Shown piece by piece: positions 1 to 64,000 of a stretch of DNA of 64,000 nucleotides. The notes under the pieces were generated by a model. It saw only the letters and a program-made list of their open reading frames with translations, was not told where the DNA came from and made no database searches. This DNA is from Promethearchaeota archaeon (lineage in GTDB: Archaea; Asgardarchaeota; Lokiarchaeia; Sigyniarchaeales; SOKP01): contig SHMW01000003.1 of assembly GCA_008080735.1 (NCBI GenBank), positions 60,571 through 124,570 of the forward strand, written 5' to 3'. Each line of letters opens with the position of its first letter. Within the stretch, counting starts at the first letter, position 1. Both the position numbers and the translations under genes were made by a program.

Positions 1-278
1 ATATTTATATCACTAGGAGGATAATCATAATGTCCCGGACAAGATCCACTTTCGATGATTACTGAAACAATTCCCTCATCTCCGATAACTTCTTGAGCAA
101 AATCTCTTAAAACATGAGTCGTAGCGACAACTTTCACTTCACTATTAGAAGGTTCAATATCATTTTTATTTGTAATTATTGTCCTATCGCTGAATATTTT
201 CAGATTTGCCAAACCAAATAAAAATATCAACGATAATGCAATAAATGCCATTTTAAACTTTTTTTTCATAAAATCCAT
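1..278 (-). CDS. Metal ABC transporter substrate-binding protein (ZnuA/TroA family), N-terminal part; runs off the window edge
   Basis: Manual translation M(DFM)KKKFKMAFIALSLIFLFGLANL...VKVVATTHVLRDFAQEVIGDEGIVSVIIESGSCPGHYDYPPSDI shows a signal/anchor helix, the VVAT...L.DF...I.GD motif and a PxHYD motif like DPHxYE. Start at 278 or 269. Confidence 0.75.
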   Translation of the reverse strand, partial: MDFMKKKFKMAFIALSLIFLFGLANLKIFSDRTIITNKNDIEPSNSEVKVVATTHVLRDFAQEVIGDEGIVSVIIESGSCPGHYDYPPSDIN

Positions 279-487
279 CTCTAATTTAGGAGTATTACTC
301 TCTTCTAGTCTAGTATTACTTAAAAATATTACTAGTTTTGAAGACCGTATGAAAGGGAAACAGAACTATAGCTTGGATTCACAAAATACATTTTAAGTTT
401 TTGGGATTTAAAAATAAAAGAAGATGAATTCCAATTTTTCAAAAACTAATCTTAAAAATTAAAAATAAGATCTTTTTTAACATAAAT

Positions 488-1366
488 ATGGAAATTTCTA
501 TTTTTTACTTTTCGGGGACTGGGAACACCTGGTGGGTGTCTAAGAAGCTAAAATCTATTTTTAATCAGAAAGGGCATCACGCGGAAATTTATTCTATTGA
601 AAAGAATAAAACCAATTTAGAGAATGACTTTTTAAAAATTGTGGATAAATCGGATTTAGTAGGAATTGGATATCCAGTATATGGTTCCAGCGTTCCGAAG
701 ATTATGAAAGATTGGGTGAATGAATATTTATGTAATTATACTAAATCTAATCAAAAGAAAAAGAGCGCATTCGTGTTTGATACGATGGCTCTCTTTAGCG
801 GTGATACGCCATTAAAAATGAGAAAATTGCTTGAAAAATGTAATTTTAAGGTAAAACAAGCAATTAATATCCGCATGCTTTCAAATCTGCCTCAAATGCC
901 TCGTATTATGACTTGGGAAGTGGATAAACAGCAAGAAGTTTTTGAAAAGGCAGAAGCGAAATGTAATAAGTTAGTCAATAAAATATTAGAAGAAAAAAAA
1001 TGGGTAATGCGGAGAGATCCGTTTAGCAGATTACTGGGTTGGATACAGAGAGTGGGACTTCGCTTGGAAGGAAAAAAAATAAAGGAATGGTATGAAATCG
1101 ATGAAGAACGATGTACTTTATGCAAAAAATGCGTGAATTATTGTCCTGTAGATAATTTATCGATTGAAGGGAATAATGGAGATGTTCAGGTTGTGTTTGG
1201 AGATGATTGTATATATTGTATGCGCTGCTTCAATTTTTGTCCTGAAAATGCGATAATAATAATGGAGCGAACAAGAGATACAGACCGATATCGTCGATTC
1301 AGAGGGCAAATACCAGATTTCAAACTCTCAAAAATCCGAAAAACAAAAGAGCAAAACAATAAGTAA
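488..1366 (+). CDS. EFR1-family flavodoxin-ferredoxin fusion protein
   Basis: N-terminal flavodoxin motif YFSGTGNT and GYPVY; C-terminal 2x[4Fe-4S] motifs CTLCKKCVNYCP and CIYCMRCFNFCP. Confidence 0.85.
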   Translation: MEISIFYFSGTGNTWWVSKKLKSIFNQKGHHAEIYSIEKNKTNLENDFLKIVDKSDLVGIGYPVYGSSVPKIMKDWVNEYLCNYTKSNQKKKSAFVFDTMALFSGDTPLKMRKLLEKCNFKVKQAINIRMLSNLPQMPRIMTWEVDKQQEVFEKAEAKCNKLVNKILEEKKWVMRRDPFSRLLGWIQRVGLRLEGKKIKEWYEIDEERCTLCKKCVNYCPVDNLSIEGNNGDVQVVFGDDCIYCMRCFNFCPENAIIIMERTRDTDRYRRFRGQIPDFKLSKIRKTKEQNNK

Positions 1367-1512
1367 AAGATTAGATGATTTTTTCTATAAGAATAAAACA
1401 ATTATTTATTATCTAAAGCGTGAATCTTTTTAGAAAAAAACTTAAAGGTAAATAGAAATAGAAACTGTTATAGATTATAGGAAATCTAAAATCTGTTAAA
1501 GATCTAATAATA

Positions 1513-1911
1513 ATGGGAAATCTCGAAGAAGCTATAAGATGGTTGAGACAATCTAAATTTGATTATCAAACTGCATCCAATAATTAGGATTTTAAATCAT
1601 ATGAATTGGTCTGCTTTTTATCACATCAAGTAGCTGAAAAATCACTGAAAGCTCTTTTATACTATATTGGATTACGCCCTTTCGGTCATTCATTAAAAGA
1701 TCTTGTTGAGGATATAAATAAAAACAAGGATCAGCCAGATCTAAATATACCTACTAAATGCGTTTTAGAATTGGATAAACACTACATTCCGACGAGATAT
1801 CCTACGCTTTTGTATCAGGAATCCCCACATGAATAATATTCTAAAAAAAATGCGGAAGATTGTTTAAAATGGAGCAAGATGATATTAGACTCAGCAGACG
1901 TGTTCTTATAA
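1513..1911 (+). pseudogene. HEPN domain protein, inactivated
   Basis: Reads MGNLEEAIRWLRQSKFDYQTASNN*DFKSYELVCFLSHQVAEKSLKA...GHSL...LDKHYIPTRYP...PHE*YSKKNAEDCL; in-frame TAG at 1585-1587 and TAA at 1834-1836. Confidence 0.8.
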
Positions 1912-2016
1912 AACATAAAAAAGAAATAGAAGTTCTGAAACAGTTTATGGATGAAATTAAGAATAAAATAAGAAATAAGCTAATTTAAGTCATTTTTATT
2001 GGGTCAAATGCAAAAA
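1911..2016 (+). pseudogene. Fragment of cognate minimal nucleotidyltransferase (MNT antitoxin)
   Basis: Reads KHKKEIEVLKQFMDEIKNKIRNKLI*VIFIGSNAK, resembling the MNT N-terminus (xxLFGSxA); abuts the HEPN gene, then truncates. Confidence 0.5.
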
Positions 2017-2092
2017 TTAAAAACTACATTTCTCAAGGAAAATTATCTTAAAAGGAAAAATTATGGAGAATTAGTTGAATACACTTTTAAGT

Positions 2093-2287
2093 TCATTCAA
2101 CTTTACCTTTGAATTCAAGATTCTTCTGCTTTAAAGCTTCAGATCTAAAGCATCCACAACATAAAAACTCAACCGCAGGATGATCCCACAATGTTATCAG
2201 ATATTCACGACTAAGATGATAATTCTGCCGTATAAATTCACCTAAATTAAGCTCTTCTCCACAATAGTAACAATAATTTTCTCTCAT
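2093..2287 (-). CDS. Small zinc-binding hypothetical protein
   Basis: 64 aa with CYYC...LW...EFLCCGC. Confidence 0.7.
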   Translation of the reverse strand: MRENYCYYCGEELNLGEFIRQNYHLSREYLITLWDHPAVEFLCCGCFRSEALKQKNLEFKGKVE

Positions 2288-2588
2288 CTTGATATAAAAG
2301 ATATAATTATTATATATTATATATCTTTCTGGTAGGTTTGATTTACCTCATATATTGAGTATATTGATACATCTTGATCACGGACAGTCTTCAGTTTTCA
2401 GAAAAGCTTTAAAAAATGGGAGTGGATGTTTGAATTTCGAAAAAAAATGCTCTCATCAAGAAAGATATAAACTATGGTCACATTCTAGAAAGGAGAATTA
2501 ATACTAAAAAGGATAAAATACTTAATCGAGTTATTATTTTACACACCAAATTGTTTCCAAACGAAAGCTATACATATTAAATTTCTTT

Positions 2589-3494
2589 ATGACTGATTTT
2601 ATCCAGCCTATTTTTGAGGATCACGATGATATATTTTTCATTGAAGGGAAATATGGCGGTAAAGTGCCCTTCTCTAATTGTCTCTTAATTGCCGACCATA
2701 TCATAGATACGGGGATCTCAGCATTATATTTGAAGAGGTTAAGACATAAATTTACTATTAGGAAAGTTCTATTTAGCCATTGGCATGATGATCATATTAG
2801 GGATAATAGAATCCTTGAAGATATTCCCTTTTATTGTCATCCGAAATGTAAACCCATTATTGAAGATATAGATAAACTGCTTGATTTATACGCTATTCGA
2901 GGAACGCCCGTTGAGATTAAATTTAAGGAATATCTCTCGGATGTAATTGATGTGTATAATACTAAAATTAAGGGATCGTTTAGTCCAGGGGATGTTTTTC
3001 AAATAGGAAGCTATGAAATGCAGATTATATCTACACCAGGGCATTCTGTGGGCCATTGCGCATTTCATATCCCAGAGCTTAAATTTGCTTTTATCGGAGA
3101 TATAGATCTCTCAAAATTTGGGCCCTGGTATGGTGGGACTGATTCTAATATTTCTGAGTTCATCGAATCCATCGAAAAAATCCGTAAAATGGATCTTGAA
3201 GTCGTTGCCACGGGTCATCGGGGAATCGTTCGGGGAAAAGAACTCATAAATCAACAGTTAATAAATTATAAAGAAATTTTTAATGCTCGAGAGGAAAAAA
3301 TTTTGTCATTCTTGACAAAAGAGCACCCGACAAGTCCCGAAGATCTGCTTGAAAAAAGTATTATTTATAAAGATTACCGCTTTCTTAAACCATTTTTGCT
3401 GGTAATGGAAAAAACAATGATCGATAAGCATCTCCAGAAATTGAAGAATGAAGGTAAAATAACTCAAGTTGCCGAAGGTTATGTTTTATCATAA
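2589..3494 (+). CDS. MBL-fold metallo-hydrolase
   Basis: SHWHDDH (HxHxDH), TPGHSVGH, GD and GH motifs; probable C-terminal wHTH-like region. Confidence 0.9.
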   Translation: MTDFIQPIFEDHDDIFFIEGKYGGKVPFSNCLLIADHIIDTGISALYLKRLRHKFTIRKVLFSHWHDDHIRDNRILEDIPFYCHPKCKPIIEDIDKLLDLYAIRGTPVEIKFKEYLSDVIDVYNTKIKGSFSPGDVFQIGSYEMQIISTPGHSVGHCAFHIPELKFAFIGDIDLSKFGPWYGGTDSNISEFIESIEKIRKMDLEVVATGHRGIVRGKELINQQLINYKEIFNAREEKILSFLTKEHPTSPEDLLEKSIIYKDYRFLKPFLLVMEKTMIDKHLQKLKNEGKITQVAEGYVLS

Positions 3495-3521
3495 TGAAAT
3501 GTAAGATTTAAGTGAAAAAAA

Positions 3522-4150
3522 TCAATTCGTTTGTCTTTTTATTTTAAATTTTAACCAGGCTTTTTCATCTTTTTCAATAATTTCTTTTACTTCGGAAATA
3601 GAATTAAAACCCGCTAAATCACCATAAGATTCCTTTAGGCTTTTTACTAAGTTGTGTGCTTGGTAAATCCCATCTGATTGAGCTAATTTATCATATTGGT
3701 TAGAATCCACCCCGCAAATTGCTTAATTTTTGGTTTAAAATAATCTTTCTCAACTTCTTTGGCAATCTGCTTAATAAATTCCTTTTGATCCTTTATAATT
3801 GAAGGTAATTCATGCTTTACAGCTAATCTCATAATCTTGTCTGAAAGAATAATCGCATCATCGAAATATTCTTCAGATCTATATTTTTGGGTTTTTCCCT
3901 GGATAGTGGGCTATTTTATTTGGATTGGTCGGAATGTAAGGAAAAACTCAATAAAAAACGAGATTCCAATCAGCAAGATTGAAAAATCCAGCATAAAAAC
4001 TCGACTAATAATGATTCCGAAGAAATTCACAGATGTGATGTCTGGGCTAATTATAACAGAATTAATGATAGCATGTACGATTACGAGCCCAGATAATAGT
4101 AGAGAAATTGCCAATATATGAATCATCACTTTTACTCGAGTTTTATTCAT
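3522..4150 (-). pseudogene. Interrupted hypothetical gene (two N-terminal TM helices plus helical region), or a small membrane ORF followed by a frameshifted ORF
   Basis: ORF 3911-4150 ends in TAG, but the frame stays open (PTIQGKTQKYRSEEYFDDAIILSDKIMRLAVKHELP...QFAGWIL) until about 3702. A frameshift there joins ORF 3522-3710. Confidence 0.5.
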
Positions 4151-4371
4151 AAAAAATAATCACCTTGTATTGACTTTGTATCGATTGTTTATTTAGTCAA
4201 ACTGAATATGAAAAAACTCCTTTAAAATTATTTCAGTCTCTGGTTAATATTGTTCTAATGATACAAAATAATAAATTCAGTCGTAAGGAAGTAATAAATC
4301 CAAAACATTTCTGGGATTTATTATGGTTAAATCATATTTTTATCAGGTAGCAATTATTAAAATAAAATAGT

Positions 4372-4392
4372 TATATTGGATATATTAGTATA
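4372..4392. promoter_or_regulatory. Candidate transcription-factor site shared with the gdhA upstream region
   Basis: Reverse complement TATACTAATATATCCAATATA matches 10477-10497 (TATACTAATATAGCTAATATA) at 19/21. Confidence 0.3.
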
Positions 4393-4633
4393 CCAGATTT
4401 TATACATTTAACTTAAATTATATTAAATAACTCATATTATAAACAATAACTAATATAATATAGATTTGTATAAGATACCTTCAGTATGAGGGTTTTGAAT
4501 GCAAATTTATTGCGAAAATTTACTAATTACTCCAATGCGTCATCCTTAAAAACGATGGTTGCTTCTGAGTAAAATTGGTAAATATAATTTATAAAAAATG
4601 AATGAAACTGACAATAAAGAATAGTGATATAAA

Positions 4634-6280
4634 ATGACAAAGTTTAATATGATTACCCACAGAAACAGCATGCTTGGTACAAGAACGCGTGTTGAGGATT
4701 CCTGTGAATCTGGGCTATGTCCTATCTGTATTGCAGACTGCCCCGTATTTTGCGAGGTTTCCAAATCTGCTCTTCGTGGGAGAGAAGTCCTATATCCGAT
4801 GAGAGAATATTTTGGAGATTCAACTGCTGGAACTCCAAAAGATTTTGGATTTAGTTATAGTGATTTCCAGATTCAATTTGAAGTCAGAGGAGCAGAAGGT
4901 ATTGAAGCTCACGAGGATTCCGTAATTTTTCCTAATGCCGATGTATCTTCTCGATGGGGGAACATTGAGCAAAAATTGCCCATCGTGATTGCGGGATTAG
5001 GAAGTACATATGTTGCAAAGCAAAATTGGGAAGGCTTGGCGGAAGGTGCGGCTATGGCTGGTGTGAGCATAACGGTTGGAGAAAATGTCGTAGGAATGGA
5101 TCCCAATGCGACATTCGAGAATGGTGGAGAATATCCACAAGTTGTTGATACCGAAGATATGAAATTCCGAGTTGAGACTTTTCGAGATTACTGGGACGGC
5201 AAGCACGGAGATGTTATCATTCAAAAAAACGTGGAAGACACTCGATTGGGAGTCTTTGATTATGTAACGTCAAAATTGGATATCGAATCCCTTGAAATTA
5301 AATTCGGTCAAGGTGCAAAAGCCATTGGAGGAGAAGTAAGACTTAATACTTTAGAACGAGCTCAATTGCTGCAAGATCGTGGATATTTAGTTATACCCGA
5401 CCCATCCGATCCAGTTGTTATTGATCAATGGAAAAAAGGGTTAATTCCTGATTTCGAGAGACATAGTAGAGTCGGTTTATCTAGTACCGAGGATGTATTA
5501 GAGGAAATTGATTCTTTAAGAGAACGAGGAGTAAAAAATATATTTATTAAGACGGGAGCATATAGACCCGCCGCAACGGCTTGGATTATCCGAGTGGGTG
5601 TCGAAGGGGGAGTTGACGGAATGACATTTGATGGGGCTGGAGGAGGGACTGGTATGAGTCCCGTGAGCATGATGAATGAAGGGTCAATTCCTACCGCCTA
5701 TCTACAAGCATTAGTGATTGGCTGTTTGGATATGATTAAAAAGAAAAATCCGAACGCAAAAATTCCAACAATCGCGATGGCGGGTGGATTCGCAAATGAG
5801 ACGCAAATGTTTAAATCATTAGCGATGGGTGCGCCTTATCAAACATGTATCGCAATGGCTCGTGCTCCAATAACCGCAGCTATGAAAGGAGAGTATGTTG
5901 GAAAAGTAATCGACGAAAATACGGCGACGCCGGCGATGTTAAACAATTTAGGTTTTCCAAGGAATAAGGAGCCCGATACTTTAACTCTCGATGAGGCGTT
6001 TGTTGAATGGGATCATTTAGAACGAAAATTCCCAGATCAAAAGCTCAATCCTGCATCTGTGGGAGTTTATACCTATTTTGCGAGTAAGTTGGGTATTGGT
6101 CTGAAACAGCTTTTAGCTGGTACTAGAAAATTCAAGTTAGATTTGCTTGATAGAGAGGATATTGCGTGTATTTCTCAACGAGCTGTAGATGTATGTAAAC
6201 ATTGGGAGCTTGGAATAGATTCTCAAGAGAATCTTGATATGGAACTTGTCAAAAAAGAGATTTACAGCGGCAATTACTAA
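4634..6280 (+). CDS. FMN-binding glutamate synthase-family protein (stand-alone GltB FMN domain)
   Basis: EIKFGQGAKAIGGE, DGAGGGTGMSP and MAGG motifs; N-terminal Cys cluster CESGLCPICIADCPVFC. Confidence 0.85.
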   Translation: MTKFNMITHRNSMLGTRTRVEDSCESGLCPICIADCPVFCEVSKSALRGREVLYPMREYFGDSTAGTPKDFGFSYSDFQIQFEVRGAEGIEAHEDSVIFPNADVSSRWGNIEQKLPIVIAGLGSTYVAKQNWEGLAEGAAMAGVSITVGENVVGMDPNATFENGGEYPQVVDTEDMKFRVETFRDYWDGKHGDVIIQKNVEDTRLGVFDYVTSKLDIESLEIKFGQGAKAIGGEVRLNTLERAQLLQDRGYLVIPDPSDPVVIDQWKKGLIPDFERHSRVGLSSTEDVLEEIDSLRERGVKNIFIKTGAYRPAATAWIIRVGVEGGVDGMTFDGAGGGTGMSPVSMMNEGSIPTAYLQALVIGCLDMIKKKNPNAKIPTIAMAGGFANETQMFKSLAMGAPYQTCIAMARAPITAAMKGEYVGKVIDENTATPAMLNNLGFPRNKEPDTLTLDEAFVEWDHLERKFPDQKLNPASVGVYTYFASKLGIGLKQLLAGTRKFKLDLLDREDIACISQRAVDVCKHWELGIDSQENLDMELVKKEIYSGNY

Positions 6281-6366
6281 CTTTTCTTGTTTTTTTATTT
6301 TTAAACAATTTTTTTCAGCATTGATAGTATTTTAATTATACTGAGAGAATCTTAAATCGATTATTA

Positions 6367-7926
6367 CTATTCAAACTCAATCGTACTCGGTGGCTTATTA
6401 GAAATATCGTATAAGACCCGGTTAAAACCATCTACCTCATTAATTATTCTCGTGCCTATCCTTTCGAGTAATTCCCAATCCAATCTAGCAAAGCTTGCAG
6501 TCATAGCATCTCTCGATTCAACTGCCCGTATCGCACAGATATTTTGATATGTTCTATAATCGCCCATAACACCTACCGTTTTTAATGGTAAAAAGACACA
6601 AAATATTTGCCATAATTCATCATATAACCCTTCTTTCTTGATCTCCTCCATTAAAATATAATCTGCTTCGCGTAAAGTATCCAATCTCTGTTTTGTAATC
6701 TCTCCGATGCATCTAACCGCCAGACCAGGTCCGGGGAATGGATGGCGATCAATTATAATTGAGGGTAGTCCTAATTTTCTCCCAATTCTTCTAACCTCAT
6801 CCTTATATAAATTCTTTAAAGGTTCGATAATTTGGAGTTTCATATCATTAGGTAGAGTTAAATTATGGTGTGATTTGATTTTAGCCGAAGCTTTACTAGT
6901 AGCACTTGTTTCAACTCTGTCTGGATATATCGTTCCTTGTGCAAGAAATTCAATATTTGGATAACTATGTTCTAATTCTATAGTCTTCTGTTCAAATATT
7001 TCAATAAACGTATGACCAATAATTCGTCTTTTCTCTTCAGGATCTTCTATACCCTTCAAGTTCTCAAGAAATAGTTTTTCTGCATCAATATAATGAAAAT
7101 TTGAAAATCCTAACTTATCTTTAAATACCTTTTGGACCTTTTTCTCTTCGTTTTTCCTTAACAAACCATTATTTACAAAGATACAATGAAGACGATCTCC
7201 AATAGCTTCATGTAATAAAACCGCTGTAACAGAACTATCGACACCTCCGCTTAAACCTAAAATTATACGGTTTTTTTGACCTACCTGTTCTTGAATATCT
7301 CCAATAGACTTCTGAATCCAATTTTCTAATCTCCATTCTTTTTTACATTTGGCAATTTTGTCAATGAAATTGCTAAGGATAATGTTTCCCTTTGGTGTAT
7401 TGGTGACTTCGGGGTGAAATTGGACACCATAAATATACTGTTCTTCATTTTCATAAGCGGCGATTGGGCAAGTATTTGTTTCTGCGATGGGTCTAAATGC
7501 TTTGGGCAATTTTTTTACTTGATCTCCATGTGACATCCATACCACTTCTTCATCATGAAGCCCCTTTAATAATGGAGTTTCTTCCAATTTATAGAGAATC
7601 GTTTTTCCGTATTCTTTTCTATTGTGAGGTTCTATTGTACCTCCTAATTGGTGGACAATTAGATGATGACCATAGCAGATGCCCAAGAGTGGAATATTCT
7701 GGAATTGGACATAGCTATAAAACTTATCATGTAATTTGGGATCTCTATTATTATAAACACTTCCGGGTCCTCCTGATAATATGATTCCCTTTGGATTCTT
7801 CTTTTTAAGAATTGAAAGTTTACAATCGTGTGGCAGAATTTCAGAATATACACCTAATTCTCTAATTCTCCTCGATATTAGATGGCAATATTGCCCCCCG
7901 AAATCTATAACGATTATTTTATCCAT
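6367..7926 (-). CDS. guaA: GMP synthase (glutamine-hydrolysing), fused GATase and ATP-PPase
   Basis: DFGGQY, GICYG, QFHPE, SGGVDS, IKSHHN, RHPFPGPGLAVR, KPPSTIE. Confidence 0.97.
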   Translation of the reverse strand: MDKIIVIDFGGQYCHLISRRIRELGVYSEILPHDCKLSILKKKNPKGIILSGGPGSVYNNRDPKLHDKFYSYVQFQNIPLLGICYGHHLIVHQLGGTIEPHNRKEYGKTILYKLEETPLLKGLHDEEVVWMSHGDQVKKLPKAFRPIAETNTCPIAAYENEEQYIYGVQFHPEVTNTPKGNIILSNFIDKIAKCKKEWRLENWIQKSIGDIQEQVGQKNRIILGLSGGVDSSVTAVLLHEAIGDRLHCIFVNNGLLRKNEEKKVQKVFKDKLGFSNFHYIDAEKLFLENLKGIEDPEEKRRIIGHTFIEIFEQKTIELEHSYPNIEFLAQGTIYPDRVETSATSKASAKIKSHHNLTLPNDMKLQIIEPLKNLYKDEVRRIGRKLGLPSIIIDRHPFPGPGLAVRCIGEITKQRLDTLREADYILMEEIKKEGLYDELWQIFCVFLPLKTVGVMGDYRTYQNICAIRAVESRDAMTASFARLDWELLERIGTRIINEVDGFNRVLYDISNKPPSTIEFE

Positions 7927-8115
7927 TTTTTAGTGTTTTTTAATATTTTAAAATATATTCGCTATTCGTAAGTTTGATAAATGCACTATTATCGAGCTGG
8001 AAATAATTCCACCTTATTAATAATAATCCTCAGTCGGCAATTAATTTTTCAGTTAATGAACAAATTTTATTTTTAACCCTTCTAATTACAAATTATTAGA
8101 AGTTTGTGATGAATT

Positions 8116-9024
8116 TTGAACTATACGATTATATCGAAAAAACAGTTGGATTCTCAAGGTTGTCTCTATGAAATGGTATTATCTACCCCCTTGATAGCCC
8201 AGAAAGCTCGCGCGGGGAACTTTATTCTGCTGAGAATCTATGAAAAAGGAGAAAGATTCCCACTTACAGTCGCAGACTATAATCGCGATGAAGGAACAAT
8301 TACGATTGTTTTTCAAGTTGTTGGAAAGAGTACGGAGCTTTTGTCAACCCTTAACATTGGTGAAGATCTTTTAGACGTCGTGGGACCTCTGGGAAATGAT
8401 ATCCATTTAAAAAAATATAAACACCCTGTTATTGTTATAGGAGGGGGTGTAGGAATTGCACCCGCCTACCCACAAGCGAAGGAATTAAAACAAGCAGGGA
8501 ATACGATTATCTCCATTATCGGTGCTCGGACAAAAGATCTCCTATTTTGGAAGGATAAGATGGAACAAGTAAGTGATGAGCTTATAATTTGTACTGATGA
8601 CGGAAGTGAAGGAATTCACGGAGTCGTTACCGATCCATTGAAAGATATAATCGCAAATAAGCCTATTAGCTTGGTTATTGCGATTGGCCCGTTGGTTATG
8701 ATGAAGTATGTTACGTTAACTACTAATGGGGAGAAAAATCTTCCTAAGATAAAAACAATGGTTTCTCTAAATACTATAATGGTCGACGGTACTGGTATGT
8801 GTGGAGGATGTCGGTTTAAAACCAACGATGGTGAATTTTATTTCGCATGTGTAGATGGACCTGATGTAGATGGACATATCGTGGATTTTGATAATTTAAT
8901 GAAACGAGCGGAAAGGTTTTGTACTCAAGAAGAGGAATCGCTGCATATTCATCGATGTTGGTGCGAAAGTATAGCCAAATCTAACAATCAAATAGGAGAT
9001 GAATATGGCGAATTCGAGAAATAA
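8116..9024 (+). CDS. nfnA: NfnA/SudB-type FAD/2Fe-2S electron-transfer subunit
   Basis: GERFPLT, GPLG, GGGVG, MVDGTGMCGGC...CVDGP; overlaps the next gene. Confidence 0.88.
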   Translation: MNYTIISKKQLDSQGCLYEMVLSTPLIAQKARAGNFILLRIYEKGERFPLTVADYNRDEGTITIVFQVVGKSTELLSTLNIGEDLLDVVGPLGNDIHLKKYKHPVIVIGGGVGIAPAYPQAKELKQAGNTIISIIGARTKDLLFWKDKMEQVSDELIICTDDGSEGIHGVVTDPLKDIIANKPISLVIAIGPLVMMKYVTLTTNGEKNLPKIKTMVSLNTIMVDGTGMCGGCRFKTNDGEFYFACVDGPDVDGHIVDFDNLMKRAERFCTQEEESLHIHRCWCESIAKSNNQIGDEYGEFEK

Positions 9025-10402
9025 AACTAGGCAAACAATGAAAGAGCAAGATCCAAAAGAAAGAATAAAAAATTTTGAAGAAGTTCCTTTTGGATATTCA
9101 GAAGAAGAGGCCATATTGGAAGCTGAACGATGTTTGCAATGTGCAAAACCCTTGTGCATTAAGGGGTGCCCTGTTGATGTCGATATCCCTGAATTTATTG
9201 GACACATAAAAGAGAGAGAATTTCGTCAAGCCATCGATTCGATCAAAGAAAAAAACATTTTACCCGCTATTTGTGGACGAGTTTGTCCTCAAGAAATACA
9301 ATGTGAGAATCAATGTGTTCTCGGAAGAAAGGGGGACCCCATTGCGATTGGGTCATTAGAGCGTTTTGTTGCAGATTGGGAACGAGAAAATCAATTAAAA
9401 GCATGCCCAGAATGCAAACCTCCTAATAATATCAAGGTGGCGGTTGTTGGTTCTGGTCCCGCAGGATTGACGTGTGCCGCGGACTTAGCCAAATTAGGTT
9501 ATGATGTAACGATTTTTGAAGCATTTCACGCGCCTGGCGGGGTGTTAATGTATGGAATCCCCGAATTTCGTTTACCAAAAGAAATTGTAATGGACGAGGT
9601 TGAGACTTTAGAGATGCTCAGTGTAAAACTTCGTTATAATGCGGTCATTGGCAAATTGTTTACTCTTGAAGATCTAAGAGAAATGGGATTCAAAGCATTC
9701 TTCTTAGGTGTTGGCGCGGGATTACCTATTATTTTAAAACTGCCGGGAACAGGTTTAAATGGTGTCTTAACGGCTAATGAGTTCTTAACGCGTACCAATT
9801 TAATGAAAGCATATAAATTTCCAGAATATGATACTCCCATTAATGTAGGTAAGGAAGTGACTGTAGTGGGTGGTGGAAATGTTGCTATGGATTCAGCGCG
9901 AGTAGCACTTCGATTAGGTGCCAAAAAAGTGACTGTAGTTTATCGGCGGAGTGAAGTAGAGATGCCCGCCAGAAGAGCTGAATATCATCACGGAAAAGAA
10001 GAAGGGATAGAATTTCGGTTTCTTACAAATCCAATACGATTAATTGGAGATGAAGAGGGAAATGTCGTTCAAATGGAGGTCATTAATATGGAATTAGGGG
10101 AGCCCGATGATTCTGGAAGGAGACGACCTATCCCAATTAAAGGTTCCGAGCATCTTATAAAAACAGACATGGTTATATTAGCGATTGGAACCCGAGCAAA
10201 TCCATTACTTACGAAATCAATCCCAAGTTTAAAACTTAATAAATGGGGATATATCAAGACAGACGAATGTGGAAGCACTAACCTTGAAGATGTATTTGCG
10301 GGAGGAGATATAGTTACCGGTTCAGCTACAGTAATAAGTGCGATGGGAGCTGGGAGAACTGCCGCAACTGCTATTCATCACTATTTAGAGAACTCTAAAT
10401 AA
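8999..10402 (+). CDS. nfnB: NfnB/SudA (GltD-like) NADPH-dependent flavoprotein
   Basis: EAERCLQC..P.C..GCP, CGRVCPQEIQC, GSGPAG, YGIPEFRLPK, GGGNVAMD, GGDIVTG. Confidence 0.88.
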   Translation: MNMANSRNKTRQTMKEQDPKERIKNFEEVPFGYSEEEAILEAERCLQCAKPLCIKGCPVDVDIPEFIGHIKEREFRQAIDSIKEKNILPAICGRVCPQEIQCENQCVLGRKGDPIAIGSLERFVADWERENQLKACPECKPPNNIKVAVVGSGPAGLTCAADLAKLGYDVTIFEAFHAPGGVLMYGIPEFRLPKEIVMDEVETLEMLSVKLRYNAVIGKLFTLEDLREMGFKAFFLGVGAGLPIILKLPGTGLNGVLTANEFLTRTNLMKAYKFPEYDTPINVGKEVTVVGGGNVAMDSARVALRLGAKKVTVVYRRSEVEMPARRAEYHHGKEEGIEFRFLTNPIRLIGDEEGNVVQMEVINMELGEPDDSGRRRPIPIKGSEHLIKTDMVILAIGTRANPLLTKSIPSLKLNKWGYIKTDECGSTNLEDVFAGGDIVTGSATVISAMGAGRTAATAIHHYLENSK

Positions 10403-10476
10403 TTAAGATTTAATCCTAATTTTTAATTACAATATTTTTCTTAATTTCTAATTCATATTCTTTTCTAATATTTAAT

Positions 10477-10497
10477 TATACTAATATAGCTAATATA
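10477..10497. promoter_or_regulatory. Candidate transcription-factor site (9-bp periodic CTAATATA) upstream of gdhA
   Basis: Tandem CTAATATA units; inverted copy upstream of the glutamate synthase-family gene. Confidence 0.3.
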
Positions 10498-10574
10498 CTC
10501 GATATATATAACATATAACTTAAAATATTGCCTTAATTCACTATATTATATAATACCTTAATTAACATAACACG

Positions 10575-11840
10575 ATGAGCATGAACGATAAACCAGAGAG
10601 TTTAGATCCATTTAAAATTTCTCAAAAACAACTCGCACAGGCTCTGGACATTATTGGCTATGATAACTCAATTTATGGTACATTAAGTGAACCAGAGCGC
10701 TTTATAGAGATAAAAATTACTTCCAAAATGGATGATGGCTCAATTAAAACCTTTAGAGGGTTTAGAAGTCAATATAATTCTGCTAGAGGCCCAATGAAAG
10801 GAGGAATCCGATGGCATCCTGATGAGAGTGCCTCATTAGTTAAAGCTTTATCTGCATGGATGACATGGAAAACAGCATGTGTTGATATTCCTCTGGGTGG
10901 TGCGAAGGGAGGTATAATATGTGATCCCAAAAAATTATCTCAAAATGAAATAGAGAAATTAGCAAGAACATATATAAGAAAACTTGCTGAAAACTTGGGT
11001 CCAAGTACTGATATCCCCGCTCCTGATGTTTATACGAACCCTCAAATCATGGCTTACATGCTTGACGAATATGAGACAATCTATCGAAAGCATAGTCCAT
11101 CAATGATTACTGGGAAACCTCTTCCTTTAGGTGGTTCTGCAGGACGTTCTATTGCTACTGCTAAAGGAGGTACCTTTTGCATACGGGAAGCAGCTAAAGA
11201 TATGGGAATTGATCTAAACGGGGCAAAAGTGGTGATACAAGGGTATGGTAATGCTGGTCACCATGTTGCTCGGTTGCTTCAGAATGAATTTAATTCCAGA
11301 ATTATAGCAATTTCAGATACTGGAGGTGCTATACATAATTCTAATGGAATCGATGCTATGAAAGCATATGAGCACAAAAAGCAAACTGGGTCTGTTGTTG
11401 AATTGGATCATACTGAAGGGATTTCTAACAAAGGATTGCTACGATTAGATTGTGATATTCTGATTCCTGCTGCAATTGAGAATGTAATTACTCGAGAAAA
11501 TTCAAATGATATAAAGGCTAAAATCGTAGCGGAACTTGCGAACGGACCAACCACACCAAAAGCAGATCAAATCTTGTTTGATAACAATGTATTTGTAATT
11601 CCCGACTTTTTATGTAATGCTGGAGGTGTAACAGTTTCCTATTTCGAGATGGTACAAGGCTATTATCGCTATTTTTGGACGGAAAAGGAAGTATTTAATG
11701 CCTTAGATAAAATTATGACACGAGCATATAGAAGCACCGTTCAGACTGCGCAAGAATACGATACCAATAATAGAATGGGCGCATATATTATTAGCATCAG
11801 ACGAGTAGTTGAGGCAATGGAACTAAGAGGATGGATATAA
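10575..11840 (+). CDS. gdhA: Glutamate dehydrogenase
   Basis: GPMKGGIRW, MTWKTA, GGAKGG, PAPDV, QGYGNAG, ELANGP, NAGGVTVSYFE (glutamate-specificity Lys and Ser present). Confidence 0.95.
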   Translation: MSMNDKPESLDPFKISQKQLAQALDIIGYDNSIYGTLSEPERFIEIKITSKMDDGSIKTFRGFRSQYNSARGPMKGGIRWHPDESASLVKALSAWMTWKTACVDIPLGGAKGGIICDPKKLSQNEIEKLARTYIRKLAENLGPSTDIPAPDVYTNPQIMAYMLDEYETIYRKHSPSMITGKPLPLGGSAGRSIATAKGGTFCIREAAKDMGIDLNGAKVVIQGYGNAGHHVARLLQNEFNSRIIAISDTGGAIHNSNGIDAMKAYEHKKQTGSVVELDHTEGISNKGLLRLDCDILIPAAIENVITRENSNDIKAKIVAELANGPTTPKADQILFDNNVFVIPDFLCNAGGVTVSYFEMVQGYYRYFWTEKEVFNALDKIMTRAYRSTVQTAQEYDTNNRMGAYIISIRRVVEAMELRGWI

Positions 11841-11990
11841 TTCCTCAAATTTTCTTTTTTCTAATCCTTTTTGAGCTTCTTTTTATGATTTTTGAACATA
11901 TAGGAAAAGCTTAATATTTAAGACAACCAAATAATTTTTATATTAATCAAAAATATTATATCTACCTTAAAAAAAGGGTGAAATGAAAAT

Positions 11991-12758
11991 ATGGATGAAA
12001 TATTTTTTATTTCGGTAGTTTTTACTGTGGTTTTTATTTTCATTGTAATAATATGCTTAATCGGAAAAAGCGTTAAAACAGTGACTGAATACAAGCGTCT
12101 AATTGTGTTTCGGTTTGGGAAATACAGAAGAACAGTTGGTCCTGGGATCGTGTTTATTTTGCCGCTTATTGAAGTCTCTGAAGAAGTTGATCTTCGTATA
12201 AAAACCTTAGATATTGCTCGTCAGGAAATTATTACCAAAGATAATATCCCCATAACCATAGATACATCGGTTTTTTATAAAGTAATTAATCCGGAATATG
12301 CAAAAACAAAGATAGAGAATTTTATGCGAGCTGTCTTGAATTATACCCAAGGTGCTCTTAGGGATGTTATTGGGAACATGGAGTTGGATGAAGTCTTGAC
12401 TCAGAGAGAAAGAATATCAAGTGAAATAAGAAAAGTGGTAGATGAGGAAACAAGAGAATGGGGGGTTCAAATTACCCAAATCAAAATCCAGCAAATCGAA
12501 CTTCCAGAAAATATGAAACGCGCGATGGCAGTACAAGCTGAAAAAGAAAGAGAAAAAAGAGCCTCTATCATCGCATCGGAAGGTGAATTAGAAGCATCCA
12601 AAAATATCGCAGAAGCAGGAAGGATTTTATCAGAGACTCCCTCTGCCATTCAACTTCGAACGCTCCAAACGATCCAAGACATTTCTCAGGAACCTTCTCA
12701 AAAAATCGTTATCTTTCTCCCAACAGATCTCGGAAACCTTTTGGACAAACTTAAGTAA
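11991..12758 (+). CDS. SPFH/Band 7 (stomatin-like) membrane protein
   Basis: N-terminal TM; GPG, VDLR, ITKDN, LRDVIG, AMAxQAE.ER, QLRxLQT. Confidence 0.93.
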   Translation: MDEIFFISVVFTVVFIFIVIICLIGKSVKTVTEYKRLIVFRFGKYRRTVGPGIVFILPLIEVSEEVDLRIKTLDIARQEIITKDNIPITIDTSVFYKVINPEYAKTKIENFMRAVLNYTQGALRDVIGNMELDEVLTQRERISSEIRKVVDEETREWGVQITQIKIQQIELPENMKRAMAVQAEKEREKRASIIASEGELEASKNIAEAGRILSETPSAIQLRTLQTIQDISQEPSQKIVIFLPTDLGNLLDKLK

Positions 12759-12884
12759 GAGAACATTATCATTCAAATTCTTTTTTATTTTTTTATCTTA
12801 TAGCAAAAAATTAATAATCTCACATTCTATGTGAATTATTAATAGTCGATTTCTATCTCATAAACTCCTACAATGTGAAATCTA

Positions 12885-13889
12885 ATGGAAAGTGTAGTTA
12901 ATAAAACGGTTAAAAACCTTAAATTTGCATTCTTACATGAATCGCAAATTCGATGTTTGTATGAAATTTTCGCGCAGAGAGCTTCCAAAGAGGGTTACAA
13001 CCTTATTTCCAATTTTTTCGAGGATATGGCATCCAACAAACAACAAAATACATATTGGAATTATATGATGCTACAAAAGATTGCTATCAAGAGTGATATT
13101 GAAGAATCATCCGTCAAATTCGAAGATATCCCCTCAATCGGGAATACCTCACAAAATCTAATGACCGCGATGAAAATTGAAGATTATGAATGGAGAGTAA
13201 TGTATAAAGATTATGCCGAAGAGGCTCTTCGAGAAAGATATGAGGAAATTGCCTCCAGATTTCAAACTATCTCAGAGAGGGAACGCAAATTTTTTGAACG
13301 ATTTAAGATTTTTTCGGAATTATTTGATGAGAATAAGTTGATTAGAAATGAGAGTGTAGTGGTCTGGGAATGTCAAGGATGTGGGTTTCAAATCCATAAA
13401 GAAAGCCTACCCGATGATTGGATTTGTCCTTCTTGTGGTCATATGAAACCCTATTTCCAGAAAAAGTTTCTCAATATTGACCAAGGTTCAACAGATATAT
13501 GGATTTGCATGGAATGCGGGGAGGAGGTCTATATGAAAAGTCTACCAGAAGACTTCAAATGTCCAAATTGCGGTAAATCGAGTGAATATTTTCGGAGGAA
13601 AAAAGCAGAAAACATATCCGATGATATCTTTAGTGTTTCTGAAACGATTTGGGAATGTATGGAATGTGGAAATGAGGTGAGGATGAGCGAAATCCCAGAG
13701 AATTGGAGATGTATCTCATGCGGCAAATCGAAATCTTATTTTAAGAGAAAATCGGGAAAAGCAGATACAACAAAGTATGCTTTTAAACAACGAGAAAAAG
13801 CCATTTGGTATTGTCCCATATGTGGAAGAGAAGTTGAAATTGAGCTCCCTGAAGATTGGAATTGCCCTTATTGCGGCTCGAAGGGTTAA
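12885..13889 (+). CDS. Rubrerythrin-like protein with four C-terminal rubredoxin-like modules
   Basis: ESQ...Y..FA..A.KEGY and GNTSQNL...EDYEW..MY ferritin-like domain, followed by four W-x-CxxCG...W/F-x-CxxCG units. Confidence 0.8.
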   Translation: MESVVNKTVKNLKFAFLHESQIRCLYEIFAQRASKEGYNLISNFFEDMASNKQQNTYWNYMMLQKIAIKSDIEESSVKFEDIPSIGNTSQNLMTAMKIEDYEWRVMYKDYAEEALRERYEEIASRFQTISERERKFFERFKIFSELFDENKLIRNESVVVWECQGCGFQIHKESLPDDWICPSCGHMKPYFQKKFLNIDQGSTDIWICMECGEEVYMKSLPEDFKCPNCGKSSEYFRRKKAENISDDIFSVSETIWECMECGNEVRMSEIPENWRCISCGKSKSYFKRKSGKADTTKYAFKQREKAIWYCPICGREVEIELPEDWNCPYCGSKG

Positions 13890-13956
13890 TGTGCGGTTTT
13901 TGAATTATGATTTATTATGTAATTAATTTTTAATTTTTGTATTAATTGAAAAAAGT

Positions 13957-15153
13957 ATGCCTTTTGAAAAAGAAATCGAAACCGCTAAGAACCATTTCGA
14001 AAAAATACTTCAAGAGCAATTAGAACGAGTTGAACATTTAAAACAAGAGGGAGATTGGATCGATTATTCGGAATTGGCACCTATCATTATAGGGATCATC
14101 GGGGGAGATGGAATCGGTCCAGAAATCTCACGACACGCAAGATCCGTGCTTGAATTTCTTTTAGCAGATGAAATTCGGGAACATAAAGTGGAATTAAGAG
14201 ACATTGAAGGACTAACCATCGAAAATCGTGCAAAATTAATGCAACCCGTTCCAGATGACGTTTTAGAAGAGATTAAGAGATGTCATGTGTTATTAAAAGG
14301 ACCAACTACAACCCCACGCAAGGGAGATAAATGGCCGAATATTGAAAGTGCAAATGTCGCACTACGCCGAAAATTGGACCTCTTTGCCAATATACGCCCT
14401 GTGAAAGTTCCAGAAAAAAATATTGATTGGACATTTTTTAGAGAAAATACGGAAGGTGCCTATGTCTTAGGTTCAAAAGGACTCAACATAACGGAAGATT
14501 TAGCCATAGATTTCAAAGCAATAACTACTCAAGGAGCAGAACGTATTATTCGTCTGGCTTTCGATTACGCCAAAAAAAATAATATTAACAGAGTAACCGT
14601 TGTTACAAAAGCAAATGTGGTAAAAGCGTCTGATGGAAAGTTTTTAGCCATCGCGGAAAAGGTTGCAAGCGAGTATCCCGAGGTTAAGTGGGATGATTGG
14701 TATATTGATATCATGACAGCAAAACTGATCGATCCTTCCCGTCAGAGCCAGTTTAAAGTATTTGTTGCCCCAAACCTTTACGGCGATATTATTACAGATG
14801 AAGCCGCTCAAATGCAAGGGGGAGTAGGAACGGCAGGCAGCGTGAATCTTGGGAAACGATATGCTATGTTCGAGGCTATCCACGGGTCTGCTCTGCGTAT
14901 GGTCGAAGAAGGGCGGACTAAATATGCCGACCCGTCTAGTCTCTTAAGGGCGGTCGTAATGATGTTAGATCATATCGGATTTAATTCGAAAGCAATTCAC
15001 CTTGATATGGCTCTTGATATTTGTGGGATATATGAAAAAAAAATATTTCCTACAGGGCGCTCGAATGGTGCAACTGGAGAAGAATTCGCGCAATATATTA
15101 TGGAAACATTACAAGATCCTAATCTGGAGCAACAATGGCAATCTTTTCAGTAA
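13957..15153 (+). CDS. Isocitrate/isopropylmalate dehydrogenase family protein
   Basis: GDGIGPEI, KGPTTTP, SANVALR, RENTEG, NLYGDIITD, FEAIHGSA. Confidence 0.9.
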   Translation: MPFEKEIETAKNHFEKILQEQLERVEHLKQEGDWIDYSELAPIIIGIIGGDGIGPEISRHARSVLEFLLADEIREHKVELRDIEGLTIENRAKLMQPVPDDVLEEIKRCHVLLKGPTTTPRKGDKWPNIESANVALRRKLDLFANIRPVKVPEKNIDWTFFRENTEGAYVLGSKGLNITEDLAIDFKAITTQGAERIIRLAFDYAKKNNINRVTVVTKANVVKASDGKFLAIAEKVASEYPEVKWDDWYIDIMTAKLIDPSRQSQFKVFVAPNLYGDIITDEAAQMQGGVGTAGSVNLGKRYAMFEAIHGSALRMVEEGRTKYADPSSLLRAVVMMLDHIGFNSKAIHLDMALDICGIYEKKIFPTGRSNGATGEEFAQYIMETLQDPNLEQQWQSFQ

Positions 15154-15398
15154 TATCTCTTTCATTTTTGTACATTCTCACGCTTCAATCGCAAATAGTA
15201 ACATTTTAGTCTTATCTACTTCAAATGAATCAACTTCTTTATATTAATTTTGGACATTTTTAGCCACCTTTGAAGGATTCTTTTTCGCAGACTAATTAAA
15301 TTTGCTATTCTGTCTACGTCTCTTCTTAACTCGTTAGATTTATTAAACGTTATTTATTAATGTTCTTAATCAAGAATAGCTTCTTATTCCAATAAGTT

Positions 15399-16706
15399 AT
15401 GAATATACCAATTTTGATTTTTGCATTTATTGTTTTCGCAATCATCATTATTAGCTATTCATTCGAGAAACTTGATTTTGTGGCCATTTCCTTGCTTTTT
15501 AGTTTCATCGCAGCGACCGTTACAGGGGTGGTCTTGGGAATAGGAATAAATACGTTTGTAGGCCATATTGAGTTTGAAGCGATTATAATCATCCTTAGTA
15601 TGAGTGTGATCACTAAAATTGCCGAGGATTCCGCAATTCTAGAATATCTCGCCGTGAAATTGTTTAAAATCTCGAGGGGAAACCAGCGCGTATTTTTCTA
15701 TTTCATCTGCATTATCACCACGCTCCTGGCGGCAATCATTACCGATGTCGTCGTTGTCTTAATAATCGCACCAGTCGTGATTCGACTCTGCCATTTTTTA
15801 AAAATTAGGTCTGGTACATATCTGATGGGTATGACGATCTCGATAAACATTGGCTCTATTATTACTCCCTTCAGCTCGGGAGAGAACATCATCATCTCCA
15901 CTGCATTTGGACTCGACACCCTCTATTTCCTACAGAACTATTGGATTTTCGCGTTTCTATTGTTGTTCCTTACGGTCTATTTACTGGATAAATTTTATCT
16001 CAGCAAGGAGCCGAAAATCGAGGAGCAACAAAAACGATTTGTGATTGAACTTATAGATAGCGATGTAATGATTAAAAATAAAACGATGTTTTTTGTAAAT
16101 GCGGTCGGTATTATTATCACGATTGCTTTATTTGCTATTTTGCCCGCTCTATATCTTACCGCGTTGATTGCAGCAATGATACTGGCTCTTATAAACAAAA
16201 AGTTTACCAAAAAATCTATGAGTGAGCTTTTACGGGATGTGGAATGGGAGATTATCTTCTTTTTCATATCGCTTTATCTCGTCGTGGGCTGTCTCTTAGA
16301 GGCAGGATTTCGAGAGATCTTCGTCGCAATTCCCTTTAATGTATTGCACCCAATTTTATTGAGCTTTATTCTTCTAATTGTTGTTAGTGTGATGAGCGGG
16401 GCTGTTGCGAATACTCCTACTGCGTTGATCTTTATTCCGATTGTCCAAACTCTCACCGATACTTTTGGATTTGCCCCACTTCCCCTATACTTCGCCTTCA
16501 TCATTGGGATCAACCTGGGAGGTAACTTTCTTGTCCAAGGAGCCGCCTGTGATATGATGACGCTCAAGATCGCACAAGACTCCGGAGTCGCAAATCTTGA
16601 CTATAAACGGTTGGCAAAGAATGGTGCGTTATTCGCATTAATCCATATCGGAGCATCAACAATATATTTATTGGGAATTTCCCTTATTACAATGCTTATA
16701 GGATGA
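15399..16706 (+). CDS. ArsB/NhaD (SLC13/P-protein-like) permease, paralog 1
   Basis: About 12 TM; NIGSIITPFSSGEN and GINLGGNF...GAA motifs. Confidence 0.85.
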   Translation: MNIPILIFAFIVFAIIIISYSFEKLDFVAISLLFSFIAATVTGVVLGIGINTFVGHIEFEAIIIILSMSVITKIAEDSAILEYLAVKLFKISRGNQRVFFYFICIITTLLAAIITDVVVVLIIAPVVIRLCHFLKIRSGTYLMGMTISINIGSIITPFSSGENIIISTAFGLDTLYFLQNYWIFAFLLLFLTVYLLDKFYLSKEPKIEEQQKRFVIELIDSDVMIKNKTMFFVNAVGIIITIALFAILPALYLTALIAAMILALINKKFTKKSMSELLRDVEWEIIFFFISLYLVVGCLLEAGFREIFVAIPFNVLHPILLSFILLIVVSVMSGAVANTPTALIFIPIVQTLTDTFGFAPLPLYFAFIIGINLGGNFLVQGAACDMMTLKIAQDSGVANLDYKRLAKNGALFALIHIGASTIYLLGISLITMLIG

Positions 16707-16952
16707 GTTTCTTTTTCAATGTATGGTATACTCAAAATTTATTCTATCCTAATAGATAGTTTCTTTGATTAGTACAATCCAAATCCTATTTTTAGATAAT
16801 ATTTTAGAAAATAACTTACAAAATTGTTATCTTTTAAAAGTAAAATGCGATATTGGCTATATGATATTACCCTACCCATTAAAAGGATCATTTAATATAA
16901 TAGCTATTGAGAAATCTAAATTCAAATTTAAATAAAATGGAGGCGAAATAAT

Positions 16953-17762
16953 GTGCCAAGAAAATTGGTAAATGGGGCAGAACTTTATTACGAAATTCAT
17001 GGGGATGGAGAGCCTATTGTAATGATCATGGGTTTAAGTGCAAACATTGATTGGTGGACACCGGAATTTTTAGAAGAATTAGAAAGGAGATATAAGACTA
17101 TCCTCTTCGACAATCGGGACGCCGGACGTTCTGATAATGTGGAAAAGAAATATCAAATTGAAGACCTAGCGAAGGATACAATAAAGCTTATGGATCAATT
17201 GGATATCGATAGAGCCCATATTTTAGGAATAAGTATGGGTGGAATGGTCGCACAAGAAATTGCTTTGAATTACCCAGAACGAGTAAAAAAATTGGTCCTT
17301 GCGTCTACAAATTTGGGTAATCCAAAATCGATTCTTCCCTCTGGAAAAGTCCTAAATATGCTCATGAAAGATAGAGAGGGTCGTTCGAATGAAGAAATAA
17401 TTGATGAGTTTATCTCACTTCTTTTTGCGAATGACTTTATCGACGAAAATCCAGAGTTTATCAAAAAAACCAAAAAGAGGATGATGAAGGCACCCATCAA
17501 ACCCGATGCTTATCAGAGACAATTAAATGCCATTTTGAAGTTTAAAACGGGGCGGAGGCTTAAAGGATTAAACATACCAACATTGGTTATTCATGGAAAG
17601 AAAGATATTTTATTACCCCCCGAAAACGGTGAAATTATCGCAGATCTGATTCCAAATGCGAATTTAAAACTTTTTGAGGGAGCAGGGCATAGCTTGTTTT
17701 CCCATATTCCTAAAAAGACCTCGAAGACTATAATTGAGTACTTAGAAAATCATAACAACTAA
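16953..17762 (+). CDS. Alpha/beta-fold hydrolase
   Basis: FDNRDAGRS, GISMGG nucleophile elbow, HGKKD, GAGH. Confidence 0.92.
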   Translation: MPRKLVNGAELYYEIHGDGEPIVMIMGLSANIDWWTPEFLEELERRYKTILFDNRDAGRSDNVEKKYQIEDLAKDTIKLMDQLDIDRAHILGISMGGMVAQEIALNYPERVKKLVLASTNLGNPKSILPSGKVLNMLMKDREGRSNEEIIDEFISLLFANDFIDENPEFIKKTKKRMMKAPIKPDAYQRQLNAILKFKTGRRLKGLNIPTLVIHGKKDILLPPENGEIIADLIPNANLKLFEGAGHSLFSHIPKKTSKTIIEYLENHNN

Positions 17763-17790
17763 TTGGAAGGAACGATTAAAAAAAAAAAAT

Positions 17791-19836
17791 TTAGAATTGG
17801 GTAATGACTGCGCAATGGTCAGATGCTTCAGAACAATACACCTCACTTTCAAGTGGGGTTAGATCTGTTGAACACATGATGTAGTCTATCCTTTTTTGTG
17901 GTTCAAATTCATCATCAAAATGACCTGTATAGCCCGGATCTGTGTTTAATTTTCTATATGTATCCGTAAAGTTCAGACTTGAAATTGTGCTATTTATTAA
18001 AGAATATTCAAAATCAGTGGGTTCAAAATTAAAATCACCCATCCAGACGATCTTCTCAAAGGTTGATTCATTCATTTCATTAACGATAGCTTTAACTTGC
18101 TCAATTCGGTCGTCTTTCTTCGTGGATAAATGTGTTACATAAACTGTCCAAAGTGATGAATTGATTTCTAGATTGGCTTTTATCATCGATCTGGGTTCCG
18201 CTGATGACACATTTAAAGGCAGCTTTATGATTTCCGCATTCAATATTGGATATTTGCTTAAAAGCACATTTCCATAGTGTTTATAGAACGTATACCCATA
18301 GAAGTAATACATATTCAATTTATGGGCGAAGTAAGAACCAATATCGATAAATGAAGTTTTGAGTGCACCAAGATCCACTTCATTTAATCCGAGTACATCG
18401 GGATCTTGTCTTTTAATCTGCTCGATCAATCGGTCTAATTCAAATTTGTCATCTACACCGATTGCATTATGTATGTTCCACGTCATAAAAGTAGGATTTT
18501 CACTTGCCGGAGGTACTGGTCTTCTCTGTAATGCAATAACACCCAGTGCAGTACTACTTATTATGAAAACTCCTATGAAAAGATAACCAGTAGATTTTCT
18601 GTTAAATTTTAAATTAAAATCTCTTCTTTCTGATATTTTGCTGAAGTTCTTTACCTCACAAGTTATCATCAGTACCCCTGCTGTTCCGATTAATATTATT
18701 ATATTGATAAGCAATGAGATGTATTCATACCATAACACTTGCACTTGGATAATTATAAAGATAAGAATTGTCATAAAAAAAATGATAAGTCCAAACAGTA
18801 GTCTGAGGCGATAATTGAAAGAATAAGCGTTAAAAAGATACAATATATAATATACGAGAAAGAAAAGATTGACAATTGTAGTGAAGGTAAAAAATATAGT
18901 CGCAAGAGAACTTCTGGGAACGCCAATGAACAGTATAGAAAGACCATTTACGAAGAGAAATAAAATCCCAAGAATTATCGAAAATATGCGTATCATATTT
19001 TTATTTAATTGTAAAAGCACCCTAGTAGTGATATAAAAGGCAGCAACGGCAGTTATAAGAATTATTAATATATAATAGGTGAATCCATAACTTATCCAAG
19101 GAAACAGCAACTCGGTATTTTGATAGTTGAGATTAATAAGTCCATAAGCGGATAATGCCATCGGATTAAAAAACCACATAATACCCGTTAAAAATAAGAC
19201 ACCGAGGATAATGAAATGCACATAGGAGATTTTCTTTTTACCATTTTGATTCCTGGAGTTTTCAGATAATGATGGTAAATTTCTGGGAAAATATTCATAT
19301 TTATTTATTGTATTAATGCAAATTAAAATGATAATCAGGGGAATAAGTTTGGTAAAATTTGTCGTTATATTAGATGAAATATCAATTATCAGAAATATAA
19401 ACTGAATTCCTAACCCCAGAATTAATCCCGCAATCAATTCATTAACATTTAAATAATTCTCCCGAGTTTGAGTCAGTATAATCATCTCGTTGAAAAAGAT
19501 CATTCCCGAAAAGAGGAGCAAGAAGTTTAGCATTAATAGTATTGATGTCCAGGAAATAAATTGCGCGATCAATCTAACAACAGTAATAATTATGATTATT
19601 AGCGAAATCCTGTATTTGTGGACCACGATCTTCTTTGTATTAAAGCTTACTACCAATATAACAATCAAGATTATGCTTATTATTAATATTGGCAAAAGAG
19701 ATATGATTTCTGAAAGGTTCATAAAGACATAGGCATTAATTTCGACGATGAGGTTGTAAAATGCTTCAATGAAGAAATATAGTATAATTCCAACAAGGAA
19801 AATATTTGCGATTTTTGAAAGTTCTTGATCTTTCAT
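17791..19836 (-). CDS. Multi-pass membrane protein with C-terminal EEP (endonuclease/exonuclease/phosphatase) domain
   Basis: Many TM helices, then MTWNIH, LNEVD, GNVLLSKYP, THL, GDFN, RIDYI, SDH. Confidence 0.85.
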   Translation of the reverse strand: MKDQELSKIANIFLVGIILYFFIEAFYNLIVEINAYVFMNLSEIISLLPILIISIILIVILVVSFNTKKIVVHKYRISLIIIIITVVRLIAQFISWTSILLMLNFLLLFSGMIFFNEMIILTQTRENYLNVNELIAGLILGLGIQFIFLIIDISSNITTNFTKLIPLIIILICINTINKYEYFPRNLPSLSENSRNQNGKKKISYVHFIILGVLFLTGIMWFFNPMALSAYGLINLNYQNTELLFPWISYGFTYYILIILITAVAAFYITTRVLLQLNKNMIRIFSIILGILFLFVNGLSILFIGVPRSSLATIFFTFTTIVNLFFLVYYILYLFNAYSFNYRLRLLFGLIIFFMTILIFIIIQVQVLWYEYISLLINIIILIGTAGVLMITCEVKNFSKISERRDFNLKFNRKSTGYLFIGVFIISSTALGVIALQRRPVPPASENPTFMTWNIHNAIGVDDKFELDRLIEQIKRQDPDVLGLNEVDLGALKTSFIDIGSYFAHKLNMYYFYGYTFYKHYGNVLLSKYPILNAEIIKLPLNVSSAEPRSMIKANLEINSSLWTVYVTHLSTKKDDRIEQVKAIVNEMNESTFEKIVWMGDFNFEPTDFEYSLINSTISSLNFTDTYRKLNTDPGYTGHFDDEFEPQKRIDYIMCSTDLTPLESEVYCSEASDHCAVITQF

Positions 19837-19944
19837 TATTTTTTTATTATAGATTTGGTTGATATAATATTTGATTTAGTTCCTCATTATTTAATTATTA
19901 TGCATATGAAATGAATAAACCATAATTAAGACTAAATTATAAGC

Positions 19945-21270
19945 TTAAGAAAAGAATATCGCAAGAATTAGAGAATATACAGTTGAAAGAATAATGTGAA
20001 TGATTGCGAAGGTTGCGCCAACTTTTAGTAATCTTTTGTAGTTAAAGTTTTCCACGCCCGCATCCTGGGCAATCTTGAGCGTCATAACATCGCAGGCAGC
20101 TCCCTGAGGTATTAAATTCCCACCAATATTAATCCCAATAATAAAAGCGAAGTATATTGGTATACTGGCGAACCCATAGACATTAGTAAGGGTTTCAATT
20201 ATGGGGATGAACACTAAAGCTGTAGGTGTATTCGCGACAAACCCAGAAATTAAACTCACGGCGATCAAAATGATTAAAGAGATGAGGATCGGAGGGACGA
20301 CTTGAAATGGAATATTAATAAATATCTCTTTAAACCCCGCTTCTAGTAAACAACCAATTACGATATAAAGGGATAAGAAAAAGAAAATTATTTCCCATTC
20401 CACATCCTTTAACAACACAGCAGCTTTCTTTTTGGTAAAGCGTTTATTTATAATGACCAAGAGGAAAGCCGATAAAACGGCGGTGAGATAGAGAAGAGGT
20501 AAAATCGCGAATAAGGCGATGGTGACGATAATTGCCACACTATTAAAATAGAACATTTTCTTATTAGATACCATAGTATCCGCGTCAATTAACTCTAAAA
20601 CGAATCGTTTTTGTTGTTCCTCTATTTTCGGCTCTTTACTGAGATAAAATTTGTCAATTAGAAATATCGTAATGAAGAGGAGACTAAAGGAGAAGATCCA
20701 GTAATTTTGGATGAAATATAAGGTATCCAACCCAAACGCGGTGGAGATGATGATGTTCTCTCCCGAGCTGAAGGGAGTAATGATGGATCCGATATTAATG
20801 CACACTGTCATTCCAAGTAAGTAAGTACCCGCTCGAATCTTTAAGAATCGGCATAACCGAATCACCACGGGCCCCAAAATTAATACCACAACGACATCGG
20901 TGATAATTGCCGCAAGAAGTGTCGTAATAACGCATAAAAAATAAAAAAAGACCCTCTGATTTCCTTTGGAAAGTTTAAACAGTTTTACTGCAAGGAATTC
21001 CAAGATATTTGAATCTTGAGCAATTTTGGTGATGATACTCATACTCAATATGACCAAAATAGCTTCAAATTCGATTACTTGTAAGAAATCATTAATCGTT
21101 AATCCTTGGAGAATTCCCGTTACGGTGGCAGCGGTGAAGCTTAGAACGATGGAGATTGCCACAAAATCAAGTTTCTCAAAAGTATAACTGATAATGATTA
21201 ACGCAAAAACGATAAACACAAAAACCAAGAGAGGGATATTTAGCGGTGCCATTTCATTGGAATGATTCAC
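19945..21270 (-). CDS. ArsB/NhaD (SLC13/P-protein-like) permease, paralog 2
   Basis: Closely similar along its length to 15399-16706, in the opposite orientation. Confidence 0.85.
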   Translation of the reverse strand: MNHSNEMAPLNIPLLVFVFIVFALIIISYTFEKLDFVAISIVLSFTAATVTGILQGLTINDFLQVIEFEAILVILSMSIITKIAQDSNILEFLAVKLFKLSKGNQRVFFYFLCVITTLLAAIITDVVVVLILGPVVIRLCRFLKIRAGTYLLGMTVCINIGSIITPFSSGENIIISTAFGLDTLYFIQNYWIFSFSLLFITIFLIDKFYLSKEPKIEEQQKRFVLELIDADTMVSNKKMFYFNSVAIIVTIALFAILPLLYLTAVLSAFLLVIINKRFTKKKAAVLLKDVEWEIIFFFLSLYIVIGCLLEAGFKEIFINIPFQVVPPILISLIILIAVSLISGFVANTPTALVFIPIIETLTNVYGFASIPIYFAFIIGINIGGNLIPQGAACDVMTLKIAQDAGVENFNYKRLLKVGATFAIIHIILSTVYSLILAIFFS

Positions 21271-21343
21271 GAGTGACTAAGAAATTAAAGAGTGATCCTC
21301 TAATAAATCTACCTAATATAAAAAATTAAAGCTTTCCAGCGCT

Positions 21344-22180
21344 CTATTCCAATAATATCAATGATAATAGGAATTTATCTAAATTTAATTCTTTCAAAAG
21401 AACAAGGTTATTAATAAGATAACTAAATAAATCTTCTTCCATAAAATGATTCAAGCTTTCTTGCCTTCCTAATTCATTTTTCAAGATTTCTATACATCGT
21501 TTAAGTAAATCAATTAATAAGCGTTCTACTAACATCATATCAACAGCGTTAGGATTTATGTTGATGATATTAAACCCAGACTCTTTAGTAAACTCAATTT
21601 TTTGTAATTCGGGATCTTTTTCAAAATCAGGTAAATTCCGAAATTCAAAATACATCTTTTCCATTTTATTGATGAGATGTTTTTTCTGGTCCAACTGCGA
21701 GACAATATTCATTATAATATTTAAGATTTGCTGGAAGATACCCAAAATATCAAAAAACTCAGCTATGGTGGTAATATTTTCCGCTTGTTTCCATTGATGG
21801 TAATATTCATCAATCGTTTTTTTAAAAGGTACAAAAATTTCTGTGTTTCCGTCCCATTCATCTCTATCATAATTTTGATTTACTACATATTCCTGTAAGA
21901 AGGATTTTTTAATAATGTTTAAACGCGCCCTTAATATTTCAGCACTCACATCCTTATTATCCGCTGCGATAAAGAGTAAATTTGAATCGCTGTCTTCGAG
22001 ATATACCCATCTAAGCCCCCCCATTTCGATACTCTCAATCCCTTGTTTAAATTCAAATACCGTAAACTGATTTAGAGCGGTTAAAAGTCCAGAGACTAAA
22101 TCCTCATTTACCATTAAATCTTGATAGGGTTGGTAAAGCAAGGTTACTCCCGAATCACTGTCTAATATCCATACATTCAT
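21344..22180 (-). CDS. Hypothetical protein with N-terminal longin/roadblock-like domain
   Basis: VWILDSDSGVTLLY...EDLVSGLLTALNQF...IESIEMGGLRWVY...LLFIAAD pattern typical of Asgard longin-like domains. Confidence 0.6.
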   Translation of the reverse strand: MNVWILDSDSGVTLLYQPYQDLMVNEDLVSGLLTALNQFTVFEFKQGIESIEMGGLRWVYLEDSDSNLLFIAADNKDVSAEILRARLNIIKKSFLQEYVVNQNYDRDEWDGNTEIFVPFKKTIDEYYHQWKQAENITTIAEFFDILGIFQQILNIIMNIVSQLDQKKHLINKMEKMYFEFRNLPDFEKDPELQKIEFTKESGFNIININPNAVDMMLVERLLIDLLKRCIEILKNELGRQESLNHFMEEDLFSYLINNLVLLKELNLDKFLLSLILLE

Positions 22181-22234
22181 TGTGAAATTTTTTCCTTTTA
22201 TTGGGAATAGAGTAGATTCTCTTTAGATTAATTT

Positions 22235-22723
22235 CTATTCAATTAATTCTTTGACATCGTTATCTTTCAAAAAGTTTTCAAGGTTTCTAAGGATTTCAGA
22301 TAATTTACGTCTTAAAATAAGTTCAGAGGCATCTCCCACTAAATTTAAAAATTCGTTGTTTAGCTTAAAGGTATGGACAAAAACACCCACTTTGGACTTA
22401 TCGGGACCGAGCGCTTTAATGCGCAATCGAGCTTCTAATTTCTCCACATCCTTGTTGTTTCTTACATTTAATTCGATTAAACGACCTTTATCTGGTACTT
22501 CCCCTTGATCATCCATCACTAATTCGCCGCTCATTTCGATTGGAATATTAATGAGATCAACTTCATCATAAATCTCGCTATAAAATACATTCGGAGCGGT
22601 AAATTCGACTTCTATTCGTTTCACTGGGCTGATCGTTTCCCAGAGTTTTGGCTTGTAAAGCGCATCTAAGAGGCTGTCTTTATCACCATTTACTTCTACT
22701 ACTTTAGAGATTAATTTTCCCAC
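22235..22723 (-). CDS. Hypothetical protein, possibly SRPBCC/CoxG-like helix-grip fold
   Basis: 162 aa, GTG start; beta-rich with a long C-terminal helix. Confidence 0.6.
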   Translation of the reverse strand: MGKLISKVVEVNGDKDSLLDALYKPKLWETISPVKRIEVEFTAPNVFYSEIYDEVDLINIPIEMSGELVMDDQGEVPDKGRLIELNVRNNKDVEKLEARLRIKALGPDKSKVGVFVHTFKLNNEFLNLVGDASELILRRKLSEILRNLENFLKDNDVKELIE

Positions 22724-22983
22724 GTTAGCTCATCTTTATAAGTATTTTGTTGCATAAACATTTATTTTTTAAATTTTTAATTATTTGCTTTTTAGTTCCC
22801 TCAATATGATACTATGGTCAAAATATTTTCCTAGGGATTTCTATTGTCAAATCTTTCAAGATTAGAATTTTATGCCTCAGACTTCCTCAATAATATCATC
22901 CAAAAAGTCATATAAGATGAAATATCATCATTGGCATATAATCATCGATTTAGATCAACTATATAGAGAAAATAAGAGAAAGC

Positions 22984-23202
22984 TTAAATGTTTTTCTCAC
23001 GAAATAATCGCGTTTCTTCAATCTTATTTTTAGTTCCGCATTTAGGACACTCCCAATATTCTTGTGCGGTTTTCACGGTATTTATACAGTCTTCACATAC
23101 CGCAGTATCGCAAATACAATAATAAAGTTTGTCTACCGCATCTTTGAAATTCTTTTTACAAATAGCGCAAATTGGAGGGGGAATCTCATCCATTTTTCTC
23201 AA
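22984..23202 (-). CDS. Stand-alone C4C4 RING-finger protein
   Basis: C-x2-C-x13-C-x1-C-x4-C-x2-C-x12-C-x2-C. Confidence 0.75.
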   Translation of the reverse strand: MRKMDEIPPPICAICKKNFKDAVDKLYYCICDTAVCEDCINTVKTAQEYWECPKCGTKNKIEETRLFREKNI

Positions 23203-23264
23203 TTATTTTTTTCTAGATTAATATGCTATAATGTATTTTTATAAATTAATATCGTATAAAATTA

Positions 23265-23465
23265 TTGCGTTTCAAAATGAAAGATGTCAGTTTCTATCTC
23301 CGGTTGCTCTTGCTGTTGAGTATTTTCTTCTTGTGGAGATTAATTAATGGAATTGTGGAAAATAACCAATTCGAAATCGCCTTTTGGGGGATATTTCTGA
23401 TTATATATATACCATCAATAATAATCGCCTCGTTTGCGGCAAAAAAATATCAAGAGAAAAAATAA
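23265..23465 (+). CDS. Small two-TM membrane protein
   Basis: Two hydrophobic segments and a basic tail. Confidence 0.6.
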   Translation: MRFKMKDVSFYLRLLLLLSIFFLWRLINGIVENNQFEIAFWGIFLIIYIPSIIIASFAAKKYQEKK

Positions 23466-23486
23466 AAAGCTAATTAGACAATTCTT

Positions 23487-24515
23487 CTATTGGATTTTAC
23501 TCATTGCATCTTTTAATAGCTTTTCAGCCTCTTTTGTAAAATTAGATAGAATATCATCAACCTTTTTCTCCTCATTAATTAATCCAACTGTTTGCCCTGC
23601 TAATATAGCACCATTTTCCGTATCTCCTTTGTATATTAATTCATAGCGTTTCATATCTTCCTGTATTTTTTCCATTGTTAATTGGCTTTCTTGATCCTTT
23701 TTCTCTTCTTTTGAGAGTATTTTACCATGTTCTAACGCATATTTATTTTTAAGTAAGCGAATAGGTCCGAATGAGCCCGTCGTCAAAATGGTATCTCGAG
23801 CTGTTGCTGGGTAAATTACAGACTTGTAATTCTTATGAAATTCGCTCTCTTCTGAGGCTATAAATCGAGTTCCCATAGCGATCGCATCTGCGCCTCCTGC
23901 GATAGCCATCGCCAAGCTCTCAGGACTGGCAAATCCTCCGCAGGCAATGATAGGAAAGTCTGGATATGCACGAACGGCTTCTTGCAGTAAAACTAGTGTA
24001 GAAATCTCCTCATAAGACTGATGACCACCACCCTCTATTCCAGTGACCACAAGTCCGTCACATCCCGAATCTACGACTTTTTTTGCCAAATACAATGCTG
24101 GTGAGACGTGGAAATGTTTTAAAGTGGGGCATTTTTTTTTCCAATATTCCGAAGCTTTTCTTGGAGTGCCTGCTGATGTGACCGCATAAACACATTGTTC
24201 TCGCAAACGAGGGTCCTCATTGATCCATCTGGCGGTCTTTTTTATTAATGCGGGAGCATCAATTTGTAATCTTGCTGTCCGTATATTGAATCCAAAGGGT
24301 TTATCGGTATGTTCTATCACATAATCAAAATTTTCTTTCATCGTTTTTATAGGATCACGTCCTAATAAGTTCGTGTGGCTTAATACACCTAACCCACCTG
24401 CCTCTGAAACTGCAACTGTTAATTCCGTGGTATAGAATGGACCCATCGGTGCGCTTAAAATAGGGTATTTAATATCAAACATCTCGGTAATTTTAGTTTT
24501 TATCATTATCTTCAC
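23487..24515 (-). CDS. Nitronate monooxygenase / FabK-like FMN oxidoreductase
   Basis: YPILSAPM, AVSEAGGLG, GIEGGGH, IACGG, MGTRF, AGQ.VG.I. Confidence 0.9.
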   Translation of the reverse strand: MKIMIKTKITEMFDIKYPILSAPMGPFYTTELTVAVSEAGGLGVLSHTNLLGRDPIKTMKENFDYVIEHTDKPFGFNIRTARLQIDAPALIKKTARWINEDPRLREQCVYAVTSAGTPRKASEYWKKKCPTLKHFHVSPALYLAKKVVDSGCDGLVVTGIEGGGHQSYEEISTLVLLQEAVRAYPDFPIIACGGFASPESLAMAIAGGADAIAMGTRFIASEESEFHKNYKSVIYPATARDTILTTGSFGPIRLLKNKYALEHGKILSKEEKKDQESQLTMEKIQEDMKRYELIYKGDTENGAILAGQTVGLINEEKKVDDILSNFTKEAEKLLKDAMSKIQ

Positions 24516-24610
24516 CCATAATTAATAGATTTAGATAGATTTACTTAGTTTTTTAAATTATAATTAATATTCATTTTAATCAAGTTATTTATTAAGCTAT
24601 CGGATAATCG

Positions 24611-25510
24611 ATGAAAGACTTACTGACTATTTCTGAATTATCTCCTGAAGATATTTATGCGTTGTTAGATTTAGCAAGCAAAATAAAGGCAGATCCAGAT
24701 AGATTTCGTTCTCGCTTAACCAATAAAACGCTAGCGCTCTTATTTCAGAAAACATCTACAAGAACTCGGCTTTCCTTTGAAAGCGGAATGTATCAACTTG
24801 GAGGGAGGGCCATCTATTTGGATTGGAGAACCACGAATATCCACCTTGGTTCTCTACCAGATGAAATACGATGTATTGAATTATATGTTGATGCAATAAT
24901 GGCAAGAGTGTATGAACATAAGTCTCTTGAAATAATGAGTAAGGCAGCATCTATTCCTGTAATAAATGGGTTATCAGACAAATTTCACCCTTGTCAAATT
25001 CTCTCTGACTTATTAACTATGAAAGAAATTTTTCAAGATTTTGATACTCTAAACGTTGCTTGGGTGGGAGACGGTAATAATGTGTGTAATTCCTTAATTT
25101 TAGGATGCACTCAACTTAAAATACCAATTCATGTTGCCACTCCTCCGCGATATGAACCACATATAGATGTTATTGAATGGGTGAAATCGCATAATAAGAG
25201 TCAATATTTAAAGATTTCCCAGGACCCAAAACTCGCCGTAAAAGAATCGGATATACTCTATACTGATACCTTTGTCTCAATGGGACAAGAAGACGAGACA
25301 CAAGAACGCATGAAAATATTCCAGTCATTCCAGGTTAATCATCAATTAATTAAGGAATCCACAAAGAACCCATATATAATGCATTGCTTACCAGCTCATA
25401 GAGGGGTTGAAATTACTGATGATGTGCTTGATTCTAAAAAATCACTCGTATTTCACCAAGCAGAAAATCGCTTGCATATGCAAAAAGCTATTTTATTATT
25501 TCTTTTTTAA
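24611..25510 (+). CDS. argF: Ornithine carbamoyltransferase
   Basis: STRTR, HPCQ, GDGNNV, SMG, HCLP, QAENR. Confidence 0.95.
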   Translation: MKDLLTISELSPEDIYALLDLASKIKADPDRFRSRLTNKTLALLFQKTSTRTRLSFESGMYQLGGRAIYLDWRTTNIHLGSLPDEIRCIELYVDAIMARVYEHKSLEIMSKAASIPVINGLSDKFHPCQILSDLLTMKEIFQDFDTLNVAWVGDGNNVCNSLILGCTQLKIPIHVATPPRYEPHIDVIEWVKSHNKSQYLKISQDPKLAVKESDILYTDTFVSMGQEDETQERMKIFQSFQVNHQLIKESTKNPYIMHCLPAHRGVEITDDVLDSKKSLVFHQAENRLHMQKAILLFLF

Positions 25511-25858
25511 AAAATCGGGAAGGATACCTTCTAGTCCTAAACTTTTTAAGAGTGTGTCCCTCACGTCCATCTTTATCTTGAATTCGGACATTTTCTTCAG
25601 AGCTTCTTCAAGCGCCTTAGAAAAATTCTCACTCATATCATTTATGGTATCAGAAGTCAATTTGAGTGAATCTCTTATCGTTATATTAGTTTCATGTAAG
25701 ACTGAGCTCATTTTGTCCATAGATGTAGAGATCTGGTTGGTAATTGTAATTACTTTATCCGAAAGCTCGCCTATTTGCTCTCGTACCTTTCTCATCTCAG
25801 AATTCATTTCAGAGAGCTCTTCCTTTAAGTCTTTTATTCCTAACATGTTTATTCTCAA
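25496..25858 (-). CDS. Coiled-coil hypothetical protein
   Basis: Heptad-rich 120 aa; its 3' end overlaps the argF stop region by about 15 nt. Confidence 0.7.
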   Translation of the reverse strand: MRINMLGIKDLKEELSEMNSEMRKVREQIGELSDKVITITNQISTSMDKMSSVLHETNITIRDSLKLTSDTINDMSENFSKALEEALKKMSEFKIKMDVRDTLLKSLGLEGILPDFLKKK

Positions 25859-25889
25859 AAATGCATCAATTACTAAGAAATAACTAATT

Positions 25890-26534
25890 TTATAACTTAA
25901 ATTTTATGTTATACTTCCGTAATTGCTCTACTAAATGCTCGGTATAATAATATTGTATTGCGTTCAATTTGAGAGATTCTGCCATTTCCACATTTTTTTG
26001 CTCATCATCAATTAATAATGCTTCTGAGGGTTTACATTTAATATGATTGAGAAGTTCTTTATAAAAGTCAAGATCATTCTTATTTTTGTGATATTCATAA
26101 CTAAAGACCCAATCATCGAAATTATCTAGAAAACCATATCTCTCTTGGAGAAATTCTACGCGCTCTTTAATATTTCCGCTAAATACTATAAGTCTATAGT
26201 GCATTTTCAATTCTTTAACTAGATCTTCAATTTTATAATGTGGTAGATAGGATCCGAACCAAATTTTAATAATATGATGGTGTTCTTCTTTGGGTATTTT
26301 TAGTTTTTTTCCTACGCGTTCTTGAAACTCTTCTATATTGATTAACCCTTTCCGTAGTAGATATCCCTCTTTCTCGAACCTATCTCCGAAAATTTCATAC
26401 AAGCGCATGAAACTGTCAATATTAAACAAATCCATAAATTTAATTATGGCCAGATAAGTACCTCTACTGAAAAAAACACCCCCTAAATCAAAAACAATTG
26501 TTTTAATAGTCCCATTAAATTGATTCATACTCAT
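25890..26534 (-). CDS. HAD-family hydrolase (YihX-like)
   Basis: FDLGGV motif I, SGN motif II, K motif III, IDD...NV motif IV. Confidence 0.85.
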   Translation of the reverse strand: MSMNQFNGTIKTIVFDLGGVFFSRGTYLAIIKFMDLFNIDSFMRLYEIFGDRFEKEGYLLRKGLINIEEFQERVGKKLKIPKEEHHHIIKIWFGSYLPHYKIEDLVKELKMHYRLIVFSGNIKERVEFLQERYGFLDNFDDWVFSYEYHKNKNDLDFYKELLNHIKCKPSEALLIDDEQKNVEMAESLKLNAIQYYYTEHLVEQLRKYNIKFKL

Positions 26535-26642
26535 AATCTAAAATTTATCGAGCTATTAAAACTAACTCAATCTTATTCGTATACGATAGCAAAATTCAAA
26601 AAATAGTAGAAAGAGAGAAAAAGAGAGGTCCTAAATTATAAT

Positions 26643-27059
26643 TTAAGGATGATCATGCTGGTGTTCTCGCCTATATTCATCATCAGCTTCGGTATGGATT
26701 TTTTCAACCCCATAACCTTTTCCTGCTCCCGGCGCACAAAGACTCTCTCCACCTTCTAAATCCCCGTTTTTGATCTTTTCTATAACGTCATCTATGGTCC
26801 CTTGAATTCCCATAATTACATTAATTCCATATTGTTCGAAAAATTGAACTGCTCGTCTTCCCATCCCTCCAGCAATCATACAATCTGCGCCTTGCTCATT
26901 GACAAATTGAGGGATACTTCCGACAGTATGACCTGGATTTGAAAGTATTTCCTTGCTTACCAGCTCCCCATCCTCGATATTCACGAAGGTAAATTGAGGT
27001 GCTCGCCCAAAATGAGCAGAAACTCTCCCTCCCTCCGTGCTAATAGCAAATTTTGTCAA
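26643..27059 (-). CDS. NifB/NifX (MTH1175-like) family protein
   Basis: VSAHFGRAP, GGMG.RA; His-rich C-terminus. Confidence 0.88.
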   Translation of the reverse strand: MTKFAISTEGGRVSAHFGRAPQFTFVNIEDGELVSKEILSNPGHTVGSIPQFVNEQGADCMIAGGMGRRAVQFFEQYGINVIMGIQGTIDDVIEKIKNGDLEGGESLCAPGAGKGYGVEKIHTEADDEYRREHQHDHP

Positions 27060-27237
27060 ATAATATCACCTTTTATTGATCTTCTTATAATAAAAAGTTA
27101 AAACTGAATTAAAAACTTTATCGAATCATTATTCATAAACAAGCAAAATGGCAGAGCTTAGTTTGTTATGAAATATAATCATTATATATTAAATTAGAAA
27201 AAATTTTTAGTTCTTAAACACATAATCTATCATTAAT

Positions 27238-27378
27238 ATGCAAAAAATAGACGAAAAAGAAGAGCAAAAGGAAATTGACTTTCATTGTACTGGTTGAGGT
27301 ATTATTGATGGGATCATATATTGCGTTCGAAAAGTAAAACAATGGAAAAAAAACAAAAAAACTGAAGAAAAAGAGTAA
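27238..27378 (+). CDS. Candidate small selenoprotein (46 aa, CxxU motif); not in the ORF track
   Basis: MQKIDEKEEQKEIDFHCTG[TGA 27295-27297]GIIDGIIYCVRKVKQWKKNKKTEEKE-TAA. Confidence 0.45.
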
Positions 27379-27379
27379 A

Positions 27380-27445
27380 AAATCTCAAGGATTAGGCTAT
27401 AAATGCTAGGGTCTAATTTATCGGTTCCGCATGAACCCGAGATTA
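27380..27445 (+). ncRNA. Structured 3'-UTR element (three-way junction) after the candidate selenoprotein
   Basis: Outer stem AATCTC/GAGATT encloses hairpins ATTAGGC.../GTCTAAT and GGTTC-CGCAT-GAACC; locally GC-rich in AT-rich DNA. Confidence 0.4.
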
Positions 27446-27546
27446 ATATTTTTATTAAATAAAATAAATTTTTTTAAAGAATCCTTCTTGATTGATTAAT
27501 AGAAGCAATGTTTTAATAATTACAAATAACGTGAGATTGAATAAAA

Positions 27547-27701
27547 TGGTAAAATGTGAAGAATTAAAAAAGGGCGATGTTTTTGTATGCCCTGATTGTG
27601 GATTAGAACTGACTGTAAGCGAAGCTTGTGATTGTGCCGAAGAAGGAGCATGCTCGGAACAAGGTTTTGTCTGTTGTGGCACGGCAATGAAAAAGAAATA
27701 G
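27547..27701 (+). CDS. Small Cys-rich desulforedoxin-like metal-binding protein
   Basis: MVKCEELKKGDVFVCPDCGLELTVSEACDC...C...FVCCGTAMKKK; CxxC...CCG-x-x-M resembles the desulfoferrodoxin N-terminal domain. ATG 27547 preferred over the track start at 27492. Confidence 0.75.
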
Positions 27702-27866
27702 AATAAATTCACCAAAACGTGTTCTAAAAATCTAAATTTTATTCCTTTTTATATCTGTTTTTTTTTTTTATTTTCTTAGTAAATTATCTTGATCTGTTGG
27801 ATTGAGAATAAGAAAAAAATAGGAAATAATAGAATGATGCATAAAATAACTAAAACAACTGATAAG

Positions 27867-29261
27867 CTATATATCTTGGTTTTGAGGTCCTTCTCCGACC
27901 TTGCGATAAATGAATCCTAAGTTTTCAACGTCTTTTTTATCAAAAATGTTTCTTCCATCGATTATGATGGGGGTTCGCATCTTTTTTTTAATCTCTTCTA
28001 AATTTAGATCGTAATATTGTTTATGATTCGTGGCAAAGAGTAATACATCAGAATTCTCAACTGCTTTTTCAATATCATCGGTCAATTCAGTCATGTCGTA
28101 ATCACGTTTTTTGACATAGGGGTCGTGCGCTATATAGATGATATTATGTGAATGGTATCGTTTCATGAGGGATTCGATAATATTTTTCGCGGGGGTGTTT
28201 CTTGTGTCATCTGTATCTGCTTTATAGGACACTCCCATCAAGGAAACTTTTATATTATCAACAAATTTACGCGCTTGGCGCAATCCATCTTCCATAAGTT
28301 CTACCATATGCTTCGGCATAAAATCATTAAGTTCTCGGCTATATGGGACGATTTTTATGCGCGAGCTGAAGTTTTTTTCTGAATAGGCATCATGACCATA
28401 TAACAGTAGGAATGGGTCCTTAGTTAAACAATGTCCTCCTACACCAGAACCTGGATGATGCATCATCCGATCATGTCGATGGTTAATCAATTCAATGATT
28501 TCGAATATATTCCGATTGAAATCTTCACAGAGTAAAGCCATTTCATTAGCAAACGCGATATTGACATCCCGATAGGAATTTTCGATACATTTAGTCAATT
28601 CAGCGGTAAGCGTGTCGGTAACTTGTAGCTCCTTTTTGACCACTTTTCCATAAAGATGTTTCGCTCTTTTATTTGCTTCCTTACACCCCCCACCAATTAC
28701 TCGAGGAAAATCAGTGATATATTCTATCAATTTCCCGGGCATAACACGTTCAAAGGAGAATACGAGGTAAAACTCTTTCCCCCTCTTCATTCCGCTAGCT
28801 TTCTCCAGAATTGGTTCCACGATATTATTAGTAGTACCTGGTGCGACGGTTGATTCGATGATGACCGTGGCACCTTCTTTCAGGTGTTTACCGGCTCTCT
28901 CAGATACTGCCTTTAGCGATTCATACATCGGCACTTTGGTATAGAGATCAATAGGCGTTTGGACATCAATTAACACATAATCGGCGGTATCAACACAATC
29001 ATATTCTGGGGTCACGTGAAATTTTCCGTTTGTAACCACCCGTTCGATTAATTCATCCAATCCTGGCTCATCCCCCTCAAATGGATTTTTTCCCGCATTT
29101 AACCAATCAATTTTCCATCCGCTACGTTGGGACCGCCTTTGGATACCTGATACATAAAAGTTTGGCACATCGGCTAATAATGCCGCCATAGGGATTCCCA
29201 CATACCCCATCCCAATTACGACAATCTCAGTTTTCTTTTCTTCTTTAGACATTTTATACAA
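27867..29261 (-). CDS. Nucleotide-sugar dehydrogenase (UDP-GlcNAc/ManNAc 6-dehydrogenase family)
   Basis: GMGYVG, ESTVAPGTT, ENSYRDVNIAFANE, GVGGHC, YKADTDDTRNTP, DGRN. Confidence 0.92.
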   Translation of the reverse strand: MYKMSKEEKKTEIVVIGMGYVGIPMAALLADVPNFYVSGIQRRSQRSGWKIDWLNAGKNPFEGDEPGLDELIERVVTNGKFHVTPEYDCVDTADYVLIDVQTPIDLYTKVPMYESLKAVSERAGKHLKEGATVIIESTVAPGTTNNIVEPILEKASGMKRGKEFYLVFSFERVMPGKLIEYITDFPRVIGGGCKEANKRAKHLYGKVVKKELQVTDTLTAELTKCIENSYRDVNIAFANEMALLCEDFNRNIFEIIELINHRHDRMMHHPGSGVGGHCLTKDPFLLLYGHDAYSEKNFSSRIKIVPYSRELNDFMPKHMVELMEDGLRQARKFVDNIKVSLMGVSYKADTDDTRNTPAKNIIESLMKRYHSHNIIYIAHDPYVKKRDYDMTELTDDIEKAVENSDVLLFATNHKQYYDLNLEEIKKKMRTPIIIDGRNIFDKKDVENLGFIYRKVGEGPQNQDI

Positions 29262-29414
29262 ATTCGATCTATATAGATTATTGAATATAGATTTTAATTA
29301 ATCCTAATACAAAAAGTTTTATTTTGACTACACTATAGAATATAGATTGCTCTTTAGATTACTATATCTGATTTAAGTAGGTATTTTATATCATAAAACT
29401 AAAAATAGGGCATT

Positions 29415-30089
29415 TTAAAAATTGTGATATTTTCCCAAATCATCTAATTTGAAGACTCCAAATCGCTCCCATTTTTTCTTTTTCATTCTCTCAAAACTTG
29501 CTTGAACTGTTGTTATCACAGTTTGGGATTTATATAATTGCAATGCTTGATATATTTTCTGATTATAGTCTGAAATATCAATTTTTATTTGTTTTTCTCG
29601 AGGAGCTTTGATACTTAAATAAACTGCATATATATAGAACTCAACATCGGGTATGCCCAATTCTTTAGCTGCGGTAGTAGAGATATTAAACGTTGCTTGA
29701 TGGTCGGTATGTGGATTATTATTACTCGGAGCGACAATTCTATCCGCATCCTTAATGATTGGTTTACACATTTCTATTCCCGTTTCTCTAAAATCCATAA
29801 CCTGCTGGTCGGGTAATTGAAATTTATGAACATTTTCTTCCGGAATCCCTAAAAAGCTAATAACCTTATCAATCTCTCTCATACGGATTCCTGCTAAGTC
29901 ATCTTGTGAGATCTGAGTTTCATTTGTTTCCATTAGTCTGCCCATCCTTTTTTCAAAAGTGTAGGCAGCTCTTCCATCGGAAATATACACAATTTCAACT
30001 TTATGTCCTTCATCCATCCATTTGAGTATGCTTCCGCCCGCCCCGACGAGCTCATCATCCGGATGTGGCGCAAAAATCACGATTTTCAT
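29415..30089 (-). CDS. PIG-L/LmbE family N-acetyl deacetylase
   Basis: APHPDDE, R..E, HTDH, Y.SQ. Confidence 0.9.
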   Translation of the reverse strand: MKIVIFAPHPDDELVGAGGSILKWMDEGHKVEIVYISDGRAAYTFEKRMGRLMETNETQISQDDLAGIRMREIDKVISFLGIPEENVHKFQLPDQQVMDFRETGIEMCKPIIKDADRIVAPSNNNPHTDHQATFNISTTAAKELGIPDVEFYIYAVYLSIKAPREKQIKIDISDYNQKIYQALQLYKSQTVITTVQASFERMKKKKWERFGVFKLDDLGKYHNF

Positions 30090-30173
30090 AATTTCTGAAT
30101 AATCATAAGTTGTTTATATTTATTTAATTTAATAGAATATTTTAAAAACTTAAAGGTTGATAATTATTAATAT

Positions 30174-31391
30174 ATGAAGCTCGGGAAATCAAGTTTACAT
30201 GATATTGCGAAGTTGCGCTCTGATGATGTGAAACGAAGGCGATTGTCAAGTTATGATATGTATGGAGGGAATCGCGATTGGGTCGAGATCGACCCTGGTC
30301 AAACAATTATTTTGGGCGAGTATGAAGGAAGTGGGAGTATTACCCATATTTGGTGTACAACAAAATGTTCAGCTAAGAATTATCTAAGACATGCAATTCT
30401 CAGAATGTACTGGGATGAAGAACCTGACGATAAGCCCAGCGTCGAAGTACCAATCGGAGACTTTTTTGGAATGGGTCATGCAGAACGAAAAAACTTCGTG
30501 TCCCTTCCCCTTCAGATGAGTCCGCAGAAGGGAAGAGGATTTAATTGCTGGTTTCCTATGCCTTTTTCGAAAGGATTTAAAATAACATTAGAGAATGATA
30601 ATCCTAAAAAGTTTATTCTATATTTCTATATTGATTATGAGATTTATGGAAAGGGCTTCGAAAATGAGGAGGAATATGGGCGCTTTCATGTCCAATGGCG
30701 TCGAGAAAATCCTACGAAACCAAAAGGAATTGATGAGGAGTCTGGAAAACAATTTTCCACATTACATCCTTCCGATTTCAATTTCCATGGAGGAAGAAAT
30801 AGAAATCCATTAGAAGAAAATTACATTATACTAAAAGCGAAAGGAAAGGGGCATTTTGCCGGATGTCATTTGAATATAGATAATCAAACTTTTATGCCTT
30901 GGGCGTACAACTGGCCAGGAGAGGGGGATGATATGATATTTATTGATGATAATGTAGATCATGGTATAATCACGCTCCCCGGTACCGGCACTGAAGATTA
31001 TGTCAATCAAGCTTTTTGCCCTCGTCAAAAATACAGTGCACCTTATCATGGTATAATAAAACCTGGCGGATTTAACTTTTATGGAAAGATTACCTATTAT
31101 CGATACCATATTGAAGATCCGATCTATTTTAACAAAAAAATTGCTGTGACTATCGAACACGGCCATGATAACCATAGATCAGATGATTGGAGCAGCACAG
31201 CATATTGGTATCAGAGAGAACCCCACGATCATTCGCTTTATCCAGAAATGTTAGATAGAGATGGGAGGGAACCTAATAGTCATTTAGCTCATATATTAAG
31301 AAAATCTTTTTGTATTTTAATAGTATTAGGAATTGTCGGCTGGTTCGCAATCAAGCCGTTGCTAAAATTTATAATTGACATTTTTTTATGA
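30174..31391 (+). CDS. DUF2961 (GH172-like) protein with C-terminal membrane anchor
   Basis: SSYD..GGN.D, ITHIW, PSVEVPIGDFFG, WPGEGD, GTGTEDY, YRYH..DPI.F, EHGH; hydrophobic C-terminus. Confidence 0.85.
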   Translation: MKLGKSSLHDIAKLRSDDVKRRRLSSYDMYGGNRDWVEIDPGQTIILGEYEGSGSITHIWCTTKCSAKNYLRHAILRMYWDEEPDDKPSVEVPIGDFFGMGHAERKNFVSLPLQMSPQKGRGFNCWFPMPFSKGFKITLENDNPKKFILYFYIDYEIYGKGFENEEEYGRFHVQWRRENPTKPKGIDEESGKQFSTLHPSDFNFHGGRNRNPLEENYIILKAKGKGHFAGCHLNIDNQTFMPWAYNWPGEGDDMIFIDDNVDHGIITLPGTGTEDYVNQAFCPRQKYSAPYHGIIKPGGFNFYGKITYYRYHIEDPIYFNKKIAVTIEHGHDNHRSDDWSSTAYWYQREPHDHSLYPEMLDRDGREPNSHLAHILRKSFCILIVLGIVGWFAIKPLLKFIIDIFL

Positions 31392-31533
31392 AAAATATTT
31401 ATTTGTATAATGATTTTTTTGAATTTTCTAAAGTTTTAGGGATATAGCGCGATCAACTAATTGAGATGAATGAAAAATTGGACTAAAAAATATTAATATA
31501 TGAATTTCTTTTAGTAATCATGAGGGGAATAAA

Positions 31534-31650
31534 ATGAAATCGAATGATATTTTCCTAAATTTTTTAGGAGTTATAGGTATTATTGGATTAATATTTTTAG
31601 TGATTATGCTGATAGTTGTTGCTATAGCGATTAATAACGCGATAGGTTAA
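31534..31650 (+). CDS. Small single-TM protein (38 aa); not in the ORF track
   Basis: MKSNDIFLNFLGVIGIIGLIFLVIMLIVVAIAINNAIG, preceded by a GAGGGG RBS-like sequence and followed by a T-tract. Confidence 0.55.
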   Translation: MKSNDIFLNFLGVIGIIGLIFLVIMLIVVAIAINNAIG

Positions 31651-31765
31651 TCTTTTTATTGAAAATTTATCTATGTTTTATCTAACCCGTTTTATGTTCT
31701 TTTTCATTCTTCGAATAAAAAATAATTCAACTTTCGTCAAATAAAAAATTCAAAGAGAAGTAGTT

Positions 31766-32149
31766 TTAGTCTTTATTTAAGATTTCTTTAATCTTTTTGA
31801 GCAATTCTTTGCCAGAGAAGGGCTTGGTGATATAATAATCTGCTCCTAATCTCTTTCCTTTTTGAATATCTTCGTTAAAACTTTTTACTGTAAAGAGCAC
31901 AACTACTATATCTTTTAGTTCGTCATCTGTCTTAATGGTTTCTAATACCTGATATCCACTCATCCCCGGCATCATAATGTCCAAAAGGATTAAAGCTATA
32001 TCATCACCTTTTTCCTTGATTATTTTCATCGCTTCCTTGCCGTTGCTACACGTAATCGTATTAAAATCCCCCAATTCTAAAAACTTCTTCGTGAGGTTTA
32101 GAATATCGGGCTCATCATCTACGACCAATATAGTTTCTTTATCTGGCAT
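31766..32149 (-). CDS. CheY-like single-domain response regulator
   Basis: ILVVDDE, LLDIMMPGMSG, GADYYITKPF. Confidence 0.95.
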   Translation of the reverse strand: MPDKETILVVDDEPDILNLTKKFLELGDFNTITCSNGKEAMKIIKEKGDDIALILLDIMMPGMSGYQVLETIKTDDELKDIVVVLFTVKSFNEDIQKGKRLGADYYITKPFSGKELLKKIKEILNKD

Positions 32150-32210
32150 TTTCTTTTTCAGTTTAAATTAATGCTCTTCTATTTTTATTAATTATATTTT
32201 ACTTAAATAC

Positions 32211-32915
32211 ATGTCATATTTAAATTTTAATCTATTAGAATTTATCTTGCTCATGACACGAAAAAAAAAATGCATATTACCTCAATTCCCTCATGATTAT
32301 ATCGGTGAGAAAGCGGAAGAGTACAACCAACTTGAATGGATGGAGAGAAACCAGAAAAAGACGACTCTTCAATGTGTTGAATATCTTTTTGATCCTAAAT
32401 TAGGTGAGTATAAGATCAAAAATTTTTCTCATTTTCTAATATTAGATTTAGGATGTGGCACGGGATTCTCAACCGAAGTATTAATAGATATAGGATATAA
32501 TGTGGTAGGCATAGACATATTAATGGATATGCTGGAAAAAGCAGTTCATAAGACACACAATCTTTCAGAATCCACTATATTTGATCTGCTTTTAGCAAGT
32601 ATTATACAACCCCCGCTTCGACCTTCCATGTTTCATCATATCATTTCTGTGTCCGCGTATAATTTTATAACCTACGGGAAAACAGAGATTTCTGAGGTAC
32701 AGCAGACTTTAAATTCCACTGCGAAGTATTTAAATAGGTTACTTAAAAAAGAGGGGCGTATAGTTATAGAATTTTATCCAAATAATGACAAAGAATTAAA
32801 TCTGTTTGTTTCCTCTTTTACTAGGAATAAATTTGACGGATTCTTCATAAAAAATAATCCCCAGCAAAAGGCAGGAAAGACTTTTTTGCTATTGAAAAAA
32901 ACCGATGAGATATGA
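32211..32915 (+). CDS. Class I SAM methyltransferase, Bud23/WBSCR22-like
   Basis: LDLGCGTG; ISVSA; LKKEGRIVIEFYPNND; FDGFFIKNNP...KTFLLL. Likely start ATG 32253. Confidence 0.8.
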   Translation: MSYLNFNLLEFILLMTRKKKCILPQFPHDYIGEKAEEYNQLEWMERNQKKTTLQCVEYLFDPKLGEYKIKNFSHFLILDLGCGTGFSTEVLIDIGYNVVGIDILMDMLEKAVHKTHNLSESTIFDLLLASIIQPPLRPSMFHHIISVSAYNFITYGKTEISEVQQTLNSTAKYLNRLLKKEGRIVIEFYPNNDKELNLFVSSFTRNKFDGFFIKNNPQQKAGKTFLLLKKTDEI

Positions 32916-34039
32916 CCGAGTGCAAATTTTGTGGAAAAAAAGATCAATTAATTTCTAAGACGCTTCAAGTGTGCAGTGAATGTATTCTTGAGGGAAATTG
33001 GGACGAAATTGAAATTCATCTTAATTCTGTCCACTCAAATGTTAGAAGAATGGAAAAATTACCTGAACGCCCTCCTTCAATAGATGATGATAAAATGGTG
33101 TTTAAGTGTGATTTCTGTATTAATGAATGTTCCTTATCCGAAGATCAAACCAGTTATTGTGGCTTACGGAATCTCGCGAAAGCAAAAGAGAATGAATTGC
33201 CTCTACCTACTAAATCCAAAGGATATATTCATGGCTACCTGGATGCTAACCCGACCAATTGTTGCAATGCGTGGTTTTGTCCTGCGGGTACGTCCAACGG
33301 ATATCCCATTTATTCTAATTATAACGGTCCGGAATATGGTACATATAGTTATGCTGCCTTTCTTTATGGATGTTCCTTCAATTGTTTATTTTGCCAAAAT
33401 TCCTCTCACAAACGAATTTCAAAATCAAAACTTATGAGTGTCGATACCATTGTTAATCGATTTATAGAAAATGAAAAAATTACATGTGTATGCTTTTTTG
33501 GAGGCACTCCGGAGCCTCAACTTCCATTTACGATAAATATCGCTGAGAAAATCTTGGAAGAAATGGAAAAAATACCAAATAGGAAAATTCGGTTCTGTTG
33601 GGAATGGAATGGAAGCGGTAATCAAAACCTTGTTGAGGAGTGTATGAAAATTGCGGTGAAAACAGGTGGAAATATTAAATTTGACTTGAAATCTTTTCAT
33701 GAGAAGCTTAATTATGCTCTTTGTGGGGTAGGTAATAAAAGAACCTTAGCAAATTTCAAGTACCTTGGTGAAAAATACTTCGGGACTCGATCAGGAGTGC
33801 CCGAAATGAGTGGATGTACCTTATTGGTGCCTGGCTATACCACCCATAAGGAAGTCGAGCTCATTGCCAAATTTATAAGTAATATCAATCCAGAAATTCC
33901 TTACTCCCTTTTAGTGTTTCATCCGGATTATCGGATGTGTGATTTGCCAACCACATCCAAAAAAGAAGCGTATAAATCGCTTGAAAAAGCAAAATCCTAT
34001 CTAGAAAATGTCCATCTAGGAAATCAGTTTTTATTATAA
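32912..34039 (+). CDS. Radical SAM protein (PflA/AmmeMemoRadiSam-related)
   Basis: GCSFNCLFCQN, FGGTP, DLK, TLLVPGY, FHPDY; overlaps the methyltransferase stop codon (ATGA). Confidence 0.85.
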   Translation: MTECKFCGKKDQLISKTLQVCSECILEGNWDEIEIHLNSVHSNVRRMEKLPERPPSIDDDKMVFKCDFCINECSLSEDQTSYCGLRNLAKAKENELPLPTKSKGYIHGYLDANPTNCCNAWFCPAGTSNGYPIYSNYNGPEYGTYSYAAFLYGCSFNCLFCQNSSHKRISKSKLMSVDTIVNRFIENEKITCVCFFGGTPEPQLPFTINIAEKILEEMEKIPNRKIRFCWEWNGSGNQNLVEECMKIAVKTGGNIKFDLKSFHEKLNYALCGVGNKRTLANFKYLGEKYFGTRSGVPEMSGCTLLVPGYTTHKEVELIAKFISNINPEIPYSLLVFHPDYRMCDLPTTSKKEAYKSLEKAKSYLENVHLGNQFLL

Positions 34040-34082
34040 TTCCAAATACTAAGGCGAAATGAGATGATTTCAGAAATTAAAA

Positions 34083-35192
34083 TTAAAATGCTACATATGG
34101 AAATGAGATCTTAACTAATTTATCAATTTTAGGTCTTAATTCGTTCAAATCAAACATTTCATTAATTTCTTTTAACAATTCATAGGGCCAAGTACGAGTA
34201 AATCTGATAATAGACTTCTTGAATAGAGCTGTTTCCCCTCCAGAAATCACCACAAAGATTCCTTTTTTCTCTGCTAGAGAAGTTACCAGAATTTTAAAAT
34301 CTCCCGCATCGATATATTCTATGCTAGCCCCTGCTCCAAGAACTTCTTTAAACATTGTAGAAACCGCAGACAAAGCCCCTGCCATTAAATGTTCTATGTT
34401 TTTTTTCGGTTGAATTTCATCCAAAGCTTTTACTTTTCTAAAATAACAAGATGTCCCACCCTCATTAAAAATCATAAAGTTAAATATTGGAAAAGGTATT
34501 AAGTAAAGATAATCTGGATGGAGTATGAAATTGGAAATTATTAATAATAAACCAATTAAAGAGAATATTAGCGCAATTGAAGTTAAAATTTCGTAGGCCG
34601 TTTCATAGAAAAATATATCCCTAATCAAGTATAACAAGCCATAGATTATCAAACACATCAAGCCGACTGATTCAATGAGGATAGCTCTAATTTTAATTAC
34701 TTTAAGTTCCTTCATTACTGTAATAAAAGCTAAAAGGAACACAGAAAAAATTATTACTGATGATAAGAAATTCGCAAAACGAAAGAGAGTAAATATAAAT
34801 ATATCCCCAATCAATCTTAACTCTGTGTAATATATATTTAAAGAAAACCCATTTAAGGACATATAAATAGGGATGATAAGCTTACTTGAAACTAAGAAAA
34901 TGTATAAACCTAATATAATTATTAATAAACTTAATCTGGGTCTTGGATGAGAGATCTCTTCATAATGAAAAAATAAAAACAAGATTCCCAATGGTAAAAA
35001 ACTTGTCATTATCATCATAAGAATTAGATTATCAATATTTAATCCTACAGCAGTATTGGCAATTGCAATGCTTACCAACGTAGCCATGAGATATTTAATG
35101 TCAGTTTTAAATTTTCGGCTTTTTTGATAGATTATTCCAACAAGTACCAATAAGGTAATAGAGATGGTTAAAATTAAAATATTTGAAATCAT
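34083..35192 (-). CDS. Multi-pass (about 7 TM) membrane protein with C-terminal longin/roadblock-like domain
   Basis: Hydrophobic N-terminal about 225 aa, then FMIFNEGG...LMAGALSAVSTMFKEVLG...IEYIDAGDFKILV. Confidence 0.65.
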   Translation of the reverse strand: MISNILILTISITLLVLVGIIYQKSRKFKTDIKYLMATLVSIAIANTAVGLNIDNLILMMIMTSFLPLGILFLFFHYEEISHPRPRLSLLIIILGLYIFLVSSKLIIPIYMSLNGFSLNIYYTELRLIGDIFIFTLFRFANFLSSVIIFSVFLLAFITVMKELKVIKIRAILIESVGLMCLIIYGLLYLIRDIFFYETAYEILTSIALIFSLIGLLLIISNFILHPDYLYLIPFPIFNFMIFNEGGTSCYFRKVKALDEIQPKKNIEHLMAGALSAVSTMFKEVLGAGASIEYIDAGDFKILVTSLAEKKGIFVVISGGETALFKKSIIRFTRTWPYELLKEINEMFDLNELRPKIDKLVKISFPYVAF

Positions 35193-35400
35193 ATATAAAT
35201 AATTTCGTATAGCTTTTTTAAATATATCTACAAATCTCTCTTATATATCACTCCTCATTACATTTGAATAGCTAAAATTACGAAGATTGGAATTATTTAT
35301 ATATCAATTAATGAATATGGTATAGTAGCAGTATTTTATAGGGGGAAATGTATTAGACTATTCAGAAAATAAAAATCATCTCAATGGGGGGGATTATATT

Positions 35401-36292
35401 ATGAAAGGATTAGAGAATAGAACGCGTTTCATTAAGCCAATGGTATCGGGAGAACGTTCGCTACAAAATTGGCAGAAGAAGTTTCGAATTTGTTTTTAAC
35501 TGATATCGATATTATGAATTTAGAGAAAACAATCAGCGAGGTAAAAGAAATAGGGAATAATGTCTACGGAACTTAATGTGATCTCTCCAAAATAGAAGAT
35601 TTCCAGAATGCAAAAAAATAATTCTATTCAAAATATGATCAATTAGACTTATTGATAAGTAATGCTAGAATAGTTATCGGTGGGAATATACTCGCACTCA
35701 CCTTAAAAGATTGGGCAAATATATTTGATGTAAATTTATGGGGCGTTATTAATTCTATACATTTATTTCTTCCTGACTTGTTACAGAGGCGAGAAGGTCA
35801 TATCGTCAATGTCTACTCTGGAGCAGGAATAATCGGATTAACTGAACCCCCTCCCTATATTTGTTAGAAATTTGCTGTAGTTGGGCTTTCTGAAGCTCTT
35901 TTCGGGCAACTGAGAATTTTTAATATCAATGTGTCTCTCATTATCCCTTCCTATATAAAAACTGATATCAATCTTAAATGTAAGCTTAAATATCCCCAGA
36001 AACTTATAGATGATGCAGGTGAGGTAAGAATAGAAGAAATTTCAGATGATCTCCTTACCCAAATGCAAAATCAAGCGATGTCAACTGAAAAGGCGTAAAA
36101 AGATATATTAAGGGAATCAAAAATGACCAACTTTATATTTATGATAATAAAGCACTTTTAAATAGCATGGCCATGGAAGGAAAAGATCCCGAGAAATATG
36201 AACAGTTTCTCATAAATTATAATAGAACCAGTTGGAACTTTACCAAAACCCACTTTCAAAAAAATAGGATAAATCTTGATGAGTATTATTGA
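35401..36292 (+). pseudogene. Short-chain dehydrogenase/reductase, decayed
   Basis: Fragments GIGR, LTDID, LDLLISNA, DVNLWG, GHIVNV.SGAG, Y-I-C-*-K-FAVVGLSEAL, broken by frameshifts and TAA/TAG stops. Confidence 0.85.
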
Positions 36293-36479
36293 ATCATAGT
36301 TACAGTATGCGTTTTTTTCATCGAATTTAATTTTTGTGGTTCTTTACACAGACACGCAGTAGATTAATCGAGAATTATAAAAAAATTTATTTAAGAATAA
36401 TAATTATTGTTATTACTTATTACTATATAGAATGAATTAAAATGACTCCTATTGAGTAAAATATCATTGGTGCACACGA

Positions 36480-36785
36480 ATGCAAAAAGCTAGAATCCGA
36501 CTATCATCAATAGACCTCGAAGCGCTCAAATCCGTATGTGAGCAAATCGAAACCGTCTGCAAGACGCAAGGAATTAAAAAGTACGGCCCCATCCCATTGC
36601 CAACAAAACGATTGGAAGTTCCTACACGAAAAGCACCTTCGGGTCAAGGAACCGCCACGTGGGCTAAATTCGAGATGAGAATTCATAAAAGACTCTTCGA
36701 GGTAATCGCAAACGAGAAGAGCATGCACCTGATTATGAAAATTCAAATACCCGAGTCAGTTCTTGTAGAAATCGAGTTAATGTGA
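36480..36785 (+). CDS. rpsJ: 30S ribosomal protein S10 (uS10), archaeal type
   Basis: MQKARIRL, GPIPLPTKRL.VPTRK.P.GQGTATW.KFEMRIHKR. Confidence 0.97.
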   Translation: MQKARIRLSSIDLEALKSVCEQIETVCKTQGIKKYGPIPLPTKRLEVPTRKAPSGQGTATWAKFEMRIHKRLFEVIANEKSMHLIMKIQIPESVLVEIELM

Positions 36786-36856
36786 TTTTTCTCTTTCTTA
36801 TTAGGATATTATTAAGCAACTACAAATAATTTTAACTTTATTAAGAAAAATAAAAA

Positions 36857-38728
36857 TTATAATCTTAAAAATTCTTGATCTTGCATGAATCGAGCGACAT
36901 ATCTTTGGGTTATTAGATCGGAACTCACATATCCAAGTACCTTAGAATTATCAACTACAGGCATCGCTGAAATTTGATATTGCTCTAATCTGCTAATAAT
37001 TAACAAAAGGTCATGATCAGGTTCGGCGAATATCACGTCTGTTGTCATAATCTCCTCAACCTTAGAGGTGAACTTACGTTCTGCAATTGATTTGGTTATG
37101 TCCCAAGCAGTTACAACTCCCACGAGCTTTTGGTCAGATAAGACAGCAACCATATTACTAGGTCCTCGTATTATCATAGAAGCGGCTTCATGAATTGAAC
37201 TATTGACATTTATTGTTGAAATATCTTGCATTATATCCACAGCAGTTTTTTCCCTTTCACTCTTCGCTAATCGTTTAAGACTAATTCGCTCCGCAGCGGG
37301 AGTTGGTAATAATTCTTGATTGGCAGTCAGTATATCTACTAATTCAATCATATTATGGCGAATAACTTCTTCTCTATCCTCTATTCCTGCCTTTAAACGT
37401 TTTTTGGATAAACTTTCAAAACTTTCTGAATGATCTCTTAACCAATTTTCCACAGCTTCTTCGTTTCCTAACAAATTTTCTGGTATTTGTAGTTCCTTTG
37501 GTGTTTTAATAATATGTTCTTGAGCAGCAAATATAACTCCCCCTGAATTAACTAAATAATCATTCGCAATCATCACCCCTTCTTCTCGGTATACGATCTG
37601 CTCCATCCGAGTCCGAGCGGCTTTTTTATTTGGATCTGGAGAATACGTATTGGCTCCTTCAACGATTAATTGCCAAGTTCCCATATTTTCTACAGTCATA
37701 GATGAATTATCCGACTCTCTTACTCCCAAGTAATTGAATACGGGCGCTGCTGGAATCATACAAAAGGCGTCTTCTCTTAATAGATCATTGGGGTTTGTAG
37801 AAAATTTTGTTGGATGAGTATATCCTTTATCAATCAAATTGATTCTAAAATATTCTGTAGTGATTAATCCTTTCCTTTTCCATAATTCAAATAAACCTTC
37901 CACAGGTAATCCATTTTTGTTATAGAGATATCCTTTGATATCACTTACTCCAATTACTTTTGCGTCTGGGATTTTTTCTTTTAAAATTCGACTAGCATGT
38001 GCCCCAACTGCCCCAAATCCTTGAATGATAACATTTAAATTATCTTTTGAAGGTAATTCGAGATTTGAAAATTGCGGGAGAACCCGTAATCGAGGCATTA
38101 TGTCCAAGAGTGTTTTTAGCGCAATAACAACACCACCTCCCGCAGCCCCTAATTCATCAATCCTATTTCCCCCCATATCGGCTGTTTTTGAAACAGTACT
38201 ATCTATACCATTTTGAATCGCAATTATTTTCATGTCTTCATCATTTGTACCTACATCTGGTCCGGGAACATACAGATCTTCATATTTTTTGATTAATTTC
38301 GCAAAACCTTTAATTATTAGATTATGATCTTTTTGAGATAATTCTCTACTTGCCACAATACCAGCTTTACCCCCTCCATAAGGTAAATGAGCTGCAGCAT
38401 TTTTCAAAGTCATTCCTCTCGCCAGGTTATAAATATCAGAAGGGAGAAGATCTGGAAGCATTCTGATTCCTCCCATAGAGGGAGTACCCATTGAGATATT
38501 GTCGATTATCAAATATCCTCCAATTTCTTTTGGAGAATCCTCATCCCACATACAAATAACCAAATTAGGACCTAATTTATCCCCAATTATTCCAAGATGG
38601 GAAAGTAAGTGTTCATCCTTGTTTTCAAATTCTAAATAACATTTTCCCTCTTCTTTGACCAATCGATTTTCTATAGCATTAATGGGAAGATGTTCCCACA
38701 AAAATTGTTTCATTTGTTTTGGAATCAT
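36857..38728 (-). CDS. Glu/Leu/Phe/Val dehydrogenase-family protein with C-terminal CBS pair
   Basis: GGIRM, MTLKNA, GGGK, PGPDVGT, QGFGAVG, EGAN, NSGGVI; C-terminal CBS repeats (IM...GVVTAWDI...IMT...MPVVD). Confidence 0.88.
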   Translation of the reverse strand: MIPKQMKQFLWEHLPINAIENRLVKEEGKCYLEFENKDEHLLSHLGIIGDKLGPNLVICMWDEDSPKEIGGYLIIDNISMGTPSMGGIRMLPDLLPSDIYNLARGMTLKNAAAHLPYGGGKAGIVASRELSQKDHNLIIKGFAKLIKKYEDLYVPGPDVGTNDEDMKIIAIQNGIDSTVSKTADMGGNRIDELGAAGGGVVIALKTLLDIMPRLRVLPQFSNLELPSKDNLNVIIQGFGAVGAHASRILKEKIPDAKVIGVSDIKGYLYNKNGLPVEGLFELWKRKGLITTEYFRINLIDKGYTHPTKFSTNPNDLLREDAFCMIPAAPVFNYLGVRESDNSSMTVENMGTWQLIVEGANTYSPDPNKKAARTRMEQIVYREEGVMIANDYLVNSGGVIFAAQEHIIKTPKELQIPENLLGNEEAVENWLRDHSESFESLSKKRLKAGIEDREEVIRHNMIELVDILTANQELLPTPAAERISLKRLAKSEREKTAVDIMQDISTINVNSSIHEAASMIIRGPSNMVAVLSDQKLVGVVTAWDITKSIAERKFTSKVEEIMTTDVIFAEPDHDLLLIISRLEQYQISAMPVVDNSKVLGYVSSDLITQRYVARFMQDQEFLRL

Positions 38729-39778
38729 TTTATATTTTGCCTATTTGCTGTAATTTAAAAATAGAGATATAATTCGCCTATTAATTATTATCCTAACACT
38801 AATTTCGATGTATTATCTTTATGTATCGGAAAAATATAAATTTATGGTAATTTTATCAATTCCTCCTAAAGAGCTGGATCCCTTTCAAAAACAACTCTAT
38901 CAGATTTTAGAATTTCTATGAGATCTAAATAAACGCGCTCTCTTGTTCTTGCATAATGATGTCGCCGTTTAAGTGTTTTTTTAAAAATAGACTTTCGAGA
39001 TAATGTTCACTCAAAAAAAAGACAATTCTCTCAAGGCTCAAATTTAGAAAAAATTCACTCAATTTAGATTTATCTTATTTGAATCCCAATACTCAGGCAT
39101 CATATTCTTAGATTTTGTAAAAGATGAAAACTTTTTCAATAATGTTGGAAATAGTTCTAATCGTTCTCTAGTTCTTTTATATTATTTCAATTTAAACATT
39201 ACACTCTATATTAGATTCAGATATTATAATGATTGATTTTATTTAACATAATTGGCAGATATTCATTTGGCTGTTTTATCGAGATTTAAAATTGGAGTAT
39301 TTGAAATATTAGAAGTGTGAGATTCGATGTATAATCTAAACGAAATAAATATCAATCTATAATGATTAATCAAAAGATTCTTGAGTGAATTTTATTCCTT
39401 TATCAAATAAATAGGACTTGACCTTGCTTGGTGCCCCTTATCAAAAGTATTTTTAATCCATAATAGCTCGACCTCTTCACTTTATGTTTTGATTTTGAAT
39501 TCTCTTTTAAAAGAATACGACTTTTTCATAATTCGTTAGAGAGCCGAAAAATTTGTCCTTGTTTATTTAGTCCTTCAGCATGATATAATTTTTCACATCT
39601 TGATTCTGAAAATGATAATTCGAAACGGGTTTGAGGGGAAAGAAATAAAAATACCTGGTTCATTAATGAATTAGAATGGAATAATCAAAATGAAAGTGGG
39701 GGACGTTTTTGAAGGAGTTGAATTAGATTGACCAATGGCTCATAAAAATATTGTCTAGTTCTATATTAATTAAAACAC

Positions 39779-40273
39779 CTAAAATTCAATTTTATCACCG
39801 AAATGTTTGATTGGCCATTGCCAATAAAGGTCTGTTTTAATTACTCCTTTTGCTTCTAGCTCTTTAAATAACTTATCTCTCAAATCTTTAAGAATACATT
39901 CTGGGTCATAAAGAATCTTACCCTCATCAAACGCATCCAAAAGAAGATAAAACTTAGAATTTAATAAACTCTTTAATTCCTTAAGTGTCCACCAAAAATC
40001 TTGGATCCCTGAGCATACTTCTTTGGTTAGTTCAAAAACAAATTCTTTTCTCTCCCATATTCCCGAGGGAAGGTTTTAACAAATGATAATTATATCAATA
40101 CCGCTTGAATAAAATTCATCATCTCTTGCATTATTCTTGGCAACTGACCCGAAAAGTAAGATTCCTACAAAATCTTTATTTTGGCTAAAAATATGTTCAA
40201 GATAATCCTTTAACTTTTTTCTATAATATTCAATTTTTATAAATGATAAATCTACCGGAATTTTCTCGTTTAT
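39779..40273 (-). pseudogene. Minimal nucleotidyltransferase (MNT) pseudogene
   Basis: ILLFGSVAK...SGIDIIIIC*NLPSGIWER...LLDAFDEGKILYDP...WQWPIKHFGDKIEF; premature TAA near 40077, ATA in place of a start codon, DxD changed to GxD. Confidence 0.75.
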
Positions 40274-40332
40274 TTTGTTTTCCCTTATGTAATATTTTTA
40301 AATTTGTCAATCTCTTTTTTTCTAGGAAAGAA

Positions 40333-41667
40333 TCAAAAAACAAACACTAGCAATGCGATATATCCTATTCCCAAGAGTATATGAAATAGGGCAAACACTC
40401 CTCCAACCTTAAAAAGACGTCTATATGACATATCATCAACTTGGTTGTCACGACTGATCTCTAAAGTTGCCAAATCGGCCGCACTTCCTTGCGGAAGGAA
40501 ATTCCCGCCCAAGTTAATCCCAAGGATAAAAGCTACCACTATGGGGCCGAGATAAAACTCTGGTAAGTTAAATAGAAATCGGACGATCGGAATAAAAATT
40601 ATAGTGACTGGAGTATTATCAATCAGCCCACTTAAAATTGACGTGCTTATCAATATAATGATCGCTAACACAAATTCATTTTCCGCGGATACATTAGCAA
40701 TAATATTTTCGATGAAAAGGATGATTCCATTAGCTTCTAATAGTCCAACAAAAATAAACAACGCCATAAAAAAGTAAATGAGTTTATAGTCGACGTGTGA
40801 AAGGTATTTTGAGAGAGAGAGCTTTTTCTTTCCGTCGCGATTTTCCACCGGATTAATCAAAACAAAAATCAATGCGCCTATCAACCCTGCTAAATATATC
40901 TCTGGGATTATAATAAGGAGTATTATAAATATAACTAATCCGATTAAATTCAGTATAAATTTTGGTTTCTCAATACTCGGTTCGGTTAATAATGTATCCC
41001 CTTCAATCTCCTCGGGTGCACAAGCGTGAGATGCGCAAAAATTAATATCATTTTTGAGGGTAAATTTGTCCAAGAGTATAAGAGTAGAAATTAATGCAAT
41101 CACGAAGTAAGGCCCCAATTTAATTACAAACCATAAAAATTCCAATCCAAACTCATTCGAAATCAAAATATTTTGAGCAGAACCGAAGGGGGTTAACGTG
41201 GCTGCAATATTGATACAGATAGTCATTCCGAGTAAATATGCAGCTGGTTTAATATTGAGTTTCCTACAAGCAACGATAATAACGGGTGCGAAAATTAATG
41301 CAATACTCAAATCTTCTACAATCGTAGCCAGTAAGGTGGAAATTATACATATAATATAAAACATTGCGCGTAAGTTATTCTGGTATTTTACAACCACTAA
41401 TCTGGCGATCTCATCAAAAACCTTATTTTCTTTAAGAATTTCTACGATGGTAAACATGGTAATTAAAAAAAATATCACTTCCCATTCAATTATCTCAATA
41501 TAAAACTTGAGCTCACGAGTTTCGGGAATAAACACAGCCGTAGCTAGGCCCCCTAACAGAATAAATATAAAAGTATAATAAATATAATCCCTTTCCTCGA
41601 AGAACAAAATAACGACGACGCCTAAAAAACAAATCAGCACAAAGATTTGAAGAAATAAATTTGTCAT
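40333..41667 (-). CDS. ArsB/NhaD (SLC13/P-protein-like) permease, paralog 3 (more divergent)
   Basis: NIAATLTPFGSAQN, SGLIDNTP, GINLGGNFLPQGSAA. Confidence 0.85.
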   Translation of the reverse strand: MTNLFLQIFVLICFLGVVVILFFEERDYIYYTFIFILLGGLATAVFIPETRELKFYIEIIEWEVIFFLITMFTIVEILKENKVFDEIARLVVVKYQNNLRAMFYIICIISTLLATIVEDLSIALIFAPVIIVACRKLNIKPAAYLLGMTICINIAATLTPFGSAQNILISNEFGLEFLWFVIKLGPYFVIALISTLILLDKFTLKNDINFCASHACAPEEIEGDTLLTEPSIEKPKFILNLIGLVIFIILLIIIPEIYLAGLIGALIFVLINPVENRDGKKKLSLSKYLSHVDYKLIYFFMALFIFVGLLEANGIILFIENIIANVSAENEFVLAIIILISTSILSGLIDNTPVTIIFIPIVRFLFNLPEFYLGPIVVAFILGINLGGNFLPQGSAADLATLEISRDNQVDDMSYRRLFKVGGVFALFHILLGIGYIALLVFVF

Positions 41668-41848
41668 ATTATTATAAATAAACTTCTCGAATATAATTAG
41701 TATTTGGTGAGAAGACTTCTTAGTTGATAATTTTATAATTATTCATTATCTTGATTTAGATATAAGGTTTATTTTTATAGAATATATACATTTCCGACGA
41801 AAAAATCACCGAAAAGATGAAAAAAATTTCAATGATGTTAAATTATTA

Positions 41849-42622
41849 TTGATATATAACATAATTAGCAGAATTAGAAGATTTAAAAATTTTTTGAATG
41901 TAAAATTGACAGATCATCACAATAAATCATTTTTTGGACATGAGGTAGGTGTTATTATACAAAGCCCAGCGAAAAATCTTCCGCATATCTTTCTAACCTG
42001 TATTAGAAGGAAAGAGGATGGGATCTGGGAAAAACCGTCACAAGGAGAAGGGAAAACGATTAAATTGAGCATAGAGGAGACCATATGTATATTGGAGGTA
42101 TTAGAGCGACGTTTAGCAAATTGGCGTGGATATCATGTATTCCATGATGACAAGACCGAGATTTACGTAGGATGGGAAGATGAAACTCGAAACATTTGTG
42201 TGTTTAGGATTGGAGATTATGAAAAGAAATTCAGATTTCCCAGCACACGGTTTTTGACCTTGCTTCTGGAACATATTGTAAAAGAAAAAATTGAATTTGC
42301 AACCAGCGGAACATTTAAGGAGAAACTTGAAGAAAAGGAGGAGGAAACAGAAGATGAATATCGTGTCTTCTCCGAACAAATTTATGCGCGAGACGGTCTC
42401 CATGTGGTAGAAACTACCGAATATGGAGTTTCTGTAGATTTAGTTGAAATCCAAGCGAAAATAAAAGTCGAAAGTCCAAAAGCACTTTTAATCGATTTGG
42501 AGAATGGACAGGAATTCTGGATTCCAAAAAGCACAGTTCATTCTGATTTCGATACCCAAGAACGTGAGAAATATCAATTATTTAAAGTAGAAAAATGGAT
42601 TGTAGAAAAAAATCTCTTTTAA
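41849..42622 (+). CDS. Conserved hypothetical protein
   Basis: Long clean ORF; C-terminal ESPKALL...FWIPKS domain; likely start TTG 41906. Confidence 0.7.
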   Translation: MIYNIISRIRRFKNFLNVKLTDHHNKSFFGHEVGVIIQSPAKNLPHIFLTCIRRKEDGIWEKPSQGEGKTIKLSIEETICILEVLERRLANWRGYHVFHDDKTEIYVGWEDETRNICVFRIGDYEKKFRFPSTRFLTLLLEHIVKEKIEFATSGTFKEKLEEKEEETEDEYRVFSEQIYARDGLHVVETTEYGVSVDLVEIQAKIKVESPKALLIDLENGQEFWIPKSTVHSDFDTQEREKYQLFKVEKWIVEKNLF

Positions 42623-42628
42623 ATTGAA

Positions 42629-43873
42629 ATGTTAATGGAATGGACCGAGAAAGACCTTAAAATCTATGAGAAACCGATTTTTATTAATATTGTCCTGCTT
42701 TCAATAAATCTTACTTTATTCATCATCAAGCTCTTGTTTGGCTTGATTACGAATAGTCTCGCACTTCAAGCAGATGCTTTTGATAACTTGACTGATATCG
42801 TTATTGTGATTGCTTCATTAATCGGTATCATTTTTGTAAGTAAAAAACCAAATGAGAAGTTTCCGTATGGCTATTATCGTTTAGAAAATATTATCAGTTT
42901 AGTGATATCAATTTTCATTTTTTTCACCGCATATACTATTATTCAAGAATCTTTTAGTGAAATTTTTAGGTTTTTTTCTGGTGTGATTAAACCTATCTTC
43001 GTGTCCCCGTTTATTTTTATTGTTATGGTCATATCATTGTCAATATCCGTAGCAACCACAGTCTATTTAAAACTGATTGGAAGAAGATCACAATCCGAGA
43101 TAATCGAATCCGAAACTAGTGAGAAACTATTGGATAATTTTATCTCCTCAACTGTCATAATAGGTTTTATTAGTGCATATTATGGAATCTTCATTTTGGA
43201 TTCAATTTTTGGTCTAGTTATCGCTCTTTTCATTATTAAAGGGGGATATGATATATTTCTCACTTCTACCAAAACATTATTAGATGCAGTAATAGAGTTC
43301 GAGAAGCGTACTGAACTGGTAGATCTCATTGAAAATTTCCCGAAAGTCAAAAACATTGATAATATAGAAATTAGGGCGTATGGACGCTATATTTTTGTTG
43401 AAGTAGATTTAAAGTTAAGTAAAGACTTGACTCTCTCAAAGATAGATTTACTTAAAAATAAGCTTTCTAATAAAATCAAAAAGAATTTTCCAGATATATT
43501 CAAAATTGTAATTACAACTCGTACTCAAGAAGAGAAAACTACGAAAATTGCGGTTCCCCTTGAGAACAATAATGGATTGAATTCAAAAATCTATGAAAAA
43601 TATGGGGAAGCTCCGTATTTTGGTTTTTTAGAAGTTAAAGAAGGTGAATTATCAAGGTTTGAGGTCATTGTTAACAAATTCGTTGAGAGAGAAAAACGAA
43701 AAGGTATCCTTGTTTCTGATTGGTTGAGCTCCCAAAACATCGATAAAGTATATACTCAGATGAATCTAAAGCGGGGTCCAAAATTAGTATTCGAAAATAG
43801 CTTCATTGAGGTAGTAAAAACCGAAACCGAAGAAGTCAGGGGAATAATAAAAAAAGAAAAAGAATCATCGTGA
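42629..43873 (+). CDS. Cation diffusion facilitator with C-terminal NifX-like domain
   Basis: SLALQADAFDNLTD, FPYGYYRLE; dimerisation domain; IAVPL...S.I...YGEAPYF tail. Confidence 0.88.
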   Translation: MLMEWTEKDLKIYEKPIFINIVLLSINLTLFIIKLLFGLITNSLALQADAFDNLTDIVIVIASLIGIIFVSKKPNEKFPYGYYRLENIISLVISIFIFFTAYTIIQESFSEIFRFFSGVIKPIFVSPFIFIVMVISLSISVATTVYLKLIGRRSQSEIIESETSEKLLDNFISSTVIIGFISAYYGIFILDSIFGLVIALFIIKGGYDIFLTSTKTLLDAVIEFEKRTELVDLIENFPKVKNIDNIEIRAYGRYIFVEVDLKLSKDLTLSKIDLLKNKLSNKIKKNFPDIFKIVITTRTQEEKTTKIAVPLENNNGLNSKIYEKYGEAPYFGFLEVKEGELSRFEVIVNKFVEREKRKGILVSDWLSSQNIDKVYTQMNLKRGPKLVFENSFIEVVKTETEEVRGIIKKEKESS

Positions 43874-43919
43874 TTAAACCAAAAACATTATTTGAAGTTT
43901 CACCTTCTTTTATTTAATT

Positions 43920-44762
43920 ATGGCTTCCAAAGAAATCGATATTGAATTTCTGAAAGGACTTTCATTAGAAGTATATCAAAAAGTATTCCCTCTCATCGGT
44001 ACTAAGGAAGGTGCCCAAAGACTCGAGAGGGGTGCGGGAGGTGATATTTCGATGGAAATAGATCTTGTTGCAGAAAATACTATTATAGATTACTTGGAAA
44101 AAAATGATATCAATATTCTCCTCCTCAGCGAAGAGACCGGGAAAAAATATATTGGAAATAAAGAAACCATCGAAAAAACTCAGAAGAAATTAATTGTTGA
44201 TCCTGTTGACGGTTCAACAAACTGCAGCCGTGGTATCCCCTTTTTTAGCGTTTCAATTGCTTATGCGGAGGGCTCCACATTAGAAGATATTAAAATGGCT
44301 GTGATATTAGATCTGATTACTAAAGACTTGTATTGGGCAGAAAAAAACAAAGGAACATATCTAAACGATAACCAAATTAGCGTCTCTGATAAAGGACTTT
44401 CCGATCAACTAATTTTTGAAATCGATTTCTATCTTTGGAATTTGCGAAAAAATCTAAAAAAATATCGTTCCATTTTAAAAAAATTATATCGAATTAGAGT
44501 AATGGGAAGTATTGCTCTCAGTTTTTGTTTATTAGCACGGGGTAGTGTTGATGGATATATCGATTTTCGAAGGGGAACACGATTGGTGGATATGGCTGCT
44601 AGTTATTTAATTATAAGAGAAGCAGGGGGTAAAATCTTTACAGTAAAAGGAGAACCATTAGATCAATCCCTTTCAATGGAGTTGAAATTTCCTCTGGTCG
44701 CGTGCAATGCTAAGCTAGAAGAAATTCTAAAAGAGGAGTTAAGAAATATAAATTCTGAATAG
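43920..44762 (+). CDS. Inositol monophosphatase / FBPase family (archaeal IMPase)
   Basis: GAGGD....D..AE, SEE, DPVDGSTN, R.MGS, D.AA...I.REAGG. Confidence 0.9.
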   Translation: MASKEIDIEFLKGLSLEVYQKVFPLIGTKEGAQRLERGAGGDISMEIDLVAENTIIDYLEKNDINILLLSEETGKKYIGNKETIEKTQKKLIVDPVDGSTNCSRGIPFFSVSIAYAEGSTLEDIKMAVILDLITKDLYWAEKNKGTYLNDNQISVSDKGLSDQLIFEIDFYLWNLRKNLKKYRSILKKLYRIRVMGSIALSFCLLARGSVDGYIDFRRGTRLVDMAASYLIIREAGGKIFTVKGEPLDQSLSMELKFPLVACNAKLEEILKEELRNINSE

Positions 44763-44783
44763 GTTAGAGTGGAAATTGTACGG

Positions 44784-45869
44784 TTATTGTGGAATTTCTA
44801 TGGGATATTTGCCGTATTTTCTTCTCACATTTTGCATAGCTTCGAATCTGTCTACCGTGACTGCTGGGTTGATCGAATGACCTGAGCTGAAAATATAGCC
44901 ACCACCAGGGGCTAATTCTCGTATTAATTTCTTCGCATAGTTTTCTATTTCTGAAATCTTTCCCGTCGCTAGCATCATTGGACTAAGATTTCCACAAAAA
45001 GTGATTTGATCTCCGTAATTTTCATTTAATTTGAAGATGTCGTAATCAGGATTAGCTGTCGTAGGTTCCAGAGGATTAATAACATCAACCCCACATTTTA
45101 CAATATCCTCAAATATTTCCATTAAATCTCCATCAGAATGTAATAAAATTTTACAATTTCTCTTATGTGCGGCATCACAAATTTTCTTTAACCATGGAAA
45201 TATATATTTCCGATATAATCTTGGACTCATGAATAACCCATTCTTAAATCCGTAATCATCCCACAGAATAATTAATTGAGCATCATTTTCAGCTAATATT
45301 TTTACTAACTCCAAGGTAAATTTACCCCTATCATCAAAGATCTTTTTTGCTTGCTTTGGTTTCCCTAATATCCTGGAAAAGGTTTCCAGACCGAACCCTT
45401 CCCATGTACATTCCATTAAAGCTCCTGTTGAGGGAACTGAAAAAATTTCGTTATTCATTTCTTCTTGAATTTTCCTTCCCAACTTAAAGGATTTTAAACG
45501 GGTGGATAAATGAGGGTCGGGTTGCTCCCAGCTCTCATAATCTTCAAAATTTTTAAAATTTCCACCTATATACCCCATTATTTGCGTTCCATCTTTCTCA
45601 TAATATTCGAACTGCATTATTCTACCATATTCGTCAATAAATCCCTTTCCCCCTTTTATTGGTTTCCGAGGAAAAAGAGATGATGCGGTCGCACATATAT
45701 CTATTCCAATCCTGCGATAGAGCTCATGGGATTGTTTATACCCTTGTTTTGTTGGATCTACTCCATAGTGTTTGGTAATTGTATAATTTGTAAACGCGCT
45801 TTCCCATGCTGGAACTTTATCTGGTTCTTCATGATTTATTGTTGTTAAAACTCTTTCGGGTGCATTCAT
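44784..45869 (-). CDS. Uroporphyrinogen decarboxylase / methylcobamide methyltransferase-like family protein
   Basis: ERV...INHEEPDKVP, DDYG, LHSDG, GGGYIFSSGHSI. Confidence 0.85.
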   Translation of the reverse strand: MNAPERVLTTINHEEPDKVPAWESAFTNYTITKHYGVDPTKQGYKQSHELYRRIGIDICATASSLFPRKPIKGGKGFIDEYGRIMQFEYYEKDGTQIMGYIGGNFKNFEDYESWEQPDPHLSTRLKSFKLGRKIQEEMNNEIFSVPSTGALMECTWEGFGLETFSRILGKPKQAKKIFDDRGKFTLELVKILAENDAQLIILWDDYGFKNGLFMSPRLYRKYIFPWLKKICDAAHKRNCKILLHSDGDLMEIFEDIVKCGVDVINPLEPTTANPDYDIFKLNENYGDQITFCGNLSPMMLATGKISEIENYAKKLIRELAPGGGYIFSSGHSINPAVTVDRFEAMQNVRRKYGKYPIEIPQ

Positions 45870-45953
45870 TTTATAGCCTAATTAACGCAAAAATTATTGA
45901 TATAATCTATATTAAACTTTTAATCAGTTAAATATATTATCAAACATAAGGAA

Positions 45954-46559
45954 ATGGAAAATGATAATAAATTACAGCGGTTAAATAGAAAATTTTTTAA
46001 CCGCGAAACCGAAAAAGTAGCAAAAGATCTTATCGGCCGATATCTCGTACGAGAAACTGAAAATGGCAATATAATCGCCAAGATAACTGAAGTTGAAGCT
46101 TACGTCGGTCCCGAGGATAAAGCTTGCCATACTTATAATTATCGAAAAACCGAACGAACTAAAACAATGTATAAAACACCTGGAACGCATTATGTATATC
46201 TGATTTACGGAATGTATTATTGTTTAAATGTGGTAACAGAGGAGGAAGGGATGCCTTGCGCAGTACTTATTCGTGAACTTTTTCCAGTAGATGGAATTGA
46301 TTTAATGAAAAAGAATCGAAATGTCAAGATAGGGAAGAATTATAAAAATTTAGTCGATGGACCTGGAAAACTCTGTATTGCATTAAATATTAGCAAGGAA
46401 ACTTTCAATGGAAAAGATTCTTGTAGCCCAGATGCTAAGCTTTATTATACCAATGGAGAGTCCGTTGAGCCGGGCTCAATTGAAGCGTTAAAACGGATTG
46501 GGATCGACTATGCTGGAGACGATAAAGAACGCCTATTGCGATATCGTTCTAAGATATAA
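45954..46559 (+). CDS. mpg: DNA-3-methyladenine glycosylase (AAG/MPG family)
   Basis: ITEVEAY.G..D.ACH, YVYLIYGMYYCLNVV, AVLIR, GPGKLC, RIGI. Confidence 0.93.
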   Translation: MENDNKLQRLNRKFFNRETEKVAKDLIGRYLVRETENGNIIAKITEVEAYVGPEDKACHTYNYRKTERTKTMYKTPGTHYVYLIYGMYYCLNVVTEEEGMPCAVLIRELFPVDGIDLMKKNRNVKIGKNYKNLVDGPGKLCIALNISKETFNGKDSCSPDAKLYYTNGESVEPGSIEALKRIGIDYAGDDKERLLRYRSKI

Positions 46560-46785
46560 TACCTAATGATTATTATTTAGTGTAGCTAATTTGAATATAC
46601 AATGAGAAGTATTTTCTTTGATATTTTAAAAATAGCCAAGAATAATTCAAAAGAAATCTGAAATTTATTCCATTACATTAATGTAAAGATGCTAATTTTT
46701 CCGAAACTTTAGAAAGAATTAAATATTTTAGAATAAAGATTATAACATTACGATGAATTAATAAGATGCAGTTGGGGATTAGAAT

Positions 46786-47253
46786 TTGAGTAAAGATGCA
46801 CTAAAATTTTTCCAATCTTATGTAAACGAAATGATTGATGTAGGTGGAGAAAATCTTCCCAAATCAATATCTTCTCGATTAGGCGCTAAATTAGCCAAGA
46901 TTTATAAAAAAGCGGGAATCTGTGATATTGTGGTAGGATTGAAAAAAAGCTATGAAGTCCTGAAATCGATACCTGAAATCAATGAAACCAATGAAAACTC
47001 ACTTGAGGTAAAGATTCAATATGATGAATGCTTTTGCCCAATTGGTGGGGATCCTGATCCCGATAATCCAGAAAAGGGAAAAATTATTCAAGAAAGTATC
47101 TGCATTCCATATACTATTGGATTCCTTAATGAGTTCAATCCTAATTATAACTATGATGGTGCGGTGGAGCAATGTATTCTCAGTTCGGGCCAAAAAACCT
47201 GTAAATATGTTTTACATCGGACGTTAAAAGAGGAGAACAATAATAATTATTGA
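46786..47253 (+). CDS. Methanogen output domain 1 / V4R-like small protein
   Basis: CFCP, C.PY..G, C..SG..TC.Y pattern. Confidence 0.6.
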   Translation: MSKDALKFFQSYVNEMIDVGGENLPKSISSRLGAKLAKIYKKAGICDIVVGLKKSYEVLKSIPEINETNENSLEVKIQYDECFCPIGGDPDPDNPEKGKIIQESICIPYTIGFLNEFNPNYNYDGAVEQCILSSGQKTCKYVLHRTLKEENNNNY

Positions 47254-47447
47254 TCTCAGAAGTCTTATCAATACACCAATTCAATTGTTTCTATGTTTTA
47301 ACTAAAAAATTTTTCTTCTTTAAATTTTTCGTGCGATTGGTTTTTGTCCAAATAAAAGTTCCAAGCTTCTTATAGGAAAGGATATTGGGGTTCTTTCAAA
47401 AAATTTTTATTGCTGAGAGTATTTTAATATTTGGGAAGCTTGGGCCT

Positions 47448-47736
47448 TTCTGAAGCTCTTATACTGGGTGGACCACAGCACGCTCAATAGTGGAAATTGC
47501 CCGGCTTGAGGCCCATTGAATACTTGCTACCGAACTATTAGCACACGTCGAAGCATTCGCCCCGATGGTGGGGGGCAGGGCGGTACCCGCCGTAGGGCAG
47601 GTATAAGCTCATAATAACGAACCCGGCCAGGCCAGGGATGGAGCAGCCGTAAGTTTTGTCTTTCACGCTTCGGGAATCGGGTGTGGAGTGTGGTAATGGC
47701 TGAGGTGCAAGTGAAGATGTGGGTCCAGAGTCGGGA
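47448..47736 (+). ncRNA. ffs: Archaeal SRP (7S) RNA
   Basis: GC-rich island. Helix 8 CGGCCAGGCCA-GGGA-TGGAGCAGCCG (47624-47649); helix 6 with GTAG (GNAR) loop; long helix 5 (TACTTGC/GCAAGTG, CTATTAGCACAC/GTGTGGTAATGG); helix 1 TTCTG..GCTCT/AGAGTCGGGA. TATA-like TTTAATAT about 25 nt upstream and a T-tract downstream. Confidence 0.92.
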
Positions 47737-47766
47737 TTTTTTATCTTTTTCTGATTTGATCTAACT

Positions 47767-47982
47767 TTATTTATCTTCGATTGAAATGAAATTTTCCCGT
47801 ATCAGTTTTCGTTTGAGAATCTTGATGAAGTCCTTATTGTCGGGAAAGACGTTTCCCACATCTTCAAAATCATAGTTTTTCGAACGTGAGTGTGAGAGTA
47901 AGTTTTCCTCAATTTTTTCGAATTCTTTAAACATAAACAATAAAAAAAAATATAGATTCAAAAAATCAAATATTACAGACAA
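47767..47982 (-). CDS. Possible small hypothetical protein
   Basis: ORF only, no motif; may start at the internal ATG (MFKEF). Confidence 0.3.
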   Translation of the reverse strand: MSVIFDFLNLYFFLLFMFKEFEKIEENLLSHSRSKNYDFEDVGNVFPDNKDFIKILKRKLIRENFISIEDK

Positions 47983-47985
47983 AAT

Positions 47986-48609
47986 ATGTCCATATTATGT
48001 AAAGTTAGAAAATTGACCCAAATTACCAATTTTTATTTCATAGGAGAATTGTTTATTATTCACGAGATAATCATTAATATGAGAGTTATGTTTCGACCAG
48101 AAGAATTACACTGGAATGATATTGTATCCGAGCTTATAGAAGGATATGCCTATATAGACCATATAAAATCTATGAAAGAACGAATAATGCATCAAAGTAA
48201 TTATAAAGCATATAACCCAGATATGGTCCTAATAAAGAAATTACAATCCGAATTTGATCAGAGCACTCATAACCTTAAAATCTTGACATTGGGGGCAACA
48301 TGGTGTATGACTTGTGCGGATGTCAAGCCCACACTTATTAAGATTGTGGAGGCGGTTAATTCTCCCAAGCTAAGAATATTTCTATTGGGCGGCGTGAAAA
48401 CTACAATGGAAAGCAATGAAGAGGACTATTCATGGGCACAAAAGTCTCCTCCAGAGTTTCATAACCCAAAATTTGCAGTAGATCAAATCCCATTAGTCTA
48501 TTTCTTTGACAAAACCGGACAATGTTTAACCAGAATTGAAAAATATCCAAAAAATGTGGATATATTTGAAGAGGCTATCCTCAAAATTTATCAGACCTAT
48601 CTAAAGTGA
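47986..48609 (+). CDS. Thioredoxin-family protein
   Basis: GATWCMTC, cis-Pro region QIP, ERP-like IEKYP; true start probably downstream (MRVMFRP). Confidence 0.8.
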   Translation: MSILCKVRKLTQITNFYFIGELFIIHEIIINMRVMFRPEELHWNDIVSELIEGYAYIDHIKSMKERIMHQSNYKAYNPDMVLIKKLQSEFDQSTHNLKILTLGATWCMTCADVKPTLIKIVEAVNSPKLRIFLLGGVKTTMESNEEDYSWAQKSPPEFHNPKFAVDQIPLVYFFDKTGQCLTRIEKYPKNVDIFEEAILKIYQTYLK

Positions 48610-48729
48610 GATGTGTAATTTTTAGAATTTTCTTATTAAATTGAGATTAACTATTTAAATGAATTGAAGAATTATTAGAATTGTTAAACTTAAGAGAATT
48701 TTGAAATTATATTACGAGAGGTTTAAAAA

Positions 48730-49839
48730 TTGTCAAATTCAGACGATATTGTGTATGTTGGAGCGGATGAACTCGAGAGGTTTATGCGGGATGTCTTTAT
48801 AGGGTTAGGAGTTCCTGAGGACGATGCTAAAATTATTGGAAACGTGTTAATTGCTTCGGATCTTCGAGGGATCGATACACACGGTATCCAACGCTGTAAA
48901 ATGTATTATGATCGGATTAAAGAAGGCATTTACGAGGTCGAAACGAATATAGATGTGATCAAAGATGGACCAACCACCGCCCTTTGGGATGGAAACTGTG
49001 GAATGGGGCACGTAATTGCGTATAAGGCAATGAGAAAGGCAATAGAGAAAGCGAAGCAATATGGACTTGGTGCGGTTGCCGTGAGAAACTCCACGCATTT
49101 TGGAATTGCCGGATATTACTCGCTTATGGCGATTGAAGAGGGGATGATAGGACTAACTACTACCAATGCGCGACCATCAATTCCGCCAACATTTGGAGTT
49201 GAGCCTATGTTAGGTACCAATCCATTAACATTCGCAGCTCCAACTGACGAGGAATTCCCATTCTGTTTAGATTGCGCTACTTCCATTATACAAAGAGGTA
49301 AAGTTGAATTATATGAGCGGTTAGAGAAAGATTTACCTGAGGGTGTTGTAATTGATGATGAGGGCAAATCGATGACTAATCCTTCGAAGATCTTAGATAA
49401 AATGTTGGAACGGAAGGCAGCCTTACTCCCATTAGGGGGTCCAGGAGAAGAAAAATCAGGCTATAAAGGTTATGGATATGCAACGATCGTAGAACTTCTT
49501 TCGGCAGCCCTTCAAGATGGTATATTTCTCAGAGATACATTAGGGATTGAAGAAGATGGTCAAAAACGCTTAAAAGTGGGCCATTTTTTCTTAGCCATAA
49601 ATATAGAAAGTTTTCTTCCCTTAGAGATATTTAAAAAAACCGCGGGTAATATCATGAGAGGTCTTAGAAGTGCCAAGAAGGAACCAAGTTCCGATCGTAT
49701 TTATACCGCAGGTGAGAAAGAATCTGAAGCAGAAGTTGAGAGGGAAAAGCAAGGTATTCCTTTAAATGAAAGCTTGCGCAATGATATAAAAACTATGCAA
49801 CAAGAATTAAGTTTGGATCAATACAAGTTTAATTTTTAG
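48730..49839 (+). CDS. Ldh_2-family oxidoreductase (type 2 malate/L-lactate dehydrogenase)
   Basis: DLRGIDTHG, NSTHFG.AGYY, LGTNP, DCATS, YKGYG. Confidence 0.92.
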   Translation: MSNSDDIVYVGADELERFMRDVFIGLGVPEDDAKIIGNVLIASDLRGIDTHGIQRCKMYYDRIKEGIYEVETNIDVIKDGPTTALWDGNCGMGHVIAYKAMRKAIEKAKQYGLGAVAVRNSTHFGIAGYYSLMAIEEGMIGLTTTNARPSIPPTFGVEPMLGTNPLTFAAPTDEEFPFCLDCATSIIQRGKVELYERLEKDLPEGVVIDDEGKSMTNPSKILDKMLERKAALLPLGGPGEEKSGYKGYGYATIVELLSAALQDGIFLRDTLGIEEDGQKRLKVGHFFLAINIESFLPLEIFKKTAGNIMRGLRSAKKEPSSDRIYTAGEKESEAEVEREKQGIPLNESLRNDIKTMQQELSLDQYKFNF

Positions 49840-49875
49840 TTAATTATCTTTCCTTTTATTTCAAAAACCAAATTT

Positions 49876-51318
49876 TCAGAATATAATCCCATCGGTTCTT
49901 CCTACTAAAGGCTCAGAATGAATTATTATATTTTTTAAATTACCATGATCTATATTTTTATTAATTAAATGTTCTAATTCCGAAACATATTCATGAATCG
50001 TGGAAATATTTATATCACCATCAAAAAACACATGTATTTCAATGATACAATAGTTTTCTATATTCCAAAATTCAAATCCATGGTATCCTTTAACAAATTC
50101 TTTTGTCCGGAGTAATTTTTCTATTTTTTCCCTTTTGTCTATTAAATTATTGGAATTTATTCTTTGACATATTTTGTCATCTAAAATACTTCCTAAATCC
50201 TCTTGTTCCGCTTCAATATGACTTATTATTCGTGATAATTCTGGAATTTGATCTTTTAATTCCTCTTCAAATTTTGTAGAAATATCGTGCGCACCTCTTA
50301 AGGTTAGATTATTATTCACAACAATCGCAAATGAAACAAAATAATTTTGCTCAATTTTAAATATGTTTAGATTTTTTATGTTGATAATTTTTGGATAGTC
50401 GATCTTTAGGGAATTTATCAGATTAATGATTTGCTTCCCCAATGATTTTTCGCTGCTTAATGGATTCATTTCTATAATTGTTTCTATATCATAATTCGGA
50501 ATATAGTGTTCTATTATCTTTCTTATTGATTTACTGATTTCATTTGCATAGGCAATTGGGATGTGATCCTCAACAGCAAGATTCATTTCGAAAAATACTT
50601 TATTTCCCGCACCTCTTATTCTAAGATCTGTTATACCGTTTACATGGTCAAGGTTAAAAATCCCTTCTGTTATCATTTTAATTTGAGATGGATTTAACGG
50701 ATTTATATCAGTTAAATCATCTATACCGTCTTTAACTAGTCTCAAGGCACTAATTATTATTATGGAAGAAATGATGATGCTAAAGATGGGATCAAATAGT
50801 TTAATTCCAAAAAAAACTACAATGAGGAAATTAATAATTACAATAATCGCACGGAGAGAGTCTTGAAAAAGGTTTAGTCCTTGAACTTTCAGCGAAAGAC
50901 TTTTACTTTTCTTTCCTTGGAATATGAGAATGATGGAGAATAGTAAATTAACAACCATAGAGATTATCAAAAGTTGTAATCCTAATGTTGGATTTTCTAC
51001 AACAAAGTTTTGTGCTAATAACACTTGAATTGCATTAAAAGCTAAAAGAACATAAATTATGGTTAAGATTATTCCTTGTGTAAGAGCTCCGATGGAATCA
51101 ATTTTGCTATGACCGTACATATGTTCATAATCGGCGGGTTTCTGACTCATATATATTGAATAGAAAGTTAAGCTAACGAAAAAAATATCAATTAAAGTAT
51201 CGATTGTTTCAGAAAGAAAACTTAGACTTCCCGTAATGAGCACTCCAATTAACTTCAATATAGATTGAAAAATAACAATAAATATCGCAGCTATTCCATA
51301 TTTAATTTTTATATCCAT
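49876..51318 (-). CDS. Cation diffusion facilitator with three tandem C-terminal dimerisation domains
   Basis: PAD.EH.YGH.K; repeated AH.IS...I.H.E units. Confidence 0.88.
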   Translation of the reverse strand: MDIKIKYGIAAIFIVIFQSILKLIGVLITGSLSFLSETIDTLIDIFFVSLTFYSIYMSQKPADYEHMYGHSKIDSIGALTQGIILTIIYVLLAFNAIQVLLAQNFVVENPTLGLQLLIISMVVNLLFSIILIFQGKKSKSLSLKVQGLNLFQDSLRAIIVIINFLIVVFFGIKLFDPIFSIIISSIIIISALRLVKDGIDDLTDINPLNPSQIKMITEGIFNLDHVNGITDLRIRGAGNKVFFEMNLAVEDHIPIAYANEISKSIRKIIEHYIPNYDIETIIEMNPLSSEKSLGKQIINLINSLKIDYPKIINIKNLNIFKIEQNYFVSFAIVVNNNLTLRGAHDISTKFEEELKDQIPELSRIISHIEAEQEDLGSILDDKICQRINSNNLIDKREKIEKLLRTKEFVKGYHGFEFWNIENYCIIEIHVFFDGDINISTIHEYVSELEHLINKNIDHGNLKNIIIHSEPLVGRTDGIIF

Positions 51319-51416
51319 TTAATCCATTTGTATTTGTATTTCCTATAAAATATAAGATATCAAAAAGAAATAAAAATATATTTGCGATTTGAGTTTGATA
51401 TGATTTTTTACTTATT

Positions 51417-52655
51417 CTATTGTAGATTTCTTGGTATCTCGATTTCTAAATCACTCAGAGGATAGGATGAACACGGATGAAAATAGTTAAATTTCTTATC
51501 AGCTTCTCTTCTCCAGTCACTCACAGGTGAAATAAAAATATCTCCCTCCAATAATAGAGAGCGGCAAAAACCACATTCTCCTGATCGACATTTGGATGGA
51601 GGACCAATTTTGGCTCTCTCTAGCGCAATTAAGACAGATTCTGTTGATTTCCCAGGAATATCCTTTATAATTTTCCCAATATGTACTTTGATATTAAAAG
51701 TCTTATTCGCAAGATTATTGGGGAATCCTGGGAATTTCTCAATATTTTTAATTTCGCCGAAAGCTTCTCGTCTTATTTGTTTTGGGGTTAGATCAAGTTT
51801 TTGCAATTCGTCTTCAACAAACTCGTACATTAGCTGCGGACCACATATAAAAAAACTTGAAGTCTCCACGTCAGCATATTTTTTTATGATCTCCGCAGTA
51901 ATGAAACCCGTCTCGCATCCTTGCAAAGAAACCTCGTCACAACTTAACACAAATACAACATTGAGCTTATTTGGATTTTTTTGTTCTAACTCCATCAATT
52001 TATCATAAAAAATAATATCATTCTCATCACTGCATCCATATATTATAGTGAGTTTTGCGTTTAAGGTCCCGTCATTAATACTTTTTGCCATCGATAGAAA
52101 TGGTGTAATACCAGATCCCCCTGCTAATCCTACAATTTGTGGATAATCTCTTAATGGTTCATAATAAAAAAATCCTTCTGGCCCAGAAGATGTCACCTTT
52201 GTTCCTACATTCCAATTATCCCAAATATAGGGAGTAAAGAATCCACCCTCTTCTTCCTTTTTGATTGTCAATTTATAAAAACCTTCTAAAGCTTCTTTTG
52301 GACTCGAAGATATGGAATAGGGTCTTGTTATCAGATCTCCATTCACCAAAACCTTAAGACTGAGATATTGACCGGGACGAAAATACGCAAGATTTTTAGT
52401 TTTTGAATCTGGGTCTGGAATTAATTTATAGGTTTTGGTTGATTTTGTATTATCTATAATTCCATCTATTACTAAATATTGTCTATTCGGATGTAGTTTT
52501 TCTGCAAGATCATTAACGGGATCTTCTTTAATTGGCTCAGCTGAGGCCTTCTGTATTCGCTTTTTTCTTTGAGGGACTAATTTTGTAAATGCTAAAATGT
52601 CTTTTGTATTACTCCTTATAGTTAAATCAACTCTTTCATAATCCTTCTTACTCAT
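51417..52655 (-). CDS. FAD/NAD-binding ferredoxin reductase with C-terminal 2Fe-2S domain
   Basis: FRPGQY, RPYSISS, AGGSGITP, CGP, CRSGECGFC...HPC. Confidence 0.9.
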   Translation of the reverse strand: MSKKDYERVDLTIRSNTKDILAFTKLVPQRKKRIQKASAEPIKEDPVNDLAEKLHPNRQYLVIDGIIDNTKSTKTYKLIPDPDSKTKNLAYFRPGQYLSLKVLVNGDLITRPYSISSSPKEALEGFYKLTIKKEEEGGFFTPYIWDNWNVGTKVTSSGPEGFFYYEPLRDYPQIVGLAGGSGITPFLSMAKSINDGTLNAKLTIIYGCSDENDIIFYDKLMELEQKNPNKLNVVFVLSCDEVSLQGCETGFITAEIIKKYADVETSSFFICGPQLMYEFVEDELQKLDLTPKQIRREAFGEIKNIEKFPGFPNNLANKTFNIKVHIGKIIKDIPGKSTESVLIALERAKIGPPSKCRSGECGFCRSLLLEGDIFISPVSDWRREADKKFNYFHPCSSYPLSDLEIEIPRNLQ

Positions 52656-54222
52656 TTGAACCTCCCCCTTTCTTTATATCTCGTAGTGTTAATAAGGCCA
52701 TTGTATGCCCATCTGACATAGAACTACTATATCCATGACAACGCGCACCAAATCCTCCAGCAAATCTGAGACCTTTTATATGAACATCATCTTCCATGGA
52801 CATTAATCTTGGAACAAGAGAATCCCAAGATTCGGGTTCATATCCATATATGACTCCATTATATGTACCTGTATATCGAGCGTAGGTTTCTGGAGTGGCT
52901 ATTTCTATCTCCTCAATATGGTCTTTAATAGGAGCTCCAGTTGCCTCTTCAAATTGCTCAATCAACCCTTCAGCAATCTGAGTTTTAAGTTTAAAATAAT
53001 CTTCTGGTTTCACATCTTCCCATACTTTTGGATCGAATAAGGTAGTGATATACATAAGGGTTGTTCCTTTAGGAGAACACTCTGGTATTGCATTATTGAT
53101 TACGACTGTCGCTTGACCCGATGGGGTTTTCAATTCACTCCACGAATCATAAACGGATTCAGTATTCATATCATCCATAATGAAATAGCTATATTCTTTT
53201 AGACCTAACTCTTCTACGGGAGCATCCAATCCTAGAAATACACAAAATGCACTCATTCCATGAATTCTAGCATTTACTTCCTTATATGCGATTTCTGGAA
53301 CTTCGGATTTAGGAGAGATTAATTTGTTATACGCTAAGGTTGGAGAGGCATTACAAATAATATGATTTGTCTTCAAATGATCCCCATTAGAAGTTTCAAC
53401 CCCAATCACTTGCCCATCTTCAACTAAAATCTTTTCTACGGTGGTATTATATAATATATTAGCGCCGAATTCTCTTATCTTCGCATCTAATGCGGCTGTA
53501 TAGCCATGAGATCGATTTATTGGGATATATGCACCTTTTTCTATATATACTAAAACCATTGATGCAAAAATCGTGAAATTAATTCTATTCATTGGAAGAC
53601 CCAGATAAGCCCAATATGCATTTAAGATTTTCTGTGCTTTTTCTGGAATTCCTAATGCGTTTTCCACCTCTTCAGCTGAATACGCTGCTGTCCTTAAAAA
53701 ATTGGTATATTCTTTCATTAATGTTCCTTGATCAGGATTCCCCTGGGTATGAGCTATATATCCAAATGCAGCTCGTATTTCTTTCGCAAGATTAAAAAAT
53801 TTCTCAACGGATTCTCTACTGCCGGGAACACACTCTTCCATCTTATCTAAAAAATGTTCTACTCCAAAGGGCATTGTAATATCCATTTTATTATCGGGGT
53901 CAGTTAAGACAAGCTTATAGGCTTCTGGGACTCTCGCAAATTCTGCATCAAGCCCTAACTTATCTTCAAAAAGCTTTCTTATCCCTCCTTTGTTATCGGA
54001 TGGCCCATAATCGGCCAGTTCGTGTAAAGAAGCTTCAAATTCAAAACGCCCCCTTACGAAACTAGTAGCAAAACCTCCAGGTAAATTATGGCGCTCGATT
54101 AAAAGAACTTTTAAACCTTCTTTCGCTAAGGTCGCACCTGCAATTAGACCTCCATTTCCAGCACCGACAATTATTGCATCATAGCTATCTTGTATTTGTT
54201 GATTTTCTAATATTTGAGTCAT
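52648..54222 (-). CDS. Phytoene dehydrogenase-like FAD-dependent oxidoreductase
   Basis: GAGNGG, ERHNLPGGFATSF.RGRFEFE, ATP.T..RYT...G.IYG; overlaps the reductase start. Confidence 0.88.
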   Translation of the reverse strand: MTQILENQQIQDSYDAIIVGAGNGGLIAGATLAKEGLKVLLIERHNLPGGFATSFVRGRFEFEASLHELADYGPSDNKGGIRKLFEDKLGLDAEFARVPEAYKLVLTDPDNKMDITMPFGVEHFLDKMEECVPGSRESVEKFFNLAKEIRAAFGYIAHTQGNPDQGTLMKEYTNFLRTAAYSAEEVENALGIPEKAQKILNAYWAYLGLPMNRINFTIFASMVLVYIEKGAYIPINRSHGYTAALDAKIREFGANILYNTTVEKILVEDGQVIGVETSNGDHLKTNHIICNASPTLAYNKLISPKSEVPEIAYKEVNARIHGMSAFCVFLGLDAPVEELGLKEYSYFIMDDMNTESVYDSWSELKTPSGQATVVINNAIPECSPKGTTLMYITTLFDPKVWEDVKPEDYFKLKTQIAEGLIEQFEEATGAPIKDHIEEIEIATPETYARYTGTYNGVIYGYEPESWDSLVPRLMSMEDDVHIKGLRFAGGFGARCHGYSSSMSDGHTMALLTLRDIKKGGGSNE

Positions 54223-54459
54223 TTTTTTGTACTACTTTTAATTGATTGTTAGATACATTAGTTTGTTTCTTAATTATATTTATCTTTTTCGAATATTCCT
54301 CTTCATTTTTGCAATTTTGAAAATCAAAATTTAATAGCTTTAATTTATTATAGATCGATCTATAAGACAAAAAATATGAGGTGGTTAATCTAATTGTTAA
54401 ATATTTTCAATATAATGCCACTTTCTATTAACAGACATTTTAAAGGATAGCTTAAAGTC

Positions 54460-55320
54460 TTATTTTCTTGATGGATTTGCATAGCAATAGATACAATTAT
54501 GCTTACATTTAAAAACACCATTATATCCACCTATATCTTTAGATTTATAGCACCCACAAGCATCTCTCTGTGCATTATCTTTTTGCTTTTTAATTCGCTC
54601 CCCAATTATTCTTTCAATTTTAAAGGCATCAATGCATTGTGCTTGCTGAATCCCTTCAATACTTAAAAGATCTGGTTGACAGCATGCTCTCATTTCGAGA
54701 TTATATTTCTCGCAAATTTTTAATAATCTTTCTAAAATGGCTCTTTTCTTTTTTAATGGAGGGTCTATTAGACTGTAACCCCGAGCATGCATTCTCCGTT
54801 TAACTTTAGCATATGGAGTCGCAAATGAAAAAATAAGTTCATTTAATCCTAGTTTTGAAACTTTAGAAATAATACTTTCGAACTCGCTTAAATTACTTCT
54901 TATTTTATCTGAGCCTTTTTTATTATATATTATGATAGGATCAAACCTATAATTAACAGCGATTTTACCGAAATGAGTCACTAGCCAATCTAATTGATCC
55001 AATCTTTCTTGAATTGAGACATTCAGATTGGATTCTAATTCGGAAGGAGAATTAATAGTGAATTGGAAGGAGTGCCCTTTATATTTGGTAAATAAATCCT
55101 TGTATGTCTTATAATAACGAATCCAATCCGAAAAGTCTTTAGACCACCATACCCAACATTTAACATCATTAGGATCCAAAGAAACTTTAGATACTTGGTT
55201 TTTATTGTAAGGATTAACCACTTCTACAAAACCATTTTTTATTTTCTCTATCACCCAATTCATAAGAAAAGCGGGGATGTCAGTACGCCTAGAACAAGAA
55301 ATTATTTCAGACTTTTTCAT
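54460..55320 (-). CDS. DUF1848 family protein
   Basis: IIS.SRRTDIPAF, V.NPYN, RFDPI, QR..CGC..S.DIG.Y, CKHNCIYCYAN. Confidence 0.9.
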   Translation of the reverse strand: MKKSEIISCSRRTDIPAFLMNWVIEKIKNGFVEVVNPYNKNQVSKVSLDPNDVKCWVWWSKDFSDWIRYYKTYKDLFTKYKGHSFQFTINSPSELESNLNVSIQERLDQLDWLVTHFGKIAVNYRFDPIIIYNKKGSDKIRSNLSEFESIISKVSKLGLNELIFSFATPYAKVKRRMHARGYSLIDPPLKKKRAILERLLKICEKYNLEMRACCQPDLLSIEGIQQAQCIDAFKIERIIGERIKKQKDNAQRDACGCYKSKDIGGYNGVFKCKHNCIYCYANPSRK

Positions 55321-55460
55321 ACAATAAAGATACCAGTATTATTATTTACTTAGAATAATGATTTCACAGTTTAATAGTTATCAAGAATTATTTTTAATAT
55401 AAGAAAATAAAAGAGTATATAAAAATCAAAATTTAAAATTTTAGATAGCTTAAATAGAGA

Positions 55461-55922
55461 TTACCTCACAATTAAAACATCGCACCCTGCAGTGTTAACA
55501 ACTTTATCAGGCACGGTTCCCACAAATGTGCGTTTAAGTTTACTATGACTGCCTTTGCAACCCAGCACTACTAAGTTAATATTCTCCTCTTCTACGATTT
55601 TCTCAATGTAATCTTCTGGGGGGATATCATATATCAAACGGGTTTCAATTTCTATTCCTGATTCTTTGAATAATTCTTCTGCTTCCTTTAGTACTTTTCT
55701 TCCTCGGTTTACATAATCTTCGTGAATCTGTAAAGATATGACCGAACCCCCTCCACCTCCTAAATAACTCGGATTTACTTCGCTAAGATGATGGAGTACA
55801 GAATGAAATGCAATTATTTCGCTGTTAAACTTCTTTTGTAATTCAATTAGTCTTTTAGTCGCTCTTCGAGAATTATCTGAATCGTCTAAACCTATTAGAA
55901 TTTTATCATACATTTTAATCAC
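55461..55922 (-). CDS. Universal stress protein
   Basis: KILIGLDDS, VVLG.KG, VGTV.DKV...A.CDVLIVR. Confidence 0.92.
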   Translation of the reverse strand: MIKMYDKILIGLDDSDNSRRATKRLIELQKKFNSEIIAFHSVLHHLSEVNPSYLGGGGGSVISLQIHEDYVNRGRKVLKEAEELFKESGIEIETRLIYDIPPEDYIEKIVEEENINLVVLGCKGSHSKLKRTFVGTVPDKVVNTAGCDVLIVR

Positions 55923-56131
55923 CTTAAATTAGATTATCATTAAATTATATCAAAAAGTAGATTATAAGTCTACGCCTAACAAAATATTAATGCACGTTCT
56001 AATTTACTTTAGGTGGAATCTTAATATGGACGATATTTTTACAATTTATAAAATTGAGTCATAAAAAATTGAAAAAAAATAAGTTCTGAGTGCTTTAATA
56101 AAAAATAATCTATTTATGATCTTTTAACTTA

Positions 56132-58639
56132 TTATAGCTCAACTAAATTTATCGTATATCCTCGTTCTAATTGACTTTTAGAAATATTATTCAGTTGCTT
56201 TTCATTAAGAACAATATTTATAGTACTATTGGGGATTTCTCTGGCTTTTATTAGTATTTTATTTTTCTCTTTTATCTTCTTTAGGTTAATTTTTATGATG
56301 TGTTTATTGAGTATAAAATCTTCGATCTGAATTCCACATATACCCCATAGTTTCTTGAATTTATAATCAATAAAAATATCTCCAAAATGTTTTTTCGTGT
56401 ATGCTGTTGCCATTGCGGCAGTACCTACACCCCAATCAAACATAACATATCCAGGCACTCGGAAATCAATGCCGCTATGACCATAATTTTCACATACACA
56501 CCCTCTATCCACCCCATCTAGCGTTTCTATTCCCTCCAAATTACCAGAACAAATTTCCTCATATTCAGTAAGCAATTGAAGTGCCCATGATGCTCTTAAG
56601 GCTGCTATCCCTCGTTCCATATATTCTTCCTTACCAGTTTCAAGATAATATTCCATGTATGTTCTGACAAAAAGAGCTTGTCTCGCATCGCTAAGTTCGG
56701 CATCTGCATTTTGGACTCCGAAACCTCCAAAGGTGTTGAAACTTATATACGGCATATCCCAGACTTGTTGGAACAGAGAAAGAATTGAAAGAATATGTTC
56801 ACCAATTTCGAGATATTTATATTCTTTGGTAATAGTATATAGTTCCTTAAAACCTTCGGCGCACCAATAAATACATAGCGTATTCATTACATGATTGTCT
56901 GTGTAAAAATCATAGAAATTAAGTGGTAATCGCGTACATGAATAAAAGGGTTCAAAATCGTGCCATTTATTTTCTGATAAAATATCATTTTCGAGGAAGG
57001 TGGCGATTCTTTCAGCAATTGTCAGGATCTCTTCATTTTTAGTTATTTTAAATAATTCCATCAAAAACATCAAAGTTGCCCCCGAACTTGCTGAATTTAA
57101 AAGATCTTCATTTATCATCATTTTGTTATCCTTGGTCAGCTTTATATAAGTTGGAATGGCGCCATTTTCTAATTGGATTGCTTTTATAAACTCTTTTAAT
57201 TGATTTGATTTTCTAATAATTAAATTATTATTCTCAAAATCATGGTTTAATTTAAGGGCCCAGTACATTGCTAAACAAGAATCAACTACATGGTATTCAT
57301 CCGTAAACATAAATGCTTTTACTCCGTTGATAAAAGAAAATTCATCTGCATTATTTTTTGCGGGCAATATTATGCTAGGAAGAAGTCCTTTGTTTCTGGG
57401 CAGTTGGAGTAGAGTATTTAAAATTTTGTTTGCCTTCTTAGTTAGTTTATCATTATGCCAATAATGTCCGAAGAACATAAGCCCATAAGCTGTTCGAATG
57501 TTTAAAAACCATGCATTATTCCACACTTCCGCAACTCTACGCACTATAGGGTGATGACGTGTGACCTTATCAAAAAGCTTAATCCACCGTGGAGAAGAAG
57601 AAAGCGTATTTATAATCTTACCTAAAAATGAAGTCGTCCCCGCGATCTCTTTCATTCTTTTCTTGCTATGCTTTTCTAAATCATCTGGTGTAATATATTC
57701 CATGGGGCTTTTGGCTTTTCCCATCCAACTTCGTTGCCATATCCCCCCACATTCCACACCATTCATAAAAAACTCACCCCAATACTCATGTCGCTCAAAA
57801 ATTGCTTTAAAACCCTCTTCTACATTTATTTGATATGGAAGGATTTGAGGTATTAGACTATTATTTAGATAATTTGTACCGTATTTATTCCAAAACCATT
57901 TATTAGTATCTTGTATTATTTCTTGACGGGATTTATTATTGTACATTTTGAGGTAGTATCCGAAAGCTACAGTTCTTGCTTTTTTAAGTTTGATTTTGTC
58001 TCTTCTTTTATGTTTAAAAAATACGTGATCAATTGGTTTTGATTTACCGAAACCATAAGAAATATATGCAAGATTTTTATGGCTTTTTATAACATTTAGA
58101 TTTAAAAACTTAGGAAATTGTCGATCTTTTGCAAGGATATCGAGGTCGGGATAAAGAGCGAAAGCGATATCATTTTTCTTATAAATTATTACCGGAGATC
58201 GAAAAACATGGTCCGAAATTACATAATCTTTTTCAGGTCTTAAATGAGGAACCCAAATAAAATCAGCTTTACCATCCAATAGAATTTGATAGATTGCTTG
58301 AATTCCAGAAAATTTCTGATTATCTTTCCTTGGATTAATTTTATATTCAAAATGAATTATATCTGTATCGATATAGCGAATTTTTAACCCAATCTTATTA
58401 GTTTTTTCTGTGAAAAATATCGCTTCATTCTTGTCGATTTTATTCAATTTTAATGGAACAGAAGATTTTGACCATCGTTTTGAAAAAATCAACGTCGAGT
58501 AATTTTTTACACTTCCGAGAATTGGGACCCAATTACTTTTGATTTTAATCTCAAGTTTCTCAGATAACAAATCTTCAGTTTCTATCCAAGATACTCGAAT
58601 TGTATTAGTTCCTAAAAATTTTCTAGAAATTTCTCTCAC
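56132..58639 (-). CDS. Large hypothetical protein, probable alpha/alpha-toroid (glycoside hydrolase/epimerase-like) C-terminal domain
   Basis: 835-aa ORF with helical repeats ELY.ITK...YL..GE, Y..TG..EY.ERG.AAL and Q.ENG motifs. Confidence 0.6.
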   Translation of the reverse strand: MREISRKFLGTNTIRVSWIETEDLLSEKLEIKIKSNWVPILGSVKNYSTLIFSKRWSKSSVPLKLNKIDKNEAIFFTEKTNKIGLKIRYIDTDIIHFEYKINPRKDNQKFSGIQAIYQILLDGKADFIWVPHLRPEKDYVISDHVFRSPVIIYKKNDIAFALYPDLDILAKDRQFPKFLNLNVIKSHKNLAYISYGFGKSKPIDHVFFKHKRRDKIKLKKARTVAFGYYLKMYNNKSRQEIIQDTNKWFWNKYGTNYLNNSLIPQILPYQINVEEGFKAIFERHEYWGEFFMNGVECGGIWQRSWMGKAKSPMEYITPDDLEKHSKKRMKEIAGTTSFLGKIINTLSSSPRWIKLFDKVTRHHPIVRRVAEVWNNAWFLNIRTAYGLMFFGHYWHNDKLTKKANKILNTLLQLPRNKGLLPSIILPAKNNADEFSFINGVKAFMFTDEYHVVDSCLAMYWALKLNHDFENNNLIIRKSNQLKEFIKAIQLENGAIPTYIKLTKDNKMMINEDLLNSASSGATLMFLMELFKITKNEEILTIAERIATFLENDILSENKWHDFEPFYSCTRLPLNFYDFYTDNHVMNTLCIYWCAEGFKELYTITKEYKYLEIGEHILSILSLFQQVWDMPYISFNTFGGFGVQNADAELSDARQALFVRTYMEYYLETGKEEYMERGIAALRASWALQLLTEYEEICSGNLEGIETLDGVDRGCVCENYGHSGIDFRVPGYVMFDWGVGTAAMATAYTKKHFGDIFIDYKFKKLWGICGIQIEDFILNKHIIKINLKKIKEKNKILIKAREIPNSTINIVLNEKQLNNISKSQLERGYTINLVEL

Positions 58640-58743
58640 CGTTACTCGATCTTATTTACTTTCCCAAAAGAATTTTGTACTAAGAAAAAATTGTCGTAAA
58701 AAGCTTAAAAATTTTTAAAAATAAAGAAAATTTGAAAAGATTA

Positions 58744-60114
58744 TTATATTTTGAGAGGATAGCCCGCAGCTTTCCAAGCTTTCATACTTCCAAGGGTGGT
58801 ATAAACTTCTTTAAACCCATTATTTACCAAAATACTAGATCCAAGACTTGCGCGTGCTCCATTTCCACAATAAGTCGCAATTGGTTTCTCTTTGTCTAAC
58901 TCATCAAGCTTTTCTTCCAAATACCCAATATAGATATGTGTTGAACCTTCAATATATCCTTCCTCCCTCTCAGATAAAGTTCGCACATCTAATATGGTCA
59001 TTTCTATGTTGTTATCCATCTTTTTTTTTAATTGATGGACAGTAATTAAATTAATTGCTTCAATTGGGAAACTTGCACTGTACCAACCTATAATACCTCC
59101 AACTAAGTATCCTTTTATATCATCATATCCGATTCTTAACAAAGATTTATGAGCATCGTTTAGATGAGCAAAATCTTTAACAACCAAATAAATTGGTTCG
59201 TCATAGGGGATGGTCCATCCTACGAATGACGGGAGTCCATCCAACCAAATATTATATGAACCTTTAATATGAGCACTACCAAAATCGTTAGGATTCCGAG
59301 TATCTAAAATTACCCCTCTTTCCTCAATCTTTTGCTTAAATTCTCCCGGTAAGAAAGATTTAAATCGAGGTATTGTTTTAAGCAGAGGGGGTCCTTCTAA
59401 ATTGTATTTCTCCATACGTTGAAAATAAGGTGAATAATAATGATTCTCTGATTTCTTTATTTCTATGAATTCATCTTTAATTACATATTGAAGATCTGGA
59501 TTCTGTTTACGTTCAAGACCGATGGTACTATGCTCTCTTTCACTGATCCCCGCACCACAGACGGAACCAGCACCATGTGCGGGACAAATAATTGCTTGAT
59601 CACCTAACGGAATAAGTTTGTTAAATATACTATCATATAGGTTTCCCGCTAATCGATCTTCCTCTTCAGGACCATACATATCAATGCGTCCTGTATCTCC
59701 AACAAATAGAGTATCACCAGTAAATACCAATACCGCATTATCCCCTGAAGTTTTATCAAAAATCGCATAGGATGTACTTTCATCAGTATGCCCGGGAGTA
59801 TGGATTGCTCGTATTGTGAGATCACCTACATGAAATTCCTGTCCGTCTTTTATCGTATTCCCATATTTCCAATCAAGTCCAGGTCCATGATAAATTTCTA
59901 AATCGACATTATCGGCAATTTCTAAGGACCCAATAACGTAATCTTCATTTCTATGAGTTTCAAAAATATATTTAATTTCAACCTGATTCTCAAATGCTTT
60001 TTTAAGATATATTTTCGCATCCCTTCGAGGATCTATGACACACGACTCATTTCCAGATGCTAAAAAATAGGATATATGAGCTAAACCCTCGCTTTTTATT
60101 CGTTTTAAAATCAT
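58744..60114 (-). CDS. MBL-fold hydrolase with two rhodanese domains (persulfide dioxygenase-sulfurtransferase-like)
   Basis: ETHRNEDY, TPGHT, FTGDTLF, PAHGAGSVCG, LDVR...E..G.I.G, YCGNGAR. Confidence 0.9.
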   Translation of the reverse strand: MILKRIKSEGLAHISYFLASGNESCVIDPRRDAKIYLKKAFENQVEIKYIFETHRNEDYVIGSLEIADNVDLEIYHGPGLDWKYGNTIKDGQEFHVGDLTIRAIHTPGHTDESTSYAIFDKTSGDNAVLVFTGDTLFVGDTGRIDMYGPEEEDRLAGNLYDSIFNKLIPLGDQAIICPAHGAGSVCGAGISEREHSTIGLERKQNPDLQYVIKDEFIEIKKSENHYYSPYFQRMEKYNLEGPPLLKTIPRFKSFLPGEFKQKIEERGVILDTRNPNDFGSAHIKGSYNIWLDGLPSFVGWTIPYDEPIYLVVKDFAHLNDAHKSLLRIGYDDIKGYLVGGIIGWYSASFPIEAINLITVHQLKKKMDNNIEMTILDVRTLSEREEGYIEGSTHIYIGYLEEKLDELDKEKPIATYCGNGARASLGSSILVNNGFKEVYTTLGSMKAWKAAGYPLKI

Positions 60115-60265
60115 TGCTAAACTTCCGTTATGTTTCGCTTATATATTGTTTTATCTTAGAATATGAAACTATAAAACCTTTTCATTAATATTTTAAAAAG
60201 AGAAGAAAATATATATATTAAAAAGTATCAATACTGATTAGGAACTGAATAAAACCATGCTTGCG

Positions 60266-60511
60266 TTATCTTAAATCTCTTTCGGGATTTAAATCTACTC
60301 TTGTAAAAATGTCTTCTATCTGTTCTATTGTTATCAGATCTTCTTCAACCATCTGCCTAACAAGTTTATATGCTCCACATTCATATTCTTTCTCCCAATA
60401 TTCTTGATCTTCCGCATAGAAATTACATTTATGGCATACAGTATTAATTAATTCTCGATTTAAAGGAGAAATATCCTCTTCCGTTCTTAAGATCTTATGT
60501 TTTTTTCCCAT
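60266..60511 (-). CDS. Small Cys-containing protein downstream of the radical SAM gene
   Basis: 81 aa; CHKCNFY...ECGAY; GGTCA RBS-like sequence upstream. Confidence 0.7.
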   Translation of the reverse strand: MGKKHKILRTEEDISPLNRELINTVCHKCNFYAEDQEYWEKEYECGAYKLVRQMVEEDLITIEQIEDIFTRVDLNPERDLR

Positions 60512-60569
60512 TTTTGTGACCTATTTTCATATCTTATTATTATATAATACTTTAAAGTAATATTTTATG

Positions 60570-61874
60570 TTAATCTTTCACCTTTCCAAACTGGTAGCAT
60601 TTATATGAATCAACCCCATAAATATTTCCAGTATGATGTTTAGCACGAAAACGACATCCACCTCTGCAATCATCTAAATATTCACATTCGATTTCAGCAC
60701 ATTCTAATGCGTGAATAGACCAATTGAGATTTTTTTGAACCATTTCCCAACTCTTTTTTAATCCTAGTTTAAATACATTACCAAGGGGTTCGTCGAAAAA
60801 AGTAAACCCACACTTACTTATATTTCCTAAGACATCCACAGCCATCAAATAAGGACCACAAGAATAGTCTACCTTTTCTCCCTCTGAAGGTGTGTCATAA
60901 ATTACACCCCATCCGTAATTTTTTAATATCTTACCCCCTTCTTCATAGGAAATTTCATATTTTTGTTTTATTTCTTCAGGAATATCCTTGTCAAAAGTTG
61001 GGATATCAATAGACCAGTTTTTTATCTCTCCCAAATCCGTGATAAGCTGATATAAATCTCCAAATTCATCAATATTTTGTTTATGAATCATTGTATTTAT
61101 TGATACACTTATATCTCGGTCTAACAAGGCTTTAATTCCTTTAATTGTTTCTTCGAAGCAACCGGCATTTCTAAAATCATTATGAGTTTGTTCCAATCCA
61201 TCCACGCTTACATAAACCTCAACATAATTTTTTTCAAGTAGATTAAAAATATAATCATCCGTATCATTAATTAACACTCCGTTTGTTAAAATCACTTTCT
61301 GGAGGGGTATTTCTATTAATATATCCAATAATTGTTCGAGTTGAGAGTATAAGAAAGGTTCTCCACCAGTCAATATGACCCGAATTCCTTGAAGGGAATC
61401 AAATTCCTCAATGAGTTCTATAATATCTTCTAGAGGCATGTCAACTTTATTCTTTTCTGTTATATAACAATGTTTACACGTTAGATTGCATCGTTCTGTG
61501 ATGTTTATCATTAAGTTTTTGAGATAAGGAGGATCAAATGGATTTTGAATTGGTAAATCATGATGTTTCAAAGATTTTATAGTGTTATCTGTTATTTCAG
61601 TATTAGCAAGCTTTATAATACCTAATTTATCAAATTGTTCGATCCCTTCACGCACTTCATCTTGTTTTCTTTTGGGAAACTTTTCTATTATCTGCTGAAC
61701 AGTTCGAAGACCATCAGCATATTTTAATAATGTATACGCTTCCTGGTCGATGATATATGATTCTTCATTCCTTAGATCGTAAATATCATATTCCCTATAT
61801 TTTCTGAGAACGATATTTGGAGGGAGATACGGATATGAGGTAAGATTCATACTTACGATCGGACTTAAGAGCAT
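60570..61874 (-). CDS. Radical SAM/SPASM enzyme with N-terminal PqqD-like (RRE) domain
   Basis: N-terminal ...YDLRNEESYIIDQEAYTLLKYADGLRTVQQII; CNLTCKHC; TGGEP; SVDG; SPASM C...GNISKC...C..ECEYLDDCRGGC...KC. Confidence 0.88.
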   Translation of the reverse strand: MLLSPIVSMNLTSYPYLPPNIVLRKYREYDIYDLRNEESYIIDQEAYTLLKYADGLRTVQQIIEKFPKRKQDEVREGIEQFDKLGIIKLANTEITDNTIKSLKHHDLPIQNPFDPPYLKNLMINITERCNLTCKHCYITEKNKVDMPLEDIIELIEEFDSLQGIRVILTGGEPFLYSQLEQLLDILIEIPLQKVILTNGVLINDTDDYIFNLLEKNYVEVYVSVDGLEQTHNDFRNAGCFEETIKGIKALLDRDISVSINTMIHKQNIDEFGDLYQLITDLGEIKNWSIDIPTFDKDIPEEIKQKYEISYEEGGKILKNYGWGVIYDTPSEGEKVDYSCGPYLMAVDVLGNISKCGFTFFDEPLGNVFKLGLKKSWEMVQKNLNWSIHALECAEIECEYLDDCRGGCRFRAKHHTGNIYGVDSYKCYQFGKVKD

Positions 61875-61907
61875 AAAAAATTTCTTGTAATATTATAAAA
61901 AAACAAC

Positions 61908-61961
61908 TTAAGCATAGCCATAATCAAGAAAGAGATAATATCTATCACTTTCATATCCCAT
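61908..61961 (-). CDS. Candidate Tyr-rich RiPP precursor peptide (17 aa); not in the ORF track
   Basis: MGYESDRYYLFLDYGYA-TAA, 33 nt upstream of the radical SAM gene on the same strand. Confidence 0.4.
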   Translation of the reverse strand: MGYESDRYYLFLDYGYA

Positions 61962-62046
61962 TTTTTGTTTTTTCAATCCTTTTATTTGTTAAATACACGC
62001 TCTCTAAGTACTTCTTGAATTTATATTAAGTGAATGTATAGAGTTT

Positions 62047-62545
62047 TTGAACTACCAGCCCCTAAAGGAGCGGGATTCTTGCTTCCTTGACTACCGCACC
62101 TAAATGGTGTCTTACACGATCTCCAAAAGCGTAACTTCCCGTAATCTCTACGGTAGGTCATGAAATGAGGGGGATACCTCTTTCCTCTAAGAGGCATATT
62201 CCCTCTTTCTCAATATTAGTAGAAGCATTCTTATCTCGGTGATGATGTGTGCCATATTCGATTTATACCACTTTCCCTCAAAATTATCTGCTAGGTCAAG
62301 AACCCTTGCTTTTAGAGCTTCACTCCTCTTGGTCTCTTTTATGCACACGGGTTGATGGTATTTTCCTATAACGATTAGGTGATAGATGAGAGAATAGACT
62401 CTATAGGGCTCTTTTCGATATTCCATTATGTAATTATTACCTTAGATTGGATAAAAAAGGTATACTTGCTTGAGTTTGTCATTTTTACACACATTTATTC
62501 ATGCCCTAAAGGACATGGCTTTCTGTGAAAAATGCTAGATTTATA
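62047..62545 (-). mobile_element. tnpA: Non-autonomous IS200/IS605-family remnant (left end, degenerate tnpA, tnpB 3'-end/omega-RNA-like region, right end)
   Basis: Subterminal hairpins CATGTCCTTTAGGGCATG (left) and GCTCCTTTAGGGGC (right, ending ...GGTAGTTCAA); tnpA-like VYSLIYHLIVIGKY; ACGGGAAGTTACGC...GAAGCAAGAATCCC typical of IS605 right-end regions. Confidence 0.8.
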
Positions 62546-62639
62546 AAAGGGAAAAAAATATTTGAGAATAAATATTTATTTATATACAGAGCATATTGAT
62601 ATTGAATTTTATAGAGAGATATGAAATGGGTGAATTTTC

Positions 62640-63632
62640 ATGCGAAAATTAGCTTCGATACAAAAAATTAGAAAAATTGAACCGATTCCAAATGCTGATA
62701 GGTTGGAATTGGCCCATATATTAGGTTGGAAAGTGGTCATAAAGAAAGGAGAATTTAAAGAGGGAGATCTTGTCGTCTATATAGAGGTTGATAGTGTATT
62801 ACCCGAACGACCCGAATTCGAATTCCTAAGTGATTATGGTTTCCGAATTCGTACAGTCAAATTAAGAGGTCAAATATCTCAAGGAATTGCTTTTCCATTA
62901 TCTATCCTTCCCAGAGATAAAGAATATTCCGTAGGAGAAGATGTCACAGAAGTCTTGGGGATAACTAAATATGAACCACCTATTCCAATCCAACTTTCGG
63001 GAGAGACCAAGGGACCATTTCCTCAATTCATTCCAAAAACAGATGAAGTGCGAATTCAAACAATACCTGATATATTAGAGAAATATAATGGAGAATCTTG
63101 TTATATTACTGAAAAAGTCGATGGGACCAGCAGCACATATTATTTAAAGGATAATGAATTTGGTGTATGCTCTCGGAACCAAAACTTAGAAGAAAGTGAA
63201 ACAAACCTCTTTTGGATTTTAGCCAATGAAATGGAAATTGAGGATAGACTACGAAAATTTGGAAAAAATATCGCAATTCAAGGTGAAGTACTCGGTCCAA
63301 AGGTGCAAAATAATAAATACAAGTTAGATCATCATGAGCTATTTATATTTAGTATTTTTGATATTGATTCTCAAAATTATATTCAATTTGAAGAATTTAA
63401 AGTACTTTCAGAACGTTTAGGTTTTGAAACTGTTCCAATTTTGGAAGAAAATTATAACTTAGACGACACAGTGGATAAATTGGTGGACATGGCAGAAGGA
63501 AAAAGCAGTTTGAATTCCCAAATCCCGAGAGAAGGAATTATAATACGAAGTAAGCGAGAAATTAATGACCCCGAATACGGAAGATTGAGTTTTAAAGTCC
63601 TTAATCCTTCATTTCTACTTGAGTTTGAATAA
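62640..63632 (+). CDS. ATP-dependent RNA ligase, DRB0094/Rnl5 family
   Basis: MRKLASIQ...ADRLELA N-terminal OB domain, KTDE.RIQ, TEKVDG (motif I), CSRN, QGE, F.IF, EGII, SFKV. Confidence 0.92.
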   Translation: MRKLASIQKIRKIEPIPNADRLELAHILGWKVVIKKGEFKEGDLVVYIEVDSVLPERPEFEFLSDYGFRIRTVKLRGQISQGIAFPLSILPRDKEYSVGEDVTEVLGITKYEPPIPIQLSGETKGPFPQFIPKTDEVRIQTIPDILEKYNGESCYITEKVDGTSSTYYLKDNEFGVCSRNQNLEESETNLFWILANEMEIEDRLRKFGKNIAIQGEVLGPKVQNNKYKLDHHELFIFSIFDIDSQNYIQFEEFKVLSERLGFETVPILEENYNLDDTVDKLVDMAEGKSSLNSQIPREGIIIRSKREINDPEYGRLSFKVLNPSFLLEFE

Positions 63633-63722
63633 ATAAAATAAATCGGATCATTTCTTGTTCAACCTCTCCTTTAAAACAATTTAATATAAAATTATATAGC
63701 TATTTTGATAATAGTATTATAG

Positions 63723-64000
63723 ATGAATGGAATTAATATTGATGAACTATTAGAAATTCTCCCAAAATTGATTCGGGAAAACGACAGAGTAAAAGGAGCA
63801 ATAATTTCTGCTCTATCCGGAGTGGTTGCTACCCATGAAGATATAGTACAATTAACAAAAGAAATGGACAAGCGCTTCGAGACCATGCAGCAGACAATGG
63901 ATCAACGCTTCGAGAAGATGGACAAGCGCTTCGAGACTATGCAGCAGACAATGGATCAACGCTTCGAGAAGATGGACAAACGCTTTGAGACAATGCAGCA
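63723..64000 (+). CDS. Coiled-coil repeat protein (DUF3782/DUF1626-like archaeal family), 5' part only
   Basis: MNGINIDELLEILPKLIRENDRVKGAIISALSGVVATHEDIVQLTKEMDKRFETMQQTMDQRFEK...; runs off the window edge. Confidence 0.75.
   Translation, partial: MNGINIDELLEILPKLIRENDRVKGAIISALSGVVATHEDIVQLTKEMDKRFETMQQTMDQRFEKMDKRFETMQQTMDQRFEKMDKRFETMQ
63864..64000 (+). repeat. In-frame 54-bp tandem repeat (at least 2.5 copies)
   Basis: Units start at 63864, 63918 and 63972, each encoding MDKRFETMQQTMDQRFEK; near-identical at DNA level. Confidence 0.95.

What the first reader, a model, noticed from the sequence alone, without database searches (positions are those of the whole stretch)
60266..61961. Candidate Asgard RiPP system: Tyr-rich micro-peptide + RRE-radical SAM/SPASM maturase + small Cys protein
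Seen: three co-oriented ORFs. The first is an unannotated 17-codon ORF, MGYESDRYYLFLDYGYA (5 Tyr and 1 Phe; 61908-61961), ending 33 nt before the second, a radical SAM gene with a PqqD-like N-terminus and a full SPASM Cys set. The third is an 81-aa CxxC...C protein. Established: RRE-bearing rSAM/SPASM enzymes typically modify short peptides encoded next to them, often cross-linking aromatic residues (PqqE, streptide StrB, triceptide cyclophane synthases). Inference: this is a minimal archaeal aromatic cross-linking peptide pathway. The peptide is unusually short for leader plus core, and the 81-aa protein could be the real substrate or an accessory factor.
Basis: partly seen in the sequence, partly recalled or inferred. 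Interest (0 to 1): 0.8.

Follow-up and report, generated by a model that had tools for sequence, protein, structure and literature searches.

The report
Radical-SAM peptide enzyme; wrong peptide proposed
The radical-SAM enzyme and its small three-cysteine partner are real and belong to an undescribed peptide-modifying system shared by Asgard archaea and anaerobic bacteria, but the tyrosine-rich mini-gene beside them is a chance reading frame; the likely substrate is a cysteine-rich peptide encoded elsewhere in this genome.

Summary
All three ORFs exist at the stated coordinates. The enzyme is a confident RRE + radical SAM + seven-Cys SPASM protein, closest in fold to SuiB, SkfB, anSME and CteB. 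The 81-aa CxxC...C protein follows it in 32 of 32 close orthologous loci.

- It has no relative in 117 orthologous loci or elsewhere in this genome.
- It lies upstream of the promoter boxes conserved among orthologues.
- An ORF of that length arises in 46% of shuffles of the spacer.

What travels with the enzyme instead is a short peptide: a fixed 13-residue Lys-rich leader, then one or three CKCxxxC cores that usually end the peptide.
- It is present in 73 of 117 orthologous loci, against 1 of 66 control rSAM loci.
- In 71 genomes of this family, all 20 with the peptide have the enzyme, and none of the 48 without the enzyme has it.
- This genome encodes it on another contig (C75:5335-5454).

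The 81-aa protein is a confidently modelled four-helix fold with no PDB match. In some bacteria it is fused to the enzyme's N-terminus, so it is more likely a helper than a substrate.

This scan already found the same three-part system on other DNA, including the C75 peptide. No curated family or paper describes it.

The parts
61908..61961 (-). Judged a chance ORF and not part of the system.
   Evidence: It has no tblastn relative in 117 orthologous loci or in the own genome. None of the 24 other Asgard-clade loci with at least 200 nt of upstream DNA has a comparable Tyr-rich sORF; the only other hit is an unrelated 13-aa ORF in L122. Shuffles of the spacer give an ORF this long 46% of the time. 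Same-genus upstream DNA is alike only from the promoter boxes onward.
61873..61900 (-). Conserved promoter-like A/T boxes of the rSAM gene: box 1 with a TAATATTA palindrome core (61888-61900) and box 2, ATTTTTTAT-like (61873-61882). Box 2 overlaps the ATG at 61874.
   Evidence: Both boxes recur at the same distance from the conserved MNL start in orthologues of 47-69% protein identity. The micro-ORF stop (61908-61910) lies upstream of both boxes.
60570..61850 (-). RRE + radical SAM + SPASM enzyme. The likely true start is Met9 at 61850; the ORF is open to 61874. In 434-aa numbering: RRE-like domain about residues 14-90 (61605-61835), rSAM core about 117-330 (60885-61526), SPASM 339-426 (60597-60860).
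   Evidence: Pfam Radical_SAM 1.9e-25. Only sub-threshold NCBIfam hits to SPASM maturases. Invariant Cys set. AF2 model pLDDT 90.6. Best structural matches SuiB, SkfB, anSME, ChlB and CteB.
60266..60511 (-). 81-aa three-Cys helical protein (invariant C26, C29, F31; nearly invariant Y32, C45, A47). It is the conserved partner of the enzyme and most likely a helper subunit.
   Evidence: It lies directly downstream in 32 of 32 close-clade loci and is adjacent in 59 of 85 distant loci. It is 64-85% identical where the enzyme is 48-69%. It is fused, as two tandem domains, to the enzyme's N-terminus in P0105, P0107, P0109 and P0110. AF2 gives four helices, pLDDT 89.6. No Pfam or NCBIfam family and no PDB fold match.
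62046..62534 (.). About 490-bp repeated element inserted some 170 nt upstream of the rSAM gene. It contains a 79-aa ORF whose start weakly resembles an IS200-type Y1 transposase, plus a GC-rich stretch. It is not part of the system but explains the unusual upstream DNA.
   Evidence: blastn finds full or partial copies on about 16 other contigs of the own genome at 78-93% identity. Weak Pfam Y1_Tnp hit, E 0.064. No significant Rfam match.

Best explanation
The window carries two of the three parts of a conserved peptide-modification system: the RRE-radical SAM/SPASM enzyme and its small three-Cys helical partner. The Tyr-rich micro-ORF is a chance ORF upstream of the enzyme's promoter.

The likely substrate is a short peptide with a fixed 13-residue Lys-rich leader (M-x-I-[KR]-K-[VKI]-x-K-[KR]...) and one or three CKCxxxC cores that usually end the peptide. 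In this genome it is the 39-aa gene at C75:5335-5454 (L113:5335-5454:-), unlinked to the enzyme.

Inferred mechanism:
- The RRE binds the basic leader.
- The rSAM site abstracts a hydrogen atom from the core.
- The two SPASM clusters assist formation of intramolecular cross-links involving the Cys thiols (sacti- or ranthi-type thioethers are the closest precedent).
- The three-Cys helper docks on the enzyme's N-terminal side, where it is fused in some bacteria. There it presents the peptide or holds a metal or cluster.

Shown: the anatomy, the conservation, the co-occurrence and the fold. Inferred: which protein is the substrate, the chemistry, and the helper's role.
For: Enzyme architecture.

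Micro-ORF not conserved and no more than chance.

Helper protein always adjacent, and fused in some homologues.

CKC peptide:
- Found independently by motif scan in Asgard, Nitrospirota, Actinomycetota, Dehalococcoidia, Geobacteraceae, Methanobacteriota and Geoglobus loci.
- Present in 73 of 117 orthologous loci against 1 of 66 control rSAM loci.
- Among 50 distinct peptides, 46 have exactly 13 residues before the first Cys and 45 end in Cys.

Genome-level co-occurrence in the same 71 genomes of this family: 23 have the enzyme and 20 have the peptide. All 20 with the peptide have the enzyme; none of the 48 without the enzyme has the peptide. The two agree within genera (in g1, enzyme in 3 of 6 and peptide in 2 of 6; in g4, 1 of 5 for each).

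The own genome has exactly one such peptide gene, on C75.
Against: No modification has been observed; everything rests on comparative genomics.

In this genome the peptide gene is on another contig, so the link is by co-occurrence only.

Three enzyme-positive genomes gave no peptide match (G186, 97% complete; G117, 89%; G168, 90%). 44 of 117 loci show no peptide within the fetched flanks.

The helper's invariant Cys and aromatic residues would also suit a substrate.

No protease or exporter is conserved nearby, which is unlike many secreted RiPPs.

Related genomes are not independent, so the co-occurrence table overstates the significance.
Confidence: 0.7

Rival explanations
1. One reading: the 17-aa Tyr-rich peptide is the precursor, and the enzyme makes aromatic C-C or C-O cross-links in it, as in streptide, triceptides or PQQ.
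For: The ORF exists on the same strand just upstream. Only 6 of the 349 short ATG ORFs in the window have at least 5 Tyr. The best structural match, SuiB, is an aromatic cross-linker.
Against: There is no homologue upstream of any orthologue or anywhere in the genome. The DNA is not conserved even within the genus, whereas the adjacent promoter boxes are. The ORF lies upstream of those boxes. ORFs of this length are expected by chance. NCBIfam models for cyclophane and other aromatic cross-linking maturases score far below their cut-offs (AmcB 61.8 against 425; WgkB 87.8 against 650).
Confidence: 0.03
2. The 81-aa three-Cys protein is itself the substrate: a small protein cross-linked by the enzyme, as QhpC is by QhpD or CrpA by CrpC. 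The CKC peptide would then be a second substrate or unrelated.
For: It is always adjacent in the Asgard clade and more conserved than the enzyme. Its invariant residues are Cys and neighbouring aromatics. Tandem copies occur in distant loci, as precursors often do. There is a precedent for protein substrates of archaeal SPASM enzymes (PMC13692751).
Against: It is fused to the enzyme's own N-terminus in several bacteria. It is predicted as a compact, confident four-helix fold and not a leader-plus-core peptide. A separate peptide with a leader/core layout co-occurs with the enzyme.
Confidence: 0.15
3. The pair does not modify a peptide at all. It would build or repair a cofactor or metal centre (in the manner of NirJ/AhbD or NifB), with a repurposed RRE-like domain and the three-Cys protein as scaffold. 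The CKC peptide would be a separately regulated metal-binding peptide that merely shares the same physiology.
For: The top NCBIfam hits are NirJ, AhbD and AhbC, though all are sub-threshold and cover the core only. No protease or exporter is conserved. The peptide genes carry a conserved upstream box that also occurs upstream of the only CbiM (Ni/Co uptake) gene of this genome, whereas the rSAM promoter lacks it.
Against: The leader-like part of the peptide has a fixed length and conserved positions from bacteria to Asgard archaea, as expected for RRE recognition. In bacteria the peptide gene abuts or overlaps the end of the rSAM gene. Presence and absence agree strictly. Full-length structural matches are to peptide maturases with RREs.
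Confidence: 0.1

Closest known systems
SCIFF/CteA with CteB (ranthipeptide; PDB 5WGG, 5WHY), and the sactipeptide maturases SkfB (6EFN) and AlbA
   Same: The enzyme architecture is RRE + rSAM + two-cluster SPASM. The likely substrate is a short peptide with a Cys-rich C-terminal core. The structural match is Z 23-24. AlbA's NCBIfam model aligns over residues 38-407.
   Different: Sequence scores are far below the family cut-offs (PapB 69 against 340, AlbA 68 against 850, StsB 77 against 625). The precursor is only 20 aa in most lineages, with a CKCxxxC core that usually ends the peptide. There is an obligatory-looking three-Cys helical partner with no counterpart in those systems. The cross-link type is unknown.
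SuiB/StrB (streptide Lys-Trp cross-link; PDB 5V1Q, 5V1S, 5V1T)
   Same: It is the best full-length structural match, including the N-terminal RRE (Z 24.8, model residues 15-432 against chain 2-439).
   Different: Sequence identity is 16-18%. No Trp- or Lys-Trp-type precursor is present; the conserved peptide has no aromatic residue in its core.
CrpA/CrpB-CrpC of Methanococcus voltae (TIGR04463; PMC13692751)
   Same: It is an archaeal RRE-rSAM-SPASM enzyme acting on a repetitive Cys-rich substrate, and extra N-terminal substrate contacts matter.
   Different: It is a different rSAM family. CrpA is a large protein with ten 17-residue repeats. No three-Cys helper is described there.
PqqE/PqqD/PqqA and MftC/MftB/MftA
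   Same: These are three-part systems of a tiny peptide, an rSAM/SPASM enzyme and a small accessory protein. Their products are used inside the cell and not exported.
   Different: In those systems the small protein is the RRE itself. Here the RRE is already part of the enzyme, and the small protein is an unrelated all-helical three-Cys fold. There is no Pfam PqqD hit. The MftC model scores 85.7 against a cut-off of 265.

Membership tests
RRE-dependent radical SAM/SPASM peptide maturases (architectural class) | CX3CX2C radical SAM cluster motif | tested here: met
   C129, C133 and C136 are invariant in 35 homologues. Pfam Radical_SAM 1.9e-25.
RRE-dependent radical SAM/SPASM peptide maturases (architectural class) | C-terminal SPASM domain with seven Cys for two auxiliary clusters | tested here: met
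   C339, C355, C392, C397, C403, C407 and C426 are invariant. The spacing of the central block is CX4CX5CX3C, against the usual CX2CX5CX3C. The fold matches SPASM enzymes.
RRE-dependent radical SAM/SPASM peptide maturases (architectural class) | N-terminal RRE (PqqD-like winged helix: three strands, then three helices) | tested here: met
   The AF2 model has strands at 14-42 and helices at 44-83 with pLDDT above 90. It aligns with SuiB and SkfB from their N-termini. At sequence level there is no Pfam PqqD hit at E<=0.1.
RRE-dependent radical SAM/SPASM peptide maturases (architectural class) | A conserved precursor peptide encoded with the enzyme | tested here: met
   This is not the micro-ORF. 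The CKC peptide is in 73 of 117 loci and co-occurs strictly with the enzyme at genome level. In this genome it is unlinked, on C75.
RRE-dependent radical SAM/SPASM peptide maturases (architectural class) | Enzyme-dependent modification of the peptide | not testable with these tools
   This needs co-expression and mass spectrometry.
Aromatic cross-linking maturases (StrB/SuiB, triceptide 3-CyFE, PqqE) | Conserved precursor with the aromatic acceptor motif next to the enzyme | tested here: not met
   No conserved Tyr- or Trp-containing sORF lies upstream or downstream of orthologues.
Aromatic cross-linking maturases (StrB/SuiB, triceptide 3-CyFE, PqqE) | Score above the curated family model cut-off | tested here: not met
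   AmcB scores 61.8 against 425 and WgkB 87.8 against 650. No PqqE or StrB model is among the best 25.
Sactipeptide/ranthipeptide maturases (AlbA, StsB, PapB, CteB) | Score above the curated family model cut-off | tested here: not met
   AlbA scores 67.6 against 850, StsB 76.9 against 625 and PapB 69.3 against 340.
Sactipeptide/ranthipeptide maturases (AlbA, StsB, PapB, CteB) | Cys-rich core peptide as substrate, with thioether product | tested here: inconclusive
   A Cys-rich core peptide is present. The bond type cannot be determined here.

The most novel reading that the evidence does not exclude
The enzyme, the three-Cys helper and the CKC peptide together make an intracellular, enzyme-cross-linked cysteine peptide that handles nickel or cobalt (a ribosomally made metal chaperone or metallophore). 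The helper would be a new kind of RiPP partner that delivers the peptide or a metal to the enzyme. The system would be ancient enough to be shared by Asgard archaea, other archaea and anaerobic bacteria.
Probability: 0.2. Interest if true: 0.8.

Novelty: new variant of a known kind. Interest (0 to 1): 0.55.

Why it matters
RRE-rSAM/SPASM systems are a main source of new peptide chemistry, but very few archaeal ones have been characterised, and I found no described Asgard system.

This family has three distinctive features:
- One of the shortest leader-plus-core precursors seen (20 aa in most lineages).
- A core of three cysteines that usually ends the peptide.
- A conserved helper fold with no structural relative.

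It occurs in uncultured anaerobes of both domains. If the link to Ni/Co uptake holds, it would be an enzyme-modified ribosomal peptide acting in metal handling in archaea.

For annotation, the practical lessons are that the enzyme's substrate can be unlinked, and that a short ORF in AT-rich DNA next to an rSAM gene is not evidence of a precursor.

Tried and rejected
The contig of the closest orthologue (P0002, 88% identical) could not be fetched, so the micro-ORF could not be compared at close range.
- The first metagenome scan, with the single protein, found nothing. The second, with alignment A3, gave 80 loci.
- The genome-contig scan returned mostly unrelated rSAM loci. L047-L112 were reused as controls.
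- Pfam and NCBIfam have no family for the helper or the peptide. One call failed because a query was too short.
- The protein-atlas search gave only unnamed clusters.
- For the helper, Foldseek against PDB gave nothing (best E 6) and VIA-align wide gave a best Z of 3.9. This is no evidence of a new fold, only of no match.
- Rfam found nothing significant in 61700-62800. An inverted-repeat scan of the repeat element found only A/T palindromes.
- A strict composite search (operator box + upstream half-site + TATA) found only the peptide gene itself. The CbiM promoter has a single box.
- All-against-all clustering of neighbouring ORFs found no further conserved gene: no protease, no exporter.
- Three literature searches found no description of this system.
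It was redone from files.
- Co-folding of enzyme, helper and peptide is not possible with the tools at hand.

Full report
**1. Observation.** ORF listing and direct reading confirm three co-oriented minus-strand ORFs:
- a 17-codon ATG ORF at 61908-61961 (22 codons from an upstream TTG), with five Tyr and one Phe;
- a 434-aa ORF at 60570-61874;
- an 81-aa ORF at 60266-60511.

Pfam finds only Radical_SAM and Fer4_12 in the large protein. NCBIfam gives many sub-threshold hits to SPASM enzymes and none near a curated cut-off; the best is NirJ at 99 bits against 515, and AlbA aligns over residues 38-407.

**2. The enzyme.** The protein search returned 224 homologues, of which the best 120 were listed.
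- About 90 of the listed proteins are 47-99% identical to the query; those that carry a source name are labelled Promethearchaeota, Lokiarchaeota or Hodarchaeota.
- A 30-36% clade follows.
- In an alignment of 35 homologues, CX3CX2C (C129, C133, C136) and seven C-terminal Cys are invariant, and an N-terminal block of about 100 residues is conserved.
- The AlphaFold model built on that alignment is confident (pLDDT 90.6). It shows four short strands and then three helices in residues 14-83, before the TIM-barrel-like core.
- Foldseek and VIA-align rank SuiB first (Z 24.8, rmsd 4.3, 382 residues aligned, model 15-432 against chain 2-439, that is, including SuiB's RRE). SkfB, anSME, ChlB and CteB follow.

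**3. The true start and the promoter.**
- Orthologues start at a conserved Met-Asn-Leu that corresponds to Met9 of the window ORF. The stored gene call is 426 aa (P0001).
- Upstream DNA of 22 loci, anchored on that start, shows two conserved A/T boxes at fixed distance: one with a TAATATTA core and one resembling ATTTTTTAT. In the window these are 61888-61900 and 61873-61882.
- The ATG at 61874 is the last part of the second box. In orthologue L010 the same ATG is followed by a stop codon.
- The boxes are therefore conserved as DNA and not as coding sequence, and the gene most likely starts at 61850.
- Which box is the TATA element is not settled.

**4. The micro-ORF.**
- Its stop codon (61908-61910) lies upstream of both boxes.
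- Same-genus loci (L009, L010, L114) resemble the window from the boxes onward and not before them.
- None of the orthologous loci has a related sORF.
- tblastn with the peptide against all 117 orthologous loci and against the own genome finds only the window copy. Among 25 Asgard-clade loci with at least 200 nt of upstream DNA, no other has a comparable Tyr-rich sORF.
- The window holds 349 ATG ORFs of 17-40 codons, 6 of them with at least five Tyr. Shuffles of the 171-nt spacer give an ORF of this length 46% of the time, and one with at least four Tyr 6% of the time.
- The stretch upstream (62046-62534) is a repeated element of about 490 bp, with full or partial copies on about 16 other contigs of the genome. 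So the micro-ORF sits in a short leftover spacer between an inserted repeat and the promoter.

I judge it a chance ORF.

**5. The 81-aa protein.**
- tblastn finds it directly downstream of the enzyme in every close orthologous locus, at 64-85% identity where the enzyme is 48-69%. Distant Asgard loci have two tandem copies.
- In the bacterial and euryarchaeal orthologues of the genome collection (L033-L046) that have it, it lies just upstream, sometimes as a two-domain protein of about 120 aa.
- In all, it is adjacent in 32 of 32 close-clade loci and 59 of 85 distant loci.
- Four longer bacterial homologues of the enzyme carry two such domains fused to their N-terminus.
- A profile search of 1.8 billion representative proteins finds only 79 clusters, with one or two domains and 47-154 aa.
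- Across the 50 sequences of alignment A4, C26, C29 and F31 are invariant, and Y32, C45 and A47 nearly so.
- The AlphaFold model is a confident four-helix fold (pLDDT 89.6). It has no PDB match and no Pfam or NCBIfam family.

A compact fold that is fused to the enzyme in some lineages points to a helper subunit more than to a substrate, but this is inference.

**6. The third component.**
- A motif scan of the fetched loci showed short ORFs with a Lys-rich start and C-terminal CKCxxxC cores near the enzyme gene in Asgard, Nitrospirota, Actinomycetota, Dehalococcoidia, Geobacteraceae, Methanobacteriota and Geoglobus loci. Unrelated rSAM loci lacked them.
- With a tolerant rule, 73 of 117 orthologous loci have one, against 1 of 66 control loci of similar total length.
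- In the bacterial and other distant loci the peptide is typically 20 aa, and its gene abuts or overlaps the end of the enzyme gene. In the close Asgard clade it has three cores (36-42 aa) and lies from 76 nt to several kb upstream.
- Of 50 distinct peptides, 46 have exactly 13 residues before the first Cys, with Ile at -11 and Lys at -9 and -6 nearly fixed. 45 end in Cys. This is the layout expected of a leader read by an RRE, followed by a core.

**7. This genome.**
- The window has no such peptide.
- The whole genome has exactly one, a 39-aa gene with three cores at C75:5335-5454, next to a winged-helix regulator (HTH_34, E 7e-27) and membrane proteins.
- In the same 71 genomes of the family, 23 have the enzyme and 20 have the peptide. 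All 20 with the peptide have the enzyme, and none of the 48 without the enzyme has the peptide. The agreement holds within genera that are polymorphic for the system.
- Related genomes are not independent, so this is strong support but not a formal test.

**8. Regulation lead.** Earlier notes of this scan said the peptide gene shares a control element with a Ni/Co importer. I checked part of this.
- Peptide genes of 13 loci share one to three boxes resembling TTTTCATAYTAT about 20 nt upstream of a TTTAAATA element.
- The only CbiM gene of this genome (C54) has one such box about 45 nt upstream of a TATA-like element.
- The strict box occurs 226 times in the genome, so a given 200-nt stretch holds one by chance about 0.5% of the time.
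- The rSAM promoter in the window lacks the box.

This is suggestive, not established.

**9. Comparison with known systems.**
- The enzyme belongs to the architectural class of RRE-rSAM/SPASM peptide maturases, but to none of the curated families.
- The Cys-rich core makes sactipeptide and ranthipeptide systems (CteB/SCIFF, SkfB, AlbA, PapB) the nearest functional analogues.
- SuiB is the nearest structure.
- CrpC/CrpA of Methanococcus voltae is the nearest archaeal precedent (PMC13692751).
- The three-part logic recalls PQQ and mycofactocin, but there the small protein is the RRE itself.
- Three literature searches found no description of this family. A survey of archaeal RiPPs mentions rSAM-type clusters in Asgard archaea only in passing (PMC12144867).

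**10. Verdict.**
- The window holds the enzyme and helper genes of an undescribed three-part system, whose peptide gene lies on another contig.
- This scan has already reported the same system on other DNA, including the C75 peptide of this genome. I reached the peptide independently before reading those notes.

Noticed in passing
window 62046-62534: A repeated element of about 490 bp, with full or partial copies on about 16 other contigs of the genome (78-93% identity). It carries a 79-aa ORF (62187-62426, minus strand) whose start weakly resembles an IS200-type Y1 transposase, and a GC-rich stretch (62021-62197) in an otherwise 34% GC window. It is probably a non-autonomous IS200/IS605-derived element. 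No significant Rfam match.
   Followed up: partly
L011 (about 215-338 nt upstream of the rSAM start), L012, L013: In one Lokiarchaeial genus, a conserved ORF of about 40 aa (basic N-terminus, ending in Gly-Cys, Gly-Val-Tyr or Gly-Tyr) lies between the CKC peptide gene and the rSAM gene.
   Followed up: no
L113 5664-6011 (G000:C75), next to the CKC peptide gene: A 115-aa winged-helix regulator (Pfam HTH_34, E 7e-27; weak ArsR-type hit) and two membrane proteins, one with a weak cytochrome b561-like hit, flank the peptide gene. The regulator is a candidate for the factor that reads the TTTTCATAYTAT boxes.
   Followed up: no
window 58744-60114 (-): A 456-aa metallo-beta-lactamase-fold protein with two rhodanese domains lies 151 nt downstream of the helper gene on the same strand. 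I read this as persulfide-dioxygenase-like from my own knowledge of such fusions. It is not conserved next to orthologues of the enzyme.
   Followed up: partly
window 56132-58639 (-): An 835-aa ORF with no Pfam match at E<=0.1.
   Followed up: no
window 62640-63632 (+) and 63723-63998 (+): An RNA ligase of the PHA02142 OB-fold + RNA_ligase type (E 2e-34 and 4e-30) is divergent from the rSAM gene. It is followed by an ORF running off the window with near-perfect tandem repeats of a 15-residue unit (motif MDKRFETMQQT).
   Followed up: no
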